Assembly: GCA_965209015.1 (NCBI GenBank)
Contig: OZ242367.1
Span: forward strand, 447,160-511,159
Reading direction: 5' to 3'
DNA: 64,000 nt
Source: Rhodothermales bacterium
Lineage (GTDB): Bacteria; Bacteroidota; Rhodothermia; Rhodothermales; Bin80
Below are positions 1 through 64,000 of the stretch, in pieces (position 1 is the stretch's first letter; every line of letters starts with the position of its first letter). The notes below the pieces were generated by a model, which worked only from the letters and a program-made list of their open reading frames with translations, was not told the origin of the DNA and did not search any database. Both the position numbers and the translations under genes were made by a program.

Positions 1-1
1 G

Positions 2-1123
2 TCTCTGACAGATTATTTGCGCAGCCAAAAAGGTTTTCTGAGTATGAATCGGCGCGATACTCTGATTGCAGAGCAGATTATTGGATCCATTGATGAGGAC
101 GGTTACCTTAGACGAGAGATTGCGTCCATTGTGGATGATCTCACCTTTAATTATCGAGAGGAACTATCGGAGGAGGATGTACTCCGAGTCTTGCACCATA
201 TTCAGCGACTGGATCCTCCTGGGATTGCAGCACGCAGTGTTCAGGAGTGTCTTTCAATCCAACTTGAACTGATGCCGGAGGATATGCCAGGGCATGCGAT
301 CGCAGTTCAGGTGATCCATAAGCTATTTGTCCCCTTCTCGCGCAGACAGTATGGACGTATCAAAGAACGGCTCAATATTGACGATTTTGCACTCAAAACT
401 GCGATTGACTTAATTCAGTCCTGTAATCCGAAACCAGGTGAGGGCGCCATTACGCCGCAAGAAAATTATGTGATACCAGATTTTCTGATAAAAAAATCTG
501 ATGGTTTATTCGTCATTCAACTCAACTCTGGTAATTTTCCGACTCTAACAATCTCTAAGTCCTATCGGGACATGATCAAAAAAATGAATTCAGGCCAGAA
601 ATCTGATTCCTCTCCCGATTCGGATACGAAAAAATTCCTTCGATCCAAGTTAGAGTCTGCGAAATGGTTTATTGATGCGGTTCAGCAGCGCCGCAGCACC
701 ATGCTTTTGATCATGCGGGAGATTGTCTCCTTTCAGGAAGCGTTCTTTACCTACGGAGAGGGGCACTTGCGTCCGTTGATCCTCAAGGATATTGCGGAGC
801 GGATCAAGATGGATATTTCCACGGTCAGTCGTGTAGTGAGTGGGAAATATGTTCAGTGTGATTATGGCGTCTATGAACTCAAATACTTCTTTTCCGAGGG
901 GGTTGCTACCGATGCTGGTATCACCGTTTCAAATAAAGAGGTCAAGTCAATCATCGCTAAAATGGTTGAACAGGAGGACAAGACGGATCCATTGACGGAT
1001 CAGGCCATTACTGCAATGTTGAAGGAACAGGGTTACCAAGTTGCCAGAAGAACAGTCTCAAAATATCGAATGCAGTTAGGGATACCGGTTGCCCGTTTGC
1101 GGAGAGAGATTGTTCTATCTTAG
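2..1123 (+). CDS. rpoN: RNA polymerase sigma-54 factor (RpoN), 5' end cut by window edge
   Basis: The frame stays open upstream of the M at 17, back to the window start. Shows 'IAEQIIGSIDEDGYL', the HTH 'ISTVSRVVSGKY' and the C-terminal RpoN box 'ARRTVSKYR'. Confidence 0.9.
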   Translation, partial: SLTDYLRSQKGFLSMNRRDTLIAEQIIGSIDEDGYLRREIASIVDDLTFNYREELSEEDVLRVLHHIQRLDPPGIAARSVQECLSIQLELMPEDMPGHAIAVQVIHKLFVPFSRRQYGRIKERLNIDDFALKTAIDLIQSCNPKPGEGAITPQENYVIPDFLIKKSDGLFVIQLNSGNFPTLTISKSYRDMIKKMNSGQKSDSSPDSDTKKFLRSKLESAKWFIDAVQQRRSTMLLIMREIVSFQEAFFTYGEGHLRPLILKDIAERIKMDISTVSRVVSGKYVQCDYGVYELKYFFSEGVATDAGITVSNKEVKSIIAKMVEQEDKTDPLTDQAITAMLKEQGYQVARRTVSKYRMQLGIPVARLRREIVLS

Positions 1124-1140
1124 CCGAACTTCCTACTGGA

Positions 1141-4100
1141 TTACCATTTCAGATCCATACGCGCGCTGAGTCCGTAGGAGGGTGGGGCCTCGTTTGCCTC
1201 CATAGTTCGCGCGGTGGTGGCGACCGAGACTTGTAGCCCTTGGTTCATGCGCAGGTTGTATCCAACCCGATAGGCGCGTCCGCTTGGATCCACCGTCATT
1301 CCCACGATGGATTGCCCGAGACTTTCTCGGATCGGAACTCCATATCCCAGTTCCATTTCTACGCGTTGATCCGTACCTGCCATTCCCACGGAATGCAGCG
1401 GGGCTTCACGCCAGAGGTCTCCCCCGTAGACATTCCCCCAGAGCGGACGTACCCGCATAGAGGGCCCGAGTCCGCCCGGCGTTCCGTACTCAATGGCCCC
1501 CATCAGTCCCCATTCTCGCAGTCCTTCGTCCGTATGCAGTACCAAGGTCCGACCTCCAAGCTCCGCACGCAATTGACTCGTGGACCAGCGCACTCCACCA
1601 CCCAGTTCGATTCCCATCCCGGTCTCGGCATCGCCTCCATCCTGCCGAAGCGCAGTTTCCAGATAGGGTTCCATACCTGCTCCCCATCGTAGACTTCCCT
1701 CCACACCTGCCCGGACCCGCCGGACTCCCAGATCCGATCCCGTCTCCATGTTGGCCATTGCCCAGAATGCATCTACCTCGTACCCCAACCGCCCCGTGCT
1801 GCCCCCGGTCAGCGTTCCTGTCAGTCCCAGTGCAATCAGTGCAGCATCTATTTCGGACTCCAGTGCCTCTACTTCGGTCTCCCCTCGTCCCAATCCCAAC
1901 AGCAGCCATGCCCGCATCCCGGTCCCCGTTTGATAACTGATATAGGGATAAAGGCCCGTCAACTGCGATGAGGCCGAACCGGATCGCATCGGTGCCTCAT
2001 AGGTGCCTTGATCCCAGCTTTGCGCGGCCAGAAGCCCCGCCATCCAGCCCTGACGCCACGCATAGTCCGCTCCCACGAGCATTGTTGTAACATCCGAACT
2101 TAATGAGAGTGCACCATCTTGTCCACGCATGCGCGTAAATGCACCTTGCCCCCAGACACTCCATCCTCCCCGCGTATACGCCGCACCACAGCCGCCAAAG
2201 ATCTGTCCCAGAGACCAGCGTTCGGTCTCATAACGGAGCCAGGATAGATCAGGGACTCGGCACTGCGCCATCCCCTCCATCCGCCGGGACAATGCTTCCA
2301 CGACCTGAGAAGCCCAGGTCCGAAGCACTCGGGCCACATACGCATTCTGGATGCTCTCTTCGCTCTCCTCTTCTATCACCGCCTCCGTACGGGCCTCTTG
2401 CACCTCCGCATTTATGGCCGATAGGATGACCAGCGAAAACGTTTTTGCCTCCCACACTGGCACGTTGGAGCGCAGCTTTACGTCAATGGTTTTGGATACT
2501 TCGCCCGGTGCAAACGTGATCTGCCCGGCGACAGGTTCATAATCCTCGCCCGCCAGCGCTGTCCCATCTTCGGTGGCATAGCTGACCAGTACGGGCAGGA
2601 GGGAGGGCTTGGATAGGTTCATTTCAAAGATGGCGGCGCTTCGGGAGACTATGACGCTCTGGACCGAGACATTGGAGCCCCCGTCATTGTCCACAATCGT
2701 TCCGATCCCGATGCCTTCTTGATCAATCTCCGCATTCGTTGCATCTGCAAGCTTCACTTGAAACGTTTCGTTGTCTTCTACCTCTTCATCCTCCAGGATC
2801 TGGATGCGAATCTTCCCCTCGGTGCTCCCAGGCTCAAAGATGACAATCCCCCTGGAGGAGACATAGTCGGCTCCCTCGGTTGCGGTTACGTCGGCGGAGG
2901 CAAACTCAATGGTCACCAGACGTAGACTGGGTCGGCTGAGCTGGACTGGCAATAGGAGTGCTCCCGCATCTTCGGGGGCAGTCTGATCCTGAATGCTCAC
3001 CGTGGGCATCCCGTCATCGTCCAGGATCCTTCCCTGCGCCTCTGTGTCGACGATGCCAGCGCCCGTGAGACGCACCCGAAAGGTCTCGATGGATTCAATG
3101 TCTTCGTCATTCAAGATCGGAACCTTAATCTCCTTTCGATCCTCTCCCACTGCAAACGTGAACGTTCCCGAAGAATGGGTGTAGTCTTCTCCGGCAAGGG
3201 CCGATCCATCCACCGTCGTATAGGTAAAGCTCCGTGGTTGGCTGTCCATCCCGCTCAGGGTCACCACAAAAACCGCCACAGGGTCCGACTCGGTGACCTC
3301 TGCATCTTGAATGCGCGGCATCACGGGTTCTTCATTGTCTTGGATGATGCCTCGCCCCAGAGATTGCCCCGGCTCCCCATTCTGGATCTCCGTCAACTGC
3401 ACCCGAAAGGTTTCCTCGGGCTCCGCGAGCGCATCGTCCAGAATCTCAACCTCAATGGACTTGGTGGTTTCGCCAGATTTGAATCGCAGAGGGCTCTCGG
3501 TCTGCACCTGATAATCTTGGGATTTTGTGGCCGTTTCATCATGCACAATAAAGCCCACCACTACCTCGTCTCCCTGAAGGGGCGCGCGGCTCAGGGCCAC
3601 ATCAAAGCGAGCAGGACTCTCATCTTCTTGCACCGTCACCGCAGGCGTGAGATGCACGCGAGGCGGCGTATCATCATCTTGGATCGTTCCCGTTGCGATC
3701 TCATCTGCCAACTCTGCATGCTGGGGCGCAGACAGCTCTATATAAAAGGTCTCGGACAGTTCCTCTTCTTCATCATGAATCAGTCGCACCAGCACCTCGC
3801 GGCTCGTTTCGCCCGGTGGAAAGTCCAGCGTACCGCTCGCGGGCACATAGTCCACGTTCGCGATTGCCGACCCATCAAAGGTTGCATACCTGACACGAAC
3901 TGTTTCTGCCGGATGGGGCCGATTCAGCGTCACAGGAAAGATCAAGGCATCCTCGCGTTCCCATTCCGAAGCATCCGCAACACATATCCGGTACACATCA
4001 TTATCTTCAATCGTCACCGTTGCTTCGCTTCGCAACAGGTCTACACCGATGGGCTCCGACAGTTGGACTCGGAAGGTTTCGTTCTCCTCAGAGACGTCAT

Positions 4101-7100
4101 CGTCCACAATCGGAATCTCAATCCCGGCGGTCTCGCGCCCCGCAGGGATCTCCAAGATCTCATCGTGCGCCCTATAGTCCTCCCCCTCGGTAGCATTCTG
4201 TGCAATCGTCTGGACCCGTACGCTCAGATCGGTCGGTGCCGCCGGGCTCACCCTGAGTTGCACCTCTGCCCGCCCGACATCTTCCTGAATTGTCGTATCC
4301 TGAATCGCCAACGTAACCAGATCTTCGTTATCCTGAATGGTGAGGGACGCTTGTACCGTCCCCCGGGTCGGACTCGTGCCGGTGATCGTGAGCGTCTCCT
4401 CCGGTTCGTAGATCAGGTCATCCTCAATGACCAACTCAAAGGTGCCCGCGTGGGAGGTCTCATTCGCTGGAATCGTGAGTTCAAAGGACGCGGGCATCGC
4501 TGTATAGTCGGGTCCTGCTACGACCGAGCCACCCCCTACCGTAATCGTCACCTCGGACGCGATGTTTAAGGGATTGTCCAGCTTGGCGGTCACCGTGATC
4601 TCCGTGGGAGGGTCGCCCTCGCGTACCTCCATCGGATCCAGCTCCAGCGTGAGCCCCGTAGGCGCATCGTCCTCCAGGATCGTCAGGTCCACATCTGAGG
4701 GACCGCTGATCCCCTGCATATTCGTGACCTGTCCACGCACGGTCACCCGCTTATCTCCAGAGAACACTCGATTCTCTACTGCGGTAATCGTGACCTCCTC
4801 GGTACTCTCGGTCTCCCCTGCTGCAATCGTGAGCGTTGTCAACGCACTCCACAGGTAATCGTCTGCGGTCGCGGGAGACTGTGGAATAGCGGAAAGCGTG
4901 AATACCGTCACCACACTGGATGGAGCACTCAGATGTGCGGTGATCATCGTACGTCCGCCGCTTTCCAGAATCCGATCGGGATCCAGGTGCAGCGTCACTT
5001 CTGGTGTGAGATCCGTATCCTGAATCATGAGACTGGCGGGGATTGCCACGCCCAGACTGCTGCGCCCCGTCACCTGTACTGTCTCTGCCGGCTCATCTAT
5101 CCCATCCGCGGTCAAGGTTAGGGTAAACCCCTCGATTCCTTCCAGCGCATTGGCTGGAATCGTGAGTTCAAAGGAAGGCACGAATTCATAGTCAGCTCCC
5201 ACGGCAGCTGTTCCTTCCTCCACCATCACCGTGACCTCCGTCGGCGTGCTCCGCGCCACATCCAGTCGGGCCGTGACCGTGATCTCCTCGCTTCCTGCGT
5301 CTTCCTCCACCTCCAGAGGCGCGACCGAAAGGGTGATGCTGCGCGCTTCGTCGTCATTCAGGATCGTGAGCATCACATCCGCCGGGCCGGTCACTCCGTT
5401 CGCATTCGTCGCCTCGCCGCCCAAGGTGATCCTCTTCTCCGGTCCATCGATCGCATTGTCAACCGCCCGGATCGTCACCTCCCCCGAACTGGTCGTTTCC
5501 CCTGGTGCAATCCTGAGCGTAGGATTGGGAGGCAAGACATAATCCTCCCGCGTTGCGGGAGCGAGCGGAAGGGTTAAGAGGGTGATCTCGGTCTCTGCAC
5601 TGGATGCACCACTCAGACGGGCCGTAAGCGTCGCTTCCCCATCCTCCTCACGAATGGTGGTCGGGATCAGCTCAAGGGTCACCTCTGGAGTCGGATTCGT
5701 GTCATAGAGATTGAGCGTGCCGGCACGTACTTGCAGCCCCTCTACCGATGTCTGTCCCCTCACCTCAATCGTCTCCACGGGCTCATCCAAGTAATCCAGA
5801 TTCGGCGTGAACGTAAATCGTCCCGTCCCCTCGGTCTGATTCGCTGGAATGATGAGCTGCGTGGGTGGCACAGGGGCAAAGTCCGTCCCCAGGGTTGCCG
5901 TGCCGGATTTCACCGAGAGGGTCACCTCCGTATCCGTACTCCGCGCCCGATCCATCGTCGCCGTCACCGTGATCTGCGTACTCCCGACGTCTTCACTCAC
6001 GTCAATTGAAGGCGTCACCTTAAGCGTGATCGCGGTCGCCTGATCGTCATCCGTGATCGTCAGCGGCGCATCCGAGGGGCCCCGGATGCCGTGGTCATTC
6101 ATCGCACGGCCGCTTACGATGATCCTCTTGCTCGGCGCATCGATTGTGTTGTCCTCAGCCGTGATGGTGACCGCTCCCGTACTGGCTGTTGCCCCCGGCG
6201 CAATCGTGAGCGTGCGGTTGGGACTCAACACATAATCCTCCGCTGTAGCGGGCGCATTGGGGAGGGCCGAGATCGTGATCACCGTGACGGTGCTGGAGGG
6301 AGCGCTCAGACGGGCCGTGACCTCCGTGCGCCCGCCATTTTCTGGAATGGAGGGCGGAGCCAAGGCCAGCATCACCTCCGGGGCGGGCGTCGCATCCGTG
6401 ATCGTGAGGATGGCCTGCGCTTCCCCCAGCGGGCTGGTTCCCGTAAGGGAGACTGTCTCCGCGGTCTCGTCAAGCGCATCCAGCGTGGGCGTGAACCGAA
6501 ACGTCCTGCTTCCCTCCCGCGCAGCTATGGGAATTGTCAGATCAAATGACTCTACCGCATCAAAATCCTCGCCCAAGGTTGCCGTACCATCCCCCACCGC
6601 AATCCGCACTTGTATCGGCGTGCTCCCCGGAATATCCAGTTCTGCCGTCACCGTGATCTCCACCGTTCCCTCGTCTTCTCCCACTTCGGTGGGCGAAACC
6701 GCAAGCGTAAAGCCGGTGGGCATATCGTCATCCGTAATCGTAAGCGTCTCCTCCGCAGGATTCGTCACCGGCTGCTCGTTCGTCGCGCGCCCTTGGACTC
6801 GCACCGTCTTGTCCACCGTATCTACAGCATTGTCGATTGCCGTGATCGTCACCAGCCCGGTGCTCTCGGTCTGCTCTGCTGCAATGGTGAGCGTAGAATT
6901 GGCACTCAACTCGTAATCCGCAGGCGTCGCCGCCGCATTCGGGACCACCGACACCGCAATCGTGGTCACCGTGCTGGATGCCGCATTCAAGGTGGCCGTC
7001 ACCTCTGTCCGTCCACCGTCTTCCAAAATCGTTGTCGGGGCTAACGCCAGTGTCACTTCCGGGGGCGAATTCGTATCGATGAGCGGTACAAGGAGAATAA

Positions 7101-10100
7101 ACTGTTGCGTGCCAGCCCCCAGATTACTGATCCCCATAATCACGAAGGTCTCCGCCGGCTCATCCAGATCATCCGCATTCGGCAGGAACCGAAACGTCTC
7201 CGTTCTCTCGGTCTGATTCGCCGGAATTGTAAGGAGAAACGGATCCACAGCGCTAAAATCTATCCCTACCATAGCCGTCCCCGATTCCACCGAGATCATC
7301 ACCTCCGTGTCCACACTGCGCACAACATCCAGCCTCCCCGTCACCAGCATCTCTTGGCTTCCGGCGTCTTCCTTCACCTCCGGAGGCGCCACCGTCAGCG
7401 TGATCTTTGAAGCCTGATCGTCATTCGTAATCGTCAGCACCACCGCCGAAGGGCCCCGGATACCCTGCCTATTCTCGGCCACGCCGTGCACCTGTACGGT
7501 CTTATCCGGCGCTTCCACCTCATTGTCTACGCCCGTGATCGTGACCCCTCCCGTACTGGTAATTTCTCCGGGGGCAATCGTCAGCGTAGTCGGATGCAAT
7601 GTATAGTCCCCCTCCATGGCAGGTGAATCTGGAACCACCGATAGTTCTATCGTGGTTGCCGCACTGGACGGGGCACTCAATGTGGCGGTTACTTCCGTCC
7701 GTCCACCATCTTCCTCTATTGCATCCAAGGTGAGCGCCAGCGTCACCTCAGGGGGTTGATCTGCGTTGATCAGCGTGAGCGTAGCCACCGCCGAGGCGCC
7801 CTGACTGCTTGCCCCCGTAAACTCAACCGTCTCCGCTCCCTCGTCCTGATCATCATGGATCGGCGTGAAGAAAAACTGCCTCGTCCCCACCGTCTGATTT
7901 GCAGGAACCGTCAAAACGAACGGATCCACAGCGGTATAGTCTGCACCCGATGTCGCGGAACCGCCGCCCACGGAAATGCGCACTTCGGTGTTCGTGCTCT
8001 GCGCCGCATCCAGTGTCACCGTGGCGGTCAGACGCGTAGGTTGGGCATTCTCGCTCACTTGAGAAGGAGATACCTCCAGCGTGAACCCGTCATCATCCAG
8101 AATCATCAACTCCACCTTCGCCGGGTCTGCTGCTCCGCCCCGCCGATTCGTGGCTCTCCCTCCAACCTGAAACGTCTTATCCTCCGTAGGCACCGGATTG
8201 TCTATGGCCGTGATCGTCACTGCCCCGCTGCTCTCGATCTCCCCGGTTGGAATCGTGAGTGTAGAGCTACTTAATCGGTAATCCTCATCCGAAGCGGGCG
8301 CATCCGGGTCGATCGAGAGTGCAAGGGCCGTCTCTGCATTGGACGGTGCACTCAGTTGCGCACGCACGGTCGCCATGCCGCCATTCTCTGTAATCGTGGA
8401 GGGATCCAGCACCAGCGTCACCGATGGAGGGGGAGCGGCATTCCCGATCGTGAGCACCGCCTCCACCACGGCATCTCCCACATCGCTAATCCCCGTCACG
8501 AAAACTGTCTCTGCCGGATCATTCTCCGCATCTGGGATCGGTTTGAACGAAAACATGCCTGTTCCCTCCCTCGCCTCCGCCGCAATCGTGACCGAGATCG
8601 GAGTGACCGCCTCATAGTCCACGCGCTCGGTCGCCGTGCCTGGCTCCACCGAGACGGAGACCTCCGTCGCAACCAGACGCGGAACATCCATCGTGGCCGT
8701 CACCACTATATCCGTTCGCCCCGCATCTTCGCTCACTTGGGAAGGGGACACCGTAAGCGTGACCGTAGGCACATCTTCATCCTCCTCTAGGACAAGCTCC
8801 ACAGCGTCCGGCCCCATGATCCCCTCGTCATTCATAGCCGTGCCGCCAACCTGAACCGTCTTATCTCCTGTATAGAAATCATTGTCCACCGCCGTGATCG
8901 TGACCTCCCCCGTACTCGAGGTCTCCCCCGAGGCAATCGTGAGCGTAGCAGGCGTAGTCAATGTGTAATCATCTGTCCTAGCCGGCGAATCGGGGGTGAC
9001 CGTTACCGTGATCGTCGTCTCCTCAGTGGACACCTTGTCCAGCGTTGCCGTGACCGTCGTGCTCCCGTTGTTTTCCAGAATCGATGCCTCCGATAATACC
9101 AGCGTCACTTCTGGACCACAAGCCGGATACTCACGATCATCTAATCCAAAGTTAATAATCCCATCCTCTTTTAGGTCAAGGATCTTTTGCGGCAAGCACA
9201 CAATCGGGTTAAAAGAAATATATACAGTAAATCCTGGGGAAACATCATCAAACAGATCTGGAGGTAAAGTGGTAAGGGAATTAGAAAATAAATCTATAGA
9301 TATCAGACTGGTGAGACCGGCTAAAAGATCTGGAGGAAGACTCTCAATAGAATTGTATTCCAGGACAAGCCGCTGCAGGCCGGTGAGACCGTTGAAAAGA
9401 CCCGATGGCAGATCGGTGAGACCGGGTTGATGCTGCAGGTGCAGATTTTTCAAGTTGGAGAGATTAGCAAACAAATTTGCGGGGACACTCGTGATCCCAT
9501 TTTCGCTTAAGCTCAGATGATTTAGACTGGAAAGATCGGCAAAGATATTTTCAGGTATAGGGTTGGTGAAATCCACACCGCTTAATGACAGTCTCTTCAA
9601 GCTGGAGAGTCTACCAAACAGATTCGCAGTGATAAAGAGATCATAATTAGCACTCAGATTTAGAACTTCCAGGCTGGTGAGAGGGGCAAAAATATCCTCA
9701 GGCAGGCTGGTGAGATCGTTAAATTCAAGCAGAAGCACAGTTAGCTTGGAAAGGCCTGCAAAGAGATTCGGAGGCAGGGTAGTGAAAGAAATCCTACTAG
9801 TCCCGATATGAAACTGGTTGCCAAGGTCTAGTTCATTCAAGTTGGGGAGATTGGCAAAGTCACCTTCCTTCAGCGCAGTTATCCCTTTGAGGGATAAGTC
9901 CAAATCCGTGATGCCGGCTAACTGGTCTGCCCGAACAGTTGCACAGTTGCTCTGATTTGGAATCAGTTCCAGAATCGCGTCCCTGACTTGCGGAGTACGA
10001 TTACAGATACTTTGTGCCGTCGTATTCAGCACCAGAAACATCAACACAAAACTGGCTGCCACTCCCAGACACAAAGAAAACCATTGTGGTATGATTCGGA

Positions 10101-10110
10101 TGGATCTCAT
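1141..10110 (-). CDS. Giant surface protein: signal peptide, LRR head, about 20 Calx-beta-like domains, autotransporter-type C-terminal beta-barrel
   Basis: 3004-aa ORF. The likely start is the internal M at 10110 ('MRSIRIIPQWFSLCLGVAASFVLMFLVLNTTAQS' signal). LRR repeats ('LxxLxLxxNxL') cover about aa 70-330. Seven alternating A/B repeat pairs follow ('PEVTLAL...GGRTEVTATL' and 'ITLTV.P.EV.EDAGS..ITVTA'), then six canonical Calx-beta units ('EGEDY...ETF.V.L'). The C-terminus is Gly/aromatic-rich and ends '...YGLSARMDLKW', which is typical of outer-membrane barrels. Confidence 0.85.
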   Translation of the reverse strand: MRSIRIIPQWFSLCLGVAASFVLMFLVLNTTAQSICNRTPQVRDAILELIPNQSNCATVRADQLAGITDLDLSLKGITALKEGDFANLPNLNELDLGNQFHIGTSRISFTTLPPNLFAGLSKLTVLLLEFNDLTSLPEDIFAPLTSLEVLNLSANYDLFITANLFGRLSSLKRLSLSGVDFTNPIPENIFADLSSLNHLSLSENGITSVPANLFANLSNLKNLHLQHQPGLTDLPSGLFNGLTGLQRLVLEYNSIESLPPDLLAGLTSLISIDLFSNSLTTLPPDLFDDVSPGFTVYISFNPIVCLPQKILDLKEDGIINFGLDDREYPACGPEVTLVLSEASILENNGSTTVTATLDKVSTEETTITVTVTPDSPARTDDYTLTTPATLTIASGETSSTGEVTITAVDNDFYTGDKTVQVGGTAMNDEGIMGPDAVELVLEEDEDVPTVTLTVSPSQVSEDAGRTDIVVTATMDVPRLVATEVSVSVEPGTATERVDYEAVTPISVTIAAEAREGTGMFSFKPIPDAENDPAETVFVTGISDVGDAVVEAVLTIGNAAPPPSVTLVLDPSTITENGGMATVRAQLSAPSNAETALALSIDPDAPASDEDYRLSSSTLTIPTGEIESSGAVTITAIDNPVPTEDKTFQVGGRATNRRGGAADPAKVELMILDDDGFTLEVSPSQVSENAQPTRLTATVTLDAAQSTNTEVRISVGGGSATSGADYTAVDPFVLTVPANQTVGTRQFFFTPIHDDQDEGAETVEFTGASSQGASAVATLTLINADQPPEVTLALTLDAIEEDGGRTEVTATLSAPSSAATTIELSVVPDSPAMEGDYTLHPTTLTIAPGEITSTGGVTITGVDNEVEAPDKTVQVHGVAENRQGIRGPSAVVLTITNDDQASKITLTVAPPEVKEDAGSQEMLVTGRLDVVRSVDTEVMISVESGTAMVGIDFSAVDPFLLTIPANQTERTETFRFLPNADDLDEPAETFVIMGISNLGAGTQQFILLVPLIDTNSPPEVTLALAPTTILEDGGRTEVTATLNAASSTVTTIAVSVVPNAAATPADYELSANSTLTIAAEQTESTGLVTITAIDNAVDTVDKTVRVQGRATNEQPVTNPAEETLTITDDDMPTGFTLAVSPTEVGEDEGTVEITVTAELDIPGSTPIQVRIAVGDGTATLGEDFDAVESFDLTIPIAAREGSRTFRFTPTLDALDETAETVSLTGTSPLGEAQAILTITDATPAPEVMLALAPPSIPENGGRTEVTARLSAPSSTVTVITISALPNAPATAEDYVLSPNRTLTIAPGATASTGAVTITAEDNTIDAPSKRIIVSGRAMNDHGIRGPSDAPLTITDDDQATAITLKVTPSIDVSEDVGSTQITVTATMDRARSTDTEVTLSVKSGTATLGTDFAPVPPTQLIIPANQTEGTGRFTFTPNLDYLDEPVETIEVRGQTSVEGLQVRAGTLNLYDTNPTPEVTLELIPTTIREEDGEATLTARLSGASSAETEITLLTLPLAPATREDYVLPPNPTLRIAPGETTSSGEVTIRAVDNAIDGPEKRITLGGEATNANGVTGPADVMLTILNDDEARSITLSVAPLEVEEDAGSEEITVTARLDVARSTPTEVTVMVEEGTAAVGADYEFVPSFELTIPANALEGIEGFTLTLTADGIDEPAETVQVTGRSSLGVAIPASLMIQDTDLTPEVTLHLDPDRILESGGRTMITAHLSAPSSVVTVFTLSAIPQSPATADDYLWSALTTLTIAAGETESTEEVTITAVENRVFSGDKRVTVRGQVTNMQGISGPSDVDLTILEDDAPTGLTLELDPMEVREGDPPTEITVTAKLDNPLNIASEVTITVGGGSVVAGPDYTAMPASFELTIPANETSHAGTFELVIEDDLIYEPEETLTITGTSPTRGTVQASLTIQDNEDLVTLAIQDTTIQEDVGRAEVQLRVSPAAPTDLSVRVQTIAQNATEGEDYRAHDEILEIPAGRETAGIEIPIVDDDVSEENETFRVQLSEPIGVDLLRSEATVTIEDNDVYRICVADASEWEREDALIFPVTLNRPHPAETVRVRYATFDGSAIANVDYVPASGTLDFPPGETSREVLVRLIHDEEEELSETFYIELSAPQHAELADEIATGTIQDDDTPPRVHLTPAVTVQEDESPARFDVALSRAPLQGDEVVVGFIVHDETATKSQDYQVQTESPLRFKSGETTKSIEVEILDDALAEPEETFRVQLTEIQNGEPGQSLGRGIIQDNEEPVMPRIQDAEVTESDPVAVFVVTLSGMDSQPRSFTYTTVDGSALAGEDYTHSSGTFTFAVGEDRKEIKVPILNDEDIESIETFRVRLTGAGIVDTEAQGRILDDDGMPTVSIQDQTAPEDAGALLLPVQLSRPSLRLVTIEFASADVTATEGADYVSSRGIVIFEPGSTEGKIRIQILEDEEVEDNETFQVKLADATNAEIDQEGIGIGTIVDNDGGSNVSVQSVIVSRSAAIFEMNLSKPSLLPVLVSYATEDGTALAGEDYEPVAGQITFAPGEVSKTIDVKLRSNVPVWEAKTFSLVILSAINAEVQEARTEAVIEEESEESIQNAYVARVLRTWASQVVEALSRRMEGMAQCRVPDLSWLRYETERWSLGQIFGGCGAAYTRGGWSVWGQGAFTRMRGQDGALSLSSDVTTMLVGADYAWRQGWMAGLLAAQSWDQGTYEAPMRSGSASSQLTGLYPYISYQTGTGMRAWLLLGLGRGETEVEALESEIDAALIALGLTGTLTGGSTGRLGYEVDAFWAMANMETGSDLGVRRVRAGVEGSLRWGAGMEPYLETALRQDGGDAETGMGIELGGGVRWSTSQLRAELGGRTLVLHTDEGLREWGLMGAIEYGTPGGLGPSMRVRPLWGNVYGGDLWREAPLHSVGMAGTDQRVEMELGYGVPIRESLGQSIVGMTVDPSGRAYRVGYNLRMNQGLQVSVATTARTMEANEAPPSYGLSARMDLKW

Positions 10111-10662
10111 AGGTCGTAGAGCAGAGTGGTTCCGAATGGATAAGCAACCAACCAAGGTTGTCTCTGATTCATCCTTTCACAGTTAATTGGTTGATGCTAA
10201 GATCTGGTTGGCAGATTTTGACCAAATAAGGGGAGATCTTAATGGCTCTCTGTGTCTCACGGTTCAGTTCTTTCGTACAGGATGCGCTCTCCACCCTTTT
10301 AGTCTATTGATAAGGGTTGCATACCAGTATACAAAGAAATTCAGCTAAGAGCCGCAACCATAAGTAAGATAGTGAATTTTATCAAGAAGTCTTTTCCTGT
10401 TCCGCCTCCTGCGTCGCTGCCTCCATCAACCCTTGACTCTCACCCCAAACGCTGAATTCACATCTAAATTTTACAGCCTTACAGATTATTAATAACCGCT
10501 GGTGAAGGTGTACTATTGATACTTGGTGGAAGAACGATTCCAGTGTAGGAGTCTCGAACTCCCATAGTTCGCTGAATTCATCTGAAAACCTTAACATAAT
10601 GGGAGCAGTCACAGGACTCAAAGCAGTATGACTGAAATCATAACTCAGGCCTGACAGACTGC

Positions 10663-11586
10663 ATGATGGAGATCTCCCAACCTAAGCGGTTCGGACAGGT
10701 GAAAGACATCACCTATGGTAAGACGTCAGGTATATTGACGCCAACCAGTGGATTCCTTGATGAATACGATTATTCGCTGAATCCCTATTCCGGTTGTGCA
10801 TTTGGTTGTACGTACTGTTATGCAGCATTCTTTTCCAGAAACCCAATGCGACGGGATCATTGGGGGGAATGGATCCGCGTCAAGGAAAATGCAGCCGACA
10901 ATCTTCGGAGGAAGTTACGGCGTAATCATCAATGCCTTGACGGAAAACGGATCTACATGAGTAGTGTGACGGATCCCTACCAACCAATTGAACGGAAGCT
11001 TGGTCTGACCCGCGCAATTCTTGAAATCATAGCAGCAAAAACTATGGATCTAGATCTTGATCTCTGGCCTCGCCCAAAACTTGTAGTTCAAACTCGTGGT
11101 CTTGATGTTGTTCGTGACCTAGATCTATTCCACACCATTATAGATCATGGTGGAGACGTTCAAGTCAATATGACGATCACGACAGATGACGAATCTGTTC
11201 GGCGCACATTTGAGCCGCAGTGCCCAAGTAACCATAGGAGACTAGAAGCTATCCGTTCCATAGCAAGCGCAGGGATCCCTACCTGTATCACTCTTACTCC
11301 TCTGCTGTGGCTTCGGAACCCTGCCGAGTTTGCAGAGCGACTGATTGCTACAGGCGTGAGACATTTTATTAGTCAGGAGTTTCATTTTGCGCACGGTAGA
11401 TTTATTGCTATGACGAGAGATCCAGCACTGAGGCTGATGTCTGAAAAACTCGGCTGTGCAGAGAGCTCTCTAAACTATGAATATCTTCGTCATTATCAGA
11501 TGTGGCGAGAACAATTGGAGTATGCGTTGGGAAGCTATGCCTTCACGTTCGGTGAGGGAAAATCTGGATTTGCTCCACTTGTTTGA
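10663..11586 (+). CDS. Radical SAM protein (SplB/COG1533-like)
   Basis: CxxxCxxC cluster motif in 'NPYSGCAFGCTYCYA' near the N-terminus. The 307-aa length fits the spore-photoproduct-lyase-like radical SAM family. Confidence 0.7.
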   Translation: MMEISQPKRFGQVKDITYGKTSGILTPTSGFLDEYDYSLNPYSGCAFGCTYCYAAFFSRNPMRRDHWGEWIRVKENAADNLRRKLRRNHQCLDGKRIYMSSVTDPYQPIERKLGLTRAILEIIAAKTMDLDLDLWPRPKLVVQTRGLDVVRDLDLFHTIIDHGGDVQVNMTITTDDESVRRTFEPQCPSNHRRLEAIRSIASAGIPTCITLTPLLWLRNPAEFAERLIATGVRHFISQEFHFAHGRFIAMTRDPALRLMSEKLGCAESSLNYEYLRHYQMWREQLEYALGSYAFTFGEGKSGFAPLV

Positions 11587-11738
11587 TACACTCTCTCACT
11601 CTGGACTCATTGCGTATATGTGTTATTTCACGTGTAACTCATGCGAATACAATGTGGAGTGTAACTTTGGCCCGGTTTTTGCCGTACTTTTAGTACAGAA
11701 AGTTAAACCTCCTTTTTTCAAATAACGTAACTTGAAAG

Positions 11739-11960
11739 ATGAAACATTCAAATCCACTGGGATGGTTGTTCGCACGCTACCTTGCAGGTCAAATTGAAGA
11801 ATCTGTTTGGAAGCGCTTCATGTCTGCACTGGAAACGTTTGAGTCGAATCCATCTGAGCGCTCAGCGTTCATTGCTTTTTTTCATGATATTCTTAGTGGA
11901 ACAGGTGAACGCACTACCCCACAACTCAATCGGTTGCTTGCCGAAGCGGTGAAAGTCTGA
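11739..11960 (+). CDS. Hypothetical small protein (73 aa)
   Basis: Clean ORF followed about 40 nt later by a strong hairpin plus T-run terminator. No recognisable motif. Confidence 0.4.
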   Translation: MKHSNPLGWLFARYLAGQIEESVWKRFMSALETFESNPSERSAFIAFFHDILSGTGERTTPQLNRLLAEAVKV

Positions 11961-12002
11961 TCATTTGCAGATATTCGGATCACGTCAAGTCTGAATCCCG
12001 GT

Positions 12003-12040
12003 GGGCCAGTTTCATATGATCTGGCCCTTTTTTATTTTTG
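12003..12040 (+). terminator. Rho-independent terminator
   Basis: Stem gggccag (12003-12009) pairs with ctggccc (12021-12027) around an 11-nt loop, followed by 'ttttttattttt'. Confidence 0.65.
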
Positions 12041-12146
12041 TAGCAGACACACTATTTTTGTGTAGATTTCCGGTGTCAGTTTATTCATGAACCACTTAAG
12101 AGCACAATGACTGTCTGTGTGCATGTGCTGAATTATTACTTGTCAA

Positions 12147-12410
12147 ATGAAGCGGTTTGAAGATTTATTTCAGGAGTTACAAGATAAAGTGCGTCAACAG
12201 GATCCAACGTCCGGTACTGTTCAGGCAGTTCAAGCAGGCACTCATGATATTGGAAAAAAAATTTTAGAAGAAGCGGGAGAGGTTTGGATGGCTGCCAACT
12301 ATGAAACGCCAGACAGAACTGCTGAAGAAATTTCGCAACTGATCTACCATATTCAAGTCATGATGCTCGCATGTGACCTGACATTGGAAGATGTCTATCG
12401 CCATCTTTGA
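12147..12410 (+). CDS. hisE: Phosphoribosyl-ATP pyrophosphatase (stand-alone HisE)
   Basis: 87 aa with the MazG-like HisE signature '[12 protein letters not shown]...[14 protein letters not shown]...[24 protein letters not shown]'. Confidence 0.85.
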
Positions 12411-12423
12411 TCACATTATATAA

Positions 12424-13272
12424 ATGTTGCAGATCGCACTTCCCAATAAGGGGGCACTCGCTTCGGATGCGGTAGATCTCATTCATGCAGCTGGATACAG
12501 ATGTAAGCGGTCAGGACGTGAATTGCGTGTCCTTGATACCGAAAACGAAGTCCTGTTTTACTATCTCCGTCCCCGGGACATAGCCACCTATGTGAGTAAT
12601 GGGGTCCTTGATATGGGAATCATCGGGAGGGATTTTCTGATTGAGCAGCGTGCTGACTTGGAAGAAATTCTATCTCTTGGATTCGGTGCGGCGAAGCTCT
12701 GCTATGCCGGTCCGAGCGATCGTCCATTGGACTTGGAGCAATTTCAGGGGCTACGAATTGCAACGTCATTCACTCATCTAGTTTCGGCTGACTTAAGTCA
12801 GAGGAACATTGAGGCAGAGATCATCCCGCTTGATGGAGCGGTTGAAGTATCCATTCAGTTAGGGGTAGCAGATATCATCGCTGATCTTGTCCAAACCGGT
12901 CGCACTCTTGAAGATGCTGGACTATCTATCATCGGCGAACCGATTCTGAATACTGAGGCGGTGCTAACCGGCCGTCCTGAAAGGGTGAATATTGAGACAG
13001 ATGTAAGTTTATTTGTGCGACGGATTCAGGGTATACTTCTTGCCAGAACGTATGTGATGATTGAATATGGCTGTCTGCGGTCATCACTTGAACAGGTCTC
13101 TCAAATTACCCCCGGGATTGAATCTCCGACTATTTCTCCACTAAGTAAATCAGGTTGGATTGCAGTGAAAGCACTGGCAAAGCGTGAAGAGGCCAACAAG
13201 ATCATGGATGATCTGGAAAAAGTCGGGGCCACGGGGATTGTAATTACTGATATACGTACCTGTAGAATTTAA
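12424..13272 (+). CDS. hisG: ATP phosphoribosyltransferase, long form
   Basis: N-terminus 'MLQIALPNKGALASDAVDLIHAAGY'. The 282-aa length includes the C-terminal regulatory domain. Starts 13 nt after hisE. Confidence 0.9.
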   Translation: MLQIALPNKGALASDAVDLIHAAGYRCKRSGRELRVLDTENEVLFYYLRPRDIATYVSNGVLDMGIIGRDFLIEQRADLEEILSLGFGAAKLCYAGPSDRPLDLEQFQGLRIATSFTHLVSADLSQRNIEAEIIPLDGAVEVSIQLGVADIIADLVQTGRTLEDAGLSIIGEPILNTEAVLTGRPERVNIETDVSLFVRRIQGILLARTYVMIEYGCLRSSLEQVSQITPGIESPTISPLSKSGWIAVKALAKREEANKIMDDLEKVGATGIVITDIRTCRI

Positions 13273-13276
13273 TATT

Positions 13277-14161
13277 TTGGTTTCTCTTGGTTACAGGTTG
13301 ACGATGCTGGTTGTGATTTGCGGGATGTTCACCTCGTGCACTGAGCCGGTTACGTTACAAAACAGGGTGGAAGCGGTGATTCGTAAGTACCCTGATGCCA
13401 CAGTTGCTGTGTCGGTTCGAGATCAGAGTACCCAAGCCAGTCTGGATATATTACCCGATCATTCATTTCATGCAGCCAGTACGATGAAGGTGCCGGTACA
13501 GATTGAAGTATGGCGACGCATTCAGGCGGGAACCCTAACGTTGGACTCCACTCTGTTGGTTCAAAATTCTTTCCGATCCATTGTGGATGGAAGCCCTTAT
13601 CGTATTGAGGATGATTCTGATGACGCAATCTATGAGCGTCTGGGCCAGTACATGACGATTTCTGAACTGGTCTATCAAATGATCACGGTGTCGTCAAATC
13701 TGGCGACAAATTTATTGATTGATCTTTTGGGCGCCGAGTCTATTCAGAGAACTATGGATTCACTCGGAGCTTCAAGTATGCGCGTGCTTCGAGGAGTTGA
13801 GGATCTAAAAGCCTTTGACCTTGGTCTTAGCAATTCGACAACGTCCAGTGCTCTGGCAATACTCTTGGAAGCTATTCGTCAGGGGAGGGCAGTAGATCCG
13901 GTAGCAGATAGCAATATGGTTGATGTACTGCTGGATCAGAAGTTTAATAAAATGATTCCCGCTGGACTTCCTGTGGATGTATTAGTTGCTCACAAGACGG
14001 GCCAAATCACACGGATTCATCATGATGCAGCGATCATTTATCCGCCGGACTCGCCGTCCTATGTGTTAATTATTCTGATTGAGGGATTAGCAGATGAAGA
14101 TGAATCGGCTGCTCTGGGAGCAGAAATCGCGCGCACCGTTCATACGGCACTACGGAATTGA
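13277..14161 (+). CDS. Class A beta-lactamase-like serine hydrolase (secreted or lipoprotein)
   Basis: SxxK in 'AASTMKV', an SDN-like 'SSN', and KTG in 'AHKTGQ'. The track start at 13277 is TTG. An alternative ATG at 13304 gives 'MLVVICGMFTSC', a lipobox-like signal. Confidence 0.75.
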   Translation: MVSLGYRLTMLVVICGMFTSCTEPVTLQNRVEAVIRKYPDATVAVSVRDQSTQASLDILPDHSFHAASTMKVPVQIEVWRRIQAGTLTLDSTLLVQNSFRSIVDGSPYRIEDDSDDAIYERLGQYMTISELVYQMITVSSNLATNLLIDLLGAESIQRTMDSLGASSMRVLRGVEDLKAFDLGLSNSTTSSALAILLEAIRQGRAVDPVADSNMVDVLLDQKFNKMIPAGLPVDVLVAHKTGQITRIHHDAAIIYPPDSPSYVLIILIEGLADEDESAALGAEIARTVHTALRN

Positions 14162-14308
14162 AAACGGTAAAAAGAGCACGGAATTTACTCAGGTGCTCCC
14201 TCTGATAAGCCATGGGCTACACATCTTCTTAACTCTCGGCGCCATCAAATCTTACCATGGATAAGAGGTTTTGCGTCTCTCAAAAACTAGGTCAACTCAA
14301 TCAGGAAG

Positions 14309-16549
14309 TTATATTGAATAGGAAAGTGTCAGGTAGAGGTCACGGCCTGGATTGGGGAGATTACCATAGCTCAGATGCTTGTGGTAGTACACATCAAATA
14401 GGTTGTTTACACCAGTTTTTAGCTCAATTCCATGCCGCAGATTTACGCCGCCACGTAGATTTACAATGAAGTAACCATCCGTTCCATCCTCATTCGCCAA
14501 GATTTGTGCGACGCGGTTTTGTGGCATAGCCATACGAACTTCTATCTCACTCCACCATCTATCCTGAATAGCACGAAGGCTTGACCAACCCGTGAGTGGG
14601 GAGATCAGATACATGGGTTCATTGAGCTCAAGATTTTGCCCATACGTGTATGATGCCGTCGCTGTCAATTCCAACCACTCCTGGAAATCCAATACCGCAC
14701 TGATCTCCCCACCCAAGAGTAGCGCAGCAGATGCATTCTGATAGGTCCTGAACCTTAGGGCGGCATTGCCGAGCAAATTATCGTCATTACGGCCAACAAT
14801 GTAATTTCGAATATAATTGCCGAAGATACTAGTTCGGAGCCCCAGGTTTGAGGTCCATCGTTCAAACCCCAGTTCTGCTTGGGTGCTTCTTTCTGGTTTC
14901 AGATTGGGATTCCCAGTGTAGAAATATCCGTCAATGTAGTTATACACATAGTGACCATAATTTTCTACATGAGTGGGAAGCCGGCCAACATTTGCCACTG
15001 AAAATCTCACTAGGTTTTCGGAACCTAACGCCTTGGTTAAACCAAAGCTTGCACCTACAAGGGTATAAGATTGGGACAAATCTTTGTCTCCCCAGTGGCC
15101 CTTAAGCACCGCAATGGCCTCCGTTTGTCGTACATCACGAGGGGAATGATCCAAACGAAACCCCATGCGTGCGGTCAGTCCACTGCCCAGTACACTCGTT
15201 AGATCTAGGGCTATGGCTCCGTGACGCACTCGGACATCTCCTAGGTTCAGGAGGTACATGTCTGGGATATGATCAAAGACACTGAACATCCACATATCCC
15301 CGAAACTTTTTGTCTGATAGGCATCAAGTGTGACCTCCATGAGGTGTCTTCCATGAGCCAATTCCAGAGTACTTAGGCCTCCACTAGTCCTTGTTTTTCC
15401 ATACATGGGCATGTTCATCGCACGCATGACGGGACGCTCTCGGACGTTACGTTGAAAATCACTCATCCAGTGATCTACGCGGTTGGAATACATTCTCGTT
15501 TCCCATCTAGAAATGAATTTTAGTTCAGGTTCCCAAGTATGGGATAGACTGTAGATCTTTGCTTTTGCAAGCGCAGCATCCATTAGCAGTACAGGGTATC
15601 CCACATCCCAAGCATTGTCTCCCAAAAGGGAGGCAGTGAACTCGTGGGTAGACCCAATCCGTTGGGATAGGGAAAGCTTATAATTATTCTTTTTGAATCC
15701 AGAACCATAGATCAGTTCTCCCCCTCCAGCACTGAAGCTGTCGGCCTCTTTGTAGGAAAAGCTCCCTCGGAAACTGGTGTTTTTACGGGAAACACCACCA
15801 GAGATGCGTCCCTGACGCAGTTTTGATGCGGAACTGTAGTTCAGTTCAGCATCTGCATAGAGAGGTTGATCAAAACGGGGCTTTTGTGTCACAAGATTAA
15901 TGGTACCCCCAATCTGAGAGGACTGGCTCAGATCAAAGCCTCCCTTGGATACCTCCAGCTTCTTCAAATTTTCCACCTCCACATAAGAGGAAGATGGATC
16001 CATTTTGTCGATACATGCCCCAACCACCTTCATTCCGTCAATGATAAGTCCGATCTGTCCTCCGCTCAATCCGCGAATGACAGGCTCCCAGGCAAAGTTG
16101 GCACGCTGTGCAAAATCAGTACCAGGAACACGATCCAGCAAGTCCTCAGTAGCTTCTAAGTGATGGGAGGCAACGGCGGGGTCATTGATACGGGGGGCTG
16201 TACTTTGTACCACAACTTCATCTACGGCGATCACGGCGGGAAGGAGAGTAATGGACAAGTGACCATGAGAGTTAAGTCCCGTTGAGACTGGAAATTCAAT
16301 GGCTGCATAACCGACATATGAGACGCGCAACTCATAATCCCCCGCAGGCAAGTTTAATTCAAAATGGCCGTTCTGATCGGTTATTGTACCGATGTCGGTA
16401 TGAAGAACGGTAATTGAAGCAAATTCGATTCCCTTATGGGATAACGCATCAATTACATATCCATGTATGACATCCTGTGCATGCGATGATCCAGTCCATA
16501 ACGTGATAGATACGAAAAGTAAAAGCCAACTCTTGGGTATTCTGCTCAT
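14309..16549 (-). CDS. TonB-dependent receptor with N-terminal carboxypeptidase-regulatory-like domain
   Basis: CarbopepD_reg motif 'IHGYVIDALSHKGIEFASITV...TDQNGHFELNLPAGDYELRVSYVGY', plug and barrel regions, and a terminal '...LYLTLSYSI'. The start was moved to the ATG at 16549 ('MSRIPKSWLLLFVSITLWTGSSHAQD' signal), which overlaps the upstream stop as ATGA. Confidence 0.85.
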   Translation of the reverse strand: MSRIPKSWLLLFVSITLWTGSSHAQDVIHGYVIDALSHKGIEFASITVLHTDIGTITDQNGHFELNLPAGDYELRVSYVGYAAIEFPVSTGLNSHGHLSITLLPAVIAVDEVVVQSTAPRINDPAVASHHLEATEDLLDRVPGTDFAQRANFAWEPVIRGLSGGQIGLIIDGMKVVGACIDKMDPSSSYVEVENLKKLEVSKGGFDLSQSSQIGGTINLVTQKPRFDQPLYADAELNYSSASKLRQGRISGGVSRKNTSFRGSFSYKEADSFSAGGGELIYGSGFKKNNYKLSLSQRIGSTHEFTASLLGDNAWDVGYPVLLMDAALAKAKIYSLSHTWEPELKFISRWETRMYSNRVDHWMSDFQRNVRERPVMRAMNMPMYGKTRTSGGLSTLELAHGRHLMEVTLDAYQTKSFGDMWMFSVFDHIPDMYLLNLGDVRVRHGAIALDLTSVLGSGLTARMGFRLDHSPRDVRQTEAIAVLKGHWGDKDLSQSYTLVGASFGLTKALGSENLVRFSVANVGRLPTHVENYGHYVYNYIDGYFYTGNPNLKPERSTQAELGFERWTSNLGLRTSIFGNYIRNYIVGRNDDNLLGNAALRFRTYQNASAALLLGGEISAVLDFQEWLELTATASYTYGQNLELNEPMYLISPLTGWSSLRAIQDRWWSEIEVRMAMPQNRVAQILANEDGTDGYFIVNLRGGVNLRHGIELKTGVNNLFDVYYHKHLSYGNLPNPGRDLYLTLSYSI

Positions 16550-17343
16550 CAGTGAACTGTAAATCCTTTGAAGGTTACGGTATCCTGTGTTGCGCCTGAA
16601 CGTTGAATGAACACCGTCATGTCCCATCCTCCAGACATGATAAAATTCACCGTGCCTTCGTAGCGACCGTCTTGAACATGTACAGGGGCTTCATATGGGG
16701 TACTATGCCCTTGACCGGCCCCCATATCCATCCAGGGGTAGAGGTCAATGATTGCATCCTCCAAAGGCAGGAAGCGATCATTCACCAAATAGTGAAGTGC
16801 AAATTCGATTTGATCAAGTCCGGTCACCGGACGAACCGGTTGTACCCATGAGATAGAGTATCCATCAGTGTACTGGACCCAGATGGAGGGTTGAATACTT
16901 ATAGGCACAATTACCTGACCAGACTTTCCTCTTGCTTCGTAGGTAACTTCAAGTTGCCAGCTCCCCTCTTCGCCATTCGGGGGTATAAATGTTGGAGTGC
17001 CTTCAAAATAACCTGACCTATCCGTGGGAACCAGATTCGTCTCACCCAGAGGGGAGAGGATTATTTGAGTTCCGGCGATCCATCTCGGTAAAAGAGTAAA
17101 GCTGCCACTTGAAAGGGGAGCCCCATCCATGGTAGCTTCCAACCAAACCTTACGGGTGCCTACTTGGAGCGAATCGGGAGCGGTCAAAGTGATCGTTAAA
17201 TTTCCATCTCTGATGATGCCAAGTTGTATAGGCATCTCTTCCAAATTCGTGTCCTCTGGATGCTCCTGAAAAAAATTAGTTTCCGTAATGTTTGGTGCAC
17301 ATCCTGCCAATAGGAACACACCTAGTACAAAGATTCTCATCAT
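16549..17343 (-). CDS. Lipoprotein with YtkA/FixH-like domain
   Basis: Lipobox 'VFLLAGC'. The C-terminal 'DMGAGQGHSTPYEAPVHVQDGRYEGTVNFIMSGGWDMTVFI' resembles the YtkA-like metal-associated fold. Translationally coupled on both sides. Confidence 0.55.
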   Translation of the reverse strand: MMRIFVLGVFLLAGCAPNITETNFFQEHPEDTNLEEMPIQLGIIRDGNLTITLTAPDSLQVGTRKVWLEATMDGAPLSSGSFTLLPRWIAGTQIILSPLGETNLVPTDRSGYFEGTPTFIPPNGEEGSWQLEVTYEARGKSGQVIVPISIQPSIWVQYTDGYSISWVQPVRPVTGLDQIEFALHYLVNDRFLPLEDAIIDLYPWMDMGAGQGHSTPYEAPVHVQDGRYEGTVNFIMSGGWDMTVFIQRSGATQDTVTFKGFTVH

Positions 17344-18344
17344 GGTATCTCCACTCCTGCAAACGTGATGGAATCTGTAAGTGTGTGTAAAAATGCTACA
17401 AGATTTGCTTTTTCAGACGCACTCAGATTAAGTGGTTGAATGAATCTACTTTGACCACGCACAGTCTTTCCACCATTGTTATAATGTTCAATCACATCTG
17501 ACAATGTTGCCATCTGTCCATCATGCATATACGGGGCAGTCTCCGAGACATTTCTGAGGGAGGGTACCTTAAACTTTCCATAATCTTCCTTCAAGCCTGT
17601 GACTCGTGCACGCCCAGAATCTCCTTGGCTGATCGAAAGCCCGTTGTTCTCAAATTTGAGATTGGAAAGAAGAAACCCATTATGACAATGGAAACAACGT
17701 GCCTTTCCCTCAAACAGATTTAATCCGCGCTGTTCATGAACATTGAGTGCGGACAGGTCTCCCTCTTTGTAGCTATCATAGCGGGCTCCGCCGCTCAAGA
17801 GAGTTCTCTGATAAGCAGCGAGTGCCTGAGTCAAACCTCGCAGTGTGGGAGACTCCCCAAATATATCGTTGAAGGATTTTCGATAGGTTGTATTTGAATC
17901 CAACCGATTGAGAACGGAGGCGAGGTCCAGTCCCATTTCAGTCGGATTTTGAAGTGGACCAAAGACTTGGTGTTCTAGGGTGATGCTCCCACCATCCCAG
18001 AAAAGCAGCTTATGATAGGCTATGTTTATCAAAGAGGGAGTATTTCTGGTACCAAATTTCCCATGAATCCCTTGGCTGATTACCTGTCCATCAGAAAAGA
18101 ATTTGTTGGGCATATGACAGGTAGCACAGGATACCGTGCTATCAAAAGAAATAGCGTCATCAAAAAAGAGTTGCTCCCCAAGGAGCACCTTTGCCTTTGT
18201 AAGTGGATTGTGAGAGGGGATAGGCACCGGTTCAAATCCAGAAGGCACTTCCAAATGTACCTGTTCCTCAGAAACTGAATCTGGGGGCATACAACCGGAG
18301 ATTGCTAAGGCAATACAAACGGATCTAAGAATAAGAGAGCCCAT
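17340..18344 (-). CDS. Di-haem cytochrome c peroxidase (MauG/MbnH-like)
   Basis: Two CxxCH haem motifs ('SCATCHMP', 'RCFHCHNG') and 'PSLRNV...APYMHDG'. The start was trimmed to M at 18344, giving the lipoprotein signal 'MGSLILRSVCIALAISGC'. The track start is 18422. Confidence 0.85.
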   Translation of the reverse strand: MGSLILRSVCIALAISGCMPPDSVSEEQVHLEVPSGFEPVPIPSHNPLTKAKVLLGEQLFFDDAISFDSTVSCATCHMPNKFFSDGQVISQGIHGKFGTRNTPSLINIAYHKLLFWDGGSITLEHQVFGPLQNPTEMGLDLASVLNRLDSNTTYRKSFNDIFGESPTLRGLTQALAAYQRTLLSGGARYDSYKEGDLSALNVHEQRGLNLFEGKARCFHCHNGFLLSNLKFENNGLSISQGDSGRARVTGLKEDYGKFKVPSLRNVSETAPYMHDGQMATLSDVIEHYNNGGKTVRGQSRFIQPLNLSASEKANLVAFLHTLTDSITFAGVEIP

Positions 18345-18408
18345 CTCATTGTTGATAGTTACGACGCTCCCTCCCAATGCATTTATTAGGAGGGAGCATA
18401 GGGGAGGT

Positions 18409-19230
18409 CTAGAGATCTGCAATCTGAAAAGCAGGGACGATCTGATCAGCTACTGCATTTGCAACAGGTAAATTATTCATCGTATGACAAATCCGCTGTT
18501 CCGGGTCGTTTAGATCAACATTTTTTAGGAAGTCAGCATAATTCACATGGATGTCTAGTGAAGCAGGCATTTCATTTTCAAGGGTAAGACTATGAGAGAG
18601 AGTCACTTCTTGAAGGAATTTCTCTGTACCCAGATGCACGGCCCACTCATCATCTGGAGTACCGTCGTCATCAGAGTCTACTAGACCATCCATACGAAGA
18701 AAGAGGTAGCCCGCATTCCAATTCCAGTGGTTATTATAATCAGTTTGCTTCGCCAATGGATGTTCAGGGGATACTTGGGAGGGATCAATCCGATTCGTGG
18801 TCCCGGCAATCCCAACTTTGAAATGAATCTCCTTATAGTCGCCAGATGGCAAAGAACCTAAATCATAGGCGGTGATTCCAGCATCATGCTTGACTAAGAC
18901 CACTTGGTCTTGAACTGTGTGAGAGATATTCTCATCATTGTCGTCTTTCGCTGGAACCGTAAGGGGTTCACTTTCTGGGGTGATTGCTTCGTTCTGATGA
19001 TTGATTAGGGTGATTTCTGAGAGATATATACGGGCAGATTCAAAGGAGATCGTAGATCCATTCACATCATATGTAGTGGAAGAATTTGTAGAGAGAGGTT
19101 GCCCGTTAACATGAGCAGTCACATTAAGCGTGAGGGTGGCGGATCCATCTTCCATGACTGATGAGTCGCATCCAGCGAGTAGTAGTAGTATGATAGCCAT
19201 TGCCATCCATAGATTTTTCGTGTATTTCAT
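18409..19230 (-). CDS. MbnP-like lipoprotein (putative metal-binding partner of the di-haem peroxidase)
   Basis: Lipobox 'LLLAGC'. The motifs 'ARIYLSEITLIN' and 'NHWNWNAGYLFLRMDG' match my memory of the MbnP family. Sits immediately upstream of the MauG-like peroxidase. Confidence 0.5.
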   Translation of the reverse strand: MKYTKNLWMAMAIILLLLAGCDSSVMEDGSATLTLNVTAHVNGQPLSTNSSTTYDVNGSTISFESARIYLSEITLINHQNEAITPESEPLTVPAKDDNDENISHTVQDQVVLVKHDAGITAYDLGSLPSGDYKEIHFKVGIAGTTNRIDPSQVSPEHPLAKQTDYNNHWNWNAGYLFLRMDGLVDSDDDGTPDDEWAVHLGTEKFLQEVTLSHSLTLENEMPASLDIHVNYADFLKNVDLNDPEQRICHTMNNLPVANAVADQIVPAFQIADL

Positions 19231-19483
19231 TGGTCAGGTAATAAAGAGTATTTAATGATGTCGGTCGCACCTGCGCATTGGGTGCGTTCAGACTGGAAAT
19301 GAGATAACCTGCCCAAAAATTGGATGCAACTAGGAGTGACAGTCCTGTTGGATCGTAATATGGAGACATATACGAATGCACTCCAGTCACCAGCAGTGGA
19401 TGCAGACGCTTAAGTCAGACCCAAGATGAAAAGGCCACAATCAACTACGATACTTGACAAGACCTTCAATCCTAAGGGGCAGG

Positions 19484-19840
19484 TCAGGAGGTAGGTGGTG
19501 GACCACGAGCCCAATGAAATTTAGAAACATTTTGTTGGTGCGGAACCGCAGAGAGGATCAGTAGCGATTCAAAGGCAGGAAAATAATCTGGGGCAATCGT
19601 AGGCTGAGCAATATCGCCGATCAGAGGCACAGCAAATAGTGCTAAGTAAGGGCAGGATGCATGATCATGATGAGTAGCTTGGTAATAAGCCCCCTCTACT
19701 TCGGAATGAGTGTGTCCATGCACCGGAGTATACATATCGGTTACTGCCATGTATACGAGGTGTGAGAGGGGCGCGAACAGGCCCCCCACTACAAGTATAC
19801 ATGCCAATAAAATAGACGCTTTCCGGCGAGGAGAACACAT
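19484..19840 (-). CDS. Small His-rich membrane protein (hypothetical)
   Basis: N-terminal TM segment 'ILLACILVVGGLFAPL' and a His cluster 'HGHTHSEVEGAYYQATHHDH'. No family recognised. Confidence 0.35.
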   Translation of the reverse strand: MCSPRRKASILLACILVVGGLFAPLSHLVYMAVTDMYTPVHGHTHSEVEGAYYQATHHDHASCPYLALFAVPLIGDIAQPTIAPDYFPAFESLLILSAVPHQQNVSKFHWARGPPPTS

Positions 19841-20377
19841 TTTCTATACACTCAAACGAAGCCGTCCTTGAATGATCATCTGACTACTTTATACCCAGCC
19901 TACAAACTCGGTAAACCCACAACTGTTCAGTGAGATAAATTTGCCCACCGTTTGGGGTTTAATTTGCGTCCTGATAATTTTTCATCTGCTTGCATTTGTC
20001 ATGATATTGTCGTTGAAATGAGTTTATTTTGCTCATGTTTTGTACGCTTAAATTAGAAAGTTCCTCTAAACGATTTTCTGTGGGAGTCTCCTCTGAATTG
20101 TATCCGATATGCTGGCTCGGCGAGACGATCTGTCATGTAAATTGGCAGTGGCTGGATTATCCATTATGATCGGTAATGGATCGCCTATCTCACACGCATG
20201 CAGTCAGGAGCCCACCAGAAAAGGTTTCTTCCTGATTTGTGCTTTCGTTCTGAAGTTATCTGAAATAGTTGAAATAAAGAAGCTGGAACAGTAAATATGG
20301 AGCCGTCCATGTTAGATCGGAAACATTTTTTTCTTTTGTGTTTCTAACAATTATAACGTTTACCAATAGGTAATCTC

Positions 20378-20617
20378 ATGAACAGTTTAGAACAAGAGTT
20401 CAAATGGTATCTGAAGAATCAGGATGACCTAGTTGACAAATACGAAGGTCGTTTTTTGGTGATCAAAGATGAAAGGTTGATGGCCGTATTTGATGATGAC
20501 ATGGAGGCAATTCGACAGACAGAATTAGAACATGAGCTAGGCACATTTTTGGTTCAAGAATGTTCTTCTGACCCTTATAGCACCACAGCCACATTCCATT
20601 CCCGTGTTCGGTTTTGA
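20378..20617 (+). CDS. DUF5678-like small protein
   Basis: 'KYEGRFLVIKDERLMAVFDDDMEAIRQ...LGTFLVQEC' resembles the small proteins usually paired with clan AA aspartic proteases. Confidence 0.45.
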   Translation: MNSLEQEFKWYLKNQDDLVDKYEGRFLVIKDERLMAVFDDDMEAIRQTELEHELGTFLVQECSSDPYSTTATFHSRVRF

Positions 20618-20635
20618 TGTCTGTGGAACCGACAG

Positions 20636-20926
20636 GTGGTATATTCACGACCTATGGCGACGGGGTACTACGAGAGCTTCGCAATGGAGGTCTATGCTTC
20701 TCCAGCTCTTGATCCAGAAGGTAGCGGCGAGGTCTTGTTCGCAATTTGGGATACTGGAGCTACGCATACATCCATATCCCGACATGCAGCGAATTTGCTA
20801 GGATTAAAGCCTACTGGTCGAGTCGTATTGCAGTTAGCAAATCAGACCAGAGAAGCGAATACATACAAAGTTAATTTGATACTTCGGATTAAAGTTCAGA
20901 TTCAGAATGGACGGTGTCTGAAATAG
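20636..20926 (+). CDS. Retropepsin-like (clan AA) aspartic protease, possibly 3'-truncated
   Basis: Catalytic 'AIWDTGATHTSIS' (DTGA). At 96 aa it ends earlier than I expect for the family, so it may be degraded. Confidence 0.5.
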   Translation: MVYSRPMATGYYESFAMEVYASPALDPEGSGEVLFAIWDTGATHTSISRHAANLLGLKPTGRVVLQLANQTREANTYKVNLILRIKVQIQNGRCLK

Positions 20927-21203
20927 GGGGAGGTAAGCAATGACTTGCCTGCCTATTCTGACGTACTGAGATCCAAAGCTGTTGAAGTGGAACAGGTCAT
21001 TCAGATTACTCACGCAGTGTTTTGTATATTTTAATCAGCTTGCGTCCCAAGATATTGGAATATTCATGTGAGAAGGACTGCGATGTGATCAACTTTTAAC
21101 AATAACTATGATGCTTTGCAACAAAGATCCTGAAATTGGGTAACCATAATTCCATTTATAGTTCAGGTTCTTACTCTAACCAACCTTACTGCTCAAAGCG
21201 TCA

Positions 21204-21464
21204 ATGATTGAATCTGATCATTCATTGGAAAAGAAGTCTCTTTTGCCAAATTTATTTTTCGCTAAACGTTCCAAAATTTCGATATGCTCAGTTCGTGAAG
21301 TACCCCGCAGGATCTCAGACGAATTTGTAGATCTACATTGTGGCCCAGAGGGTGTGTCTACATCAAATGCATTAACCCCACAGGAATACTTTGAAAAAGC
21401 ATGGGGGCTTGTTGGAATCCATATTCAAAGTGCTATGGATGAGATTGATAATCAGAGTAGATGA
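21204..21464 (+). CDS. Hypothetical protein (86 aa)
   Basis: ORF whose stop overlaps the next start as ATGA. No motif recognised. Confidence 0.3.
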   Translation: MIESDHSLEKKSLLPNLFFAKRSKISICSVREVPRRISDEFVDLHCGPEGVSTSNALTPQEYFEKAWGLVGIHIQSAMDEIDNQSR

Positions 21465-21904
21465 GTAAGTCGGACAGCAATTTTGGTGTTGCAAATGAAG
21501 AGAATGACGAGCCAGATCATGAGATAGAGGCTGTTGATACTCAAGACCTTGAGCAGTGGATCAAGCCAGATGCACCTCCAAGAGTGCGCAATCTAATCCG
21601 CAGTTCCATATCGTCAAGTCTGGTTCGTATCTCATCATCTTACAGTGCACCTCTGCCGCCATCGGAAGAATTTCGGAAGTATAATGAAGTGGAGCCGACT
21701 GCGGCGAACCGAATCTTGAAAATGACTGAGAAATCTCTCGAGTTGGCTGGGGAAGAGCATAAAGTTGCCCGTCGCCGCGTCAATGCGTCTACCATAGTCG
21801 CTTTAGGAATGATAGGGCTGACTGCATATGGTATTTTTTCAGGGTTATCAGGTTCGGTTATAGTTCCGCTGGGACTCAGTGGAATTTTCGGACTGTTTAT
21901 TTGA
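21461..21904 (+). CDS. DUF2335-like membrane protein
   Basis: 'SAPLPPSEEFRKYNEVEPTAANRILKMTEKSLELAGEEHKVARRRV' followed by two C-terminal TM segments. Confidence 0.55.
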   Translation: MSKSDSNFGVANEENDEPDHEIEAVDTQDLEQWIKPDAPPRVRNLIRSSISSSLVRISSSYSAPLPPSEEFRKYNEVEPTAANRILKMTEKSLELAGEEHKVARRRVNASTIVALGMIGLTAYGIFSGLSGSVIVPLGLSGIFGLFI

Positions 21905-22470
21905 GAGATCATGGGGTTCCTGTCAAACCGTTGAAATACAATCCCTGATAAATTCTCCTCCAAAAAAAAGATTTTCGCACTTAATCCACATATACCCATA
22001 CCCCCCTGAAAAGATAGTGAGTTTGTGCTCTGATTCTTCCGTCTCTCTGATGCCAATTCTGTCTTAATATTGGCCTAATTTCAGACACAATTGCCAGAGC
22101 GTCTAATATCTCCATATGCAAAAGTGAAGGAGTCGCAAAAAGGATGGAGCGAGGAGCGAGTCAGTTGAACAAAGAGTCTGTTCCGCATACTATAGGATCG
22201 TCAGACGAACGGCATACAAGGTATCCAGAATATGCGAAATAGTAGTCAGAACCTGCGGATGGTAACAGGTCCAGTGAGCATGATCTGGGTGGAGACCAAG
22301 GGACTGGAAGGACACATGGTGCAATGAATGGGAAAAACAGTAAGTGCTCCCAATCCGAATAGAACCGCACTGGTTCCTTGACTCCACTTCTTGGACTAGA
22401 ATGTCCGACAATTGCTGGCCATTGGGGGTGCACGGTTTGATCTTGTGCACCCCCAATCGGCTAACTTGAT

Positions 22471-25400
22471 TTACTTCACGAGGGTCATCCGTCCTTTGGC
22501 AAGTTGGATACCTGCATCCAGATTGGCAACGACACGATAAATATAGAGACCTGATGGCAGGTTGGGAACCGCAAGCATCAACGATCTTGACGGACCCGCG
22601 GAGACACCAACGAATTCTTCCATATGAACTCTTTGCCCCAGCAGATTGAATACTTCCACCGACAGATCTGCCGCCGTTGGTAAGTCCACCAAGATATTCG
22701 TTGATGGATTGAACGGATTCGGATAATTCCCTATCAGTGCAAATTCTGTAACTGCATGACCAGTCTCAGCAGACGTTGTCCCTATCACTTCAATCGTAAA
22801 GTTGGTACTGACGGCTGTTCCAGCATTGTCAGTGGCAGTAAATGTATAGGTCATTGAAGCGGAGGGCTCCTGAGGCGTACCTGAGATGTATGGACCCGAA
22901 GGAATGAATACCAATCCAGAGGGCAACTCAGGGGTCAGGGTATACATGTATGGGGACTGCCCTCCCGAGGCTTTGGGCAGATTCAGCTGCTCAATCGGTT
23001 GGGACACGGTGTAGGTCTGATCTTGTATGTTGCCCGTCAGCGTGAATGCGTCTGTACAATTTGCGCCCATCACCTCGGAGACGGTATGTAGCCAATTCTG
23101 GAACTCATCATAGACTGGCGCACAGAGTGGCTGCCCATCAAAATGGAGAATGCCAAGACTCTCCAAGTTCGTCATCTCTCCTGGGAGTGTACCGTCCAGA
23201 TTGTTCTCATCTATTCTCAACTCAATGAGGCCTGTTAAATCTCCCACAGTTTCCGGTAGAATACCAAGCATCCCGACTCCGCTAAGATTCAGTTCCGTTA
23301 CACGTCCACGATAGACTTCTACCCCATTCCAAGCATCCAACTCTTGAATCTGTGGCAGTTCTGAATCTGTAATTGACCAGTTTTCCTGTGCAGCCCACTG
23401 AGGCCCTTCCGTCTCTTCGTAAATATTTTTCAGTGCTTGCCAATCTTTCTCCAACTCTGCGGACGGAGAGGTGGTAGCTGAAAGGGTTGCATAGGGCCCT
23501 GTACCGATCTCATTCGTTGCAGCAACCTGCACTTCATAAGACGTTCCGGGGAGGAGTTCACTCAGAGTCGCTTCACCTGCGGGGTAGCGCCTTTCCACCC
23601 ATTCGCTTGGCTGAAAGCCTTCCAGTTCCCGCTCCTCATCGGATTCCCTATAGCGCACTTCGTATCGCAGGATCTCCATACCCCCATCCCGTTCGGGGGA
23701 CTGCCAACTTAATTCAAGCTCGGAATCGGAAGCAGGTTGAATCAAGAAGTCTAATGGAGACGATGGGATGGTTACATCCTGCGTAGAAGCTGCCCCAGCA
23801 TAGACTGTTTCTGTATCATCAACTAAATGAAGGAGTTCAACATCATAAACAACTCCGGGAGAGAGGTCATAAATTCGTGCATTCCTTGCATTACCGAGGT
23901 TGGGAACCTGTTCCCACTGAGAAGCGGACTGCTCCCGATAGTACAATTCATACACATCCGTGGATGCAGAGGCGGCACCCTGTGAGGTTTTTCCCGCGCT
24001 AGGAGTTACTTCAACCCAGAACACATCCAGTTCGGTTGTACTTTGTCCACAGACCGTCAACGTTAGCGAGGCACCTGTTTGGGCCGATGCTTGCGTGGCG
24101 GCGAATCCATTCGTATACGCTCCTGTGCCCGCACGATTCACCGCGGCAATCTGAACTTGGTACAGTGCGGATGCACTCAGTCCACTAATGGTCTCTTGCA
24201 GACCAGTTTCCTCACGGGGCCATGTGGTCCAATCATTCGTACCAGTTTTATAGCCTATCTCGTAGCTTGTGATTGGAGCGCCTCCATTGTCAAAAGGTGC
24301 ATCCCATGATAGACGGAGTGCGTTGTCCGAAGTACCACATACAACCAGATTTTCTGGATTCCCCGGAAGATTGGCTTGGGTTGTTGCGGACTCCTGAACA
24401 AATTCGCCATGCTCAGCGTCAATCAATCCGGCAACCCGAACCTGATAGGTGGTTCCAGCCATAAGATCCGTGATGATCGCCTCAGTGGATAGCCCTGTAT
24501 GAGCAATCTGTTGCCATGTCCCTGAACTCTCATCTCCACGATACTCCACTCGATAGCCGATCACGTCAGGACCCGAGGTGGGAGCAGTCCATGTAGCCTG
24601 AACACTGGAGGTAGACAGGACGGTCAGCATTAAGGAAGAGGGAGCGTCAGGTAACCCCGTTTCATCCATGGTTTGTCCAGTGCTCTGAATAAATAACCCC
24701 ATAAAGTCTGCATTGATCGCTGCAACCCGAACGTCATAACTTGTTCCTGGATTAAGGTTTTGAATAAGAATAGTCGTACTCTCCGAACTCTCTTCTTCCC
24801 AGTCTCCAGGTTGTCTTCCTGTTTGGGTTTCATCCTCGTCGGAGACGCGGTAGTCAATCTGGTACCGAAGGATTGGTATCCCTCCCGCGTCAACTGGAAC
24901 TGTCCAGGATACTTCCAGATCTGTCGTAGAGGTGCCCGTAACAATCAGAGCACGCGGAGGAGAGGGAGCGGTAGCAGACTCGGTCGTCACTGTACCCGAT
25001 TCAAATTCACCTGCCCCCAAAGCATTCACCGCGGCAATGCGCACCTGATACTCCGTTCCTGCCATGAGATTAGTCAGGATCACTTCCTTAGTTTCCGCAC
25101 GGCGAGTAAGAGTCATCGGATCCGAATCCGCAGGCGCATTGGTTGGGGCATATTCAATCGTATATGACCGCAAAGCCAGCCCACCTGTTTCCGTTGGTTT
25201 TGTCCAAGTGACGCGAACTTCAGTCGGGGATAGAGAGGCGATGACCACATCCAACGGAGTGCCAGGAGTAGAAGTCTCCGCAACGGTGGTCGCCGTATCA
25301 ATCTCCGTATACTCCCCCTGTCCGGCAGAATTCTCCGCCGCCACGCGCACATCATAAGACATGTTGGATAGCAGGTCGGTAATTTCTAGTGTGGTTTCAG

Positions 25401-28400
25401 TGGTTGAGAGTTCCTTCCAGTTCCCAGCGGGCTCCGCACCCTCTCCATCAGGATCGGACGTCCGATACGCTAGAATATAGGACAGTGAACCCCCTGAATT
25501 ATTTTGATCTGGTGCTGACCAAGTAACCAAAATTCTTGATGGCGAAGTTGCACGCACCGATAGATCAAGGGGCGGGTTCGGAATGGCAATACTCGTGGTT
25601 GCCGATGCAACGGCGTAGGGACCGATCCCCGCTGAATTGATGGCCGCCACTTGGACATCATAGGACGTTCCACCAGTGAGCCCTTCAATGGAAGCACGGG
25701 TCTCAATCCCAGTTTGTTCTACGGCGATCCATGGACCTGCTTCTTCGCTGTCCGTCGCCGAAGTCCGATATTGAATACTGTACCCTGTAATCTCAGACCC
25801 ACTTGTTTCAGTGGGAGGTGACCAGGTCACCGACAGTTCATTCGGGGAAATGACGGTGATTGCAAGATCCAATGGTACAGAGGTAACGCCGATATTCAGC
25901 GTCGTGAACGTCTGCGATGCAAAAGGACCTGCTCCCACAGAGTTAACTGCTGCAACTTGTACATTGTAGACTGTTTCCGCGACTAACCCAGATAGAGTGG
26001 CACTACTCGTCTCGTGGTCACTGAATTCCCAATCTCCTGGCGCAGTACCCTGTCCTGAACCATCGGCATCTGCTAATCGATAGCCAACCCGGTAGCCTGT
26101 CACGGTGGCCCCGCCGTTCTCATCGGAAGAGAGTTCTGTCCAAGTCAACTCTGCCCCGGTATGAGAAATAGATGAAATCTCAAATCCATCGGGTGGGCTC
26201 GTTGGCACCGTGGCCGGATTCGTGACACCGACCGTATTGGAGGAGTACTCTCCATCTCCAATACGGTTGTTCGCGGCAATCTGGACATCATACGATGTAC
26301 CGGCACTCAATTGCGTGAGCGTACGTTGTAGACTCGCTGCACTCTCAATCTCAATCACGGGTTCCCAATCCCCAGGCTGCACCCCCGGTGTAGTGACGTC
26401 GCTATCCGTCAAACGATAACGAAGTTTGTACAGCAGGATCGGCTGGCCGCCAGTAATCTCGGGGGCTTCCCAAGAAACGGTCAGTTCCGTAGGCGAAGGG
26501 GAGGTAATCTGAAGGCTCGTTGGGATCCCCGGTGCAGAAGATGAGGTCGTCACCTCTTCTGATACAAATTCACCGGTGCCAGCGACGTTGATCGCTGCAA
26601 CCCGTACATTGTAAGAGGTGCCAGGCAAGAGATCCGTAATGGTGGCCGTTGTACCCGAAGGGGTGGCATCGGACCAGGCAGAAGTCGCGGGAGCACTCGC
26701 GAGCCGGTACTGAACCGAATAAGCTGAGATCTCGCTTCCACCGATCTGTGCTGGAACATCCCAAGAAATTGATAAGCTGGTGGGGCCCGTAACCTGAATC
26801 TCTACGTTCTGGGGCGCGGAGGGCGCATTCGCGTCCGTGGTCGTCGCAACCAACGTTCCCTCATCACCCGTGCCTGCACTGTTGACCGCTGACACGCCAA
26901 TGACGTAGGACGTACCAGCCAGTAAACCCGTAAGTGAGACGGTCTGCCCTGCGGGAGAGGCGGAAGTCCAATTTTGGGAGCTCTCCAACCGATACCGGAC
27001 TACATACCCCGTAACGGGAGCACCTCCATCGGAAGAGGGTGCAATCCACGCAACCGTTAACGCATTTTGCCCCTGAGCAGTCACATTAAGATTTTGAGGA
27101 GCAGTGGGCGCAATCGCTGCATTCGTACTTTGCGTGGTTCGGGCGTACGGCCCTGCCCCAGCGCTGTTATTCGCTGCAACCTCTAATTCGTACTCGGTAC
27201 CTCCAGATAGATCACTGATTGAGGTAGAGGTTGCTCCGATGACCGAAATAACTGACGACCATTGCGCGGTGCCACTCTGACGATAACGAATATTATAACT
27301 CTGGATTGCAGCTCCGCCATCATCCTCAGGTGCTTGCCAACTGATGCTGATCTCCGTCGGAGATGTAGCACTGGCCGTGAGTGACCGAGGAACGGTAGGC
27401 TCAACCGCCGGGCCAGTCGTCCCTGTAAGCGTGGCAGCTACTCCCTCCCCCTTTTCATTGGTGGCCTGGATGCTGATATCGTAGGTGGTCGCAGGTAACA
27501 GTGAACGAAGGACAACGGTTGTCCCCGTCACCTGTTGCGTCTCATAGGTGCTGGATGTGGTTAGTTTATGACCAACCGTGTATCCCGTAATCGTACCACC
27601 GCCATCACTTTGAGGAGCACTCCATTCCAGAGTGAGGGAAGAGTGCGTCGGGGCAGAGACGGTTGCACCTGTGGGAGCAGAAGCAAGGACAATCGGATTG
27701 GTGGCTACTTCGGAAGAGGTAGCAGGATCCCCTGTACCCGCAAGATTCGTTGCCGTAACCTGAACCTCGTAGATGGTCTCCACTTCCAAGCCCGTAATTG
27801 TGTGGATGAACACAGGACCGACAGCGTTCGGCGTGCTCCATGCCGCAGGTGGGATTTCCACTTTGCGATGACTCACTTCATATCCAGTAATGAGCCGACC
27901 GCCATTTTCTGAGGGAGCTTCCCATGATACATCCAGTTCGGTTTGAGAGACCGCAGAGACCTGCAAATTCTGGGGAACACTTGGGAGTGCCGCATCGGTA
28001 CGCCCAGAACCCATTGCAGGATCGCTGGCACCGACACCATTTACAGCAGCTACTCGGATATCATACAATACATATGGATCCAGGTTGGAGAGTGTGATTG
28101 TCTCCACGTTTCCAGAGTGGGAGGCATCAATCCAATTCCCCGCAGTTTGGCCGGCATCTGCCGCACGCCGATACTCTACGGTATAACCTGAAAGATTTGA
28201 ACCGTTCGTCTCCGCCGGGGCAATCCATGTGACCGTCAAAGAAGAGGAGGTCGTAGCTGTAACCGTAACTTCCGTAGGTGAATCGGGAGCTGCCTGAGGG
28301 GTTCCTATTCCCTTAGCATAATCGCCTTCCCCAATGGCATTTCTGGCACGAACCTGTATATCATATGAGGTCCCTGCGACCAATGATGTGATCGTGAAGG

Positions 28401-30726
28401 TGTTTACTGAGCGGGAAACACGCATGTCTGTCCACCCTTCAGATCCCGAATCTGAAACGCGATGGCGTAGATCAAACCCTAAAATTTCCGCTCCGTTGTC
28501 AGTGGGAGTTTCCCATCTAGCAGTGAGAGATGTCGCGGAGGCAACAGTAACAAATATGGTAGGCCTTCCAGGAGCCGTGGCAGGAGTGCCAGCTCTCTCA
28601 TCCGAGTAGGTTCCTGTTCCCACCGAGTTGATCGCTGCGACCTGAATAAAGTACCCTGTTCCTGTCGTAAGTTCAGTGATCGTAGTCTCCGTGCCCGTGA
28701 CAGTCGATGTCACAGAAGTCCAATCGCTGGGGTTTGCATTCTCGTCACGGTACTGAACCGAATAGCCAGTGATCTCAGCTCCACCGTTTTCCGTGGGAGC
28801 AACCCATGAGACGTCCAGAGAGGTCCCAGAGGCCACCGCTACCGTCACGCCAGTAGGTGCCCCAGGGCGTACTACTAAGGTAATGGATTCCTCCTCCGAG
28901 TAGGTGCCGGTCCCGACCGAGTTGATTGCCGCAACCTGAACAAAGTACTCTGTTCCTGTCGTAAGTTCAGTGATCGTAGTCTCCGTGCCCGTGGGATTCG
29001 GCGTTACGGAAGTCCAAGTGCTAGGGTTTTCATTTCCCCCGCGGTACTGGACGCTATAGCCTGTAATATCAGTCCCACCGTTTTCCGCGGGAGCATTCCA
29101 TAATACGTTCAGGGATGTTCCCGAGGCTATCTCAACAGTTACCCCAGAGGGTGCTCCGGGGGCAGTAATGGTTGGTCCTGCGGGGGTAGTTCCATTGCCG
29201 GTCAACCAGTCTCCAGTGCCAATTTCATTGACCGCAGCAACCCTGACATCATACTGAGATTCGGGTTGCAAGCCTGTAATCGTGGCACTGGTGCCCGTAC
29301 CCGTCGTAGGGAATGTGGTATATTCTGTCTCGGAGTCCAACTTGTATTCAACCGTATATCCCGTGATATCCGTTCCTCCCGTTTCCACGGGAGCAACCCA
29401 AGTGAGGGCAAGTTGGCTAGGCTCGGTTTCATCTACCGCAAGATTCGTAGGAACACCGGGCGCCGTTGCAGGAAGGGTTTTTAGACGATCATCATCGCTA
29501 TTAGTTCTAACCCGACTACTGCCAACATCATTGAACGCAGAAAGCTCAACACGATAGTTCGATTCTGCGCGGAGATTTGTGAAGGTATAACTAAGTTCCG
29601 AAGAAGGGTCTATCTCTATCGCTGGTAGAAATGAAGCTCTTGGCGGGTGCCTTGTTATGGCTACTCCATATTTGGTGATTGGGCTCCCACCATCATCATC
29701 TGGGGGGCTCCATGTTACGGTAATTTGGGAGGGTGTTTTAGAGAATCTAACATTAGCAGGTTGGTTAGGAGCCATTATAGGAATAAGAGGTGTCCACTCG
29801 GAGTCCACCTCATTATCATGCCCATCATCGTCCTTATAAAACACTCTGGCCTTGATTCTCTTACCTCGGTCAATATCCCTTATTCTGTATTGAGGTGCAG
29901 AACCCAATGCATAACGAGTTATTTGTTCACCAGTAACATCATCCCGAAAAGTACGCAATTCCTGATTCCCGTTTTCATCCTCTGCAATCCACGAAACATT
30001 AGGAGAAAATCCCTGATCTGGTGTCTCGCTACGAGCCATAGTCATTCCATCGGGATCTTGAACGCCAATATCTCCACTGGTGAGAAAAATGACATCAAAG
30101 ACTTGGCGCTGAAGTTCTACCGCAGAGTTCACTACCCTTAGTTCTAACATGCCAGTAGGGAGATCATTCACAGGATTTACATTGAACGTAAACTGGAACA
30201 CGCTGCTTTCATCACCACGGATAACTGTTTTGAAGCTAAAGCTACTATAATCGTCCCCGTTGTCATTTTGATCAGGCGTAAATATCAAGTTTCCTGCATC
30301 CAAATCGTCCTTTGAAATCGTCTGCCCATCAGATACATCGACACCATTGAGCTTCAATGTTCCCGGCCCTGAGAATTCAGTAATTATCACAGAAAAGTCG
30401 GTTTCGTTTGTAAAGTCACTTGCCTCAATCGGGTAAGGCGTATCCTCCTGTATATCCTTCTCCACGTTAGAAGCATTCGGAGAATCTGATTTGTCATCCT
30501 CCGGTGACTTCGTAACGCTCTCATCGGGTCTAAGTCCAAACTCAACAGGGAAAGATGGAGGCGTTAAAAGAGAAGCGTCACTTACCCCCTCTGATACCGG
30601 CAATACAAGCCCGGATTCATTTGGTCCGCCTACATTATCGGCATAGGATTTCGGCGGAAAAACTGTACATATTTTAATTAAGGCGAGAAAAATAATTGGG
30701 ACGAATCTAGATTTTGAATAAAGCAT
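22471..30726 (-). CDS. Giant cell-surface adhesin: cadherin-like N-domain, about 21 FN3 repeats, LRR module, putative Ig domain, T9SS C-terminal sorting domain
   Basis: FN3 signature 'L.V.W.AP...GG..ITGY.V.YR' was counted about 21 times. LRR module 'NWS...WNGVEVYRGRVTELNLSGVGMLGILPETVGDLTGLIELRI'. Ig-like 'GGQSPYMYTLTPELPSGLVF'. T9SS tail 'LIGNYPNPFNPSTNILVDLP...GLYIYRVVA'. The likely start is M at 30726 ('MLYSKSRFVPIIFLALI'); the track start is 30765. Confidence 0.9.
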   Translation of the reverse strand: MLYSKSRFVPIIFLALIKICTVFPPKSYADNVGGPNESGLVLPVSEGVSDASLLTPPSFPVEFGLRPDESVTKSPEDDKSDSPNASNVEKDIQEDTPYPIEASDFTNETDFSVIITEFSGPGTLKLNGVDVSDGQTISKDDLDAGNLIFTPDQNDNGDDYSSFSFKTVIRGDESSVFQFTFNVNPVNDLPTGMLELRVVNSAVELQRQVFDVIFLTSGDIGVQDPDGMTMARSETPDQGFSPNVSWIAEDENGNQELRTFRDDVTGEQITRYALGSAPQYRIRDIDRGKRIKARVFYKDDDGHDNEVDSEWTPLIPIMAPNQPANVRFSKTPSQITVTWSPPDDDGGSPITKYGVAITRHPPRASFLPAIEIDPSSELSYTFTNLRAESNYRVELSAFNDVGSSRVRTNSDDDRLKTLPATAPGVPTNLAVDETEPSQLALTWVAPVETGGTDITGYTVEYKLDSETEYTTFPTTGTGTSATITGLQPESQYDVRVAAVNEIGTGDWLTGNGTTPAGPTITAPGAPSGVTVEIASGTSLNVLWNAPAENGGTDITGYSVQYRGGNENPSTWTSVTPNPTGTETTITELTTGTEYFVQVAAINSVGTGTYSEEESITLVVRPGAPTGVTVAVASGTSLDVSWVAPTENGGAEITGYSVQYRDENANPSDWTSVTSTVTGTETTITELTTGTGYFIQVAAINSVGTGTYSDERAGTPATAPGRPTIFVTVASATSLTARWETPTDNGAEILGFDLRHRVSDSGSEGWTDMRVSRSVNTFTITSLVAGTSYDIQVRARNAIGEGDYAKGIGTPQAAPDSPTEVTVTATTSSSLTVTWIAPAETNGSNLSGYTVEYRRAADAGQTAGNWIDASHSGNVETITLSNLDPYVLYDIRVAAVNGVGASDPAMGSGRTDAALPSVPQNLQVSAVSQTELDVSWEAPSENGGRLITGYEVSHRKVEIPPAAWSTPNAVGPVFIHTITGLEVETIYEVQVTATNLAGTGDPATSSEVATNPIVLASAPTGATVSAPTHSSLTLEWSAPQSDGGGTITGYTVGHKLTTSSTYETQQVTGTTVVLRSLLPATTYDISIQATNEKGEGVAATLTGTTGPAVEPTVPRSLTASATSPTEISISWQAPEDDGGAAIQSYNIRYRQSGTAQWSSVISVIGATSTSISDLSGGTEYELEVAANNSAGAGPYARTTQSTNAAIAPTAPQNLNVTAQGQNALTVAWIAPSSDGGAPVTGYVVRYRLESSQNWTSASPAGQTVSLTGLLAGTSYVIGVSAVNSAGTGDEGTLVATTTDANAPSAPQNVEIQVTGPTSLSISWDVPAQIGGSEISAYSVQYRLASAPATSAWSDATPSGTTATITDLLPGTSYNVRVAAINVAGTGEFVSEEVTTSSSAPGIPTSLQITSPSPTELTVSWEAPEITGGQPILLYKLRYRLTDSDVTTPGVQPGDWEPVIEIESAASLQRTLTQLSAGTSYDVQIAANNRIGDGEYSSNTVGVTNPATVPTSPPDGFEISSISHTGAELTWTELSSDENGGATVTGYRVGYRLADADGSGQGTAPGDWEFSDHETSSATLSGLVAETVYNVQVAAVNSVGAGPFASQTFTTLNIGVTSVPLDLAITVISPNELSVTWSPPTETSGSEITGYSIQYRTSATDSEEAGPWIAVEQTGIETRASIEGLTGGTSYDVQVAAINSAGIGPYAVASATTSIAIPNPPLDLSVRATSPSRILVTWSAPDQNNSGGSLSYILAYRTSDPDGEGAEPAGNWKELSTTETTLEITDLLSNMSYDVRVAAENSAGQGEYTEIDTATTVAETSTPGTPLDVVIASLSPTEVRVTWTKPTETGGLALRSYTIEYAPTNAPADSDPMTLTRRAETKEVILTNLMAGTEYQVRIAAVNALGAGEFESGTVTTESATAPSPPRALIVTGTSTTDLEVSWTVPVDAGGIPILRYQIDYRVSDEDETQTGRQPGDWEEESSESTTILIQNLNPGTSYDVRVAAINADFMGLFIQSTGQTMDETGLPDAPSSLMLTVLSTSSVQATWTAPTSGPDVIGYRVEYRGDESSGTWQQIAHTGLSTEAIITDLMAGTTYQVRVAGLIDAEHGEFVQESATTQANLPGNPENLVVCGTSDNALRLSWDAPFDNGGAPITSYEIGYKTGTNDWTTWPREETGLQETISGLSASALYQVQIAAVNRAGTGAYTNGFAATQASAQTGASLTLTVCGQSTTELDVFWVEVTPSAGKTSQGAASASTDVYELYYREQSASQWEQVPNLGNARNARIYDLSPGVVYDVELLHLVDDTETVYAGAASTQDVTIPSSPLDFLIQPASDSELELSWQSPERDGGMEILRYEVRYRESDEERELEGFQPSEWVERRYPAGEATLSELLPGTSYEVQVAATNEIGTGPYATLSATTSPSAELEKDWQALKNIYEETEGPQWAAQENWSITDSELPQIQELDAWNGVEVYRGRVTELNLSGVGMLGILPETVGDLTGLIELRIDENNLDGTLPGEMTNLESLGILHFDGQPLCAPVYDEFQNWLHTVSEVMGANCTDAFTLTGNIQDQTYTVSQPIEQLNLPKASGGQSPYMYTLTPELPSGLVFIPSGPYISGTPQEPSASMTYTFTATDNAGTAVSTNFTIEVIGTTSAETGHAVTEFALIGNYPNPFNPSTNILVDLPTAADLSVEVFNLLGQRVHMEEFVGVSAGPSRSLMLAVPNLPSGLYIYRVVANLDAGIQLAKGRMTLVK

Positions 30727-31124
30727 TTGATTTGGAGTAATTAACATAACTAATGGGCATGACACCTGTACTTACTTGATCTACGAAGACCTACGAAAAT
30801 GTTGCAGAGATCCGATCAATAAATATGTTCACGGATATATATTTGGGGGTAATAACTTACTGTACAATGGAGGGGAAGCCAGACATAGGCGAGCGAAAGT
30901 ACGGAAAACCCTGCCTTTAGTCAATAACTTGAAAGCGTTTTCAAGATCTTCACATAAAATTCACGCAAGTTTCACACTTTTAATTCCATTTCTTTCGTGC
31001 ACCGTGGAAAGGTACCCCTCTGTGATGGGTGCGAATCCCATCCAATAACTGTCGCTCCCCGGTTGGTAGCGGCCTTGGCGTATTATGGAGGTAACGATAT
31101 GGTATGAAGCACTAGGACTTAAAG

Positions 31125-31580
31125 GGCTGCGTGAGCAACTTAGCGATCATGCGGCGCAGGCCTTGAAACGAACAGTCTAGGGAAAAAGTCTGACCATTCG
31201 CCGTCAAATAGCATTGTGCTTCCCAAGTTTTCAAACCTTCTGTATCCTTTTCCGACTGTTTTGATTTCTTTAAGTTTTGGCGTTAATCCACACTGTCTCT
31301 GCGTTCAACCACATATGATAAAGCACATTACAAACTCTATCAAGGTGCCGCTAAGACCTCTCGGCAATCCTGATGATCGCACTGAAGTATATGTATCCAG
31401 ACGAAATTGCCAGTCTACGAAGCCTGAGCGCGGAGTTCAAAGAGATGCACTGAAATTCAATCTTCAGTTGGCGAACGGCGGCAGAGATGCTTGCTTCTTT
31501 GACTCACCCAATCACCGCCTCTTCAAAATCACACGTAAACTGTGTCCTCAGCGATGCCCAGTTGAGATTGGCCGGAGTAG
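31125..31580 (-). pseudogene. ISL3-family transposase relic (internally deleted, frameshifted)
   Basis: Minus-strand translation gives 'NLNWASLRTQFTCDFEEAVIG*VKEASISAAVRQLK', which aligns with the intact copy's 'VPWADARVQFTTGFEARVIDW..SLSTVATRLK'. About 150 nt further on it gives 'KLKEIKTVGKGYRRFENLGSTMLFDG', matching 'SRIKSIKVRARGYRNKQRFATAIYFYLGG'. The middle of the gene is missing. Confidence 0.45.
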
Positions 31581-31585
31581 TGATT

Positions 31586-31834
31586 TTAATGTTCAATATC
31601 TTTGGGAGGATTAGGGTCCTGCCCCGGCGGAATCGTATCTTTACTTCTGATTTTTCCATCACGTCCCTTTGTAGTAAGTTCGCCACCACCCTGATTTCTA
31701 AGATTCTCCTTAGCGGCATCTTGTGCATCTCTTTGAGTGTCATGTAGACTTGTGGGCCTCTCTCTATCGTTTCGCTTATTCACCCACTTGCCGTTTTCAT
31801 TTATATACACGGTGCGATCTTGTGGTTTTGCCAT
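31586..31834 (-). CDS. DUF2188-like small protein
   Basis: 'VYINENGKWVNKRNDRERPTSLHDTQRDAQDAAKENLRNQGGGELTTKGRDGKIRSKDT' matches the DUF2188 pattern. Confidence 0.55.
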   Translation of the reverse strand: MAKPQDRTVYINENGKWVNKRNDRERPTSLHDTQRDAQDAAKENLRNQGGGELTTKGRDGKIRSKDTIPPGQDPNPPKDIEH

Positions 31835-32354
31835 TGTAATAATTTGTTTGATGAACTGACCATTAGTCCAACTATTGTGCCATTATTCGTTTAATGTACT
31901 ACGGGGGACATGCATACAATGTTTGTCATCACAGTGATGGACATTTTGACAGAAAAATCACATAAACCGCAACATTGAAATTATTCCGGCACTGTGCCTA
32001 CTGTCTCTCATTATACATCCAGAGTTGAGACACAAGAAGCCTCAATTGAACTTGTATGTTCCCATACCATAAGGTAGTCAATTCCATTCTGGCTGATTAA
32101 TATTTAATTCTAATGGGGGAGGAATGCCTAAGAGGAAAAGGATCGCAGGGTGGAGAGTAGACTCTACGAACAGAGGGAAACGGGAATTGACATGACATAT
32201 ATAACCAGTCAATTATCAGAGCGTCCAACATGTCGGCAAACATATGTGAAGAAACTGTTGATAATGGCAAAATGGATGAGGCGTAAACAGGCTGATCCGC
32301 ATACCATTCGACCGTCCGATTTCGGCATACAGGGAGATAACATTGTCAGACAGT

Positions 32355-33506
32355 TTAAGAAGTTTGACGATTAAACCACGAACTTTCAAGTTCTTTGACC
32401 TGTTTCTCTATCAATGCACGGTGGTCTGATTCATTCATGCTCATGAACTGATCCTTCTCCACAAGGGTAATTTCTTCCTGATCTGAATGTCCCAAGCGTA
32501 GGATCTGGAGAGCCTCGTGTTCAGGTAGCAACCCTTTGATGAACGCTCTGTGTATCAAAAGGTCTAACCTTTGTGGGATTTCTGGGGCAAGTTGTTGAGG
32601 CTCTTTTTTCCTCCATCCCATTTTACCGATCATTATACACCACTTCTTGTACAGGTAGTGGTTAATCACTTCTAACTCACGTAACCGATATAAGAGTGCC
32701 TGTATACTCATCCCATATCTTCGTTTAAGCAGAAACAATTCCTGACTAGAGATAAATGTTCTGCGACGACCAATATCACGAAATAACGTCTGAGAAGGAG
32801 CCAAAAAAGCTCCCCCAAACCGATATGCCACTTTCTCTTTATCACGATAATCATCAGATTCAACACTCAAAACGAGATGCCCTAACTCATGTGCTAAGTT
32901 AAGTCGTTGTCGGTCACCAGAAAGCCCCCGTCTTGATACAACTCCCGAAGAGACAGGAACGCTCTGGCTATTGAGTGCTCGGAGTGAAAGACCATCAAAC
33001 CCCTCTGTTGCATCAATTTCAATCACATGAATTTGTTTGTTCTCTAATAAGTTAACCATACTTGGAATAGGATCTGTACCCAATCTCCAATGATTACGAA
33101 GTTCAAAAGCGGCACCCTCTGCCTCCTCAACATTGCTGATGCATTGAGGCTCTGGTAACGTCTCAGTCCTATTGAATTCTCCCAGCATATCCAATAGACG
33201 TATTCTCTCTTCAAGAGCAAACTGACATAGGCTTTCTATTCGGTTTTGTTCATGCTTACGCAATCTTGAGCCTTTGCGGTATTCAACAATTTCAATCTCA
33301 ACGGTGGCTCTGCGAGAGAGAGACTCAATACTGACATTCAGTGCCTCGGCAAGCTTTTCTATAACTTGTTTTGAAGGTAACGATGCACCCCGCTCATATT
33401 TCGAGAGCGATTGCTTTGTTACAAACCCATCCATAGATTGGGCAAGATCGTCCAGAGACATGCCCTTCGCAAGGCGAAATTGTTTCAATCTTTCACTGGT
33501 AAGCAT
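32355..33506 (-). CDS. Fused XRE-family HTH / ImmA-IrrE (COG2856) zinc metallopeptidase regulator (CapH-CapP-like)
   Basis: N-terminal HTH 'ERLKQFRLAKGMSLDDLAQSMDGFVTKQSLSKYERG'. HExxH in 'LAHELGHLVL'. The start was trimmed to the ATG at 33506; the track's TTG is at 33539. Divergent from the CD-NTase operon. Confidence 0.85.
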   Translation of the reverse strand: MLTSERLKQFRLAKGMSLDDLAQSMDGFVTKQSLSKYERGASLPSKQVIEKLAEALNVSIESLSRRATVEIEIVEYRKGSRLRKHEQNRIESLCQFALEERIRLLDMLGEFNRTETLPEPQCISNVEEAEGAAFELRNHWRLGTDPIPSMVNLLENKQIHVIEIDATEGFDGLSLRALNSQSVPVSSGVVSRRGLSGDRQRLNLAHELGHLVLSVESDDYRDKEKVAYRFGGAFLAPSQTLFRDIGRRRTFISSQELFLLKRRYGMSIQALLYRLRELEVINHYLYKKWCIMIGKMGWRKKEPQQLAPEIPQRLDLLIHRAFIKGLLPEHEALQILRLGHSDQEEITLVEKDQFMSMNESDHRALIEKQVKELESSWFNRQTS

Positions 33507-33539
33507 AAAATGTGGACTACTTGTGAAAATAGTTGACAA

Positions 33540-33558
33540 TTCAACAAAATTTGTTGAA
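33540..33558. promoter_or_regulatory. Perfect 9-1-9 palindrome (candidate operator) in the divergent promoter region
   Basis: TTCAACAAA-A-TTTGTTGAA at 33540-33558. It abuts TTGACA (33534-33539) and overlaps TTGAAA (33554-33559). TACAAT lies at 33579-33584. Confidence 0.5.
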
Positions 33559-33611
33559 ACTTGTAAACCGAAAGCGTGTACAATACAAGTTTAATTAAAA
33601 CCCCCGAAATA

Positions 33612-34766
33612 ATGAATACATCCCACAGCCAACAAGATGAACGTAACAGGTCTCTTGACCAATTACTCCGATCAATTTGTACCCAGAATCAAATCACAAA
33701 ATCGCAACATGATCTTGCCGTGGAGCGGTACCAAAAAATCAGCAAATTTCTGTCAGGAAGTGGCTGCCCTTTGGCAAAATACAGCCCTGAGATTTACTCT
33801 CAGGGCTCATTCAGGATTGGTACAACCAATAGGCCCACAGGACAGGATGAATTTGATATAGATTTTGTATGCGAGTTTGCAAGTCGGTCCGCCAGTACAG
33901 GAGGCCCCGATCAATTACTTCAAGAATTGTACGATACCATTCAAAAGCACAGGGGTTATAGTCAACTTGTTGAAATGAAAAAACGTTGCGTACGACTAAA
34001 TTACGCTGGAGACTTCCACATGGATATCTTGCCAGCTATCCCTAACCCCATGAAAGGTCAAAGTTGTGTTAAGGTTCCCGATCGTAAGCTACACCACTGG
34101 ATAGATAGCAATCCAAAGGGATATGCTGAGTGGTTTGAGCAAATTGCTAATGGTAGACAAGGATGGGATAGAAAATCTACGCAGCCTATTCAAGATTACG
34201 AGTCCGCCCAACAAAAAGTAACTCTCAGAGTGGTGGTTCAGCTTATGAAACTTTGCCGTGATGTAGTTTTTGCTGGAAGAGATTATAACAAAGATTTTGC
34301 CCCTCCAAGTATTATTCTTACTGCGCTTGCAGCGAACCTGTATCGTGATGAGGATTCCGTGAATCAAGCAATTAGTTCAATCCTCAATCAGATTGTACAT
34401 GATATCAAAGATCCCGGAGGTGAGATGTTGATAGTGGTTAATCCGACGAACCCTGACGAAAAATTCAGTGAGAAGTGGGAGCAAAACTCCACATCATATC
34501 AGCAATTCATTAGGTGGATTCGGTACTTTGAAACAGTATGGAAACAGTTGCAGAGCCAGCAAGGATTATCCCAAATCAAACAAGAGCTTGAAAAACTTTT
34601 CGGTGAGGATATTACCAAAAGTGTATTCTTTGAACTGGAGGATCAACTAGTTCAGTCTCGGCGAAGGGGTGAGTTAGGAGTATTACCGATTGCGGGGGTA
34701 GTCAACATGCCGGAAGAACCAAGTGCGATTCAGGTCAAACCTAACACTTTCTACGGGCATCAATAG
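33612..34766 (+). CDS. CD-NTase / SMODS-family nucleotidyltransferase (CBASS cyclase-like)
   Basis: Pol-beta NTase motifs 'QGSFRIGTTNRP', 'DEFDIDFV' and a third acidic site 'FHMDILPA', followed by 'SNPKGYAEWF'. The start could be 33576 or 33612. Confidence 0.8.
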   Translation: MNTSHSQQDERNRSLDQLLRSICTQNQITKSQHDLAVERYQKISKFLSGSGCPLAKYSPEIYSQGSFRIGTTNRPTGQDEFDIDFVCEFASRSASTGGPDQLLQELYDTIQKHRGYSQLVEMKKRCVRLNYAGDFHMDILPAIPNPMKGQSCVKVPDRKLHHWIDSNPKGYAEWFEQIANGRQGWDRKSTQPIQDYESAQQKVTLRVVVQLMKLCRDVVFAGRDYNKDFAPPSIILTALAANLYRDEDSVNQAISSILNQIVHDIKDPGGEMLIVVNPTNPDEKFSEKWEQNSTSYQQFIRWIRYFETVWKQLQSQQGLSQIKQELEKLFGEDITKSVFFELEDQLVQSRRRGELGVLPIAGVVNMPEEPSAIQVKPNTFYGHQ

Positions 34767-34787
34767 ATACTATGCTATGGGATAGAA

Positions 34788-35201
34788 ATGACACTTCCTC
34801 AACAAGATGCGAATATACACATGTATTATTCCCAGTTTCAAACAACTTGGAATAAGGGTACCATAATCTGGAATGGCCCGATTCGGCCCTGTTCGCTAAG
34901 TGATATCTATGATATCCGAATCAAATACCGGTTGAGAAGTGCACCCCAAGTAAATGTCCTATCTCCGATACTGAAAAAAAAGGCCAATGACAAACCTATT
35001 CCCCATATTTACAGTGATGGATCTTTGTGTCTCTACCTGCCAAGAACTAATGGGTGGGCTCCCCATATGTCCATAGCAAAAACAATTATCCCATGGACAT
35101 ACATGTGGCTTTACTTCTATGAGTTCTGGCAGGCCACGGGTAGATGGATAGGGGGAGGTGAACATCCAAGCTTCAGATCAGAAAGAAGAAGGAAACCATG
35201 A
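34788..35201 (+). CDS. Minimal UBC-fold E2-like protein (Cap2-short-like)
   Basis: The layout parallels eukaryotic E2 cores. 'IIWNGPIRP...YDIRIKY....PQVNVLSP' corresponds to 'W.A.I.GP...Y...F.L.I.FP...PP.V.F'. 'PHIYSDGSLCLYL' corresponds to 'HPNI...G.ICLDIL' (Cys81). 'GWAPHMSIAKTI' corresponds to 'WSPALTI..VL'. Confidence 0.65.
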   Translation: MTLPQQDANIHMYYSQFQTTWNKGTIIWNGPIRPCSLSDIYDIRIKYRLRSAPQVNVLSPILKKKANDKPIPHIYSDGSLCLYLPRTNGWAPHMSIAKTIIPWTYMWLYFYEFWQATGRWIGGGEHPSFRSERRRKP

Positions 35202-36136
35202 CCAGGCGTATTCTTAGTATAGATGGAGGTGGAGTCAAAGGTGCTTTTCCAGCTTCTTTTCTGGCTAAAGTAGAAGAAAGTATCGGTTGCCATGTAGCTG
35301 ACTATTTTGACTTGATTACGGGAGTGAGCACTGGTGGTATTCTGGCGCTTGGTCTCGGTCTACGGATCGAGGCTGAGAAGTTGATTAGTTTTTATGAGAA
35401 CAGAGGGGCAGAGATATTTCCTGAAAATCAATCTTTCCATCACATTCGTTCTTTATTTTCTGCCAGATACAGGCAAGAGCCCTTAAAAGCAGCACTTCAC
35501 GAAGTATTTGGAAACCACAAATTAGGCCAAAGTAAGAGTCGGTTGGTGATTCCATCAACTAATCTTGAAACAGGCGATGTCTATATATTCAAGACATCAC
35601 ATCATCCACGCCTACAAAGTGACTTCAAAAGATCAATGGTTGAGGTAGCCTTGGCTACGAGCGCTGCTCCGGTCTATTTTCCATTCTATTCAAAGAAACG
35701 TGAAGTTCAACTAATAGACGGTGGGGTATGGGCCAGTAATCCTATTGCAGTGGCGGCGATAGAAGCTCTAACGATTTTAGAATGGAAAGAATCAATAGAA
35801 ATTCTCAGTCTGAGTTGCACTGGTAAGCCACTCAACATAAATCCAGATGGGCGAAAAGGGATGGGAGTTTTCCAGTGGTGTCGGTATAGTACTAACCTCT
35901 TCATGACCTCACAATCAAAGTCAGCTCTCGGGATGGCTCAACTTTTAGTGGGCAATAATAATGTAATGAGAATTGACACCACATTCAACCAAGGGAGGTT
36001 TAAGCTTGATAGAAGTAAGGATATAAACTCGCTCGTGGGGATAGGATCATCCGAAGCGCGAAAAGCGCTGCCAGAACTCAAGGAGCGCTTTTTCCAACAG
36101 ATCACAGAAAAGTTCATCCCAGTGAATAAACTGTAA
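35198..36136 (+). CDS. Patatin-like phospholipase (CapV-like effector)
   Basis: Oxyanion 'DGGGVKG', nucleophile elbow 'GVSTGG' (GxSxG) and catalytic 'IDGGVWASNP'. The start overlaps the E2-like stop as ATGA. Confidence 0.9.
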   Translation: MTRRILSIDGGGVKGAFPASFLAKVEESIGCHVADYFDLITGVSTGGILALGLGLRIEAEKLISFYENRGAEIFPENQSFHHIRSLFSARYRQEPLKAALHEVFGNHKLGQSKSRLVIPSTNLETGDVYIFKTSHHPRLQSDFKRSMVEVALATSAAPVYFPFYSKKREVQLIDGGVWASNPIAVAAIEALTILEWKESIEILSLSCTGKPLNINPDGRKGMGVFQWCRYSTNLFMTSQSKSALGMAQLLVGNNNVMRIDTTFNQGRFKLDRSKDINSLVGIGSSEARKALPELKERFFQQITEKFIPVNKL

Positions 36137-36306
36137 ATCTATCCTGACACCTCCCCGAAAATATTTCATTAATTGTCAGGATCTTGTATTCCAGTCCCAA
36201 CCTCAACGGTTCCTGTTATTCTATGTGAATTGTATGCCCTACATCACATTCACACAATCTTTACTCAGAGCGATGTTTATATACTCCATAGTCATCCTTA
36301 TGTGAA

Positions 36307-37194
36307 ATGGACTATTATGTCTTCTCTGATGAGAGCAGCCACACCGACGGAGAATTCAGGAGTATTGCTGCTATCTCGCTCCCATACATTTCCCGAGAGC
36401 AGATAACGGCTCTTTCCGACAGTCTGGCCCAAAGTATAGAGTTTTCAGAGAAAGGAGAACTAAAGTGGAGAAATATTGGAAGGAATGGTACAGCGAATGT
36501 TTGCAGAGCAAAGGCAGCAGTTGACTTTGTTCTTTCAAACCGTCAACAGGGGCTACGAATAGATGTGTTAACATGGGATATCAACGACTCACGTCACTCC
36601 GTTGAACACAGAGACGATATTGCAAATTATGCTCGAATGTATTTCCATTTACACCGTAATCTAATTAAACGACGTGGCGATAATACTCGCTGGCATTTAC
36701 GACCAGACAGGCAAGTTAGAATTGATTGGGATACTATTCAGAGGTGCTTCAGTAGTACCGGTACATGGCAACACAATACTCAAGAAATTCCTGAGCTATT
36801 AACTGAGGAAGCCCGTGAGGTCGCTCCATATGTGGACACTTTCAAGGAGGTAGACTCGGCTGAAACGCCGTTTATACAGTTGGCTGACATATTTGCGGGT
36901 ATGGCCAGTTACAGCCGTAAAAACACACAGATTATTCGGCAACTGCTGAATAAAAACAGTATACAAATAAAAATATTCCCCCCAGATGTGCCTGCTTATC
37001 AGGTATCCAGAAAGGATCATGGTCGCTTTCAAGTCATCTATCATCTGTATCGGTGCTGCAAAAAACAGAGACTTGGAGTATATCTGGAAAGTAAGGCATA
37101 CTTATTGACAAAGGCTCCAAGGAACCCTATAAACTTTTGGCATTACGAATCACAGCATCCTAGGGATAAGGCTCCCACGAAGAACAAGTTATGA
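36307..37194 (+). CDS. DUF3800-domain protein
   Basis: N-terminal 'YYVFSDESSH' (DESG-like) and C-terminal 'IQLADIFAGMASY', which are the two hallmark DUF3800 motifs. Confidence 0.65.
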   Translation: MDYYVFSDESSHTDGEFRSIAAISLPYISREQITALSDSLAQSIEFSEKGELKWRNIGRNGTANVCRAKAAVDFVLSNRQQGLRIDVLTWDINDSRHSVEHRDDIANYARMYFHLHRNLIKRRGDNTRWHLRPDRQVRIDWDTIQRCFSSTGTWQHNTQEIPELLTEEAREVAPYVDTFKEVDSAETPFIQLADIFAGMASYSRKNTQIIRQLLNKNSIQIKIFPPDVPAYQVSRKDHGRFQVIYHLYRCCKKQRLGVYLESKAYLLTKAPRNPINFWHYESQHPRDKAPTKNKL

Positions 37195-37450
37195 GTAAAT
37201 TTTTGAATGAAGAATTTCAGAGTTATATTCCCCAATCCGCATAGTTGGCCCGAATAATTTCAGGATTAGTTTGCACCATATCTCTCTTTAACATATTCAA
37301 AAGATTTCTTGTATGGAGGCCACAGGACCGTAGCCATAGAGTAAATCATTAGTTCAAATTTACGAATAATGATGAAACAATGATTATTTCGTCATTCTAT
37401 AGCCCATCAGAAATTATCCAAAGCAAGCAGAATTTATACTCAAATCTGAT

Positions 37451-37810
37451 ATGACCCAGCAATCAAATATCCGTATAAGTTCCCCAGAACTCGCCATTAC
37501 CGAGGGGAACCCGTTTAAATCTGATCAACTCAAGCGTAAGCCCTCATGTGAGTTGCTAACTGAGTTTGTATCTCGCATTGAAGGGCCTTGCACCATAGCA
37601 ATAGACGGCGCTTGGGGAAGTGGAAAGACTACGTTTCTAAATCTGTGGGCTGCTCATCTTAAGGATAACGCATTCTCCGTTATTCAAGTGAATGGCTGGA
37701 AAACGGACTACTTCAATGATCCCTTTCTTGCCATTGTCGGCGAAATGACGAAGCAACTGATGGACAAAGGGCAGTTTAAAACAAATGATCTCTCAGACCT
37801 CAAAAAATCT
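37451..37810 (+). pseudogene. KAP-family P-loop NTPase, 5' fragment truncated by ISL3 insertion
   Basis: Walker A in the KAP context 'CTIAIDGAWGSGKTTFLNLW'. The reading frame runs into the IS inverted repeat at 37811. No continuation is visible downstream of the IS. Confidence 0.7.
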
Positions 37811-39225
37811 GGCTCTTCGCACTTAAGAATGGGTTAATTGATTTCGGTAGCCTTCTGGATACATATCTAACCCTCCGAGATAGAAGTAAATCGCAGTGGC
37901 GAACCGCTGTTTATTTCGGTATCCCCGGGCACGGACCTTGATGCTTTTGATCCTACTATTGATACTTTCCGCTGGCCCATTGCTGACTTTGAGAACAATG
38001 GCATTGATGATCCCCCATAGATGTTTTTTGACGGTCTTCGCGGCCTCTTTCATGGGAGCAAGTCTACAGCGCATGGCCCAACTCAACCAGCGCGTCCAAC
38101 CTTTGCGTGCCCAAGTTCGGCTCTTATAGTGCCAGAGCCTCTGGGACAGGTCTTTGATTGCCCAAGCCCGAGCCGTTCTCAGCGAACTCTTCTTTAACGC
38201 TTGGAATCGTTTCTTTTGCTTGACCGACATATTCTGCGGATTGGTCAGCCATACATACTTGGTCCCTGTGAGATCCAGACTCCCTTCCTTCCGCAATTCT
38301 CGATTCTCCTGTTTCCGAACTTTATCTACTGCACCTCCTATATATCTGGCTACATGAAAGCGATCAAATGCAATCTTTGTTTCTGCGTCAGGAACCCATT
38401 TGAGTGTAGCGGAGATGAACGCGGGCCACATATCCATACTCAAGCTTTTGAGGGCTTTCAGTTGCGCAGGGGAACGGGAAGCATAATAGCTTTCCAGACT
38501 TTCTTTCTTCCGTTCATCCGCGACATGCAATACATGCCCCGTTTTCGGATTCCCCACTATCGTAACGTAGTTGTGCCCTTTTGTAAAGGCAATTTCATCC
38601 ACACAGATGTGTTCCGTCTTCTCTTTCTCTCTACGAGCAAGCCCTCGCTTGACCGCACGTTCCATGATATTGGAGATCATTCTCCAACTCACCTTCAGTC
38701 GAGTGGCCACCGTGGATAGACTGCCCGCATCCTCGGACCAGTCAATCACACGCGCCTCAAATCCGGTCGTAAACTGCACCCGCGCATCCGCCCATGGCAC
38801 CGATACCGTCTTGATCCCATGCTCCGAACACTGCACGCGAGGAACCCTCGCTACCACATGCGTGTGATAGTCACAGATTCGCGTATGACGCCACTTCCGA
38901 CGACGATGGTCGTAACCCGGACAGGCTTTCCCACACTCGGGACAACGTAACACCAAATCCTCTGAATAGATGACATGGATCTCCGCCGTCAACTCCTCGG
39001 AATCATAGGTGATCTCCGATACCTCCCACGAAGAGCCTATACCGAAGAGCTCACTAAGATCTTGAATTTGTATCGCCATGAATCGATAAATTGGTTGATT
39101 GGTTAATGAAAATGGATCGCGTATCTACCCATAAAATAAACATCAAAATCGACTCTGAACCCAATCCATCTCATGACCGTTCATCCTAATTCCAGGGCCT
39201 TGCCCACTTAAAAAGCTGTAGACCC
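37811..39225 (-). mobile_element. ISL3-family insertion sequence (copy 1, apparently intact)
   Basis: The ends are 'ggctcttcgcacttaagaatggg' (37811) and the reverse complement of 'gggtctacagctttttaagtggg' (ending at 39225). The latter matches the left IR of copy 2, 'gggtcttcaacaaatttagtg'. No matching 8-bp flanks: 'aaaaatct' versus 'ttatattt'. Confidence 0.75.
37823..39079 (-). CDS. ISL3-family transposase
   Basis: 418 aa. N-terminal zinc-finger 'CPECGKACPGYDHRRRKWRH', 'VDEIAFTKGHNYVTIV' and 'NGPAESINSRIKSIKVRARGYRN'. Confidence 0.9.
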   Translation of the reverse strand: MAIQIQDLSELFGIGSSWEVSEITYDSEELTAEIHVIYSEDLVLRCPECGKACPGYDHRRRKWRHTRICDYHTHVVARVPRVQCSEHGIKTVSVPWADARVQFTTGFEARVIDWSEDAGSLSTVATRLKVSWRMISNIMERAVKRGLARREKEKTEHICVDEIAFTKGHNYVTIVGNPKTGHVLHVADERKKESLESYYASRSPAQLKALKSLSMDMWPAFISATLKWVPDAETKIAFDRFHVARYIGGAVDKVRKQENRELRKEGSLDLTGTKYVWLTNPQNMSVKQKKRFQALKKSSLRTARAWAIKDLSQRLWHYKSRTWARKGWTRWLSWAMRCRLAPMKEAAKTVKKHLWGIINAIVLKVSNGPAESINSRIKSIKVRARGYRNKQRFATAIYFYLGGLDMYPEGYRNQLTHS

Positions 39226-39561
39226 TTATATTTGAATGCTGAATTTAATAGGGAGTTGGAAAAACCTATTGATTGATCCATCGGATATAAACAAAAGGCA
39301 TTCAAGAATTCCCAAAGCCCTGGATGATCATTTTTCAGAAAAGTCCTCAGCCTTTGGGTTAGATTCTTTGGCTCTTCAGCCATTATCGTCCAGTACGATA
39401 CTTTTCGGAAAACATATCTGATCTGTGAGGAGAAATCTCCGGTGAAACAAAAGAAACATTTGAAGATATTTTTTAGAATTCAATAGTTTACTGTAATCTT
39501 TGCAGGCCTTCAGCATTAATTTTGTGAATAACCTGATTCTTCATACCACAAGGAAAAAGCT

Positions 39562-40002
39562 ATGTCGTTTGTTCAGGAACGTTTCGTTGACAATGGTTTG
39601 GGACATTTTCTCACATCAAACGATTTTTGGGGGTTTGACGGAATGGAGACACTCTGTTCAGAACCAAACTATCGTGTCATAGACGAATTTATCACTAAGA
39701 TAAAAGAGGGAATTAGCTTTTTGGGTGAAATAAAAGTTCTTTCAGATGAAGATCGAAAAGCCATCAAGAGTCTGACTACAAATGTATTTAAGGCTGTTGA
39801 ATGGTTTGAAAAGTATTTGGCATTGATTAAAACTCTTCCCAGACATGTGTCCTGGAAACAAAAGGCATATGATAAACTGGAAAACCTTGTAATCCTTCTT
39901 GAGGACATGGGGGAAATTTGTGCATTATCTGCGAGTGAAGATTTTACTCGGATGATAAAGGCAGAAATAGAGAGTTTGACGGATGAGCCAACTGAGAATT
40001 GA
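39562..40002 (+). CDS. Hypothetical protein (146 aa)
   Basis: ORF overlapping the downstream toxin-like gene by 20 nt. No recognisable domain. Confidence 0.35.
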   Translation: MSFVQERFVDNGLGHFLTSNDFWGFDGMETLCSEPNYRVIDEFITKIKEGISFLGEIKVLSDEDRKAIKSLTTNVFKAVEWFEKYLALIKTLPRHVSWKQKAYDKLENLVILLEDMGEICALSASEDFTRMIKAEIESLTDEPTEN

Positions 40003-40324
40003 GAAGAGTCAAAAGTTCAAACGAGAACTTGATAGGCTGGGTAAGAGGCATTCAGGGTTAGTAGAAAAAGTTGACAACACTCTAAACAGTCTTGCTATTG
40101 GTGAAAGACCCGACGGAAAGCGACTTTTCGGATATAACGAACTTTTGATATTCCAGATTCGATGTGGTACGGGAAATATGGGACGAAGAGGTGGTGCGCG
40201 GATTATCTACTACAAGGATAAATCATGATTGTTAGCTTTATATATTTACCTCAAAAATGCTGAGGGTTACATTTCCAGTCAGAGGATCGTGAAAATCCTC
40301 AGAGACTATCTGCAAACCACATGA
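39983..40324 (+). pseudogene. RelE/ParE-superfamily toxin (GK.GG.R.IYY type) with in-frame TGA
   Basis: 'NMGRRGGARIIYYKDKS' is followed by TGA at 40226-40228. The same frame then continues 'LLALYIYLKNAEGYISSQRIVKILRDYLQTT*' to 40324, which is the expected C-terminal part of this toxin family. Confidence 0.6.
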
Positions 40325-40470
40325 GTTGCAAGTATTCCAGCCGAAGTTAGCCCGTTACATCTCGTCCGAAGGTAAGGGCTTACGGACTCCCACTGAGATG
40401 CTGTCTCCTAACCTAAGTGCGCATTCCGCTGAACTGGGCTGCCTGTTATGTGCCAGATTTTTCGTCATAC

Positions 40471-40630
40471 TTATCGTACTTCGTTGGCCAATTCTCGTTG
40501 CCCCTGAACCTTTCTCATTGACTCTCCGGTCAACGCAATTTTGTGTGTGTTATTGACGATTCGATTCGGGATTGCGTCGGCCAGCGTTGGATCATTCATG
40601 ATCTCGTACTGAGTATTCCAAACAAAAGAG
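40471..40630 (-). pseudogene. IS21-family IstB helper ATPase, C-terminal relic
   Basis: 'NDPTLADAIPNRIVNNTHKIALTGESMRK' matches the conserved IstB C-terminus ('D..LA.AILDR..H....I.L.GES.R'). The Walker motifs and the istA gene are absent. Confidence 0.6.
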
Positions 40631-40743
40631 CCACCGATTACGAGCGATGGGAGCCACTGAATACGAACGATGGGAGCCACTGAATACGAACGATGGGAGC
40701 CACCAAGTACGATTGATGTGAGCCACCCATTCCGTTGGAAACA
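40629..40743. repeat. Tandem repeat, 23 bp x 5 (two central units identical)
   Basis: The units start at 40629, 40652, 40675, 40698 and 40721, with consensus 'gagccactgaatacgaacgatgg'. The outer units are degenerate. Confidence 0.8.
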
Positions 40744-40859
40744 GTGGTTCATCTGTACGGAATACGCATCAAATCTGTTGAAAATCAAAAAATCGGCATT
40801 CTACTGACATGCACAAAATAATTGTAGACTCTTTTTCTGTGGCTATTTTTTAGGATTAA

Positions 40860-41050
40860 ATGAAATTATGTTACTGTGATGAAAGCGGCATTGGGGAGAG
40901 CCGGTCACAGTTATGGTTGGAATTATAGTGGATTCTACTCGTATGCATCAGACAAAAGATGAGTGGTAAAAACCTCTGAAAAGACTCTCCAAAATGGCTG
41001 GAAGAGAGCTTAAAGAGATTCATGGTAGGGACCTCTACTCATTGAGGCGT
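40860..41050 (+). pseudogene. Possible DUF3800-like gene relic (frameshift plus stop)
   Basis: 'MKLCYCDESGIGE' is followed in another frame by 'PVTVMVGIIVDSTRMHQTKDEW', and after a stop by 'LSKMAGRELKEIHGRDLY'. Confidence 0.3.
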
Positions 41051-41182
41051 CGCAGCTCGCTGCTCCGCCTCAATGAAATGTGCTCCGCCATGGTTAAACT
41101 TTGGATTTCTGGAACCGTAAAAAGCTTTGTCGTCGACCGTAATTTGTATTGTCGTTGAAAAGATACGATACGCCTGCGGGGA

Positions 41183-42748
41183 TCAACGTTTTTCTATTTT
41201 CTGAACAAGTTCCTTCAGGATCTCAAGTGACTCATCAATATCATCCAAGTGGGTTCGGAAGGAGCCAACGGCCAGACGTAATATCACAGTTCCATGAATA
41301 CGCGTAGATGTCATAAGGACACGACCATCCTTGAGAATATCCTGTACGAGTGCGAGATTAAATTCGTTCGCATCCCCCCTTTTCGGAACATAACGGTAGG
41401 TGATGATAGATAGATCAGGGTAAGGACCAACCTGAAAACCATCCCAACTATTGAGACGATCATACGCATATCGGGCTAAGTGAATTTTTTCCGACAATGC
41501 CGCACGAAAAGGAGCGACCCCCAACAGTTTGAGGGGTAACCACATTCGCAGTCCACGGAAATGCTTGGATAGCTCGGGGGATAGATACGCAGGAGATAGT
41601 TCATGCGCATCTGACTCCATATCAAGCATATAGGCTCCACGTCCCCCATGTGCTGGTCCAAGGAATTCTTGATCTCGTACAAGAAGAGCACCCGTACCAA
41701 ACGGTAAGAAAAGAGTTTTATGAGGGTCAAGTACAAGCGAGTTTGATTGATTCATTCCAGTGAGCACCTCCCGTCCCTCTGGGCAGAGAGCAAAGAAAGC
41801 CCCATAGGCACCGTCCACATGGAGCCAAAGATCATTTGAATGAGCGACGGAGGCAATCTCCGCTAAGGGATCCACAGTACCCGTATTTGTTGTACCGGCT
41901 GAGGCGACAATCAACCACGGATTCAGACCAGAAGCTCTGTCCGACGCAATCGTTTTCGCGAGGGAATCAGCGGACATTCGGCATTGTCCATCCTCACTGA
42001 CTCTGCGCAGAATTGAACTGCCCATGCCCGCAATTCGTAGGGCCTTGTCTACACAATGGTGCGTGTGCTGAGTCATGTAAACCACCGCACGGTCATAATC
42101 AGCACCCCGCAGGCCATGAGCCTCCCGAGCAGTAATCACCGCAGATAAATTGGCAATGCTTCCACCAGAGGCAAGATATCCCCCCGCTCCTTTGGGGTAT
42201 CCCACGACTTCAGCCATCCAGCGGATAAGCATGTTCTCCATACGGACCGCACCAGGAGCAGAGTGAAATACCCCCGCATATCGTCCCCCGATGGCTGCCA
42301 AAAAATCACCGAATGCAGATTGAACCAACCCACCAGATGGGATGTATCCCAAGTAGCGAGGAGATCCCGAGTTAAGCCCTTCATGATCTACATGGTCAAA
42401 TAACAGCCTCAGAGTATCGTCTACGGAAATACCTGTCTCGGAGAGTGGTGACGATAACAATCCGATACTCTGATCTTTGGATTTAACAAATGCAGGATCT
42501 GTTCGTACATTCGCTAAATGTTGGCGCGCGTACTGTTCGGTTTTGGCAAAGAGTTCATCCAACTGATCCTGATTCGGTTCGAGAGATCTGGCCTGCTGTT
42601 CCAAATCATACAACAGTTCACTACTTACCGCACCTTCAGCGGTATGATGTTGACCGTTTGCTCTTGGGGTAGATACAGAAGTTGAAGGGTTCATCGTGAT
42701 ATGATTTTGGTGTGTTATATTAGACGAAATATACTCTTGGGACCGCAA
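41183..42748 (-). CDS. Pyridoxal-dependent (group II, aromatic amino acid-type) decarboxylase
   Basis: PLP-lysine context 'SLVLDPHKTLFLPFGTGALLV' and 'GGSIANLSAV'. An alternative start lies at 42694. Confidence 0.85.
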   Translation of the reverse strand: MRSQEYISSNITHQNHITMNPSTSVSTPRANGQHHTAEGAVSSELLYDLEQQARSLEPNQDQLDELFAKTEQYARQHLANVRTDPAFVKSKDQSIGLLSSPLSETGISVDDTLRLLFDHVDHEGLNSGSPRYLGYIPSGGLVQSAFGDFLAAIGGRYAGVFHSAPGAVRMENMLIRWMAEVVGYPKGAGGYLASGGSIANLSAVITAREAHGLRGADYDRAVVYMTQHTHHCVDKALRIAGMGSSILRRVSEDGQCRMSADSLAKTIASDRASGLNPWLIVASAGTTNTGTVDPLAEIASVAHSNDLWLHVDGAYGAFFALCPEGREVLTGMNQSNSLVLDPHKTLFLPFGTGALLVRDQEFLGPAHGGRGAYMLDMESDAHELSPAYLSPELSKHFRGLRMWLPLKLLGVAPFRAALSEKIHLARYAYDRLNSWDGFQVGPYPDLSIITYRYVPKRGDANEFNLALVQDILKDGRVLMTSTRIHGTVILRLAVGSFRTHLDDIDESLEILKELVQKIEKR

Positions 42749-42866
42749 AGCATCAACACATTTGGAGACAAAATAACTCGTTCATCCTTCTATGAGATGA
42801 TGCCTGTCTCCCCACCATAAACCTACTACGTAAATAAGTCTAAAAGGCTTCACTTGGAAAGGAAAA

Positions 42867-43541
42867 ATGATCAACCGAAGAGATTCGTGCAACAAGATCA
42901 TTGAATCTGGTGTGATTGCTGTATTCCGATTCAAGGAAGTATTTCCCATGATTCCAGTTGCAGATGCGCTGATCCGTGGGGGGATAATGGTTCTGGAAAT
43001 TACACTGACCACCCCAGAGGCATTATCTTCGATTGAAGCACTGAAGCGACACTATGGATCAAAGATCCTCATTGGAGCAGGATCCTTGATCTCGAGAGAT
43101 CAAGTTGAAAAGGTTGCATCGGCTGGTGCAGATTTTATCGTCAGTCCGATCACTAGGAATGAACTGATAGATGCGGGGCATGCTTATGATTTACCAATCT
43201 TACTTGGTGCATTTACACCAACCGAAGCACAGACCGCTCATGAATATGGAGCGGACATGGTTAAAATCTTTCCGGCAGGACAAACAGGCCCCAGTTATTT
43301 GAGAGGACTCTTGGCACCAATGCCACATCTCAAACTCGTCCCAACTGGTGGAGTAACCCCAGAAAATGCAGGAGAATGGATTCATGCCGGTGCGGTAGCA
43401 GTCGGAATTGGTACAGCGCTGATTGATACGGAAGCAATTCGACGGGGAACTTTCTCCGTACTTACGGAACGTGCCCGCACGCTCTGTTCCTGTATCGCAA
43501 AGGCAAAAAATTCAGAGATCCATCACGGTTCTGAGTACTGA
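42867..43541 (+). CDS. eda: KDPG / KHG aldolase
   Basis: 'GVIAVFR', 'MVLEITLTTPEA', 'IGAGSLIS', 'GADFIVSP' and 'GAFTPTEAQTAHEYGADMVKIFPA'. Confidence 0.85.
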   Translation: MINRRDSCNKIIESGVIAVFRFKEVFPMIPVADALIRGGIMVLEITLTTPEALSSIEALKRHYGSKILIGAGSLISRDQVEKVASAGADFIVSPITRNELIDAGHAYDLPILLGAFTPTEAQTAHEYGADMVKIFPAGQTGPSYLRGLLAPMPHLKLVPTGGVTPENAGEWIHAGAVAVGIGTALIDTEAIRRGTFSVLTERARTLCSCIAKAKNSEIHHGSEY

Positions 43542-43914
43542 AATTAGCCAAGTGAACCGAGTACCAAAATCAATTTCTCAGAGACCCGAATTATTCGCTG
43601 GCTTGTCGGGGCAATATTCGCCGCTTCTGGGGTGGTTTTTGCAATGTTGTGATTGATTCCATAGGCTAAGCTTACTCTCTCGTTATCCAGCTGCCCCATC
43701 AGTAGGATTTGCCTTTAGGTGGTTCCGTATTTCGGCAAACATTGGACTACTCATCCGCAGATCAATGGGGTGGACAAACATTTCATCTGGTTGGTGATCT
43801 GTTCAGTGAGTTTCATAAAATACGGTAGACTCACTTCCCAGACCGAAGAGTGAGGTCAACTCGGTATGAGTGTTGTTTCGGGGTGCGAATTTTTACTATC
43901 CACAGATGGCCAGA

Positions 43915-44805
43915 TCAGTGGTATGATACCATTGTGAGCGCCATTGCTCCGAGTACGCCAGATTGACTCCCTAAAGCAGGAGGGACGATATAGCGGTCAA
44001 TTCCATGAATTACTTCTTCAACCTGAATGTACTCGTTCAGGTGTGACTGCACAGATGAACGTATGGCCGGGAATAAATGCTCTTGTTGCATGACTCCTCC
44101 GCCCATAATGATTCGCTCTGGAGAGAAAGTTAAAATCAAATTCGATACAGCAAGTGAGAGGTAGTGTACCACATAGGACCACCCTCTATGGTCTGGAGGT
44201 AGCTCCTCGGCAGGCATTCCCCAACGCGCCTTGATTGCCGGTCCGGTCGCCATCCCTTCAAGACATGCACCATGGAAGGGGCAGATTCCTGCAAAATCAT
44301 CTCCCTCCGCTCTGGGCAACAGCAGATGCCCCATCTCTGGGTGCAAGAGTCCATGGACGGGTTGACCATTCACCAGGGCTCCACCTCCAAATCCTGTTCC
44401 AATCGTGAGATACAGAACATTTTTGGCTCCCTGCCCGGCTCCCCATAAATATTCTCCCACCACCGCGCCATTGACATCCGTATCAAACGCTACCGGAACT
44501 TTAAATTCTCGACGAACCATGCCAGCCATATCTGTATTTGACCAGCCAGATTTCGGAGTACTCGTTATAAACCCGTAGGTATCCGAGTTTGGCCTGATAT
44601 CTGCGGGACCGAAGGTTGCAATTCCAATGGCATCTGGCAGTTGGGGTTGAGAATGAAAGAACTCTACTACCCGTTCCAATGTCTCGTCGGGAGTAGTTGT
44701 AGGGAATCGTCCTACGGCACGAATATCATCTGGTGGGCGTCCGATTGCACATACAAACTTGGTGCCCCCAGCCTCAATGCCTCCAAGAAGTAAATCAGAT
44801 CTCAC
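43915..44805 (-). CDS. ROK-family sugar kinase (fructokinase-like)
   Basis: 'GGIEAGGTKFVCAI', 'LTIGTGFGGGALVNG' and the zinc motif 'HLLLP...CPFHGACLEG'. Confidence 0.8.
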   Translation of the reverse strand: MRSDLLLGGIEAGGTKFVCAIGRPPDDIRAVGRFPTTTPDETLERVVEFFHSQPQLPDAIGIATFGPADIRPNSDTYGFITSTPKSGWSNTDMAGMVRREFKVPVAFDTDVNGAVVGEYLWGAGQGAKNVLYLTIGTGFGGGALVNGQPVHGLLHPEMGHLLLPRAEGDDFAGICPFHGACLEGMATGPAIKARWGMPAEELPPDHRGWSYVVHYLSLAVSNLILTFSPERIIMGGGVMQQEHLFPAIRSSVQSHLNEYIQVEEVIHGIDRYIVPPALGSQSGVLGAMALTMVSYH

Positions 44806-44808
44806 GTT

Positions 44809-46662
44809 CTATTCAGGGACCTGTGTGGTTTCCACAAGGATACGCGTCATTCGTGCTACGAATGCTGAGGGCTCTGAAAGGTTGCCATCCAGCAAAAGTG
44901 CGCCCTCATAGATCTGTTCAATCGTTTGTTCAATCAAGGAATCCTGATTTTCTAGGGAAGATTTGAGTGCGAGGAGATTTTTCATCAGAGGATGGTCCGC
45001 ATTGATCTCCAAAACTTTCTTGGCACCCTCATAGTCGGGGTTCATTGACTTCATCACACGCTCCAGCTGCGGGTCCATTCCATCTTTAGCAGATACCAAT
45101 GTCGCTGCAGACTCAACGAGGCGTTTAGATGCGGTTACATCCTGAATCCGCTCTCCTAATTGGATGCGGAAGAGCGAAAGAAGCGAATCCACCTCATCGC
45201 CTGGAAGCGATTCAGGATCTGGATCATCCCCCAAGTCAAGCTCAGCCCCCGTCACACTGGTAAAGGATTTCTCTTTGAACTTAGATACATTTGGGAGTGT
45301 CAGCGCATCAATAGGATCTGGTAGAAGCAGGACCTCAATTCCCTTTCGGGTAAACACCTCGAGATGAGCACTCTTGCGGGCTGAATCAAGAGAATCCGAT
45401 AAGAGATAGTAAATGGTTTCCTGATCATCTGACATGCGCTCCACATAGTCAGTTAGCGAGGTCAAGTTTTGGCTTACCGTCGAAGGATACCGCATCAATT
45501 CAAGGAGTTCATCCTGACGGGGTAGATCACTCCAAAGTCCTGTCTTAAGCATGGCCCCAAAATTGGAAAAGAACTTCTCGTACCGGTCTACGTCCTCTGA
45601 AGCCCACTCCTTCAACAGACCTAACAGTTTACTCGTCAGGGTAGACCGAATTTTTCGTGTCACGGGACTATTTTGAGTCACCTCGCGGGAGACATTCAAT
45701 GGAAGGTCGTCCGTATCTACTACTCCCCGAACGAAGTGAAGATATTCGGGGAGTAATTCCTCTGCATCGTCCCGAACAAACACCCCCGAACAGTATAAGT
45801 GAAGATCACTGCGACGATCCTCTCGAAAAAAGGATGTTGGGGCTTGTGAGGGGATAAAGAGTAATGCTTGAAAGGACAGAACTCCCTCAATCTGCAGGTG
45901 CAGATGTCCAAATGGATCCGTATAGTCACCCGTCACAAACTTATAAAATTCATTCCGTTCATCTTCCGAAATATCTTCCTTGCGCTTCTTCCAGAGCGCT
46001 TTCAGCGTATTAACCTGATCAGAGCCGAGAAAGATGGGAAAGTCTACAAAATTTGAATATTTCCGAATGATTGAACGGATACGAACCTCATCCGCAAACT
46101 CGGTTACTGTTTCCTTCAAGTGCAATGTAATCTCGGTTCCAGGCTTTTTTCGTGAGCCAGGACTGATCGTATAGGTTCCAGTGCCGTCACTAGTCCAGTT
46201 GAGTGCTTCGGCGCCTTTATCCACATGGAGAGTTTCAAGCGTAATTTGATCTGCGACCATGAATGCAGAATAAAAGCCAACACCGAACTGTCCAATCAAT
46301 CCAGCATCCAATGGCTTACCGGATGCTTCCTGCTCTTTTATAAAGGCAAGGGTACCACTGCTTGCAATCGTACCTAGTCGATCCGTAAGATCCTCACGTG
46401 TCATCCCAATCCCCGTATCCTCAATGGACAGTGTCTTCGCGTCTTTGTCCAGCGTAATCGTGATCTGTAGATCTTGATCATTACTTCCAGAGTGATCCGT
46501 AAGATTTTGAAACCGTGCCTTATTCAGAGCATCCGAAGCATTGGAAATCAATTCCCGAAGGAATATTTCTTGATTGGTGTACAGCGAATTAATGATGAGA
46601 TGCAGCAACTGCTGCATCTCAGCTTTGTACTCAAATTGCTGCGCCGATGTGTTCTCCGCCAT
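44809..46662 (-). CDS. htpG: Molecular chaperone HtpG (Hsp90)
   Basis: 'FEYKAEMQQLLHLIINSLYTNQEIFLRELISNASDAL' and 'IGQFGVGFYSAFMVAD'. Confidence 0.95.
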   Translation of the reverse strand: MAENTSAQQFEYKAEMQQLLHLIINSLYTNQEIFLRELISNASDALNKARFQNLTDHSGSNDQDLQITITLDKDAKTLSIEDTGIGMTREDLTDRLGTIASSGTLAFIKEQEASGKPLDAGLIGQFGVGFYSAFMVADQITLETLHVDKGAEALNWTSDGTGTYTISPGSRKKPGTEITLHLKETVTEFADEVRIRSIIRKYSNFVDFPIFLGSDQVNTLKALWKKRKEDISEDERNEFYKFVTGDYTDPFGHLHLQIEGVLSFQALLFIPSQAPTSFFREDRRSDLHLYCSGVFVRDDAEELLPEYLHFVRGVVDTDDLPLNVSREVTQNSPVTRKIRSTLTSKLLGLLKEWASEDVDRYEKFFSNFGAMLKTGLWSDLPRQDELLELMRYPSTVSQNLTSLTDYVERMSDDQETIYYLLSDSLDSARKSAHLEVFTRKGIEVLLLPDPIDALTLPNVSKFKEKSFTSVTGAELDLGDDPDPESLPGDEVDSLLSLFRIQLGERIQDVTASKRLVESAATLVSAKDGMDPQLERVMKSMNPDYEGAKKVLEINADHPLMKNLLALKSSLENQDSLIEQTIEQIYEGALLLDGNLSEPSAFVARMTRILVETTQVPE

Positions 46663-46674
46663 GAAACAAAATGG

Positions 46675-47574
46675 TTACTCTCTGTTTGCTAAAAGTGATT
46701 CTCGGTCTGGAAAAAGTTGATCCAATCGACTCTCAAATACTCGGTAGGTGAATTGCCCCCCTCCTGATACGAGGGCAAGTGCAGATTCAGCAGGCATTGC
46801 TTGTATGGATTGCGTCGTGTTCATATTGGTTGAAAGATCAACGCGGTAGCTGACATCATCTGCCAAGACTTGTACAGGAATGTCGTCAAAGAAACCGTCA
46901 GCATTCAGGGGTGCAAAACGACGGAGCCAATTCGTAATTTGCAAGCTGTCTCCCGGTTGACCATCTACCATCCAAGCACCGCCTTCAAGCGAGACTTCAT
47001 ACGAAGAGTTCTGGCGAATCACTCGTGCAGAGGTCACGCTGCTGCCACGGGTATTGAGAATCGTCCGGTCTCGCCAACGATCTGGGTCCTGAGTGATGGT
47101 TATCCGACCGTTCGTAGAATAAATATTGGGGTCCTCTCCAATACGGACGAATATGGACTGAAAATCTCGTCCCTGTCGGGAAATCACCATCTCCTCTGAG
47201 CCATTGGGCCAAGAAAGTGTGACAGCAGTTGCAGTAGAGTCAATACCGTAGACATCATAGCGGTCTGGATTGCTGGTGACACGATTATTCAGGGATAGAT
47301 CCTCCAGTTCATCTAAGACACGAGCAATCGTGGCGGAGTCCGCAAGCATATCCACTGGCTCGCGCATGAACCAGCGAGAATCTAGCTTTTCTAATTGAAA
47401 CTCTGTATCAGGAAGGGTAACGGAAATCATGGAAATCTCATCCATAGGAAGATTCAATTCAGGCACCGAAATACTACTGGGATTTCGATCAAAAACTCCA
47501 GAAAGCCAAGCAATGCCCAAGAGTACAACCAGAGTGAGAGCAAGCCCAAGAGTCTGCTTTTGTCGCATTAGCAT
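46675..47574 (-). CDS. DUF4340-like protein (GldG-cluster accessory)
   Basis: N-terminal TM anchor. Sits directly downstream of the GldG-like gene, where DUF4340 proteins normally sit. Confidence 0.5.
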   Translation of the reverse strand: MLMRQKQTLGLALTLVVLLGIAWLSGVFDRNPSSISVPELNLPMDEISMISVTLPDTEFQLEKLDSRWFMREPVDMLADSATIARVLDELEDLSLNNRVTSNPDRYDVYGIDSTATAVTLSWPNGSEEMVISRQGRDFQSIFVRIGEDPNIYSTNGRITITQDPDRWRDRTILNTRGSSVTSARVIRQNSSYEVSLEGGAWMVDGQPGDSLQITNWLRRFAPLNADGFFDDIPVQVLADDVSYRVDLSTNMNTTQSIQAMPAESALALVSGGGQFTYRVFESRLDQLFPDRESLLANRE

Positions 47575-47580
47575 AGAGAA

Positions 47581-49095
47581 TTAAAGAACCACAATTTGCC
47601 TCGCCCGCCGTTTCCGCCAGCGTACGAGTCCAAAAAGAACCACAATCAGAAGCGGTCCTAACATATTGGCGTATTTAATCACAGGGCGTATACCTTCGGA
47701 TACATCCTGTAGAGTACGTGGCTCAATTGATTTTGAGCGAATACTCAAAAGCGCCTCATCCTGAGCAAGCCAATCTACCAGATTTAATCCAAACTGAGCA
47801 TTACCTCCCCTGGAAGGAATGATAGACTCATTAATGAAGTCCCCATCCCCCACGACGACCAGGCGCGTTGGGATACCCGTACGTTCAGGTGAGTAGGCAC
47901 TGGGAAAAGACCCGGTAAAGGCAGCCCCCAATAGATAAGGTCCCCCAGAGAGAGTTGCCGAATTCTGATTGGGCTGCAACATGAAAAAGCCCTGCTGCAA
48001 ACCGCTCTGCGAAGACGAATAAATGAGAGGCTCACGGGTCACTCCGGTCGGTAGCGTAGCGCTGGTATCCACAGAACTCACAAAGTAAAACATAAGATCT
48101 TGGAGACGATTCACCATCGGATTCTCCGAGTTGAATCGCGAAGCGATCGGGAAGAGTGGATACTGGATCTGTTGAGAAATATTAAAAAATCCCTGACGTT
48201 GCTGCACCGTAACGACCGAACTCTGTTCATCCATGATCAAATTGGGGGAGAGCACGATTCCATAGTTTGCCAAAAGGGGTTCAATGCCCGTGATCAATTC
48301 AGCCGCCTGACCGGCTTGTAGATTCGCAGCTATGCGGTTGAGCAAAAATCCGACCCGTCCCCCTTCCATAATATAGTTATCCAGTGCCTGGAGATGGGAG
48401 TCTGGAATGGTGTCGGTTGGTGCAATGATGAGCAGAACATCAGGACGGTCAGGTCCCTCAAGGTCTATATACGTTACGGGCTGAACATCATAATTCGTGG
48501 ATAGGCCCTGCTGCAGAGTTTGCATATTCTGCATTGGATCAGGTTCTCCATGTTCTGTCCAGAATCCTGCAACAGGTTTTTCCAGTCTGGTGAGTCGACG
48601 GATTGCACTGGTGAGATCATACTCAAGTCGTGATAGATCTTGAATTACGGGGATCGTCTCCCGGTTATTCTCGTACTCTACAGCTACTCCCATATAGGCA
48701 TTCTTGAGCTGTACGTTGTCGCTTTCAATCACTTGAATCTGTACCGGAGGGATACCCAATTGACCAGCGTCCGCACGGAGATCCTCATCCTCTCCTGGAT
48801 CAATAAATTGATACTCCACATTCTGTCCCCCATAAGCACGGTAGTCATCAAGCTTGTCTTTCAAAAATCGCCGGTTGGATGCAAATTGTGCAGGAAGATC
48901 TGCAGTAAAAAATGCCGTGATCGTCACCGGGTCTTCCAGTCCCTCAACAAGCTCCTTAGATGCAGGGGAGAGTGAATACACACGATCGTCGGTCAGATCA
49001 AGACGTCCAAAAATGTTTAGACCGATCAGGTTGATCACCACCAGAATTGCGGCAGTGAGGAGTAAAGTGGTTTGAGCAGAAAAATCTCGTTTCAT
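47581..49095 (-). CDS. GldG-like ABC-transporter auxiliary protein
   Basis: N- and C-terminal TM anchors flank a large periplasmic domain. Adjacent to the ABC-2 permease and ATPase. Confidence 0.7.
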   Translation of the reverse strand: MKRDFSAQTTLLLTAAILVVINLIGLNIFGRLDLTDDRVYSLSPASKELVEGLEDPVTITAFFTADLPAQFASNRRFLKDKLDDYRAYGGQNVEYQFIDPGEDEDLRADAGQLGIPPVQIQVIESDNVQLKNAYMGVAVEYENNRETIPVIQDLSRLEYDLTSAIRRLTRLEKPVAGFWTEHGEPDPMQNMQTLQQGLSTNYDVQPVTYIDLEGPDRPDVLLIIAPTDTIPDSHLQALDNYIMEGGRVGFLLNRIAANLQAGQAAELITGIEPLLANYGIVLSPNLIMDEQSSVVTVQQRQGFFNISQQIQYPLFPIASRFNSENPMVNRLQDLMFYFVSSVDTSATLPTGVTREPLIYSSSQSGLQQGFFMLQPNQNSATLSGGPYLLGAAFTGSFPSAYSPERTGIPTRLVVVGDGDFINESIIPSRGGNAQFGLNLVDWLAQDEALLSIRSKSIEPRTLQDVSEGIRPVIKYANMLGPLLIVVLFGLVRWRKRRARQIVVL

Positions 49096-49116
49096 GGCTG
49101 GATACAGTCACAAAGT

Positions 49117-49824
49117 CTATTCCGGCCGCTTGGCCAAGGTGTAGGTTGTCAACAAAAAGGCAAACCCGGTAATTGAAACATAGTACAGAATATCCCGGGT
49201 ATCAATCACGCCGCGCATAAGGTTCTGGAAATGATAATCAGCCCCCAAATACTGTAGGATAATTCCAACCTGACCAGGTACAAAATCTGTGATCTTGTCA
49301 AGAAGGAATAAGAGGAATATGATGGCAAAACCAAGGATGAATGCGACAATTTGATTCCGGGTTAGGCTGCTGGCCCAGATCCCGATCGCACCATAGCTGA
49401 CTCCCAGAAGGAAAAGTCCGAGATAGCCACCAATGGTTCCCCCTAAATCTAAATCTCCGAGGATTGCTAGGGTAATCGCGTAGACAAAAGTGAGCGCAAT
49501 TGCGAGCAATAAAAGAAGAGCTACAGATAAGAGTTTTCCCAAAATGACCTGCCAGTCACGTACCGGCAGAGTCAGAAGCAATTCCAGTGTTCCTGCACGA
49601 CGCTCTTCCGCAAAGGAAGACATGGTCAGTGCCGGCATAAAGAACAGGAAGATGAACGGTGCAATAGAGAACATAGAACGAAGCGTTGCCACGTTCTGCA
49701 AAAAGAGCGCATTCCCGAAAAACCATCCGGTAATTGCTAGAAATACGCACAAGACTACGTAAGCTGCTGGCCCATCAAAATAAGCCCTCAACTCACGTTT
49801 CGTTAGCGTCCAGGTTTGATGCAT
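49117..49824 (-). CDS. ABC-2 type transporter permease (GldF-like)
   Basis: 235-aa polytopic membrane protein between the ATPase and the GldG-like gene. Confidence 0.75.
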   Translation of the reverse strand: MHQTWTLTKRELRAYFDGPAAYVVLCVFLAITGWFFGNALFLQNVATLRSMFSIAPFIFLFFMPALTMSSFAEERRAGTLELLLTLPVRDWQVILGKLLSVALLLLLAIALTFVYAITLAILGDLDLGGTIGGYLGLFLLGVSYGAIGIWASSLTRNQIVAFILGFAIIFLLFLLDKITDFVPGQVGIILQYLGADYHFQNLMRGVIDTRDILYYVSITGFAFLLTTYTLAKRPE

Positions 49825-49865
49825 AATGGTGTTAAATCGTCGTACATGAAGATCAGCGAAGAGCG

Positions 49866-50792
49866 TCAGTTTTTGCTTGTCAACTGCCGGAAGACATCCT
49901 CTAAGTTTTCGGTCGTGCGATGCAACCCGGTAAGGGTCCAGTTCTGATCCACAGCCAGCCGGAAGAGATCCGCCCGAATATCACTCGGGGAACTGAGCAT
50001 AAAATAAGTCTCTCCATTTTCGTCTACACCATGCTCGACAACTTCGGCAGCTTCCCATGAACCAAGAACGGCAGCAACATCTTCCTCGCTATCCGTGAGC
50101 GTAATGGATACCCGCTCACCTCCTGAGAGACTAGACCGGAGTTCATCAGGGGTACCATCCGCAACCAGTACACCATGATCAATGATGATCACGCGGTCAC
50201 AGGAAGCCTGTACCTCAGAGAGAATATGTGTTGAGAGCACGACTGTTCGTTCCTTCCCGATCGTTCGAATCAGTTCACGGATTTCTACGATCTGGTTCGG
50301 ATCTAAGCCACTGGTCGGCTCATCCAGAATCAGAATCGGGGGGTTATGGATCATCGCCTGCGCAAGCCCTACTCGTTGTCGGTAGCCCTTGGATAGGGCA
50401 TCCACACGTTTGGAGAGGACCTCCCCGAGGCCGCAGGCGCTGGTCATAGACCGAATACGTTCAGCGCGCTGCTCGGTGGGGATCCCACGCATCGCCGCGA
50501 CAAACTCCAAATAATCGTACGTAATCATGTCAGAGTACAGCGGAGTACTCTCGGGTAGGTACCCAATCCGTTCCCGTACCGGGAGTGCATCCTCTCGGAT
50601 ATCAAGCCCATCCACCATGACCGTCCCCTCATTAGGAGGGAGGTAGCCGGTCATGACCTTCATGGTGGTGGATTTTCCAGCTCCATTCGGTCCCAAGAAT
50701 CCAACGACTTCTCCCTGATTGATCTGAAAGGAGATGGAGCGTACAGCCTCAACAGGTCCGTAGGATTTACTAAGATTTTGAACCTCAATCAT
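49866..50792 (-). CDS. ABC transporter ATP-binding protein (GldA-like)
   Basis: Walker A 'GPNGAGKST', signature 'LSKGYRQRV' and Walker B 'ILILDEP'. Confidence 0.9.
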   Translation of the reverse strand: MIEVQNLSKSYGPVEAVRSISFQINQGEVVGFLGPNGAGKSTTMKVMTGYLPPNEGTVMVDGLDIREDALPVRERIGYLPESTPLYSDMITYDYLEFVAAMRGIPTEQRAERIRSMTSACGLGEVLSKRVDALSKGYRQRVGLAQAMIHNPPILILDEPTSGLDPNQIVEIRELIRTIGKERTVVLSTHILSEVQASCDRVIIIDHGVLVADGTPDELRSSLSGGERVSITLTDSEEDVAAVLGSWEAAEVVEHGVDENGETYFMLSSPSDIRADLFRLAVDQNWTLTGLHRTTENLEDVFRQLTSKN

Positions 50793-50928
50793 GGTCTGAT
50801 TTTGAATTAATTAAGCTTCTACGCTTCGTTGCAACTGACGTGCCAGAAAAATGAACTTTAACGAACGATGAGCCTACTCGTTTTCGTATGTCGCTCAGTC
50901 AGATAGATATCCCGATCATGACAAGTCG

Positions 50929-52194
50929 CTAAGAGTTGGTGTTTAGGTTATCAACTAGTGCCTGACCAAACTGGCTACAACTTAGGAGGGTGGCTCCCTC
51001 CATCAATCGGTGAAAATCGTACGTGACCCGCTTTTGTTCAATCGTCCTTTCAACTGCATGAATTATAGCGTCTGCTGCTTCTTTCCAGCCCAGATGACGA
51101 AGCATCATTTCGCCAGAGAGGAGGACAGAGCTGGGGTTAACCTTATCTAATCCTGCATACTTGGGGGCCGTCCCATGGGTGGCCTCAAACAGAGCAAGGC
51201 CGGTATCATAGTTAATGTTTGCACCTGGCGCAATCCCAATTCCTCCCACTTGCGCCGCGAGTGCATCGGAGATGTAATCGCCGTTCAGGTTCATGGTTGC
51301 AATGACGCTGTACTCCTTGGGACGGGTAAGAATTTGTTGAAGGAAAGCATCGGCAATGACATCCTTGATGATGAGTGCATGTCCATCCCGGTGTAGCACA
51401 TGCCATGGACCGTCATCAAGTGGCACTGCGCCAAACTGATCTGCGGCGATCTGGTATCCCCAATCACGAAATCCTCCTTCAGTAAACTTCATGATATTCC
51501 CTTTGTGAACCAGCGTGACGCTGGGTTTACGCTCGGTGATTGCATACTCAATGGCAGCCCGTACGATGCGCTCGGTACCCTTCTCCGAGATCGGCTTAAT
51601 ACCGATTCCACTGCTTTCGGGAAAGCGAATCTTTGAAAAATGATCTGGGAAGGTTTTCCGAAATAAATCCTGAAACCGCTGATTCTCCTCGGTCCCTTTC
51701 TCAAATTCAATTCCAGCGTAGATATCTTCGGAATTTTCGCGAAAAATCGTCATATCAATGAGTTCTGGGTTCCGAACCGGCGAAGGGACACCAGAAAAAT
51801 AGCGGGTGGGGCGGACACAAGCGTAGAGGTCAAGCTTCTGACGCAAGGCAACATTCAGGCTCCGAATTCCACCACCTATGGGTGTCGTTAAGGGGCCTTT
51901 AATCGCGACACGATAGTCCTTGATCGCCCGGAGGGTGTCCTCAGGGAGCCAATCGTTGAACTTGCGCTGCGCTTTATCTCCTGCATATATTTCAAACCAG
52001 TGAATCGAACGCCGATTCCCATAGGCGTGCTGTACGGCGCTATCAAGTACGTGTCGGGCAGCAGCCCAGATGTCAGGTCCAATTCCATCGCCCTCAATGA
52101 AAGGAATGATTGGGTGATGGGGGATTTGAAGGTTTCCATCAGAGAGTTGGATCACCTCTCCAGATTCAGGAGAAGCCAAATGCAAATAGGACAT
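50929..52194 (-). CDS. icd: NADP-dependent isocitrate dehydrogenase
   Basis: '[14 protein letters not shown]', '[23 protein letters not shown]' and '[10 protein letters not shown]'. Confidence 0.95.
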
Positions 52195-52229
52195 GATTCG
52201 TTGAACAGATTAAAATGAATGAATAGTAG

Positions 52230-52955
52230 TTAGAGTTTTCCGAAAAGGGATCGGATCCGTAGTTCCCAGACCTTGAATGCAGCCTCGCGTACAATCGCGG
52301 GGCTCATTTTACTTTGGCCTTCGGTTCGCTCGGTAAATGTGATTGGAATTTCGAATAAGCGGAATCCCTTCTTCCAAGCTCGATACTTCATCTCCACCTG
52401 GAATGAATAGCCGTTACTACGGATCGCATCTAGGTTCACAGTTTGGAGGACGCGGCGATGATAGGCGACAAAGCCCGCGGTGACATCGTACACAGGCAAT
52501 CGGGTGACCAGTCGCGTATATAACCCTGCTCCATAACTAAGTATAAGTCGGCCAAGTGGCCAGTCAACAACCCGGACCCCATTCAAGTACCTTGAACCGA
52601 TTGCCAGATCACATTGGTCGGTACGAATAGCTTCAATGAGGCTGGGCAGGTCGTCAGGATTATGAGAAAGGTCAGCATCCATTTCACAAATGATCTCGTA
52701 TCCATGTTCAAGGGCATAAGCAAATCCTGTGAGATATGCGGTTCCAAGTCCCAGCTTTCCCGAACGCTCCAAGAGTTTGATCCGTCCAGAGTGATTCAGC
52801 TGCGTGTGGCGCACAATATCACTCGTACCATCCGGCGAACCATCATCCACCACCAGAACATCCAAATTGATGGGCTGCTCCATTACTCGGCTGAGGGCTA
52901 AAGCGATGTTCTTTGCTTCATTGTAGGTCGGAATAATCACGAGAGGATGATGCAT
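52230..52955 (-). CDS. GT2 polyprenol/dolichol-phosphate mannosyltransferase
   Basis: 'VIIPTYNEAKNI', 'VVDDGSPDGT' and 'MDADLSHNP'. Confidence 0.8.
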   Translation of the reverse strand: MHHPLVIIPTYNEAKNIALALSRVMEQPINLDVLVVDDGSPDGTSDIVRHTQLNHSGRIKLLERSGKLGLGTAYLTGFAYALEHGYEIICEMDADLSHNPDDLPSLIEAIRTDQCDLAIGSRYLNGVRVVDWPLGRLILSYGAGLYTRLVTRLPVYDVTAGFVAYHRRVLQTVNLDAIRSNGYSFQVEMKYRAWKKGFRLFEIPITFTERTEGQSKMSPAIVREAAFKVWELRIRSLFGKL

Positions 52956-53066
52956 CGGACTTTAATACAGATACAAACGGGTTCGCGGGATCCCTTGTAT
53001 CTCGTAAGGGTACACATAGATTATATTCAAAAACACACGCGTAAGTATTTGACTTATCCAAGCGAT

Positions 53067-54173
53067 ATGGCATTGAAGACAAAACGCTCTGTATCGGAGA
53101 ACGGTCAACCGGAAGTTTCTTACGATACAATTGAAACAAAGCTGATTTTCCGGAACTATCCGGGAGACCGATTTACTCATTCAGATCTCGGACTGAGCGT
53201 GAAGGATGTTGGTGATATCTATCGGAACATGCTTCTGCAACGACGCTTTGAGGAGCGATCAGCACAGATGTACGGAAGACAGAAAATTGGTGGTTTTTTG
53301 CACTTATATATCGGTCAAGAAGCCATCTCTACGGGATCAGTTTACGCTCTGAAACCTGGGCATGATTCTGTAATTACGGCCTATCGTGACCATGGTATTG
53401 CACTCGCATTAGGAATGTCATCTAACGAATGTATGGCTGAACTGTTTGGGCGCGTAGATGGTTGTTCAAAGGGGAAGGGAGGTTCTATGCATTTCTTCAG
53501 TAAGGAGAAGAGGATGTTTGGGGGACATGGGATTGTAGGAGCTCATATCCCTCTGGCGGCCGGAATTGCATTTGCACACCGGTACAGGAATGATGGAGGG
53601 GTGTGTGTCTGTTATTTGGGTGATGGGGCAGTCTGGCAGGGGTCCTTCCATGAAGCGCTAAATCTGGCATCACTCTATAAGCTACCAGTTATTTATGTGG
53701 TAGAGAATAACCAGTATGCCATGGGAACTGCGGTGGATCGCGCCGCTGCTGAGACAGATCTATTCAAACAGGGAGTATCGTACGCGATGGCAGGATCTTT
53801 GGTAGATGGTATGGATGTCTTCAGTGTCTGTCAGGCCATGCGTGATCATGCAGCACTCGCTCGTGAGGGACAGCCATCCCTGATGGAAGTTCGGACCTAT
53901 CGCTACAGAGGACACTCCATGAGTGATCCAGGGAAGTACCGGACTAAAGAAGAGTTGGAAGCGAAAAAGAATGAGGACCCCATTCTCCGTCTGAAGAGTT
54001 ATGTAATTCAGAATAAGCTGATGACCAACGAGGAGATGGATGTTTTAGATGTAGAGGTGAAAGCAGAGGTTGCGGCCTCTGTATCATTTGCAGATGAGAG
54101 TCCATTCCCCCCGTTGGAAGCAATCTACGATGACGTCTATACACAGAAAGATTTTCCTTTCCTGAAAATTTAA
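53067..54173 (+). CDS. pdhA: Pyruvate dehydrogenase E1 alpha subunit
   Basis: 'GFLHLYIGQEA', the TPP motif 'GDGAVWQGSFHEALNLA' and 'YRYRGHSMSDP'. The start was moved to the ATG at 53067 to avoid overlap with the divergent GT2 gene. Confidence 0.9.
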   Translation: MALKTKRSVSENGQPEVSYDTIETKLIFRNYPGDRFTHSDLGLSVKDVGDIYRNMLLQRRFEERSAQMYGRQKIGGFLHLYIGQEAISTGSVYALKPGHDSVITAYRDHGIALALGMSSNECMAELFGRVDGCSKGKGGSMHFFSKEKRMFGGHGIVGAHIPLAAGIAFAHRYRNDGGVCVCYLGDGAVWQGSFHEALNLASLYKLPVIYVVENNQYAMGTAVDRAAAETDLFKQGVSYAMAGSLVDGMDVFSVCQAMRDHAALAREGQPSLMEVRTYRYRGHSMSDPGKYRTKEELEAKKNEDPILRLKSYVIQNKLMTNEEMDVLDVEVKAEVAASVSFADESPFPPLEAIYDDVYTQKDFPFLKI

Positions 54174-54174
54174 C

Positions 54175-55158
54175 ATGGCAGAATTGCAACTTCGAGAGGC
54201 CATTCGCGCTGCGATGATTGAAGAGATGGACCGGGATGAGGATATTTTCCTCATGGGCGAGGAGGTCGCTGAATACAACGGTGCATACAAGGTTAGCGAG
54301 GGAATGCGTGATCGCTATGGAGATCGGCGCGTGATTGATACTCCAATCAGTGAGAACGGCTTTGCAGGTCTTGGCCTCGGAGCAGCTATGGATGGCCTCC
54401 GGCCAATCATAGAATTTATGACTTGGAACTTCGCGTTCGTAGCTATTGATCAGATCATCAATAATGCTGCAAAGATTCGATACATGTCTGGAGGACAGTT
54501 CTCATTTCCAATCGTCTTTCGTGGACCGAATGGTGCTGCTGGACAGTTGGCGGCAACACACAATACAACTGTGGAAGCTCTCTATAGCTGTTTTCCAGGA
54601 CTAAAAGTGATCTCTATTTCAAATCCAGATGATGCCAAGGGGCTTCTGAAATCCGCCATTCGGGATGATGACCCTGTTGTCTTTTTAGAGAGTGAATTCA
54701 TGTACGGGATGCGTGGAGAGGTGTCCGATGCAGACGATTACACGATTCCGATTGGGAAGGCTCGGATTGCTCGTGAAGGGGATGCCGTGACGATCATTGG
54801 ATACAACAAGAGTTACTGGCGTGCAATGGAAGCTGCCGAGATGCTCGAAGCGGATGGATATGCAGCAGAGGTCATTGATCCGCGAACCATCCGCCCATTT
54901 GACTGGGACACCGTGATTGCATCGATCAAGAAAACAAATCGGTGTGTGGTGGTTGACGAGAGTAATCCATTTGCTAGTGTTGCCTCTGAGGTTGCTTTTC
55001 AGATCCAGGCTCGCGCATTTGATGATCTAGATGCGCCCGTGCATCGTATCACGGCTAAAGATACTCCTGCTCCTTATGCCAAAAACTTGATTGAATACTA
55101 CATGCCAAGCGCAGAGGATGTATACCATGCCTGTCGCGAGGTCATGTATCTCAACTAA
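54175..55158 (+). CDS. pdhB: Pyruvate dehydrogenase E1 beta subunit
   Basis: 'REAIRAAMIEEMDRDEDIFLMGEEVAEYNGAYKVS' and 'DTPISENGFAGLG'. Confidence 0.95.
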   Translation: MAELQLREAIRAAMIEEMDRDEDIFLMGEEVAEYNGAYKVSEGMRDRYGDRRVIDTPISENGFAGLGLGAAMDGLRPIIEFMTWNFAFVAIDQIINNAAKIRYMSGGQFSFPIVFRGPNGAAGQLAATHNTTVEALYSCFPGLKVISISNPDDAKGLLKSAIRDDDPVVFLESEFMYGMRGEVSDADDYTIPIGKARIAREGDAVTIIGYNKSYWRAMEAAEMLEADGYAAEVIDPRTIRPFDWDTVIASIKKTNRCVVVDESNPFASVASEVAFQIQARAFDDLDAPVHRITAKDTPAPYAKNLIEYYMPSAEDVYHACREVMYLN

Positions 55159-55183
55159 ATTCTCCACACTATTTGACTGCCCC

Positions 55184-56452
55184 ATGCCGATCGCAATAGA
55201 AATGCCAAAAATGACGGACACGATGGAAGAAGGTGTCTTGGTAGAATGGTCCGTCAATGAAGGAGATTCAATCGCCGCCGGAGATGTAATTGCCCAAGTT
55301 GAGACGGACAAGGCCACCATGGATGTGGAAGCCTATGATGATGGGGTTCTCCTCAAAAAAATTGCTAATGCTGGTGATGCGTTGCCCATTGGAGGCTTGA
55401 TTGCCATCCTCGGAAACGCAGGTGAGGATTTTTCAGAACTGCTCTCTGAGCATGAGGCCAATGGTGCGGTATCAACTCTATCCACCGAAATTTCAACAGA
55501 TCCCCTACCCGCTGAAGAACCGCAAGTTGTTGAGACTGCTTCCTTGCCGGATCCAACCTTGCCAACGAATGGCAGGACTATTGCCTCCCCGCTTGCTAGG
55601 CGGATGGCCACCGATCATGGTCTCCAATTGGTCAATCTCGTGGGTTCTGGTCCTGGGGGGCGCATAATTAAGCGGGATGTTCAGGCCGAGATTGCACGAA
55701 CTCCCGGAGTGGGTTCTATCCTTCTTCCTCCATCCGCTCAGGTATCACCAGAACGGGGTTTTGAGAGCTTACGAATCTCACAGATGCGGAAAGCAATTGC
55801 CCGTAGGCTGGCGCAGAGTAAGTATCAGGCCCCCCACTTTTATTTGAATATAGATGTGGATGTGGAAGACTTAATTGCACAGCGCGCGATGGTGAATGCG
55901 TACCTCGAAAAATCTGGTGGCCCGAAGGTCTCATTCAATGATTTTGTAACCAAAGCCTGTGCCAGTTCTTTAATTCAGCATCCCGATGCAAATGTGACCT
56001 ATGCAGCTGAAGAGGGGGTGATTCGGAGGTATAATTATGTTGATGTTGGGATTGCAGTGGCGATTGATGATGGGTTGGTGACTCCGGTTGTGCGGGATGT
56101 CGACCATAAGAGTGTCTCAGTGATTGCCCAAGAGACTCAATCGCTAGCGGTGCGTGCCCGCGAAAAACAACTCAGTCCCGAAGAAATGGAGGGATCAACA
56201 TTTACAACTAGTAACTTAGGGATGTTTGGAATTGAGTCATTCACGGCAATCATCAACCCCCCGAATGCCTGCATTCTTGCCGTTGGTACAATTCGCGATC
56301 TACCGGTTGTAAAAAATGGTGAGGTCGTTGCTGGGAAGCGAATGAAACTCACACTCTCGTGTGATCATCGGGCAGTTGATGGGGCCGTGGGAGCAAGATT
56401 TATGGCTACATTGAAGGAGTTACTGGAACACCCTGTAAGCCTCCTCTTGTAG
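55184..56452 (+). CDS. Dihydrolipoamide acetyltransferase (PDH E2)
   Basis: Lipoyl domain 'VETDKATMDVEA', a peripheral subunit-binding domain 'ASPLARRMA', and catalytic 'LSCDHRAVDGA'. The start was set at 'MPIAIEMPKM'. Confidence 0.9.
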   Translation: MPIAIEMPKMTDTMEEGVLVEWSVNEGDSIAAGDVIAQVETDKATMDVEAYDDGVLLKKIANAGDALPIGGLIAILGNAGEDFSELLSEHEANGAVSTLSTEISTDPLPAEEPQVVETASLPDPTLPTNGRTIASPLARRMATDHGLQLVNLVGSGPGGRIIKRDVQAEIARTPGVGSILLPPSAQVSPERGFESLRISQMRKAIARRLAQSKYQAPHFYLNIDVDVEDLIAQRAMVNAYLEKSGGPKVSFNDFVTKACASSLIQHPDANVTYAAEEGVIRRYNYVDVGIAVAIDDGLVTPVVRDVDHKSVSVIAQETQSLAVRAREKQLSPEEMEGSTFTTSNLGMFGIESFTAIINPPNACILAVGTIRDLPVVKNGEVVAGKRMKLTLSCDHRAVDGAVGARFMATLKELLEHPVSLLL

Positions 56453-56547
56453 TGGTGAGGTTCGCCTTCAAATCGGTTGATGGTGAGACCACGGCTCTTG
56501 ACGAACCGGGTCATGGTATTTCGGTTTTCTCGTGAAAAGTCCATCTA

Positions 56548-57372
56548 TTGATGCGGATTGCACATGTGAGCGATCCTCATTTTGGTCGGATTGTATCTGC
56601 TCATGTACAGGATGATCTAAGTGATAGCATTCGCGTGCATGATTGCGATGCGGTACTTGTTACAGGGGATCTGACGCAACGAGCAAGGAGATCGGAGTTT
56701 CGTGCAGCATCGGAGTTCTTACATGCTCTTCCAGAGCCGCGATTAGTGATCCCTGGAAATCATGATGTTCATGCGTGGTGGCATCATCCAGATCTTAGAA
56801 TTTTCGATCCACTGAGGCGATATAAAAAGTGGATCTCTCATGAGCTTGAAACGGAGATCATCACGACTGGTCTGGCCGTATTGGGATTGAATACTGCACA
56901 TGGACTGACAGTCAAAGGAGGGCGTTGTACATCAGCGCAGATTGAGAGAGTTCGGAGCTTTTTTGAGAGACAACCTGCGGAGTCATTCAAAATTCTGGCG
57001 GTCCATCATCCTCTTACGTCACTTAGAATTTCCGGGTCATTAGATACTGCCCGCAATGGAGAGCAGATTCTGACAGCTGCCGCAGAGGTTGGCGTTCATG
57101 TCGTTTGTGCGGGCCACTGGCATCTTGCCCATACAGAGGTTCTCGAGATTGGGGGAGGTAGGTTGTTAATTTCTCTTGCAGGAACAGCCATATCTGATCG
57201 TTGGCGTTCTCCCCAAATGGGGATCAATTCATGGAACCTCATAGAAAAAAACTCCCAAGGAATTGATGTTAAAGTGTACACGTATGACCCAAACGAGCGT
57301 ATTTTTGAACTGTCTGAGCATACTTGCTATCTTCAAACATGTAGGACGGAACCTTCAAAGAATTGCAATTGA
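56548..57372 (+). CDS. Calcineurin-like metallophosphoesterase
   Basis: 'IAHVSDPHFG', 'VTGDLTQR', 'PGNHD' and 'GHWH'. Confidence 0.75.
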   Translation: MMRIAHVSDPHFGRIVSAHVQDDLSDSIRVHDCDAVLVTGDLTQRARRSEFRAASEFLHALPEPRLVIPGNHDVHAWWHHPDLRIFDPLRRYKKWISHELETEIITTGLAVLGLNTAHGLTVKGGRCTSAQIERVRSFFERQPAESFKILAVHHPLTSLRISGSLDTARNGEQILTAAAEVGVHVVCAGHWHLAHTEVLEIGGGRLLISLAGTAISDRWRSPQMGINSWNLIEKNSQGIDVKVYTYDPNERIFELSEHTCYLQTCRTEPSKNCN

Positions 57373-57884
57373 GGAATACAATTCCATGAGCATATTCAGG
57401 AGTCTTGCAGCCATTTAGTATCATTGCGAATGAGTATTCCATTCTGAGGCGAGCAACCCAGTTGGGATCGAGTCACTTCTTTTCATTGGGTGTAGGCAGC
57501 ACGCAGTTTAAGGATGGAACGATTAGCCCCCTGACCTTACCTGTTGTAGTTCAGTTTCTACGGATAGTGTAAACGGCTCAGTCCTATTTTATGCAGGTGG
57601 AGAGGCCTATTACCGATTAATTTTTTCAGGCTCTCCTCGTACGAGATTGATGGATGGTTACGTTTGTTCTCGTACGATTATCATACCAGTCCATTGACCG
57701 TACTTGCTTGAAGATTTTCACCACCCGATCGTATTTTCGGTGAGTTCGTATTTGATTGTCAGTTAGAAAGAGGATTGCAGAGTTGTCATGCGATTTTGGT
57801 TTCCATATCTTGCTGATAGAACATGGAACCACAGATTTCAATTTGTGTACCAGTTTCGCATAAATATATGATAGAGGCATTTTC

Positions 57885-58232
57885 ATGGATGCTAAAATCA
57901 TACTGCTCCACCTTATTGTAGCTGTCGTTAGCACCCTGTTTATTGGGATTGGTACTCTTGTTACGATTCTCTTACCACTATTTCGTAGGAATGAGCGTTC
58001 GACTGAGCGGTTGGATGCGAAACTTGATCGTTTCATTGAGCAGTCACAGTTACGCGTAGAATTGAAAGAGTTGGATGCGAAACTTGGTCGTTCGATTGAG
58101 CAGTTACGCGTAGAATTGAAAGAGTTGGATGCGAAGCTTGACCGTTCCACTGAGCAGTTACGCGCAGAATTGAAGGAGTTGGATGCGAAGCTTGACCGTT
58201 TCATTGAGCAGGATCTCCTGATTGAGACTTGA
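57885..58232 (+). CDS. Small membrane-anchored coiled-coil protein built from an 18-aa tandem repeat
   Basis: N-terminal TM 'IILLHLIVAVVSTLFIGIGTLVTILLPLF' followed by repeats 'LDAKLDR.IEQLR.ELKE'. An AGAGG lies 8 nt upstream of the ATG. Confidence 0.5.
   Translation: MDAKIILLHLIVAVVSTLFIGIGTLVTILLPLFRRNERSTERLDAKLDRFIEQSQLRVELKELDAKLGRSIEQLRVELKELDAKLDRSTEQLRAELKELDAKLDRFIEQDLLIET
58011..58211 (+). repeat. Tandem 54-bp repeat (about 3.6 units; first unit 60 bp)
   Basis: The units start at 58011, 58071, 58125 and 58179. Each begins 'ttggatgcgaa(a/g)cttg'. Confidence 0.85.
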
Positions 58233-58741
58233 AATATCGCGCATCCAATCAACTACTAAGGTGTTCTTAGATGCCTTAGGTCCCGCCAGATATCCGAACG
58301 ATAATGTCAAGCGATGCAGGTAACAATGTTTGCGAATGATCGCTGATCCTCCTTGTGGGATACTCAAGGATTACATTCTCTCGGCTTTCAGTTTGATATA
58401 TGAGCCAAGAATACTACCCCTTCATCTGATTAGCAGGATTCGTATAACTACTGGCCGCCAACCAGCCCTCAACAGGGTGTTATGATTAACATCTCCAACC
58501 TTTTCTCTTATCACCAACAATATCCCATGATGCAGCGGATATTTGGTTGTTTCCCCACTTGGTTGCCAAAGGGTGAACCGGAGACCTGATGTAGAAGCAT
58601 GGGTAGTCATAATTGAACCGCATTTCAATTTGACAGATCTCATCTCTCAATATATGATTTCATGGGTGAAGATTTTGGACTCAAATTTAATTGGATACGA
58701 ACAAGGTCAAGCACATGATTGATGAATCAGATGATTGTACG

Positions 58742-60169
58742 TTACAAATCCTCTACCCCCAGGATGAGGGCTTCACGCCGATTAGCTCCCTCGTCGTTGG
58801 TGAGTGCATCTCCCAAGTCCTTTCGCATGAGATGGATATAATTGAGCAATTGATTAACAATCTCTGGATGGGATGCGGCGAGATTGGATGATTCTCCAAC
58901 ATCTGACACTAGATTGAAAAGAGATAATCCAATTGAATCCTGCCTGTAAGCTCCCTGAAAGTTTGGTGTTGACATCTTAGCTCCATGAATACTACGATAG
59001 TGATGCGGAACGTGTAACTTCCACTGACCAGATCGAACGGCCTGGAGCTCGTATCCCTGATAAAAGAACAATGCTTCATGAGTCGAGGAACTTCCTTCAA
59101 TCACGCCCATGAGCGATCGTCCATCAAACGGGAATGGACCTTCGGATGCCCCAGTTAGAGTTGCGATTGTTGGCATAATGTCAATTGCAGAAACCATGGT
59201 ATTGGTTACACCGGGGGTGATTCTTCCGGGCCAAGACATGATCAAGGGAACACGATGGCCTCCCTCAAATGTGGTCCCTTTTCCTTCTCGCAATGGGCCA
59301 GTTCGTCCGCTTTGATCCCCTTTGATTAACCATGGACCGTTGTCAGAGGAAAAAATTATGAGGCTATTTCGGGTCAAATTGTAACGCTCAAGTGCTTCCA
59401 GAATCTGCCCGACGGACCAGTCAATTTCCAGAATCACATCGCCATACAATCCAGCACCAGACTTTCCGGCAAAATTATCTGATACAAAAAGAGGAACGTG
59501 TGGAAAGGTATGAGGGAGGTATAGAAAGAACGGGTTGTCATGATTGGACTCAATGAATGCAGTTGCCCGCTCTGTATAGCGCCGAGTTAATTGGGATTGA
59601 TCCGGTTCCCGCTCAATTGTTTGATACCCTTCAATGAGTGGGATCGGTGGATGACGGCGTGCATACGGATTAGGATTCTTTCTTTCATCTGGAGTCATGT
59701 CATTGGAATACGGAATTCCAAAGTACTCGTCAAACCCGTGGCTCAGAGGAAGATGTAGAGAATCATGACCCAGATGCCACTTTCCAAAGATAGCGGTAGC
59801 GTATCCTAGCTCTTTGAGCATTTCTGCTATAGTTCGTTCATTAGGATGAAGCCCCCGCCTTGATTGAGGCATTAAAGCCCAGGGAATATCCACACGCACT
59901 GGATACATTCCAGTTAAAAAAGCAGCTCTGGAGGGGGAACAGGCAGCCGACGCTGTATAGAAATCTGTAAAACGAAGCCCTCTGGAAGCTAGGGTATCAA
60001 GGTGCGGGGTAGATAAGTCATCTGATCCGTAACTGCCAAGGTCAACCCATCCTTGATCATCTGTTACGATTAAAATCACATTCGGCGGGACTTCAGGATC
60101 AGATCCGCAACCAGTGATCAGAAGTAATACAATGATCAGAATGTTTGCACATAACGGAGGATGATACAT
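58742..60169 (-). CDS. Arylsulfatase (formylglycine-dependent sulfatase family)
   Basis: 'VILIVTDDQGW', the FGly motif 'CSPSRAAFLTG' and a lipoprotein-like signal 'LLLITGC'. Confidence 0.9.
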   Translation of the reverse strand: MYHPPLCANILIIVLLLITGCGSDPEVPPNVILIVTDDQGWVDLGSYGSDDLSTPHLDTLASRGLRFTDFYTASAACSPSRAAFLTGMYPVRVDIPWALMPQSRRGLHPNERTIAEMLKELGYATAIFGKWHLGHDSLHLPLSHGFDEYFGIPYSNDMTPDERKNPNPYARRHPPIPLIEGYQTIEREPDQSQLTRRYTERATAFIESNHDNPFFLYLPHTFPHVPLFVSDNFAGKSGAGLYGDVILEIDWSVGQILEALERYNLTRNSLIIFSSDNGPWLIKGDQSGRTGPLREGKGTTFEGGHRVPLIMSWPGRITPGVTNTMVSAIDIMPTIATLTGASEGPFPFDGRSLMGVIEGSSSTHEALFFYQGYELQAVRSGQWKLHVPHHYRSIHGAKMSTPNFQGAYRQDSIGLSLFNLVSDVGESSNLAASHPEIVNQLLNYIHLMRKDLGDALTNDEGANRREALILGVEDL

Positions 60170-60560
60170 GAATCTAACCTCTGTCGTATAAACAAATTTT
60201 TTGGATGCGAGGAATGATCACATGAAATAGGCAACTGATCATTCCTTCTTAAATTGTTCGTTGGATTCGGAAGACTCAATATATTTTTTCTGGGCCTTCA
60301 GGAGGACATGGCTGGAATCTCAATCATTCCGAAAATAAGACAGAAGATTAAACCTAATGTTTTGATCAAAGAACATGATATTCATGCATGAGATACAACC
60401 GGAAGATCATGATGTAAGGTGGACCTATATATAACTCTTCGGGATTATGATGGTATTTAAAGTGGGAAATTCAGGTACATCACGAAATCAGAGCGAATCA
60501 GAGCGAGCAACAGTGAGGACTTGGAAAACGGATTTTAGATTAATCAAGTGCGGATACCAG

Positions 60561-60634
<74 letters not shown>

Positions 60635-60691
60635 AAAACACATGACTACGCTTGGATGCTCAGTGGGATCCACGATTACCCTTTCCGAAGC

Positions 60692-61165
60692 ATGAGGCAA
60701 TTGAACTTACCATCATACGAGTATGAGCTTCGCAATCAAGATGGACGCAGAGTCATTTTGGATCCCATTCGGAAGCGATTTGTACCTCTAACAGATGAGG
60801 AGTGGGTACGACAGCATTTTGTGCAGTATCTCCTCAGGAATATGGAAGTTCCACCCGCCTCAATATCTATTGAGGTTTCCATTCCAATACGGGATCGGTA
60901 CTACCGTGCCGATATTGTTGTGTATGATCGACAGATAAAGCCGGTATTAGTCGTTGAGTGTAAGCGACCATCAGTAAAAATTGGGCAGGAAGCATTTAAT
61001 CAGATTGGTCATTATAACACCGGGTTACAAGTCCCTTATTTGATAGTCACCAATGGAATGCGACATTATTGCTGTGTGGTTGATCATTTGCAACGCAGCT
61101 ACCATTTTTTAGATGAAATTCCTTCGTATCAGAAAATGATTTTATTTGCCCGTCATGTTAAATAA
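60692..61165 (+). CDS. Type I restriction enzyme HsdR N-terminal-domain-like (PD-(D/E)xK fold) protein
   Basis: '[13 protein letters not shown]...[24 protein letters not shown]' has the D...ExK nuclease-like core. The start was trimmed to 60692 because the track ORF runs through the tRNA. Confidence 0.65.
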
Positions 61166-62093
61166 CTCTTACGAAATAGAGATCGAAGTTGTACGAACAG
61201 CGCTGAGGGAGGCCGCTCAACTGTGCAGATCAGTGCAGGATCATGTTCCAATCACAAAAAGTGACCGGAGTCCGGTCACGATTGCTGATTATGGGAGTCA
61301 GGCGCTCATATGTCGAGCGCTCCGAGAGGCTTTTCCCGATGATCCCATAATTGCTGAAGAAGATAGCACGCTCCTGAGAGCAAATGAGCATGCTAAGCTA
61401 CGGGAGATTTTGGGGCAACATCTCGAAATAATTCGCCCAGATACCTCCTTAGTTCAGGCGATGCATTGGATTGATTATGGGAATGCGGAAAGTTATTCAG
61501 ATCGGTTCTGGACGCTTGATCCTATTGATGGTACAAAAGGATTCCTGCGCAAAGGTCATTACGCTGTTGCTCTGGCCCTCATAGAGGGGGGAGAGGTAGT
61601 CGTTGCGGGACTTGCATGTCCAATGCTTGAGGATGAAATATTTTTGGCTGCCCATGGATATGGGGCAAGGCTGGGCAAGATCCCTCTTCAGGTGAGCCAA
61701 CGAACAGCTGTTTCTCAGGCAAGGATCAGTCAAAGTGTGGAGCCCGGCCATAGTGCTTTGGGACAAGTCCAGAGGGTTGCAGACTATCTGGGGATTACAT
61801 CTGAACGTTTGAGATTAGATAGTCAGGCAAAGTATGCGGTGGTCGCACGTGGAGATGCAGAAATATATATGCGTCTACCTACCCGAAGAGATTACATAGA
61901 GCGAATTTGGGATCATGCGCCCGGGGCTCTGTTACTTACGGAGGCCGGTGGGATCGTTACGGACACTCGAGGGAACCCACTAGACTTCAGTTGTGGAAAA
62001 GGACTGGATCGCAACCGGGGAATCATTGCCACGAATGGAAAGGTTCATGGAGCGGTGATAGAAGCCCTAAAGATCCTGGAAATAGTTCACTAA
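61155..62093 (+). CDS. 3'(2'),5'-bisphosphate nucleotidase (inositol monophosphatase superfamily)
   Basis: 'IAEEDS', 'WTLDPIDGTKGF' and 'WDHAPGALLLTEAGG'. The ATG is at 61155; the track's TTG is at 61146. Confidence 0.8.
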   Translation: MLNNSYEIEIEVVRTALREAAQLCRSVQDHVPITKSDRSPVTIADYGSQALICRALREAFPDDPIIAEEDSTLLRANEHAKLREILGQHLEIIRPDTSLVQAMHWIDYGNAESYSDRFWTLDPIDGTKGFLRKGHYAVALALIEGGEVVVAGLACPMLEDEIFLAAHGYGARLGKIPLQVSQRTAVSQARISQSVEPGHSALGQVQRVADYLGITSERLRLDSQAKYAVVARGDAEIYMRLPTRRDYIERIWDHAPGALLLTEAGGIVTDTRGNPLDFSCGKGLDRNRGIIATNGKVHGAVIEALKILEIVH

Positions 62094-62116
62094 AAGAACT
62101 ACCAATTTAAAGTTAT

Positions 62117-63510
62117 GGGTCTTCAACAAATTTAGTGAAAGCGGAATAGGCATTCCGTGCGTAAATTTAGCAAACCTGATGGGAATCTGCCCGATTTCCG
62201 GGAACAATTTCCAGGGGTTTCTCTGTGTGCAAACGTTCAACTTTATTCAATGAGTGTAGAATTCAACGAAATCAATGCGGTGTATGGGATTGTATCTCCT
62301 TGGCGGATCTCAAAGATCACAACGGATACGGCGGGCTACGAGGTCTTTCTGCATGTGTGTTGCGAGGATGAGTCGGGACTGACCTGTCCCGTATGTGACC
62401 GGGTGTGTCCGGTGTATGACCGTCGTGCGCGGAAGTGGCGGCATCTGGATACGGGGACGTATCGCACGTATGTGGTCACGGATCTTCCTCGGGTAAAGTG
62501 TCCGGATCATGGGTTGCGGACGATCGCGGTTCCGTGGGCAGACCGAAGTGCTCGGATGAGTTTGAAAGCATGGTGATTGACTGGCTCCAAGAGGCGAGTA
62601 TCTCTGCGGTATTTCGTATACTGGGATTGAGCTGGACTGCTATTGACGGGGTGATGCAACGTGCTGTTCAACGAGGGCTTGCACGAAGATCAACCGGATC
62701 CTTTACGCGGGTCGGTGTGGATGAAACCACCTATAAGAAAGGCCACAAGTATATCACGGTGGTATCGGATTCAATCACCGGCACCGTCGTGTATGTCGGT
62801 GAAGGACGTACGAAGCAGTCCTTGAAGCGCTGGTATGATGAATGTAGCCCTGAACAGCTGGAACAGATGGAGAGTGTGAGTATGGATAGGTGGCCCGCGC
62901 ACATCAACACCACGAAGGAATGTGTCCCTGGGGCCGAAGCGAAGATTACGTTTGACCGATTCCATGTGGCGAAGAAAGTCGGAGAGGCTGTGGATCAGGT
63001 TCGCCGACAGGAGAACCAGGAATTGAAAAAGGACGACCGAGATGACCTCGTTGGCACCAAGTATGATGGGTTGACCAATCCGGAGAATATGTCGGCTCAG
63101 CAAAAGAAACGGTTCCGCCAGTTAAAGACCAGTTCGTTGAAGACGGCCCGTGCATGGGCTATCAAGGAATTGTCTCAGAAGCTATGGCATTATGTGAGTC
63201 CCACCTGGGCACGCAAGGGCTGGAAGCGATGGTTATCCTGGGCCATGCGTTGTCGACTGGAACCAATGAAAAAGGTCGCCAAAACCGTGAAAGAACATTT
63301 GTGGGGAATTATCAACGCGATCATCCTAAAGGTCAGTAATGGCCCGGCGGAAAGCATCAACAGTCGAATCAAAACCGTAAAAATTCGTAGCCGCGGCTTC
63401 CGCAATGTGGACCGGTTGATGAACGCGATCTACTTCTATCTGGGGGGGGCTGGATCTCTACCCAGAAAGTGTTCAAAATAGACCTCGTCCACTAAAATAA
63501 TTGAAGAGCC
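62117..63510 (+). mobile_element. ISL3-family insertion sequence (copy 2) with 8-bp target-site duplication
   Basis: IRL is 'gggtcttcaacaaatttagtg' (62117). IRR is '...cactaaaataattgaagagcc' (ending at 63510). The element is flanked by identical 'aaagttat' at 62109-62116 and 63511-63518. Confidence 0.9.
62250..63481 (+). pseudogene. ISL3 transposase, split by a frameshift near 62550
   Basis: ORF1 ends 'VPWADRSARMSLKAW*'. The homologous sequence continues in another frame as 'SDEFESMVIDWLQEAS...', where copy 1 reads 'VPWADARVQFTTGFEARVIDW'. Confidence 0.75.
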
Positions 63511-63922
63511 AAAGTTATTTCCCAATCACTAGGGTAAACTGATTGTCCATTTGTTCAATAGAACGAATTCACAATTTACCGCCATGCCATTGTCCAGGTT
63601 TATTCAATTGACCGATCGGCAAGTTTTTCTAACTGGTGCCAGCATTAAGAATTAACCTTTAACGAAAATTGGACAGGAAAGAGTTGAGTATCCAAGGAGC
63701 AGTAGCTTCCAGTTGGCAACAATGGCATTCAATATCCGAAACTCTATCCCAATCCTCTACGATAACCTGAGCAATGCCAAATCGTATGCATTGACTGCAT
63801 TGTCAAATCAGTTACCTCCGGTGATTCCAGACATGTAAGTGGGGTATCTGGGGACTGCAACAATCTGTGTTCTAGATTAGATTAATGACCTAACGAAAAG
63901 ATAAGTAACCCCAGTTAGACCC

Positions 63923-64000
63923 ATGGAGATGAAAAAAGTATCAATACGATTGGTCATTCTCATTATGATGATGAATCCTGCGGTCATGACCGCTCAGGAT
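63923..64000 (+). CDS. 5' end of a secreted protein gene (runs off the window)
   Basis: 'MEMKKVSIRLVILIMMMNPAVMTAQD' looks like a signal peptide. Only 26 codons are visible. Confidence 0.3.
   Translation, partial: MEMKKVSIRLVILIMMMNPAVMTAQD

Follow-up and report, generated by a model that had tools for sequence, protein, structure and literature searches.

The locus described here raises the question whether a 137-residue protein encoded between a nucleotide cyclase and a phospholipase is an E2 enzyme that operates without an E1 and, if so, what it would conjugate. We addressed this question by analyzing a 64,000-nucleotide stretch of DNA (hereafter, the window) from the complete, single-contig genome of a Rhodothermales bacterium (GenBank assembly GCA_965209015.1, contig OZ242367.1, positions 447,160 to 511,159 of the forward strand); all coordinates below are those of the window unless given in Mb.

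A probable E2-only CBASS operon

The three genes, encoding, in this order, a CD-NTase, the E2 and a CapV-type patatin phospholipase, form a tight operon on the forward strand (33576-36136), with the E2 in the middle. The cyclase and E2 genes are 21 nt apart and share one reading frame, with a single TAG and seven codons between them, and the stop codon of the E2 gene overlaps the start codon of the patatin gene in the tetranucleotide ATGA. All three products match the respective CBASS families of PADLOC, with E-values of 1.5e-96 for Cyclase, 1.5e-46 for E2 and 2e-98 for the phospholipase effector, and the cyclase and the E2 match, by sequence as well as by fold, both chains of the solved SmCdnG-SmE2 complex from Serratia marcescens (8HSB). 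Gene order, folds, homology and residue conservation are matters of direct observation at this locus, which, in all probability, represents the E2-only (type II short) variety of CBASS and serves abortive infection, its components being a cyclase similar to CdnG, an E2 and a patatin phospholipase of the CapV type. Because the mechanism has already been demonstrated experimentally in Serratia, the operon is to be regarded as a member of the characterized E2-CBASS and not as a new system. Next to the operon, there is a KAP NTPase gene that is interrupted by an ISL3 transposase.

Sequence and predicted fold of the E2 protein

The middle gene (34788..35201, forward strand) encodes the 137-aa protein that the initial annotation, reading the translation by eye, took for an E2 because four core motifs followed each other in the canonical order. 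All four are found in the translation where they had been placed, namely, W28-x-G30-x-I32-x-P34, Y41-x-I43-x-I45-x-Y47-(5)-P53-x-V55-x-V57, P72-H73-IYSDGSL-C81-L82 and W90-A-P92-xx-S95-I96. Apart from the PADLOC profile, the best sequence match in the PDB is S. marcescens SmE2 (8hsb_B, E = 9.8e-21); these similarities are much greater than chance would produce. The alignments with eukaryotic E2s (UBE2W, Rad6, UbcH5) are non-significant (E-values of 0.05-1) and cover only the His-Cys-Trp segment; in the case of UBE2W, the local alignment with the window E2 involves the stretch HVYSNGHICL. At the level of sequence, then, the resemblance to canonical E2s that was noticed by eye is real but weak, and its confirmation comes from the fold search.

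An AlphaFold2 (AF2) model built on 118 homologs (pLDDT 93.4, pTM 0.87) consists of helix a1 (residues 3-13), four strands (18-22, 25-32, 41-48 and 54-59), a long active-site loop after strand 4 that carries His73 and Cys81, helix a2 (100-117), and a floppy tail. Foldseek searches started with this model retrieve SmE2 (8hsb_B) as the top match (TM 0.79, E = 4e-8), ahead of dozens of eukaryotic E2s with probabilities of 0.9-1.0 and TM scores of 0.4-0.54. Judging by the model, we are dealing with a bacterial E2 that has a UBC core fold, as the initial annotation had proposed subject to a fold check, and the combined PADLOC, PDB, AF2 and Foldseek results assign this protein to the E2-only CBASS family. 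With eukaryotic E2s (UBE2D2, UBE2W, Rad6), the model shares the core of helix a1, the four-strand sheet, the Cys-carrying loop and helix a2, and the pattern P-H-x-Y-x-x-G-x-x-C-L ... W-x-P in the window protein mirrors their HPN...G.ICL...WSP. In contrast to these enzymes, the window E2 lacks helices a3 and a4 and has Tyr75 in place of the Asn of HPN, the residue that serves the oxyanion hole; this position is occupied by Tyr or Phe in 98% of family members. By homology, the window E2 is also predicted to differ from them in being independent of E1 and in doubling as protease and ligase, with the cyclase itself playing the part of the 'ubiquitin'.

The family is large: an exhaustive phmmer search with the window E2 recovered 1580 representatives (clusters at 50% identity) at E<=1e-3, of which 887 remained at E<=1e-10. 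No NCBIfam model matched the protein, and neither did any family in the Pfam set searched, from which PF26395 was absent; PF26395 is the Pfam family given for homologs of the window E2 in precomputed annotation. At its N-terminus, the window E2 is about 10 residues shorter than most homologs, the missing part corresponding to a variable stretch that precedes helix a1.

Catalytic residues and tail of the E2

Cys81 (codon 35028-35030, forward strand, as are the codons below) had been nominated as the reactive cysteine, a proposal that hinged on its conservation. Together with His73 (35004-35006), it makes up the only invariant columns in the alignment of 118 E2 sequences; in a wider alignment, each of the two residues is retained in 151 of the 152 sequences, and His126 (35163-35165) in 119 (78%). 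A HMMER alignment equates His73 with His87 of SmE2, Cys81 with Cys101, Glu125 with Lys151 and His126 with His152, the latter histidine being located within the GGGxHP motif of the C-terminal loop. Ile121 aligns with Glu147 of SmE2, a salt-bridge partner, so that the two interfaces differ in detail.

Beyond the core, the tail of the window E2 (HPSFRSERRRKP) contains a single lysine, Lys136 (35193-35195), 10 residues past His126, whereas in Serratia the tail lysine, Lys159, is located 7 residues past His152, an offset occupied by Arg in the window protein. Tail lysines are present, at variable offsets, in 85 of the 118 E2 homologs and missing in the remaining 33. Lys136 is possibly the acceptor lysine in the tail of the window E2.

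The cyclase

The cyclase gene (33576..34766, forward strand) encodes a CD-NTase, a clade G-like CBASS cyclase, of 396 aa in its longest open reading frame. An ATG at 33612, yielding a protein of 384 aa, is the more likely start because the upstream GTG at 33576 falls inside the 105-bp divergent intergenic region, the presumed site of the promoters; the database gene call (P0011) is likewise 384 aa long. In addition to the PADLOC match, the protein contains SMODS (6e-20) and DncV-like nucleotidyltransferase (1e-11) domains of Pfam and has SmCdnG (8hsb_A) as its top sequence hit in the PDB, aligned over residues 24-394 (5e-33). The nucleotidyltransferase site GS...DxD...D is intact, with G65, S66, D82, D84 and D138 (in the 384-aa numbering) invariant among 97 homologs. 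In Foldseek searches with the AF2 model (pLDDT 91.9), SmCdnG (8yjy_A) comes first, with TM scores of 0.79/0.81 and structural alignments spanning 388-391 columns, followed by BdCdnG (7LJN) and then by enzymes of clades B and D. The score against the NCBIfam cGAS model, 85 bits, is below the cut-off of 150, and we therefore do not assign the product of the cyclase from its family.

These data also bear on the notion that the operon is a decaying, non-functional remnant in an IS-ridden defense island. Such decay would be compatible with the splitting of the neighboring KAP NTPase gene by the transposase and with the shortened N-terminus of the E2, but all three open reading frames are intact, every catalytic residue is in place, the models of the cyclase and the E2 are confident, and what the E2 has lost lies in the variable part preceding helix a1. 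We consider decay to be an improbable account of the locus.

The C-terminus of the cyclase

The cyclase ends in KPNTFYGHQ, with Gly394 (Gly382 in the 384-aa protein; codon 34755..34757, forward strand) third from the end and followed by His, Gln and the stop codon. It was this short post-Gly tail, along with Cys81, that suggested the reactive pair to the initial annotation. Gly394, the predicted conjugation glycine, is an invariant column among the 97 cyclase homologs, and an aromatic residue, Gly and 1-6 further residues form the end of 114 of 120 homologs. What follows the terminal Gly is one residue in 57 homologs and two in 38, the first most commonly being Glu, Lys or Asp. The full-length alignment with SmCdnG stops exactly at Gly394, which corresponds to Gly406.

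Upstream of the glycine, the cyclase model contains a helix (332-351) and strands at 356-358, 363-365 and 373-374 (the last of only two residues), followed by a low-confidence tail. According to Xiao et al. (mLife 2026; PMC12948482), E2-associated cyclases mostly belong to clade G, and the E2 is recruited by a C-terminal helix and three-stranded sheet that vary in sequence, with the Gly conserved. The model suggests that the window cyclase carries such an E2-recruiting helix and sheet module, similar to that of SmCdnG, albeit with a weak third strand. When the terminal 88 residues were compared with the PDB using phmmer, there was no match to SmCdnG and only spurious, apolipoprotein-E-like helical matches appeared, so the module is not recognizable from sequence alone, in agreement with PMC12948482; the proposed correspondence of these 88 aa to SmCdnG is based on the full-length alignment together with the model.

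The conservation of the three residues discussed above is pertinent to the possibility that the E2 is inactive, that is, a non-catalytic adaptor or pseudo-enzyme that merely holds the cyclase tail non-covalently. In favor of such a role, the 1:1 cyclase-E2 complex of Serratia is less active than the free cyclase, and extensive non-covalent interfaces between the two proteins are known (PMC12948482). However, Cys81 and His73 are the sole invariant residues in 118 diverse homologs, and Gly394 is invariant across the 97 cyclases, the pattern expected of chemistry rather than of mere binding, and a purely structural role of the E2 appears very unlikely to us.

Predicted conjugation of the cyclase

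The initial annotation also referred to published work on a covalent linkage between the E2 and the C-terminus of the cyclase, and the literature bears this out. In the Serratia system (structures 8HSB, 8YJY and 9KKB), SmE2 alone, without cofactors, links the cyclase in an SDS-stable manner (Yan et al., Nat Microbiol 2024;9:1566; preprint 10.1101/2022.05.25.493364). The same study shows that Gly406 and Cys101 are needed for this linkage and that the thioester joining them can convert to, and back from, an isopeptide with Lys159 of the E2 tail, a conversion for which His152 is required. His87 is needed both for the link and for the removal of Glu407 or of MBP fused past the Gly; indeed, the Serratia E2 trims whatever trails the Gly, MBP or GFP included. 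The cyclase also forms poly-cyclase chains of higher activity, and protection against T4 is lost in the C101A, H87A, G406R and H152A mutants but retained in K159A; the catalytic His pair is described as specific to E2-only systems (10.1101/2022.05.25.493364).

For the window proteins, we infer every chemical step by extension, as well as the identity of the signal, the lysine that serves as acceptor and the mode of regulation. Homology to the Serratia proteins suggests that the window E2 would depend on neither E1 nor ATP. The His73/Cys81 dyad would attack the peptide bond after Gly394, such that a His-Gln dipeptide is released and a Gly394~Cys81 thioester is left; the cyclase could then be transferred to a lysine, for example, Lys136 of the floppy, basic tail of the E2, resulting in a parked cyclase-E2 conjugate of low activity. 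Upon infection, the cyclase would be transferred instead to lysines of other cyclases, giving rise to poly-cyclase chains with raised activity. The pairing of Cys81 with Gly394 is best described as a well-founded prediction from homology, not as a discovery.

The comparison with Serratia reveals both the common layout and a considerable divergence. In both cases, the cyclase gene is directly followed by that of a stand-alone E2, without an E1 or JAB; both E2s combine a C-terminal GGGxHP loop with a UBC core from which helices a3 and a4 are missing; and both cyclases are endowed with the C-terminal helix and sheet module (as modeled in the window protein), an aromatic-Gly and a short leaving tail. 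Nevertheless, the identity to the window proteins is only about 27-32% in structural alignments. The leaving tail comprises two residues (His-Gln) in the window cyclase and one (Glu) in Serratia, and the spacing from His to Cys in the active-site loop of the E2 is 8 residues, compared with 14. Lys151 of SmE2 is replaced by Glu125, and Glu147, an interface residue, by Ile121. The effectors differ as well: Serratia has a 2TM-SAVED protein and an exonuclease gene, whereas in the window the effector is the patatin phospholipase and there is no exonuclease gene. None of these differences affects a defining feature of E2-CBASS.

The effector gene (35198..36136, forward strand) encodes a patatin-like phospholipase of the CapV type (Pfam Patatin, 1e-24) that scores 265 bits against the NCBIfam model 'CBASS cGAMP-activated phospholipase' (CBASS_lipase), above the cut-off of 200 bits, and its translation contains the motifs GGGVKG, GVSTG and DGG. 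The nucleotide signal, probably a cGAMP isomer, would activate this phospholipase, which would then degrade the membrane and kill the infected cell.

E1 and JAB genes elsewhere in the genome

The initial annotation noted that the E2 had no E1 or JAB partner nearby, and this holds well beyond the window: across the 3.2-Mb genome, ThiF matches are confined to 1.99 and 2.61 Mb, and Prok-JAB matches to 2.61 Mb, that is, 1.5-2.1 Mb from the window (0.447-0.511 Mb). The locus at 2.61 Mb is a separate operon that encodes its own Prok-E2_E protein together with a JAB-ThiF (E1) fusion. The E2 family profile has a single match in this genome.

It could be argued that the window protein, as a conventional E2, does not act alone but is charged by an E1 from another locus in the genome, in the manner of Cap2 in the E1E2/JAB-type CBASS. 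These systems likewise conjugate the C-terminus of the cyclase, and the JAB-ThiF fusion at 2.61 Mb is a potential source of the E1. The Cap2/Cap3 type II CBASS, an E1E2 fusion plus JAB, indeed resembles the window system in having an E2-fold domain and, as predicted for the latter, a CD-NTase that is regulated by conjugation through its C-terminus, but the window system has neither an E1 domain nor a JAB peptidase, and its cyclase has an extra C-terminal module, predicted to dock the E2. The JAB-ThiF gene resides in an operon with a Prok-E2_E protein of its own, 2.1 Mb away, and the post-Gly tail requires a protease, the only JAB in the genome being encoded in that distant operon. Furthermore, SmE2 is active in plain buffer without cofactors, and the window E2 possesses the His73 and His126 pair that is reported to be specific to E2-only systems (Yan et al.). 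Charging by a remote E1 thus strikes us as hardly credible, even less so than the adaptor role considered above, and given the placement of the sole JAB-E1 gene in that separate Prok-E2_E operon, we rejected an E1 acting in trans.

A candidate regulator and operator

Upstream of the operon, on the opposite strand and across the 105-bp intergenic region, lies a gene (32355..33539, reverse strand; 394 aa) for a protein in which an XRE-type HTH domain is fused to an M78 (ImmA/IrrE) metallopeptidase (Pfam HTH_3, 2e-14; Peptidase_M78, 1e-11); its true start is likely the ATG at 33506 (Met12). The intergenic region contains a perfect 9-1-9 palindrome, TTCAACAAA-A-TTTGTTGAA (33540..33558), which was identified in a repeat search with 100% complementarity between the arms. 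It is the sole exact copy in the window, and 0.01 matches with <=3 mismatches are expected by chance. The HTH protein may use the palindrome as its operator.

Among the PADLOC profiles, the regulator matches RmrA (3e-48), capP (1e-9) and capH (1e-7); the match to the NCBIfam spr1629 repressor/antitoxin model (4e-29) is below the cut-off. Lau et al. (10.1101/2022.04.27.489752) described CapH-CapP fusions in 15 CBASS systems and DUF2188 genes in such contexts. The window protein is similar to these in that it combines an XRE HTH with an ImmA/IrrE-type Zn peptidase, is encoded upstream of the operon on the opposite strand, and has a DUF2188 gene nearby (31586-31834), but it differs in that its profile match is far stronger to the RosmerTA antitoxin RmrA. 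As to whether the regulator could be one half of a RosmerTA pair, no co-oriented toxin-like partner was seen, the sole same-strand, family-matching ORF in the vicinity being that DUF2188 gene, which lies downstream at a distance of about 520 bp. No homolog of the regulator was found next to the E2 in any of the 18 related loci. We regard the protein as a candidate regulator, similar to the CapH-CapP fusions, that would probably repress the operon by binding the palindrome, with the repression relieved by a stress signal.

Related loci and fusion proteins

A phylum-level search with the E2 profile detected such E2s in 15 of 401 sampled genomes of the phylum, this one included; of the four other genomes in its genus, one has such an E2. 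This patchy spread is usual for mobile defense genes. The closest metagenomic relatives, P0001-P0004, show 60-72% identity. In 12 of the 18 related loci, the E2 is immediately preceded by a separate cyclase whose end consists of aromatic-Gly (in one case, Glu-Gly) and 1-6 further residues; one locus encodes a cyclase-E2 fusion, and 11 include a patatin gene, which either follows the E2 or precedes the cyclase.

Reading the raw sequence by eye correctly recovered what would be a minimal, E1-independent ubiquitin-like conjugation system. The gain for biology is small, hundreds of E2-only CBASS operons having been cataloged already and the Cys-Gly chemistry having been solved for a homolog. The value of the window system is modest: it is a diverged member from a sparsely populated lineage, is coupled to a phospholipase effector, and has an E2 that differs in its tail and whose active-site loop is shorter, and it could serve as a point of comparison for determining which features of the mechanism are general.

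In natural cyclase-E2 fusions, the junction is preserved: P0146 (564 aa) retains NTFYG internally, and the fusion from the same genus retains YYG. It is conceivable, although we give this idea little credence, that these fusions, and any stop-codon read-through product of the window genes, are self-processing polyproteins in which the E2 would cleave itself off and become charged with the cyclase, the resting state then differing from the parked isopeptide conjugate of Serratia. The idea is based on the shared reading frame of the window genes, the aromatic-Gly that the fusions keep at the junction, the trimming of post-Gly sequences by the Serratia E2, and the lack of a lysine at the offset of Lys159. 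The E2 is fused on its other side, too: P0151 is an E2-patatin fusion.

Fused and split forms of the CBASS genes

The cyclase and E2 genes of the CBASS operon share a reading frame, their start positions (33576 vs 34788) differing by 1212 nucleotides (404 x 3), a match for which the chance expectation is one in three, and all that separates the two genes in the window is one TAG stop and seven codons (34764-34790). True cyclase-E2 fusions occur among relatives, implying that a switch between the split and the fused state would take just one substitution. One such natural fusion is the database homologue P0146 (564 aa), which retains NTFYG at the domain junction; another is encoded at locus L030 (6959-8437, minus strand), in the same genus as the window, and retains YYG at that position. 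The two proteins have the same layout, namely, the aromatic-Gly motif, a linker of ~10-30 residues, and then the E2 domain. Because the Serratia E2 removes whatever sits C-terminal to the glycine of this motif (10.1101/2022.05.25.493364), both fusions may be capable of self-processing, an activity that we did not find stated for cyclase-E2 fusions in the Serratia E2-CBASS papers (Yan et al.; PMC12948482).

The representatives also include P0151 (493 aa), in which an N-terminal E2 domain is followed by a patatin domain that has a start of its own, 'M-x-K-I-L-S-I-D-G-G-G'; this protein could be a genuine fusion or a gene-call artefact produced from overlapping genes. The window's own genome carries, 2.1 Mb away, another ubiquitin-like operon (G000:C1:2606248-2609658), which encodes two proteins without a Pfam match (150 and 97 aa), a JAB-ThiF (E1) fusion of 465 aa, and a Prok-E2_E protein (8e-31). 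This operon has no relationship with the CBASS E2 family.

The divergent candidate regulator

Adjoining the CBASS operon is a divergent gene for a fused HTH-M78 peptidase (32355-33539, minus strand), which is matched far better by profiles of RmrA, the RosmerTA antitoxin, than by those of capH/capP; a perfect 9-1-9 palindrome (33540-33558) lies between this gene and the operon. No homologue of this candidate regulator was detected beside 18 related E2 operons, so that its pairing with CBASS may be local. A gene for an 82-aa DUF2188 protein (31586-31834; Pfam 3e-19) shares the minus strand with the regulator gene and lies downstream of it at a distance of some 520 bp; DUF2188 has been reported alongside HTH/metallopeptidase pairs in defence contexts (10.1101/2022.04.27.489752).

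The flanking genes

The DUF3800 gene (36307-37194, plus strand; Pfam 1e-7; PADLOC candidate PDC-M04A, 8e-13), which begins 170 nt past the patatin gene, is probably an independent defence-island gene. Further downstream, a KAP P-loop NTPase (37451-39079 including the transposase; PADLOC PDC-S20, 1.5e-34) is broken off by an IS, ending after 128 aa where the ISL3-family transposase gene starts (minus strand, 37823-39079; DDE_Tnp_ISL3 in Pfam at 3.5e-72); past the IS, no further ORF resembling KAP was observed. The 81-aa ORF at 39983-40228 (plus strand), which may be truncated, has a C-terminal '...GRRGGARIIYYKDKS' motif reminiscent of RelE/ParE-type toxins; a Pfam search at E<=0.01 gave no match to it.

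Upstream, the ORF list includes a 2764-aa ORF (22471-30765, minus strand) built of many FN3-like repeats, with a C-terminal end that has the appearance of a type IX secretion sorting domain; in the composition profile, its G+C content (0.52-0.57) exceeds that of the defence genes (0.42-0.43).
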